Shown here: in pieces, positions 1 through 12,197 of the stretch
Layout: each line of letters opens with the position of its first letter
Numbering within the stretch: the stretch's first letter is position 1
Virus record (IMG/VR): IMGVR_UViG_3300029415_000021
Coordinates: 1-12,197 of that record
Strand: one strand, 5' to 3'
DNA length: 12,197 nt
DNA from: a virus
Notes under the pieces: model-generated
Seen by the model: only the letters and a program-made list of their open reading frames with translations
Databases searched by the model: none
What the model was told of the DNA's origin: nothing
Made by a program: the position numbers and the translations under genes

Positions 1-89
1 CATTCTTGGGGCAGTTATTACAACTCTCAATATTGCACAAAAATTATTGCCTTTTTTCTCCGTTCCCGCCTATTATGGCCGCTTTCTCG
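1..89. repeat. Terminal direct repeat, left copy (identical to 12109..12197)
   Basis: All 89 nt (cattcttggggcagttatt...ggccgctttctcg) recur exactly at the right end, giving a unique unit of 12,108 bp. Confidence 0.98.
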
Positions 90-114
90 GTTTATTCGTT
101 CTGCTTGCTATTTC

Positions 115-137
115 TTGGCGCACATTTTTAGCGCACG
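115..137. repeat. TTGGCGCACA repeat pair on the other side of the junction
   Basis: Exact copy at 115..124, whose 17-nt context tttcTTGGCGCACAttt is identical to 11971..11987. A degenerate TTAGCGCACG lies at 128..137. Confidence 0.75.
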
Positions 138-155
138 ACCGCCGAAAAATGCGGT

Positions 156-380
156 TTATCTGCTATATTTCCAGAAACTTTCTTTCCACTCAAGCAGCCG
201 TTTTTCCTGCTCGGAAAGATAGCAGTAAATCCCGTATAAGGCATCGTAATCATCTTCGCAAGGTGCGCTGTCCCCCTGCGTCATGGCCACCCAGCTTTGC
301 CGCACGGATTCAACGGCACAATGAATTTGCAAATGGATTTCGTCAAGTTCGTTTAACCGGCTCATAGTTTCTTCTTTCAT
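156..380 (-). CDS. Hypothetical small protein (74 aa)
   Basis: ORF with SD AAGGAGG 6 nt upstream of the ATG (minus strand: AAGGAGGAAAAGCATG). No family recognised. Confidence 0.7.
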   Translation of the reverse strand: MKEETMSRLNELDEIHLQIHCAVESVRQSWVAMTQGDSAPCEDDYDALYGIYCYLSEQEKRLLEWKESFWKYSR

Positions 381-497
381 GCTTTTCCTCCTTGATTTTC
401 TGTGCGAGAGGCGGTATACTGACCGTACCGGCCTCCCTGTGGTGGTTGGCTGTGGCTCCGTGTCCTCTTGCTTGGCGGCTGGGACATGGAGCCTTTC

Positions 498-773
498 TCA
501 TGCGATGCAGAACCTTCTCGCCGTGGTGGTGCGTGTGAACTGCTGCGCCAGATCGGGAAGCGCCTTTTTCAATGCGCTGGTGTCTATGCGGGAGGAAGTC
601 ACGGCCTTATAGGTCACTTTCCAATCCGTGCCGCTGATGGTGTCCACGCCCTCCGCATCCATGTGGGTCTTGATTTCACAAGTCAGCGCCTCCAGCTCTG
701 CCGAAAGCTCCTCCTGCATCCGCTTCAATTCCCGGATTTCCTGCACCTTTCCTTCAATGTCCTGTCTGCTCAT
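498..773 (-). CDS. Hypothetical protein (91 aa) with an N-terminal coiled-coil-like segment
   Basis: ORF with SD AAAGGAG 6 nt upstream of the ATG. The N-terminus is heptad-like and charged (QEIRELKRMQEELSAELEAL). First gene downstream of the leftward promoter at 820..847. Confidence 0.75.
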   Translation of the reverse strand: MSRQDIEGKVQEIRELKRMQEELSAELEALTCEIKTHMDAEGVDTISGTDWKVTYKAVTSSRIDTSALKKALPDLAQQFTRTTTARRFCIA

Positions 774-810
774 TGTTCTGCTCCTTTCGTGTTTGGCCTT
801 GTGGCCTCTT

Positions 811-913
811 GATAGTCTTATTATATCACGATAGCGTTATATTTCAATTGGCAGAGTGCTTAAAGATAGCGTTATATATTTGGGCGTTTTGTATAATTGC
901 TATCGTTATATTT
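811..913. promoter_or_regulatory. Operator-like repeat set 1 (core CGTTATAT, GATAGCGTTATAT-type)
   Basis: Copies: GATAGCGTTATATTT 830..844, GATAGCGTTATATAT 865..879, GCTATCGTTATATTT 899..913, and a degenerate GATAGTCTTATTATAT 811..826. The CGTTATAT cores start at 835, 870 and 904 (35 and 34 bp apart). Copies lie in the spacers of both divergent promoters. Confidence 0.7.
820..847 (-). promoter_or_regulatory. Leftward sigma-A-type promoter for the orf91-orf74(-KTR-int) unit
   Basis: Minus strand reads TTGAAA (842..847), 16-nt spacer, TGaTATAAT (-10 at 820..825 with an extended TG). Operator copy 830..844 fills the spacer. Confidence 0.6.
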
Positions 914-925
914 ATATGGTATAAT
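897..925 (+). promoter_or_regulatory. Rightward promoter for RHH gene 1
   Basis: TTGCTA (897..902), 17-nt spacer, extended -10 TGgTATAAT (917..925). Operator copy 899..913 overlaps the -35 and spacer. Confidence 0.6.
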
Positions 926-947
926 GCACATATAAGGAGGTGAGCGC

Positions 948-1142
948 GTGACCGTATCAAAGGCGCAGAAAGCAGCTACGGCAAAATATGAAGCAAAAGT
1001 ATATGACAAGGTTCTTGTCAGGCTCCCCCGTGGCAAAAAAAGCGAGATCGAGGCAACAGTGAAGCCAAAGGGCCAGAGCGTCAATGGATTCATAAGTGAG
1101 GCCATCGACGAAAAACTTGACCGAGAGAAACCAACAGAATAG
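948..1142 (+). CDS. Ribbon-helix-helix (Arc/CopG-like) DNA-binding protein, putative switch regulator 1
   Basis: GTG start 7 nt after SD AAGGAGG (934..940). The 64-aa product has an RHH-like pattern: a beta-strand segment (KVLVRLPRGKK), then helices ending in GQSVNGFISEAIDEKL. Paralogous to 1578..1958. Confidence 0.75.
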   Translation: MTVSKAQKAATAKYEAKVYDKVLVRLPRGKKSEIEATVKPKGQSVNGFISEAIDEKLDREKPTE

Positions 1143-1147
1143 CACCA

Positions 1148-1172
1148 GAGCCGGGACGATCTGCCCCGGCTC
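1148..1172 (+). terminator. Hairpin just after the RHH-1 stop (weak terminator)
   Basis: GAGCCGGG (1148..1155) pairs with CCCGGCTC (1165..1172) around a 9-nt loop. The downstream T tract (cctttat) is poor. Confidence 0.4.
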
Positions 1173-1198
1173 CCTTTATGTCAGACAACAAACAAGAG

Positions 1199-1222
1199 GG
1201 CGGGGGCTAACCCCGCCTTTTT
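1199..1222 (+). terminator. Rho-independent terminator
   Basis: GGCGGGG (1199..1205) pairs with CCCCGCC (1211..1217) around a 5-nt loop, followed by TTTTT (1218..1222). Confidence 0.85.
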
Positions 1223-1252
1223 GCTGTCCTTCTTGTCGAGTTTGAGCGCATG

Positions 1253-1288
1253 AAAAAGCGAGGGGGTAAGTCTACGCCCTCGCTTTTT
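1253..1288. terminator. Bidirectional rho-independent terminator
   Basis: AAAAA, then AGCGAGGG (1257..1264), a 12-nt loop, CCCTCGCT (1277..1284), then TTTTT. The A-run and T-run flank the stem on both sides. Confidence 0.75.
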
Positions 1289-1448
1289 AAGTGGGGAACT
1301 CCGGCGGCGGGGGGCGTTGCGGATTAGCGTTCTTCTCAGTGCATCTCAATCTCCCGCATCCCGATCCGCTCTTGTAGGTGTTCTTTGCATCCACCTTTGC
1401 CGGTGTCTTGGCTGTTTTCGTTTGTTCCCTTGCTATGGTTATATGATA

Positions 1449-1529
1449 CTACTTATTAAGTAGATTGTCTATTGGCAAATTGTCTAATTATTAAGTAGAT
1501 TATTTGTGCATAAATCTACTTGATAAGTA
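1449..1529. promoter_or_regulatory. Operator-like repeat set 2 (TTATYAAGTAGATT)
   Basis: TTATTAAGTAGATT occurs at 1453..1466 and 1488..1501 (35 bp apart). An inverted copy AATCTACTTGATAA (1512..1525) has 1 mismatch. CTACTTATTAAGTAG (1449..1463) is a perfect 7-1-7 palindrome. ATTGTCTA is duplicated at 1464..1471 and 1479..1486. Confidence 0.7.
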
Positions 1530-1549
1530 TATACAAGAAGTGCTATAAT
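1520..1549 (+). promoter_or_regulatory. Promoter for RHH gene 2
   Basis: TTGATA (1520..1525), 18-nt spacer, extended -10 TGcTATAAT (1541..1549). The inverted operator copy overlaps the -35. Confidence 0.6.
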
Positions 1550-1577
1550 GCGGATAGTGGAAAAGGAGGTGCTTTTA

Positions 1578-1958
1578 ATGGCAGTATCGGAGGCTCAGAA
1601 AAAGAGTGCGCAAAAGTGGGACGCTGCAAACCTTGACCGCGTATCTATTGCTATGCCGAAGGGCATGAAGGACACGGTAAAGGCTGCCGCTGCCGTTGCT
1701 GGTGAAAGCATGAATCAGTATATCATCGGTGCAACGGAACAGCGGATAAACGGCTTGCAGCAGCCCGCAGGAGCGCCGCAAGGCGAGGGGGCTATCCTTA
1801 CCCCTGCCGCACTTAAAACGGCGCAGGAGGCCGCACAGAGAGCCGGGGAAACGGTTCCCGCGTTTGTTGGCCGTGCGGTTGAGACGCAGGCGCAACGCGA
1901 CAAGGTTATGCAAGCAATGAGGACGAAAGAAAAAGCCCCGGATAAATCCGAGACTTGA
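1578..1958 (+). CDS. Ribbon-helix-helix DNA-binding protein paralog with a long Ala/Gln-rich C-terminal extension (126 aa)
   Basis: ATG at 1578 lies 8 nt after GGAGG (1565..1569). The N-terminal 55 aa align with the 948..1142 product (MxVSxAQK...K..A..D.V....P.G.K....A.....G.S.N..I..A). The ORF-track start at 1548 sits inside the -10 box and is rejected. Confidence 0.75.
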   Translation: MAVSEAQKKSAQKWDAANLDRVSIAMPKGMKDTVKAAAAVAGESMNQYIIGATEQRINGLQQPAGAPQGEGAILTPAALKTAQEAAQRAGETVPAFVGRAVETQAQRDKVMQAMRTKEKAPDKSET

Positions 1959-1982
1959 CAAGGGTTAGTATCCTGCTATAAT
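1955..1982 (+). promoter_or_regulatory. Near-consensus sigma-A promoter reading into an ORF-free region
   Basis: TTGACA (1955..1960, overlapping the RHH-2 stop codon), 16-nt spacer, TGcTATAAT (1974..1982). Confidence 0.65.
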
Positions 1983-1988
1983 GGAGAT

Positions 1989-2250
1989 AGAAAAAGGGCG
2001 CTGCGACAAGCGGTTAGCCCGTCAGTAAATCAATTTCCAAATGGAAACCGTCACCGTGCCGGGTGGCGGTTTCTGCGTTTTACAATGATCGTAACCGTAA
2101 AAGGCCCGATATGTAGAGTAATTCGCATGGCGTCACCCCCTTTCGGGGTTTGTGACTAACCGCCTGCCGTTGTGCAGCGCCCCGCCCATAATGGGCTATC
2201 GACAGAATAACACAGGAGCCGTCAAAAAGCAAGACGGCTCCTGTGCTGTA
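1989..2250 (+). ncRNA. Candidate structured non-coding RNA of unknown class (3' end uncertain, may reach about 2400)
   Basis: No credible ORF. A long-range closing helix pairs GGGCGCTGC (1996..2004) with GCAGCGCCC (2174..2182), and GCGGTTAG (2010..2017) with CTAACCGC (2156..2163). Internal hairpins lie at 2045..2072 (10 bp) and 2133..2155. Further hairpins lie at 2184..2196 and 2211..2245 (perfect 13 bp). Confidence 0.45.
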
Positions 2251-2428
2251 TATGGAGATTATGGCACTATTTACACACCCCCGCGCCCTGGTACTTTAGG
2301 GCGCTGCCTGCCGCTGTACTTCGGGCAGGACTTCGCAAGGGAACAAAGGATAGGCAATCCCGCCGCCCTTGCTGCCTGCTGCCGGGCTTTCTCCGGCTGG
2401 TGACCTGTGGAATCACTCCTTCGTTGCG

Positions 2429-2827
2429 TCATCCATTTTTCAGCTCATTTACCAAAATGTCGCGGTACTGCTGCGCGTGATCCGCCAAAGCGGGTTTTAG
2501 GAATGGCTGTGCCTTGTTGCCGCGCGTGTAATGCCAGTTTCCCTTTGCGTCTTGATACACCCACGGTGTAGGCCGTCCGCCATCGGCATATTTGCCGGTG
2601 CCTAATTCCACATATGCGCCGTACTCGGAATCCGTGCCGATGATTACCGCAGGCTCGCTTTCGTCCACAACATGGGTGATGCTGTTGCGCAGATTGCCGG
2701 TGTCAACGGGGCACAGCTTTTTCGCATATCCCTCCGCCACCAGCCCGCACTTTTCAAGCCCGCGCAGAATTGCGGCTTCGATAGCAGCGGAAACCTCTTT
2801 GCTGTTGTCGGTGATTTCAATGCTCAT
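2429..2827 (-). CDS. HK97 gp10-like phage head-tail/tail-completion protein
   Basis: The 132-aa product carries family-typical motifs: CPVDTGNLRNSI, YGAYVELGTG and AQPFLKPAL. SD AGGAGG lies 8 nt upstream. Last gene of the long operon. Confidence 0.8.
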   Translation of the reverse strand: MSIEITDNSKEVSAAIEAAILRGLEKCGLVAEGYAKKLCPVDTGNLRNSITHVVDESEPAVIIGTDSEYGAYVELGTGKYADGGRPTPWVYQDAKGNWHYTRGNKAQPFLKPALADHAQQYRDILVNELKNG

Positions 2828-2857
2828 GATTAAAACCTCCTGACCATGTATGATTGA

Positions 2858-4564
2858 TCATACAGCCCTCGCTCTCCGTGCGCCGATCTTAGCAAGCTCT
2901 GCGTCCATGCCAGGCGCAAGTACGCCGACAACCTCGCCGCTGTCCATGACAACCTGCAGATTTGCAAGCATGGGCAAATACTGTTCCAACAGCTGCAGCA
3001 TTTTGTTTGAGTAAGCCGCCGAGTTTGCAACAGAACCAGACGCGCCCACGGTAATTTTTCCAGCGAAGTTCATGTCACCTTCGATGCTTTTCTTTACCGC
3101 GCCGAATTCATCATCAAAACCTTCGCCAAGACCTTTCGCCATGAATCCACCGATTCCGGCGAATACCTTTGACGGAGAATGAATGCCAAGCAGTCCCTTA
3201 ACACTACTCACAATACCGCCAACAAATCCACTGATTTTGTCTTTGATCCATGTAACCATTGATTTGATGCCGTCCCAAAGACCGCGAACAATATTAGACC
3301 CAATATCTTTGAATTTGTTCGGAATACTTTTAAACCAGCTAATAACGGACTGGATCGCATGGGGAATCTTTTCCGTGAAAAATGCACTGATTGCGTTAAC
3401 AGCGGATGAAATCGTATCCTTAATTTTGCCCCATGCAGAAATGATAGCGTTTCGGAAGTCCTCGTTTGTGTTCCAAAGTGCAACAATGGCGGTGACAAGT
3501 GCAGCAACCGCCGTTATAACAATTCCGATGGGGTTTGCATTCATCACAAGGTTTAGGGCTGCTTGTGCGATAGTGGCTCCCTCGTTTGCGGCCTGGTATG
3601 CTTGGATAGCCTTGACCACACCGGAAATCATGGAAGCAACATTCCACGCCACAAATCCGGCGCCGATTCCGGCGACAACCGAAATGATGGTATCGCCGTT
3701 GTCCAGAATAGTTGTTACAAAATCAGTGATTTTTTGGGAAAATTTATCCCAATCCACATTATTCATCCACTCCTGAAATGCTTCCGTAATGTCCTGAATA
3801 ACGGGAATGAGGCTTTCCAAAAATGGAGTTCCAACATTTGCCTGAAACTGCCGCCACGCTTCGCTCAGATTGCCGGTGACATTTTCCCAGCCGTCAGCTT
3901 CGCGGGCAGCTTGCCCCATTGCGCCGGACAGTTTTTGCGAATCCTCCACCATTTTCAAAAGCGTTTGCTGTTTCTGAATTTCGGACAAATCGTTATATTT
4001 CTGCCCGAATAGTTCCATAGCAGCCGCATTTCTTGTGGTTTCCGTGGCGGACAAGCCTAACGCTGCGTCGTTCTCAAAATTTCCTTTAAGAAAAGATTGT
4101 AGCGTTTCTGTCGCTTGCTCCACGCTGGTGTCATAATATGCTGCACTATCTGCCGCCGCCTGCAATGCGCGTTCCATCAGGCTCATGCTCTCCGTTGCAT
4201 CTCCGCCAGAAGAACGGGCAAAAGCGTAAATCTTGCTTCCGAGTGTGTTTAATCGTGTCTGCAAAATGCCAGAACTGTCGGCCACTCGCCCGATCGCTTC
4301 GGATGCAGCGTCTCCCAAATCCCCAAAAGTCTGTTTAAAAGCGGATTCCTCCGCTTTTACATCGGCTGCGGATTCGATAAACGCGCCGGACATATTTTTT
4401 ATAGCGCTTCCAAGCTTTTTTACGCCATCGACTATTACGCCGCCGAGTACATTCGCCTTTAGAACATCTCCAAAGGCCAGTGCTTTATTTTTGGCCGTTG
4501 TAAGTCCTTTTTCAACATCCCCGGTGTCGACGGTAAGTTTTACAAAAATGTCAAAAGCATTCAT
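2858..4564 (-). CDS. Phage tail tape-measure protein (568 aa, short)
   Basis: Alpha-helical, Ala/Gly-rich N-terminal core resembles TP901-type tape-measure proteins. Two hydrophobic segments are present (IISVVAGIGAGFVAWNVASMISGVV; PIGIVITAVAALVTAIVALW). SD AAAGGAGG lies 7 nt upstream, and the start forms an ATGA overlap with the upstream ORF. Confidence 0.8.
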   Translation of the reverse strand: MNAFDIFVKLTVDTGDVEKGLTTAKNKALAFGDVLKANVLGGVIVDGVKKLGSAIKNMSGAFIESAADVKAEESAFKQTFGDLGDAASEAIGRVADSSGILQTRLNTLGSKIYAFARSSGGDATESMSLMERALQAAADSAAYYDTSVEQATETLQSFLKGNFENDAALGLSATETTRNAAAMELFGQKYNDLSEIQKQQTLLKMVEDSQKLSGAMGQAAREADGWENVTGNLSEAWRQFQANVGTPFLESLIPVIQDITEAFQEWMNNVDWDKFSQKITDFVTTILDNGDTIISVVAGIGAGFVAWNVASMISGVVKAIQAYQAANEGATIAQAALNLVMNANPIGIVITAVAALVTAIVALWNTNEDFRNAIISAWGKIKDTISSAVNAISAFFTEKIPHAIQSVISWFKSIPNKFKDIGSNIVRGLWDGIKSMVTWIKDKISGFVGGIVSSVKGLLGIHSPSKVFAGIGGFMAKGLGEGFDDEFGAVKKSIEGDMNFAGKITVGASGSVANSAAYSNKMLQLLEQYLPMLANLQVVMDSGEVVGVLAPGMDAELAKIGARRARAV

Positions 4565-4782
4565 TCTCTGACCTCCTTTCCGATTTTGAATCCCTTGTTA
4601 TACATTTCCTGTGCAAAAAGCGTTGCCGCATAGACCAATGTGCCAGGCTTTGCCTCTTCCGGGAACGGCGGGGACTGCCGCTCGTTTCCGGAAGTCCCGT
4701 CCGCATATCCCATCTGAAACGCCGTCATGAAGTTTTTGCACATGGTTTTAAGGTATTTTCTTGCCCATGTGTTATGCGTCAT
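4561..4782 (-). CDS. Hypothetical protein (73 aa) immediately upstream of the tape-measure gene
   Basis: ORF translationally coupled to the tape-measure gene (ATGA overlap), with SD-like AAGAGG 7 nt upstream. The position is where tail assembly chaperones usually lie, but no similarity was recognised. Confidence 0.6.
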   Translation of the reverse strand: MTHNTWARKYLKTMCKNFMTAFQMGYADGTSGNERQSPPFPEEAKPGTLVYAATLFAQEMYNKGFKIGKEVRE

Positions 4783-4783
4783 G

Positions 4784-4882
4784 TCAACGCCTCTTTTCTA
4801 ACTGCTCTCCGACGGCAACCATTACCGCCCCGAAGAATGCGCCAACAGCAAAAACCACTGCACCGGTAATCATCAAAGCCAT
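4784..4882 (-). CDS. Small hydrophobic peptide (32 aa, MALMITGAVVFAVGAFFGAVMVAVGEQLEKRR), absent from the ORF track
   Basis: Hand translation of the minus strand. SD AAGGGAGGGG lies 5 nt upstream of the ATG (4882). The stop (4784..4786) sits one base from the next gene's ATG. One predicted transmembrane helix plus a basic tail; the ORF fills an otherwise unexplained 113-bp gap. Confidence 0.55.
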   Translation of the reverse strand: MALMITGAVVFAVGAFFGAVMVAVGEQLEKRR

Positions 4883-4895
4883 GTAAGCCCCTCCC

Positions 4896-5540
4896 TTAAA
4901 AGTTCTCGACGATCTCGCCGGAAAGCTGCTCCCACCATTCGCCCATGCTAAGCGTTACGCCGGGAGTAGTGCGCCGGTTGCCGCTGCCGCCGCGCCCGCT
5001 GCAATAGTTGGCGGCGGTCATCAGACTGTCCCACGCTTTCAAGGTCTTTCCCGTGCCTTTGGCGCAATCCTGCGCGAGAACGGTTAAAGCAACCTTGTCT
5101 TTTCGGTCGTCGGCGCTGTCGGCGGCTTCCTTTGCATAATAACCGATCAGCTTTAGCATGGTCGGGTTTCCGTCGTATCTGTCTGCAAAGCCGAAATAAT
5201 CATCCACCGTCAGAACGCCGGTTTTCATCAGCTCCACGGCGTTGCTGTCAATGGCGGAAGGATCAGCAAGGTTGCTTGTCTGTACTTCCTTTTCCAATGC
5301 GCGGCGGAGTTCTGCGGCCTTTGCGTCAAACTCTGTCCAGATGCGGGCCGTTTCTTTGCGCAGGCTGTTTTCCGCCTCTTGGAGCTGAAGCGTGGCAATC
5401 TGCCTTTTCAGCGCGTCTTGGCCTGCGTCCTGCATGGCTTTTCGGGCCTGCTCTACTGTGTTATACGCGGCGGCGTATTCGTCCCGGGCCGCCTTGAAAG
5501 CGGCGTCAAGTTCTTTTGCAAAACGGTTAAACTCGCTCAT
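4896..5540 (-). CDS. Hypothetical protein (214 aa) with a helical/coiled-coil N-terminal half
   Basis: SD GAAAGGAA lies 7 nt upstream, and the start forms an ATGA overlap with the upstream ORF. No family recognised. Confidence 0.75.
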   Translation of the reverse strand: MSEFNRFAKELDAAFKAARDEYAAAYNTVEQARKAMQDAGQDALKRQIATLQLQEAENSLRKETARIWTEFDAKAAELRRALEKEVQTSNLADPSAIDSNAVELMKTGVLTVDDYFGFADRYDGNPTMLKLIGYYAKEAADSADDRKDKVALTVLAQDCAKGTGKTLKAWDSLMTAANYCSGRGGSGNRRTTPGVTLSMGEWWEQLSGEIVENF

Positions 5541-5911
5541 TTTTTTGTTCCTTTCTGCTGCGGAAAAAGGCCGCAGCGCCCATTTTCATACATGGCGCAG
5601 GTATCGCCGCAAGCCAAATGTGCGGGGAGAGGGCAGCGCTTGCCCGCTGTTGCCGTTCCCGGCTTGCACTTGCCGCCTTTGAAAAAAGCACAATCGTCCT
5701 CTTTGCATTGCGGGTATAGGCCGCCCTGAAAGGGGCAATCTTTTCTTTGTGCGGGTGGTTCTTCCTGCATCTTCTTATAAATTACTGTTCCCATCGGCAC
5801 TTCGCCCGCAGAGGTTACAAGGGTCGGTGCATATTCGAAGCAGCCCCGGCCAACCTCACGGTATCGCTTGCCGTGTTCATCAATTAGGGGGTATTCCCTC
5901 AAAATGTCCAT
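5537..5911 (-). CDS. Cysteine-rich hypothetical protein (124 aa from the internal ATG)
   Basis: The ATG at 5911 is preceded by GAAAGGAAG and lies just after the upstream stop. The longer track ORF (to 5989) would overlap the upstream gene by 68 nt with no SD. The C-terminal 60 aa contain 9 Cys (CPFQGGLYPQCKEDDCAFFKGGKCK...CPLPAHLACGDTCAMYENGRC). Confidence 0.65.
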   Translation of the reverse strand: MDILREYPLIDEHGKRYREVGRGCFEYAPTLVTSAGEVPMGTVIYKKMQEEPPAQRKDCPFQGGLYPQCKEDDCAFFKGGKCKPGTATAGKRCPLPAHLACGDTCAMYENGRCGLFPQQKGTKK

Positions 5912-5921
5912 GTGCTTCCTT

Positions 5922-6206
5922 TCAGTCCAAATTTGGACAGTCTTCATAGCCGTTGCGGAATACGCTGTCGGCCTCATAGCTGACCTCAAAAAGCGGGGTA
6001 TGGTAGCCGCTGCTGTCCTTTACAAGCTCGCGGTTTGCATCGTCCAGCGCATGAAACGCCGGAATGATCTGCTTTTCCCATGTCTGCCTTTCAATGGCCT
6101 TGAAGCAATGCGGGCAAGTGCGGGCATAGTCCCCATTTGTGATGCTTCGCCCGTACACTTCCCATGTGCCGCCGCAATAGTGGCACTTGATACGCATATA
6201 GCCCAT
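5922..6206 (-). CDS. Zinc-ribbon-like small protein (94 aa)
   Basis: CHYC...(21 aa)...CPHC, a CxxC/CxxC pair. SD AAAGGAG lies 5 nt upstream, directly after the terminase stop. Confidence 0.7.
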   Translation of the reverse strand: MGYMRIKCHYCGGTWEVYGRSITNGDYARTCPHCFKAIERQTWEKQIIPAFHALDDANRELVKDSSGYHTPLFEVSYEADSVFRNGYEDCPNLD

Positions 6207-6221
6207 GATTTTCTCCTTTCT

Positions 6222-7604
6222 TTAAGCGCTCTGCCCTCGCTTGCGGTAAATCTCACGGTCTAACGCATAAGCGAGGCTGTCTATACTGTGGTTGTCCCTA
6301 TCGGGGAGAGAGGAAAGCATATTGCCGTCTTTGTCCTTTTCGTATTCGTAGTTTGCAAGCTCCCGCGCCGCGTTTGGCGTCCTCGCAGGATCAACCACAA
6401 TACGCCGGTGTTGCAGCCACTTGACACGATACGCCACGCATCCCGGCTCTTTGTGGCAAGCTCTGGCCTGCTTTAAGCCGTGGTCGCGTAGATCGGCTAT
6501 GCTTTTCGGCTCTGCTGCATCGCAATAAATGTCGCTGTGATCTTGAAAGCACAAGCCGCTTACCGGGGAAAGGTAGCTGCCGCCTTTGGTGTCCCCCTCC
6601 ACAAGTGGGGCGATTTCCTCCGCAAGCTGCCGGTTACTCATGCTGCGCTTGTAAATCTCGTTCAGAATGTAAATTGTCTCGTGCTTACGGTCATAGCTGC
6701 AACGGATAAAACAAGCGGGGTCTGCCGCAAAGCCAAAGTCCACGCCGGAAAAGAAGTATTGCATATTCTGTACTTCCTCGGCGGTGATCTCCCGCACTTC
6801 CAGCGCCGGGAATACCTCCGCGCCGGTGCCGGTCGCCTCGCCTAAGTACTCGTGCCGGTATGCCTGCTCATTGACGGCCTCCAGGCGTTCAGCCTCCGCT
6901 ATGAAAGCCTCGCCTAACCATTCGGCGGGTATGTCTTTATAGGTGGTGTGAAAGGTGATTCCCTGCGCGTCCGGCTCTGCAACAAACTGATTTGCCCAAT
7001 TCGCCTTACTGATCGGCGGGTTGAAGCTGCGGAATACTTGCGGATTTGTCCCTTGCCCTCGCATGACCGACTGCAAAACATTTCGGGCAAAGTTGGCGCC
7101 GGGCAGCTCCGCAAATTCTTCAAGCCAAATAAAGCGGAATAGGCCACGCCTGGGCTTGATAGATTTTAGCTTGCTTGCATCGTCCAGCCCTCGAAAAAGG
7201 ATCTGTGCGCCGGTCGGCCTGTATTCATACATCATCGGGGAAACGGTCGCTTTCCAGAGGTGGGAAACGCCCAGCATATCAATAGCCCATGCGATTTGAG
7301 AAAAAACGCTGTCGCGCATTGTCCCCGCCACTTTGCGAAACACAATAGCGTTGCTCTGGCCTGTGGGGTCGCTCTGTATGCCGTCCACGATCTCAAGCGA
7401 TACGAAAGAGCTTTTGCAGCTCCCGCGCCCGCCCGGAAGATTGTAAAAGCGGTGCCGCCCTGCCTTTATGTCCTCATGCAAGGGGAGATAGCACGGGGCT
7501 ATAAATTCCTCCACGGTGGCGGTGTTGGTCATGCTATCCCGGCGCCGCTTCTCTGCCATTTCAAGGGCCGCTATGCGCTGTTCCAGCTTGTCCCGTGTTA
7601 TCAT
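6222..7604 (-). CDS. terL: Terminase large subunit (PBSX/Terminase_3-like)
   Basis: Walker A PGGRGSCKS and Walker B FIWLEEFAE. RNase-H-like nuclease motifs GVDFGFAADP, YCDAAEP and DNHSIDSLAYAL. ATGA overlap with the upstream small-subunit gene. Confidence 0.9.
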   Translation of the reverse strand: MITRDKLEQRIAALEMAEKRRRDSMTNTATVEEFIAPCYLPLHEDIKAGRHRFYNLPGGRGSCKSSFVSLEIVDGIQSDPTGQSNAIVFRKVAGTMRDSVFSQIAWAIDMLGVSHLWKATVSPMMYEYRPTGAQILFRGLDDASKLKSIKPRRGLFRFIWLEEFAELPGANFARNVLQSVMRGQGTNPQVFRSFNPPISKANWANQFVAEPDAQGITFHTTYKDIPAEWLGEAFIAEAERLEAVNEQAYRHEYLGEATGTGAEVFPALEVREITAEEVQNMQYFFSGVDFGFAADPACFIRCSYDRKHETIYILNEIYKRSMSNRQLAEEIAPLVEGDTKGGSYLSPVSGLCFQDHSDIYCDAAEPKSIADLRDHGLKQARACHKEPGCVAYRVKWLQHRRIVVDPARTPNAARELANYEYEKDKDGNMLSSLPDRDNHSIDSLAYALDREIYRKRGQSA

Positions 7605-7954
7605 TGCCGCATTTCCTCCAAAGCCGTTAAACGCTCTGCAAGGTCGTTCTGATCGGTCAAACGCACGGCATAATCAAGGGCGATTTTCGCGGCGTTTACT
7701 CTGGCGGCGGGGTTTATTTCCTCGTCCTCCATGACCGTCTGCAAGGTGGATAGCGCAGGCTCTAATAGCTGCTGCGCCCTGCGCGTTGCGTCCTGTACTA
7801 CCCCGGCGAATGCTTCGCGGTATCGCTGGCAAAACTCCGGGTCTTCAAAATAAGTCCGCATGGTTCGCTCTGCAATTCCTGCTGCTGCTGCCGCTTCTTT
7901 CTTGCTTCGAGAAGTCAGAAGCGCCGCAAGCAGCTTTTCTTTATTCGGGGTCAA
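7601..7954 (-). CDS. terS: Putative terminase small subunit (HTH protein, 117 aa)
   Basis: Lies immediately upstream of, and coupled to, terL. N-terminal HTH-like segment (SKKEAAAAAGIAERTMRTYF), followed by a helical oligomerisation-like region. Confidence 0.6.
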   Translation of the reverse strand: MTPNKEKLLAALLTSRSKKEAAAAAGIAERTMRTYFEDPEFCQRYREAFAGVVQDATRRAQQLLEPALSTLQTVMEDEEINPAARVNAAKIALDYAVRLTDQNDLAERLTALEEMRQ

Positions 7955-8160
7955 TCGTTGTCACCTTCTTTCCCAGCATCGAATTTCTTCATTGCTGCGT
8001 GTGCTGCCGCCACGTCTTCCGGGGTCATGTCTGCGCCTGTCAAATAACGCAGGACAAGGGCTGCTGTGTCCAGTTCATCAAACCATGCAACGGTCCCTCC
8101 TTCTGCCGTTTCGATGAAATAACGCTTGTTCTCCGTCATATAGCAGTAAAATATCGTCAT
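7951..8160 (-). CDS. Hypothetical protein (69 aa)
   Basis: ORF coupled on both sides (4-nt overlaps), with SD-like GAAGGTGA upstream. Confidence 0.6.
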   Translation of the reverse strand: MTIFYCYMTENKRYFIETAEGGTVAWFDELDTAALVLRYLTGADMTPEDVAAAHAAMKKFDAGKEGDND

Positions 8161-8555
8161 TTGTCTTCACCTTCTTTCCCGCCGTTTTCTGCCGTTTTCT
8201 GCCTGTCAGATTGCGTTTTCTGAAGGCAATAGAGCCGCATAAAGTCCGCAAGGTTCATTGTTACGCGCCACCCCTCGCGGCTTCGGCGGTGGAATACGGC
8301 GGGTAAACCGTCCTTGAAATGTTGGCTATCCCTTTCGGCCTGCTGCATCCACTCCGAAAGCCTGACTTGCTCGCAGCGCTTCACCTCGATATGGACACCG
8401 GGCAAGCCCACAAGGTCGGGCACTTCACCAAAGGACATAGACCCGCCGCGCTTGATCTCGTACCCATATTCACGGAGAACGGCGGCAAGCTCCCTTTCAC
8501 CGTCGGCGCCTTTTCGCTGTGATGCTTTCCCGCTCGTGTCTTTCACCCCTTTCAA
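8157..8555 (-). CDS. PD-(D/E)xK nuclease, Holliday-junction-resolvase-like
   Basis: GADGERELAAVLREYGY...PDLVG...HIEVKR fits a D...E-x-K restriction-endonuclease-fold motif. TTG start with SD GAGGAG 6 nt upstream, and a TTGA overlap with the upstream ORF. Confidence 0.65.
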   Translation of the reverse strand: MKGVKDTSGKASQRKGADGERELAAVLREYGYEIKRGGSMSFGEVPDLVGLPGVHIEVKRCEQVRLSEWMQQAERDSQHFKDGLPAVFHRRSREGWRVTMNLADFMRLYCLQKTQSDRQKTAENGGKEGEDK

Positions 8556-8905
8556 TAAAGCTCCTCGTAAAATCGGAGTTCCCTAATTCTTCCGCTGAAA
8601 AAGTGGTTGATGTTATAATCACAATTCCTGTACTTCGTTGCAAAGTGCCTATCGATCATGGTGCAATAGCTGTCCGGGGAAACATCCTCACAATAGCCGC
8701 GCTTGGTCTCCTGGTCGATATAGGGCATATCTTGGCATATCCGCACGATCTGACTTGCCTTGATAGGCGGATGCGGCCTCCCCATGTGCTTTTCGTACTG
8801 CTCGAAGTAGTACGAAAACACGCTCAAGGCGTCTTGCAGAGTATAGACGCTCGGCGGGTACACGCTCGCGGTTATCCTTGCGAATTTCTCAAAATCAAAG
8901 GTCAT
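8552..8905 (-). CDS. Hypothetical protein (117 aa from the internal ATG)
   Basis: The ATG at 8905 is preceded by AAGGGAG 6 nt upstream. The track's 28-aa N-terminal extension lies in AT-rich intergenic DNA with no SD. Confidence 0.65.
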   Translation of the reverse strand: MTFDFEKFARITASVYPPSVYTLQDALSVFSYYFEQYEKHMGRPHPPIKASQIVRICQDMPYIDQETKRGYCEDVSPDSYCTMIDRHFATKYRNCDYNINHFFSGRIRELRFYEELY

Positions 8906-9015
8906 AAAACGCTCCCTTATACAAAAAAGAAGAAAAATTGAAAATATATAATATCGGCGGTGGTGCGCGCGCAGCGCACCCTTATACATAGTGTGGAATG
9001 ACTTGTCATTCCCTT

Positions 9016-9060
9016 TTACTCTCTATCTCTTACTCTATCTCTTACTCTATCTCTTACTCT
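9016..9060. repeat. 12-bp tandem repeat (TTACTCTATCTC, about 3.7 copies) in a G-free tract
   Basis: Copies at 9016..9029 (with 2 extra nt), 9030..9041, 9042..9053 and a partial 9054..9060. The plus strand has no G from 9006 to 9062. Confidence 0.9.
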
Positions 9061-9062
9061 TA

Positions 9063-9138
9063 GTCACTCTGTGACGCTTTGCCGTCACAATGTGACACCA
9101 GTGAATAAGCTCTTTAGTCGCCGCTGTCACTTTGTGAC
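9063..9138. promoter_or_regulatory. Three phased palindromic boxes GTCAC-N3-GTGAC (putative initiator binding sites / origin)
   Basis: Boxes at 9063..9075, 9084..9096 and 9126..9138, with starts 21 and 42 bp apart. Boxes 1 and 3 share 19/20 nt (GTCACTyTGTGACGCTTTGC). Box 3 lies inside the 3' end of the replisome-organizer gene. Confidence 0.6.
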
Positions 9139-9512
9139 GCTTTGCGCTCTCGAAGTCGCCGCATTCTTGCCGCCGAATCGCCCTCACTCCCCGTATTTGC
9201 TACGGCTTCGGGGATAAAAAAGCTTTTGTCCGTGATGTCCTCGATGAGCTTGTACCGGCGCAGAATTGCGATTGCGTTTGCAACGTCTTCCGCGTCTTCA
9301 CCGATAGCAAAGGCGATTTCTTTTGCAAAGGTTTCATCATACCCGTTATAGGAAATAACCCCGTCCGTGCGCAGGCTTGCAAGCTGCATCTTCAAATAAA
9401 TTATGGTGAAGACCTCGCCGCCCGCGGCTTTCCGCAATCTCCGCATTTCCATAGCGTTGAAATACCCCTCTTTCAGCTTCAGCCACCAGAATTTTTTCTT
9501 GTCTTCTGCCAT
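9114..9512 (-). CDS. Phage replisome organizer, N-terminal-domain-only protein (132 aa)
   Basis: FWWLKLKEGYFNAMEMRRLRK...GEVFTIIYLKMQL...AIAILRRYKLIE matches my recollection of the replisome-organizer N-terminal region. The product is shorter than typical full-length members. Confidence 0.7.
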   Translation of the reverse strand: MAEDKKKFWWLKLKEGYFNAMEMRRLRKAAGGEVFTIIYLKMQLASLRTDGVISYNGYDETFAKEIAFAIGEDAEDVANAIAILRRYKLIEDITDKSFFIPEAVANTGSEGDSAARMRRLRERKASQSDSGD

Positions 9513-9516
9513 TCGC

Positions 9517-9801
9517 TTAAATCTCCATTTCTAAAATCTGGATTTGATAAATTATTCTTTCGGCTCTCCATGCGTTTCCCGTGGTCGTGGCTTTTCCTTT
9601 GGCGGTTTCCAACGCAAGAACATTTTTATACGCTGTGCCGACGTCTGCGGCGGGCAGCTCTAATAGCTTTTCCTTTAGCCGTCTGATCCTGTCTTTCTTT
9701 TTCGCCCTTGTGATGTCCTCTCGATAGAGTTCCGCCGCGGCACTCGCTCCGATGATTTTAGCAAATCCAATGTATTTTCCGGCTAATTCTATTTCTCTCA
9801 T
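9517..9801 (-). CDS. Hypothetical protein (94 aa)
   Basis: ORF in the operon with SD-like GGAAAGGG upstream; 3- and 4-nt gaps to its neighbours. Confidence 0.6.
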   Translation of the reverse strand: MREIELAGKYIGFAKIIGASAAAELYREDITRAKKKDRIRRLKEKLLELPAADVGTAYKNVLALETAKGKATTTGNAWRAERIIYQIQILEMEI

Positions 9802-9804
9802 TTG

Positions 9805-10065
9805 TTATGCCCTTTCCACGGCATCCGCCGCGCATAGAATTTCTTTCGCACTGTGCCGCATGGAGCGGACAAAACGCGCCTTTTCTTCCTCGTTCGCGGG
9901 GAGATAATAGCCGGTCACATTGTCGCTCAATATGGCCGCGCCCGCTCGCCTCTCGGCGGAGATCATAGCCCGGACGGTTCGACCGTCGAGGCCGGTTATT
10001 CCCTCCAAATCTCGGAGGGAAACGGCGTTAGCCTGCCCGTGGCTCAAAAGGTCAGTTATTTTCAT
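9805..10065 (-). CDS. Putative winged-helix/HTH DNA-binding protein (86 aa from the internal ATG)
   Basis: The ATG at 10065 gives MKITDLLSHGQANAVSLRDLEGITGLDGRTVRAMISAERRAG..., an HTH-like segment. The longer track ORF would overlap the upstream gene by 92 nt. Confidence 0.55.
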   Translation of the reverse strand: MKITDLLSHGQANAVSLRDLEGITGLDGRTVRAMISAERRAGAAILSDNVTGYYLPANEEEKARFVRSMRHSAKEILCAADAVERA

Positions 10066-10243
10066 TGGCAAGGAATCTTTCCAGCTCGTCAAGGTTGACA
10101 AGCGTATAAGTGTAGCAGCCGTTAACGGGCTTGATCGTTCCATCTTTCACCCAGCGGCGCAAAAGTCGCTCGTTGATGTAGCTTCCGGGGTCTTGCGCCT
10201 TGATCTCCGCAACTGCTTTCGGAATAGTTCTAATTCGTACCAT
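10052..10243 (-). CDS. Excisionase-family (MerR-type HTH) DNA-binding protein
   Basis: The 63-aa product has the pattern IxxxAxxI....INERLLRRWVKDGTIKPV...YTLVNLDELERFL, typical of Xis/AlpA-like HTH_17 proteins. SD AAAGGAG lies 7 nt upstream. First gene of the long operon. Confidence 0.65.
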   Translation of the reverse strand: MVRIRTIPKAVAEIKAQDPGSYINERLLRRWVKDGTIKPVNGCYTYTLVNLDELERFLANENN

Positions 10244-10263
10244 GATAAAGCTCCTTTCGGGTT

Positions 10264-10319
10264 AAAAATAAAAAGTGCCTATCGCTCACGCACTTTTACC
10301 ATGCGTAAGTAATAGGCAC
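10264..10319 (-). terminator. Strong rho-independent terminator (minus strand)
   Basis: On the minus strand, GTGCCTAT...ATAGGCAC (8 bp) encloses an inner TTACGCA/TGCGTGA stem with a 9-nt loop, followed by TTTTTATTTTT. It lies 91 nt downstream of the int stop and 20 nt upstream of the xis-like ATG. Confidence 0.85.
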
Positions 10320-10377
10320 AAAGGCACACGCAAAAAGGGAATTTCTCGCCTTAAAGCTTCTTCGTTCAATTTTCTTT

Positions 10378-10406
10378 ATTATATCACAAAACGCGGGATT
10401 TTGCAA
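10378..10406 (-). promoter_or_regulatory. Near-consensus promoter upstream of the terminator and the long operon
   Basis: Minus strand reads TTGCAA (10401..10406), 17-nt spacer, TGaTATAAT (-10 at 10378..10383). Confidence 0.65.
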
Positions 10407-10409
10407 GAG

Positions 10410-11792
10410 TTACGCCCTATTTTTATGCAAAATAGTTTCGCTGATGCAATCCGCCGTTTTGTGTCGTGCTTCGTCTATGGCGTGTGCGTATGTGTCAAGC
10501 GTCGTTGATACATCGGAATGCCCCAGCATCCCGGCCACGGTCAGCACATCCACGCCGTTTGAAAGCAAAACGGAAGCGGCGGAATGTCGGAACAAGTGCG
10601 GGTTAATATGGGGGAGGCCGTGCCGGTCACAAAATGCGGTCAATTCAAGGTTCACATTTCCGGGGTTCATCGGCTTTCCGTTCCATCTTGGAAATACCAG
10701 GTTGCTATCTTCCCAAAGATCGCCCAGCCGCAGCCGGTCTTTTGCCTGCTCCGCCCATAGCTTGCGCAAGAGGTCAATAGTTTCATCGGGGAGGGCCACG
10801 CGGCGGCTGTTGTCGGTCTTTGTCGGCCCGCTCTGTATGCCTGTTTCGGGGAGATAAATCATGCTTTGATTTATCAGAACTTCCCGCCGCACAAAGTCCA
10901 CCTTGTCCCATGTCAGCGCCAGGGCTTCCCCTCTGCGGCATCCCGTGGAAATAAAAAAGGTTATCAATGCGCGGAATGGCAGCGGCTCCCCCTCCAGAGC
11001 AGCAAGAACGGCTTTAAGCTGCTCCGGCTGTAAAGCCTTGCTTTCACGAACGCGCTTTTTCTTTGGCAGCGTTACACGCTTTGCGGGGTTATATTTGATA
11101 ATCATTTCTTTGTAAGCTTGTTCAAGCACCGTGTAAATGATTGCGTGATAGTCTCTGATCGTCCCCGGGGATAGTGGTTTTTCGGCTCCCGTTAGGCTGA
11201 AAAGATCCTTTCGGCCTAAGTTCTTTTCGATTATGGCGGCGTTTTGGCGGCTGATTGGCTGATTTTTACATAGCCTGCGGATCAAATTCCCATAGACACC
11301 ACACGACCGCGCGAAATCGTTGCAAGTTTCCCCCTCTGGTATAAGCTCTTTGAAGTCCACGGCGGGCAGCGCGTACACTTGCCATCGGCAGGCCCCCGGC
11401 TCGGAAAACTTCTTGTAAAGCTCGGTTAGGTGTTTCGGGCGGATTTCTTGAATAGGAATTTGCCCTATATACTCATTGATCCGCGCAGTTTGCCGCCGGA
11501 CGCGGGCCAGCGTTTGCGGCTTGTCCCCGCGCTGCTCCCTTATGGTGTAGCAGTATGCGGCGTACTCGGCAAAGGTCTGTTTGTTATCTGCTTGAAAGCC
11601 GCTCATTAAGTCTTGTTCAAACTCTGTTGCCACGCGCTGCAATTCTCTGTTGAGTTCTCGCGCGGTCATGGGCTTGTCCGGCTTCCATGTCTTATAATGT
11701 CTGATTTGCCGGTCGAGGGCATCACGGCCCAGCGTGACCGTGATTTTATACGCCGTGCCGTGTTTCCCCTCTATCTTCCTAATGCTCGCCAT
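10410..11792 (-). CDS. int: Tyrosine recombinase / phage integrase with an N-terminal arm-type DNA-binding domain
   Basis: Catalytic residues in context: GCRRGEALAL (R), HLFRHSAAS (HxxR), LGHSDVSTTLDTYAH (H...Y). The N-terminus (IRKIEGKHGTAYKITVTLGRD) resembles arm-binding domains. SD AAAGGAG lies 8 nt upstream. Confidence 0.92.
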   Translation of the reverse strand: MASIRKIEGKHGTAYKITVTLGRDALDRQIRHYKTWKPDKPMTARELNRELQRVATEFEQDLMSGFQADNKQTFAEYAAYCYTIREQRGDKPQTLARVRRQTARINEYIGQIPIQEIRPKHLTELYKKFSEPGACRWQVYALPAVDFKELIPEGETCNDFARSCGVYGNLIRRLCKNQPISRQNAAIIEKNLGRKDLFSLTGAEKPLSPGTIRDYHAIIYTVLEQAYKEMIIKYNPAKRVTLPKKKRVRESKALQPEQLKAVLAALEGEPLPFRALITFFISTGCRRGEALALTWDKVDFVRREVLINQSMIYLPETGIQSGPTKTDNSRRVALPDETIDLLRKLWAEQAKDRLRLGDLWEDSNLVFPRWNGKPMNPGNVNLELTAFCDRHGLPHINPHLFRHSAASVLLSNGVDVLTVAGMLGHSDVSTTLDTYAHAIDEARHKTADCISETILHKNRA

Positions 11793-11795
11793 TGT

Positions 11796-11957
11796 TTAAG
11801 CTCCTTTCCGCTCCTTGATGTTCATTACCCCCTCCCATTTACATTTCTTGCAAAAGGTTGTGACGCCATTACAAACGGCATCGGGGGCCAGCTTGTGCAG
11901 CTTTTGGCCACAGACCGGGCAACAATACCACAACTGCCCTTTTACCAATTTCACCAC
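11796..11957 (-). CDS. Cysteine-rich KTR-like zinc-ribbon protein (53 aa from GTG)
   Basis: CCPVCGQK...(17 aa)...FCKKCKWE, two CxxC pairs. The GTG at 11957 follows SD AAAGGAG by 9 nt. The track's 29-aa extension runs through the TTGGCGCACA repeats and is probably non-coding. Ends 4 nt upstream of int. Confidence 0.6.
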   Translation of the reverse strand: MVKLVKGQLWYCCPVCGQKLHKLAPDAVCNGVTTFCKKCKWEGVMNIKERKGA

Positions 11958-11974
11958 GCCGCCGCTCTCCTTTC

Positions 11975-12038
11975 TTGGCGCACATTTGGCGCACAACTTC
12001 GGCGAATAGGCGGGAACGGCTTGCAATTTTGGCGCACA
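11975..12038. repeat. 10-bp direct repeats TTGGCGCACA (three copies here, two more at 115..137); candidate integrase arm-type sites or operators
   Basis: Exact copies at 11975..11984, 11986..11995 and 12029..12038. Confidence 0.8.
12005..12019. repeat. 15-bp perfect inverted repeat, left arm (AATAGGCGGGAACGG); partner at 60..74 (= 12168..12182)
   Basis: The reverse complement of 60..74 (CCGTTCCCGCCTATT) equals 12005..12019. The arms are 148 bp apart across the junction. Confidence 0.9.
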
Positions 12039-12095
12039 ATTCAAGGGTTAAACCCTCTTTTTTGCGTAAGTATTGCAACGGTTTGTTTTAACTGG

Positions 12096-12116
12096 CAAGA
12101 ATATTGTACATTCTTG
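12096..12116. other. Core-site-like inverted repeat CAAGAAT-N7-ATTCTTG (candidate recombination core)
   Basis: 7-bp inverted arms flank a 7-bp spacer (attgtac), lying between the repeat clusters. The start of the 89-bp terminal repeat (12109) falls inside the spacer. Confidence 0.35.
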
Positions 12117-12131
12117 GGGCAGTTATTACAA
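12103..12131 (-). promoter_or_regulatory. Candidate promoter for KTR-int spanning the junction
   Basis: Minus strand reads TTGTAA (12126..12131 = 18..23), 17-nt spacer, TACAAT (12103..12108). Confidence 0.4.
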
Positions 12132-12197
12132 CTCTCAATATTGCACAAAAATTATTGCCTTTTTTCTCCGTTCCCGCCTATTATGGCCGCTTTCTCG
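12109..12197. repeat. Terminal direct repeat, right copy (identical to 1..89)
   Basis: Exact 89/89 match to the window start. It could be a circular-assembly overlap, a true direct terminal repeat (DTR) or an att duplication. Confidence 0.98.

What the first reader, a model, noticed from the sequence alone, without database searches (positions are those of the whole stretch)
1955..2428. Near-consensus promoter driving an ORF-free, highly structured region: candidate novel ncRNA
In a genome where genes overlap by 4 nt, about 470 bp here have no credible ORF. The region opens with TTGACA-N16-TGcTATAAT. Directly downstream, two helices (9 bp and 8 bp) pair positions 1996..2017 with 2156..2182 and enclose about 140 nt that contain a 10-bp hairpin (2045..2072) and a CCCC/GGGG hairpin (2133..2155). 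GCCCA-taa-TGGGC (2184..2196) and a perfect 13-bp hairpin (2211..2245) follow. The segment CGGTT(T) at 2067..2072 can pair either with AAACCG (2045..2050) or with AACCG (2094..2098), so alternative folds are possible. I cannot assign it to any RNA class I know. It runs convergent to the 3' end of the long operon. Its size and its position in a phage-like element recall the large ornate RNAs reported from prophages, but no similarity to them is claimed.
Basis: partly seen in the sequence, partly recalled or inferred. Interest (0 to 1): 0.75.

Follow-up and report, generated by a model that had tools for sequence, protein, structure and literature searches.

The report
Type I toxin–antitoxin-like sense/antisense module
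The "ORF-free structured RNA" is most likely a small toxin–antitoxin-type cassette: a highly folded minus-strand mRNA for a conserved 25-residue peptide, plus a short plus-strand antisense RNA made from the near-consensus promoter. The cassette family is common in gut Clostridia and their phages, and I found no description of it.

Summary
The fold is far more stable than shuffles (z = -8.0). It is conserved in more than 130 distinct loci from gut phage contigs and Clostridia genomes, and 28 of 39 pairs show compensatory changes. No Rfam family matches.

The region is not ORF-free. The minus strand carries a 25-codon ORF (2128..2051, MRITLHIGPFTVTIIVKRRNRHPAR) with a GGGGGTGA Shine-Dalgarno. 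A comparable ORF was found in 127 of 137 relatives. Selection on it is purifying (pN/pS 0.16; third-position entropy 0.82 against 0.25 and 0.19). It has its own weaker promoter and a minus-oriented terminator.

Wobble-pair asymmetry assigns the long-range helices and the SD-sequestering hairpin to the minus-strand mRNA. Only the 2043-2074 hairpin is plus-strand specific. A T-run of at least 4 follows it in 81 of 101 members, so it looks like the terminator of a ~95-nt antisense RNA.

This is the architecture of Firmicute type I toxin–antitoxin loci. More distant members encode hydrophobic ...KKK peptides, and a few match Pfam Hol_Tox. The window's peptide is atypical: cationic and beta-strand-like, not a membrane helix. 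Toxicity and transcript ends are untested. Verdict: a new variant of a known kind, of moderate interest.

The parts
1955..1982 (+). Promoter of the antisense (candidate antitoxin) RNA: -35 TTGACA 1955-1960, 16-nt spacer, TG 1974-1975, -10 TATAAT 1977-1982.
   Evidence: 12/12 with TG extension. Across the family it scores 12/12 in 77 and 11/12 in 34 of 133 members, at a fixed distance of 5-8 nt from the conserved core. It aligns in all homologues.
1989..2085 (+). Predicted ~95-nt cis-antisense sRNA (short form). It has a 5' conserved segment, a variable A/U-rich linker (2021-2042), the terminator hairpin P3 and a U-rich tail. The 3' end is inferred, not mapped. A read-through form to about 2250 is not excluded.
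   Evidence: Fold. P3 is followed by a T-run of at least 4 in 81 of 101 members and at least 3 in 98 of 101, but an A-run of at least 4 precedes it in only 14 of 101. No conserved plus-strand ORF or start codon.
2043..2074 (+). P3: a 13-bp hairpin, plus-strand specific, the likely intrinsic terminator of the antisense RNA. On the minus strand it overlaps the last codons and the TGA stop of the ORF.
   Evidence: 10 of 13 pairs change on both sides. 108 G.U cells against 7 A.C cells. U-rich tail 2075-2085.
2204..2232 (-). Promoter of the minus-strand peptide mRNA: -35 TTGCTT 2232..2227 (in the loop of the 13-bp hairpin), 17-nt spacer, TG 2212..2211, -10 TATTCT 2209..2204. The predicted start is near 2197.
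   Evidence: Read from the sequence. The motifs CAGAATAGCA...CGACAGAAAGCAAG are conserved in relatives. The other subfamily has TTGACAAT...TGGTATGAT on the minus strand at the same place. Family mean promoter score is 9.5 against 7.5 on the plus strand of the same stretch, with a TG extension in 69 of 134.
1925..2197 (-). Predicted ~270-nt structured mRNA (candidate toxin mRNA). In order: 5' hairpin, long-range 5'-3' closing helices, SD-sequestering hairpin, 25-codon ORF, ~100-nt 3' UTR, terminator.
   Evidence: Fold of -108 kcal/mol, z = -5.65. The strand test assigns P2, P5, P1b and P4c to this strand. The ends are inferred from the promoter and terminator predictions.
2051..2128 (-). Small ORF: ATG 2128..2126, 25 codons, TGA 2053..2051. 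Product MRITLHIGPFTVTIIVKRRNRHPAR.
   Evidence: A comparable SD-preceded ORF was found in 127 of 137 distinct family members, and most start codons sit at the same offset (58-65 nt) in the reverse-complemented core. pN/pS 0.16; third-position entropy 0.82 against 0.25 and 0.19. The alignment's 6-nt indel corresponds to two codons.
2133..2140 (-). Shine-Dalgarno GGGGGTGA. The G-run ends 7 nt before the ATG.
   Evidence: GGGGGTGA or GGAGGTGA is conserved across the family.
2133..2155 (-). P5 hairpin (GUCAC-AAA-CCCC-GAAA-GGGG-GUGAC on the minus strand). It pairs the SD G-run with an upstream CCCC anti-SD.
   Evidence: All 3 modelled pairs change on both sides. Wobble pairs favour the minus strand, 31 to 14.
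1996..2019 (-). 3'-side strands of the long-range helices P1 (1996-2004), P1b (2006-2009) and P2 (2010-2019). They lie in the 3' UTR of the minus-strand mRNA and in the 5' part of the antisense RNA.
   Evidence: For P2, all wobble cells are A.C on the plus strand, which is G.U on the minus strand: 44 to 0.
2156..2182 (-). 5'-side strands of P2 (2156-2165), P1b (2170-2173) and P1 (2174-2182) in the 5' UTR of the minus-strand mRNA. Together with 1996-2019 they close the whole ORF region in a 5'-3' lock.
   Evidence: Compensatory changes were seen, for example GCGGTTAGCC/GGCTAACCGC to GCGGTCGGCC/GGCCGACCGC.
2184..2196 (-). Small hairpin at the extreme 5' end of the predicted minus-strand mRNA. 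A role as a 5' stabiliser is inferred.
   Evidence: The sequence is not conserved, but other subfamilies carry a different small hairpin at this position.
1933..1956 (-). Intrinsic terminator of the minus-strand mRNA: a 10-pair stem followed by TTTCTTTC. It overlaps the plus promoter's -35 and the end of the RHH gene.
   Evidence: With strict criteria, a minus-oriented terminator lies upstream of the plus promoter in 38 of 128 members, against 2 of 128 in plus orientation.
2211..2245 (-). Perfect 13-bp hairpin. On the minus strand it is followed by TTATTCT, so it is probably the terminator of the long minus-strand operon. Its loop carries the -35 of the peptide-mRNA promoter. It could also stop plus-strand read-through.
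   Evidence: The function is inferred.
2021..2042 (.). Hypervariable A/U-rich linker. It is the single-stranded part of the antisense RNA and lies in the 3' UTR of the mRNA.

Best explanation
Positions 1925-2245 hold a type I toxin–antitoxin-like cassette made of two convergent, overlapping transcripts.

(1) The minus-strand mRNA.
- A weak, TG-extended promoter (2232..2204) is predicted to produce an mRNA of about 270 nt.
- It encodes a 25-residue peptide (2128..2051).
- It folds into a closed structure. Long-range helices pair its 5' UTR (2156-2182) with its 3' UTR (1996-2019).
- A hairpin pairs the Shine-Dalgarno sequence with an upstream CCCC. The full-length mRNA should therefore be poorly translated.
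- It ends at a terminator that overlaps the opposing promoter.

(2) The plus-strand antisense RNA.
- The near-consensus promoter (1955-1982) is predicted to make an abundant antisense RNA of about 95 nt.
- That RNA ends at the 2043-2074 hairpin plus U-tract.
- It is perfectly complementary to the mRNA's 3' UTR, its stop codon and its last ~10 codons.

Inferred by analogy with Bacillus and Enterococcus systems: duplex formation triggers RNase III-type decay and/or keeps the mRNA untranslatable. If the element is lost, or the antisense RNA falls, the peptide would then be made. That would stabilise the prophage or satellite, or exclude competitors.

Shown here: the ORF is under protein-level selection, the structure covaries, and the helices can be assigned to strands.

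Inferred only: transcript ends, regulation by the antisense RNA, and toxicity.
For: - **Promoters.** The plus promoter scores 12/12 and is conserved family-wide. The minus promoter is conserved but weaker.
- **ORF.** A minus-strand ORF with an SD was found in 127 of 137 members. pN/pS is 0.16 against 1.5-2.0 in the other same-strand frames. Third codon positions carry most of the variation. The alignment's 6-nt indel corresponds to two codons.
- **Structure.** 16 of 39 pairs are compensatory in viral contigs. 28 of 39 are compensatory in an independent genome set, with 0 of 500 shuffles reaching the observed values.
- **Strand assignment** (A.C on the plus strand reads as G.U on the minus strand).
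  - P2: 44 A.C cells and 0 G.U cells.
  - P5: 31 A.C and 14 G.U.
  - P3: 108 G.U and 7 A.C.
- **Terminators.** P3 is followed by a T-run of at least 4 in 81 of 101 members. Minus-oriented terminators lie at the plus promoter in 38 of 128 members, against 2 of 128 in plus orientation.
- **Peptides.** Outside the window's subfamily the peptides are 22-30-residue hydrophobic helices ending in KKK or K-A-C. One matches Pfam Hol_Tox above its gathering score, and 4 of 39 match at E <= 0.05.
- **Copy number and location.** Nine of the 93 matched genome loci hold more than one copy within their 8 kb, one of them four copies about 300 nt apart. There are 7 places on one Vescimonas replicon. Modules sit in prophage lysogeny or cargo positions.
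- **Size match to known systems.** Bacillus type I systems have 255-294-nt mRNAs, 163-200-nt antisense RNAs and 29-38-residue toxins, and lie on prophages (PMC6562991).
Against: - No transcript data are available. Both promoters, both terminators and all RNA ends are predictions.
- Toxicity is untested.
- The window's peptide is not hydrophobic. Mean Kyte-Doolittle hydropathy is -0.21 and net charge is +6. Its beta-type hydrophobic moment is 1.59 against 0.85 for the helical one. It matches no Pfam or NCBIfam toxin family even at E <= 10.
- Wobble counts in P1 and P4 are mixed. Some members have a plus-oriented terminator beyond the minus promoter. A long plus RNA that also adopts the mirror fold therefore cannot be excluded.
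- The invariant P2 in the genome set is an artefact of the search pattern I used.
Confidence: 0.7

Rival explanations
1. One reading: the functional product is a ~200-260-nt structured plus-strand ncRNA of a new class, with its own non-antisense function. The minus-strand ORF would be incidental.
For: - The promoter is near-consensus and conserved.
- The plus-strand fold has z = -7.96.
- P1 and P4 show G.U on the plus strand about as often as A.C.
- Plus-oriented terminators lie downstream of the whole region in 38 of 128 members.
- No Rfam family matches.
Against: - The minus ORF is under clear purifying selection and has a conserved SD and start codon.
- P2, P5, P1b and P4c tolerate exactly the mismatches that are wobbles on the minus strand.
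- P3 followed by a T-run looks like a plus-strand terminator in 81 of 101 members. That would end the plus RNA before most of the fold.
Confidence: 0.1
2. The cassette is an antisense-regulated small-protein gene, but the peptide is not a toxin. It would be a small cationic regulatory, lysis-timing or superinfection-exclusion peptide of the phage or satellite, and the module would not act as an addiction system.
For: - The window's subfamily peptide is cationic and beta-strand-like rather than a membrane helix.
- It matches no toxin family.
- Some experimentally tested candidates were not toxic, for example YhzE-2 (PMC2887945).
Against: - RNA-level homologues (98.9 and 97.3 bits, E about 1e-24) encode classic hydrophobic KKK-tailed peptides, including a Hol_Tox match.
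- Tandem multi-copy arrangement, a locked mRNA and a strong antisense promoter are hallmarks of type I toxin control.
Confidence: 0.17
3. The conserved palindromic architecture acts at the DNA level, as a recombination site, an origin, or a packaging or attachment site, rather than as RNA.
For: The module often lies beside an integrase gene. The element is mosaic around it.
Against: - Oriented promoters and terminators on both strands.
- Strand-asymmetric wobble pairs.
- A codon-level selection signal.
- Also present at ordinary chromosomal sites, for example between nadE and a LysR-family regulator gene.
Confidence: 0.03

Closest known systems
Bacillus subtilis prophage type I toxin–antitoxin systems (txpA/RatA, bsrG/SR4, bsrE/SR5, bsrH/as-bsrH) and the Enterococcus faecalis TxpA-like EF3263 with its ~110-nt antisense RNA
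   Same: - Firmicute host, located on a prophage or mobile element.
- Convergent antisense RNA that overlaps the 3' end of a ~250-300-nt toxin mRNA.
- Small peptide, partly sequestered SD, and tandem or multiple copies (PMC6562991, PMC2887945, PMC8594479).
- More distant members of this RNA family encode M-x-T/V-Y-E-x-L...KKK peptides, and a few match Pfam Hol_Tox.
   Different: - No Rfam antitoxin family matches.
- The window's peptide has no Hol_Tox match and is not a membrane helix.
- The mRNA is closed by a ~23-bp covarying 5'-3' helix set. To my knowledge the Bacillus mRNAs are not described this way (my recollection, not checked).
- Hosts are Oscillospiraceae, Lachnospiraceae and Christensenellaceae.
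hok/sok and Helicobacter aapA1/IsoA1 (toxin mRNAs locked by 5'-3' pairing)
   Same: It works alike in one respect: a long-range 5'-3' helix encloses the ORF, and an internal anti-SD keeps the full-length mRNA translationally inert. That these systems do so is my own knowledge. T1TAdb only notes SD/anti-SD sequences as a key determinant it uses (PMC8594479).
   Different: - Those are Gram-negative systems with no sequence or peptide similarity to this one.
- Their antisense RNAs lie at the 5' side or within the mRNA (PMC8594479). Here the antisense RNA is predicted at the 3' side.
- No leader ORF or processing signal was identified here.
Ibs/Sib (Enterobacteria)
   Same: Very short peptides (18-19 residues there, 22-30 here). 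Loci are tandemly repeated. The antisense RNA is encoded directly opposite the ORF (PMC8594479).
   Different: - Sib spans the whole ORF. Here that holds only if the plus RNA reads through P3, which argues against.
- The Ibs_toxin Pfam family gives only a chance-level hit (E = 0.6) for one distant peptide.
- No Sib Rfam match.
Clostridioides difficile prophage type I systems (e.g. CD0977.1-RCd11, CD2517.1-RCd8)
   Same: Class Clostridia, prophage-borne, with a proposed role in maintaining the mobile element (PMC7699646, PMC6563280).
   Different: Those toxins are 34-59 residues and hydrophobic (PMC6563280). No sequence relationship was detected here. The family studied here was retrieved from Oscillospiraceae, Lachnospiraceae, Christensenellaceae and related MAGs, not from C. 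difficile.

Membership tests
Type I toxin–antitoxin system (generic definition) | A small protein-coding gene (usually under 60 residues) with its own ribosome-binding site, conserved as a protein | tested here: met
   25-codon ORF at 2128..2051 with SD GGGGGTGA. A comparable ORF was found in 127 of 137 members. pN/pS 0.16; codon-position entropy 0.25/0.19/0.82.
Type I toxin–antitoxin system (generic definition) | An antisense RNA with its own promoter, complementary to the toxin mRNA | tested here: met
   Sequence level only. The plus promoter scores 12/12 and is conserved. P3 with a T-run acts as a plus-strand terminator signal in 81 of 101 members. No plus-strand ORF is conserved. The transcript itself was not observed.
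Type I toxin–antitoxin system (generic definition) | The peptide is toxic when over-produced, and the RNA neutralises it | not testable with these tools
   Needs expression experiments.
Type I toxin–antitoxin system (generic definition) | Typical (not obligatory) toxin chemistry: a hydrophobic transmembrane helix with a charged C-terminus | tested here: not met
   Window peptide: mean hydropathy -0.21, best 15-residue window 1.45, net charge +6, beta-type hydrophobic moment 1.59 against 0.85 helical. Relatives outside this subfamily do meet the feature. Known exceptions such as SymE and RalR are my own recollection.
Type I toxin–antitoxin system (generic definition) | Toxin mRNA structure that limits translation (SD sequestration) | tested here: met
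   The P5 hairpin pairs the SD G-run with CCCC. It covaries. Its wobble pairs favour the minus strand, 31 to 14.
TxpA/BsrG - BsrE/BsrH group (Pfam Hol_Tox, PF16935) | The peptide matches the Hol_Tox profile | tested here: not met
   The window peptide and its subfamily give no hit at E <= 10. Among other peptides of the same RNA family, 1 scores above the gathering threshold (25.0 against 23.3 bits) and 4 of 39 match at E <= 0.05. That Hol_Tox covers the BsrE/BsrH-type toxins is my recollection, not checked.
TxpA/BsrG - BsrE/BsrH group (Pfam Hol_Tox, PF16935) | A convergent antisense RNA that overlaps the 3' part of the toxin mRNA | tested here: met
   Predicted from promoter and terminator positions. 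The architecture is as described in PMC8594479 and PMC6562991.
Known antitoxin RNA families in Rfam (RatA, Sib, Sok, Fst/RNAII, SprA1as and others) | A match to the covariance model | tested here: not met
   No match at gathering thresholds over the window. Only three chance-level hits (E of 5.9 or higher) to unrelated families over 1850-2550.
Ibs/Sib | An Ibs-type peptide, and an antisense RNA that spans the entire ORF | tested here: not met
   The Ibs_toxin Pfam family gives only E = 0.6 for one distant peptide. Full ORF coverage would require read-through of P3, which makes unlikely.
Large ornate prophage RNAs (ROOL, GOLLD, HEARO) | A match to the Rfam model; length of several hundred nucleotides with no coding strand | tested here: not met
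   No Rfam match. The core is about 190 nt and the opposite strand is coding.

The most novel reading that the evidence does not exclude
The window's subfamily makes up about half of the family (70 of 137 distinct loci by RNA core). It has replaced the usual membrane-helix toxin with a 25-29-residue cationic peptide that has two amphipathic beta-strands and a conserved ...K(S/R)RNRH tail. The most novel reading is that this peptide is a new kind of antisense-controlled effector, for example one that binds nucleic acid or the ribosome rather than damaging the membrane. It would be carried by gut Clostridia prophages and satellites. Its mRNA would use a hok/aapA-like 5'-3' lock that, to my knowledge, has not been described in Gram-positive systems.
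Probability: 0.2. Interest if true: 0.6.

Novelty: new variant of a known kind. Interest (0 to 1): 0.42.

Why it matters
[quoted passage not shown] The Clostridia review I read notes that homology searches found almost none in Clostridial species (PMC6563280). This family has more than 130 distinct loci in Oscillospiraceae, Lachnospiraceae, Christensenellaceae and their phages. It has no annotation in the records I examined. It would add a sizeable, structurally well-supported family in dominant human gut taxa.
- **Use in annotation.** The family provides a covariance model for annotating such loci in gut viromes.
- **General caution.** A beautifully covarying "ncRNA" can be the mirror image of a structured small-protein mRNA on the other strand.
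- **Possible new effector.** If the cationic beta-type peptide proves active, it would broaden the known chemistry of type I effectors.

Tried and rejected
- **Rfam.** Gathering thresholds on the whole window and E <= 10 on 1850-2550 gave nothing relevant.
- **tRNA and tmRNA.** None found.
- **Retron, omega-RNA or bridge-RNA-like guide.** I considered this because the RNA often sits next to an integrase gene. I rejected it because no reverse transcriptase or TnpB/IscB turned up among the neighbouring genes I examined. The gene context also varies and includes ordinary chromosomal sites.
- **Mimic of the 16S rRNA 3' end.** I considered this because of CACCUCCUU-like sequences. They are explained as the reverse complement of the minus-strand SD.
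- **Plus-strand small ORFs.** Their start codons are not conserved and they have no SD.
Not conserved.
- **Type III toxin–antitoxin or CRISPR-like repeats.** No repeats lie within the region.
- **A local 5' hairpin in the short plus RNA.** Some compensatory variants are visible by eye, but RNAalifold gave no consensus. Left open.
- **16-nt inverted repeat flanking the RHH-plus-module block (1418-1433 / 2335-2350).** About one such pair is expected by chance in 12 kb. Dropped.
- **53-codon minus ORF 2432..2271, which overlaps the upstream gene's stop in ATGA.** Its product has a biased composition. Its start lies outside the segment shared with L038. Probably not a gene.
- **Literature.** Three full-text searches found no description of this family.
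Full report
**1. The window and the observation**

The window is a circular 12,108-bp element: bases 1-89 repeat at 12109-12197. On the minus strand it carries:
- a tyrosine integrase (10410-11792);
- a replisome-organiser gene (9114-9512);
- a PDDEXK nuclease (8157-8555);
- a large terminase (6222-7604);
- a tape-measure-like protein (2858-4564);
- a tail-completion protein (2429-2827).

On the plus strand it carries a ribbon-helix-helix protein gene (1548-1958).

The finding lies between that plus-strand gene and the end of the long minus-strand operon. The helices it listed all occur in the minimum-free-energy fold of 1989-2250 (-115.7 kcal/mol; z = -7.96; 0 of 200 shuffles as stable). Rfam 15 has no match, either at gathering thresholds or at E <= 10. 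There is no tRNA or tmRNA.

**2. Homologues and covariation**

- blastn found four gut-phage records with 70-87% identity over the structured part, each with the same promoter immediately upstream.
- A pattern scan of IMG/VR followed by a covariance model (R1) recovered about 40 instances. These included a more divergent subfamily and low-G+C members.
- A stricter pattern scan of one genome per GTDB species returned 95 loci. The model confirmed 93 of them, with 104 copies in all.
- Apart from one "Cyanobacteria" MAG locus that R1 did not confirm (L186), all listed record titles name Bacillota, nearly all Clostridia. Examples are Oscillospiraceae, Lachnospiraceae, Christensenellaceae, Gemmiger, Evtepia, Anaerotruncus, Agathobaculum and Coprococcus.
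- Nine of the 93 loci hold more than one copy within their 8 kb. L197 holds four copies about 300 nt apart.
- RNAalifold on 24 viral sequences gave 39 pairs, 16 of them with compensatory changes.
- On the independent genome set, 91.3% of cells pair and 28 of 39 pairs change on both sides. No shuffle out of 500 reaches the observed values. Slid controls give a covariation score of at most 0.048 against 0.349.
- One caveat: helix P2 is invariant in that set because my search pattern fixed it. In the viral set, found with a degenerate pattern, P2 shows compensatory changes.

The structure is therefore real and under selection.

**3. The region is not ORF-free**

When I aligned the flanks, two things stood out.
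- Downstream of the structure there is a conserved minus-strand promoter.
  - In the window it reads -35 TTGCTT 2232..2227, 17 nt, TGt, TATTCT 2209..2204.
  - In the other subfamily it reads TTGACAAT...TGGTATGAT.
- A hairpin overlapping the plus promoter's -35 is followed by a T-run only on the minus strand (window 1956..1933).

Scanning the minus strand then showed a small ORF in nearly every member. In the window it is ATG 2128..2126 to TGA 2053..2051, encoding MRITLHIGPFTVTIIVKRRNRHPAR. It is preceded by GGGGGTGA.
- I recovered a comparable SD-preceded ORF in 127 of 137 distinct members.
- In most members the start codon sits 58-65 nt into the reverse-complemented core.
- The 'CACCCCCUUUC' of the plus strand is simply the complement of this SD.
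- For the 44 distinct 25-codon alleles, positional entropy is 0.25/0.19/0.82 for codon positions 1/2/3.
- pN/pS is 0.16 in the ORF frame against 1.5-2.0 in the other same-strand frames.
- The only indel in that part of the alignment is 6 nt, which is two codons.

**4. Which strand owns the structure**

The two transcripts are complementary, so Watson-Crick covariation cannot tell the strands apart. Wobble pairs can: a G.U on one strand reads as an A.C mismatch on the other.

On the genome alignment, counting G.U on the plus strand against A.C on the plus strand (which is G.U on the minus strand):

| Helix | G.U (favours plus) | A.C (favours minus) |
|---|---|---|
| P3 (2043-2074) | 108 | 7 |
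| P2 | 0 | 44 |
| P5 | 14 | 31 |
| P1b | 5 | 11 |
| P4c | 3 | 11 |
| P1 | 37 (30 from one position) | 25 |
| P4 | 32 | 25 |

The long-range helices and the SD hairpin are therefore selected in the minus-strand mRNA. P3 is selected in the plus-strand RNA.

On the plus strand, P3 is followed by a T-run of at least 4 in 81 of 101 members and at least 3 in 98 of 101. An A-run of at least 4 precedes it in only 14 of 101. In low-G+C members the tail is a run of seven U. P3 is therefore best read as the intrinsic terminator of a short plus RNA.

In the window this RNA would run from 1989 to about 2085, roughly 95 nt. It folds as a 5' element, a 22-nt single-stranded variable linker and the terminator hairpin.

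With strict criteria, minus-oriented terminators lie just upstream of the plus promoter in 38 of 128 members, against 2 of 128 in plus orientation. The minus transcript, 2197 to about 1925, folds at -108 kcal/mol (z = -5.65). It has a 5' hairpin, the closing helices, the SD partly paired and a terminal terminator.

**5. Interpretation**

The features of the locus are:
- a strong, constitutive-looking antisense promoter (12/12 in 77 and 11/12 in 34 of 133 members);
- a weaker mRNA promoter;
- a very small ORF;
- a locked mRNA;
- tandem multi-copy loci;
- prophage lysogeny or cargo positions, next to CI-like repressor, ImmA-like and integrase genes, or after lysis and tail-fibre genes;
- ordinary chromosomal sites as well, for example between nadE and a LysR-family regulator gene on a Vescimonas fastidiosa replicon with 7 places, none annotated under the best match.

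Together these match the architecture of Firmicute type I toxin–antitoxin systems. In the Bacillus systems the antisense RNA overlaps the 3' part of a 255-294-nt toxin mRNA that encodes a 29-38-residue peptide (PMC6562991, PMC8594479). The E. faecalis TxpA-like EF3263 has a ~110-nt antisense RNA over its 3' UTR (PMC2887945).

Outside the window's subfamily the peptides are textbook hydrophobic helices with basic tails. Examples are MVTYEGLFAFCLVIVNIIALFLSKKK and MGNFLWKFFVCLAFAAYILSIKAC. One matches Pfam Hol_Tox above its gathering score, and 4 of 39 match at E <= 0.05. The RNA-level homology of those loci to the window is strong, at about 97-99 bits and E about 1e-24.

Two steps are inferred by analogy and not shown here. 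One is that duplex formation leads to RNase III-type decay or maintained translational silence. The other is that the module stabilises the element or excludes competitors.

**6. What is unusual**

The window's subfamily peptide is not a membrane helix.
- Mean hydropathy is about -0.2.
- Net charge across the subfamily is typically +5 to +7.
- The sequence shows strict hydrophobic/polar alternation (I-T-L-H-I ... T-V-T-I-I-V).
- The beta-type hydrophobic moment is about 1.6 against 0.2-1.0 for the helical one.
- No Pfam or NCBIfam family matches it.

Part of its conservation may be imposed by the RNA. The RNRH codons lie in P3, and the Lys codon AAA supplies the antisense terminator's U-tract.

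The covarying 5'-3' closing helix set of about 23 bp around the ORF recalls hok and aapA1 mRNAs rather than the Bacillus ones (my own knowledge). I found no description of this family in three full-text searches or in the reviews I read.

**7. Verdict**

The locus holds a novel RNA family, but that family is the antisense partner, and the mirror image, of a structured small-protein mRNA. The best classification is a type I toxin–antitoxin-like cassette: a new variant of a known kind, widespread in gut Clostridia and their phages. Transcript ends, regulation and toxicity all remain to be tested.

The remainder of the flagged interval (2250-2428) is not part of the cassette. Within it, 2301-2425 is 97-98% conserved in mosaic relatives and remains unexplained.

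Noticed in passing
window 1-89 and 12109-12197; whole window: The window is a circular 12,108-bp element with a terminal overlap. It carries an integrase, a replisome organiser, a PDDEXK nuclease, a small-terminase-like protein and a large terminase, a short (568-residue) tape-measure-like protein and a tail-completion protein. No recognisable capsid or portal genes were found. The gene set looks like a phage satellite or a reduced phage-like element.
   Followed up: partly
window 9021-9060: A 12-nt unit (CTCTATCTCTTA) is repeated head to tail at least three times. It lies between the replisome-organiser gene (9114-9512, minus strand) and the next minus-strand ORF (8552-8989), and looks like iterons of a replication origin.
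   Followed up: no
window 1449-1533: Three copies of an 18-nt partly palindromic unit (CTACTTATTAAGTAGATT), spaced 32-35 nt apart, overlap the 11/12 promoter of the RHH gene (1520-1549). They are probably operator sites.
   Followed up: no
window 2301-2425: A GC-rich stretch downstream of the last gene of the minus operon is 97-98% identical in mosaic relatives that differ on either side. L005 lacks window 675-2300, which includes the RHH gene and the cassette. L038 joins 2425 directly to 4890. Function unknown. The overlapping 53-codon ORF (2432..2271) is probably not a gene.
   Followed up: partly
L197 6239-7372; L087 10179-11563; L012 255-1634; L079 2917-3852: Cassettes occur in tandem. L197 has four copies about 300 nt apart. 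In L087, L012 and L079, one copy of each subfamily sits about 0.7-1.2 kb from the other, so cationic-peptide and hydrophobic-peptide versions are neighbours.
   Followed up: partly
L221 (Vescimonas fastidiosa pMM35_01, NZ_AP023416.1) 6001-6230: This 861-kb replicon has seven matching places. It carries gyrA, gyrB and aspS near the match examined, so it looks like a chromosome or chromid. The best match lies between nadE and a LysR-family regulator gene, has no annotated feature under it, and shows no phage genes in the 12-kb stretch viewed.
   Followed up: partly
window 1548-1958: The upstream 136-residue protein has only sub-threshold Arc, TacA-antitoxin and PSK_trans_fac hits, plus a PHROG of unknown function. 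Among the loci compared it accompanies the cassette in only a handful, mostly close relatives of the window, so it is not part of the module.
   Followed up: partly
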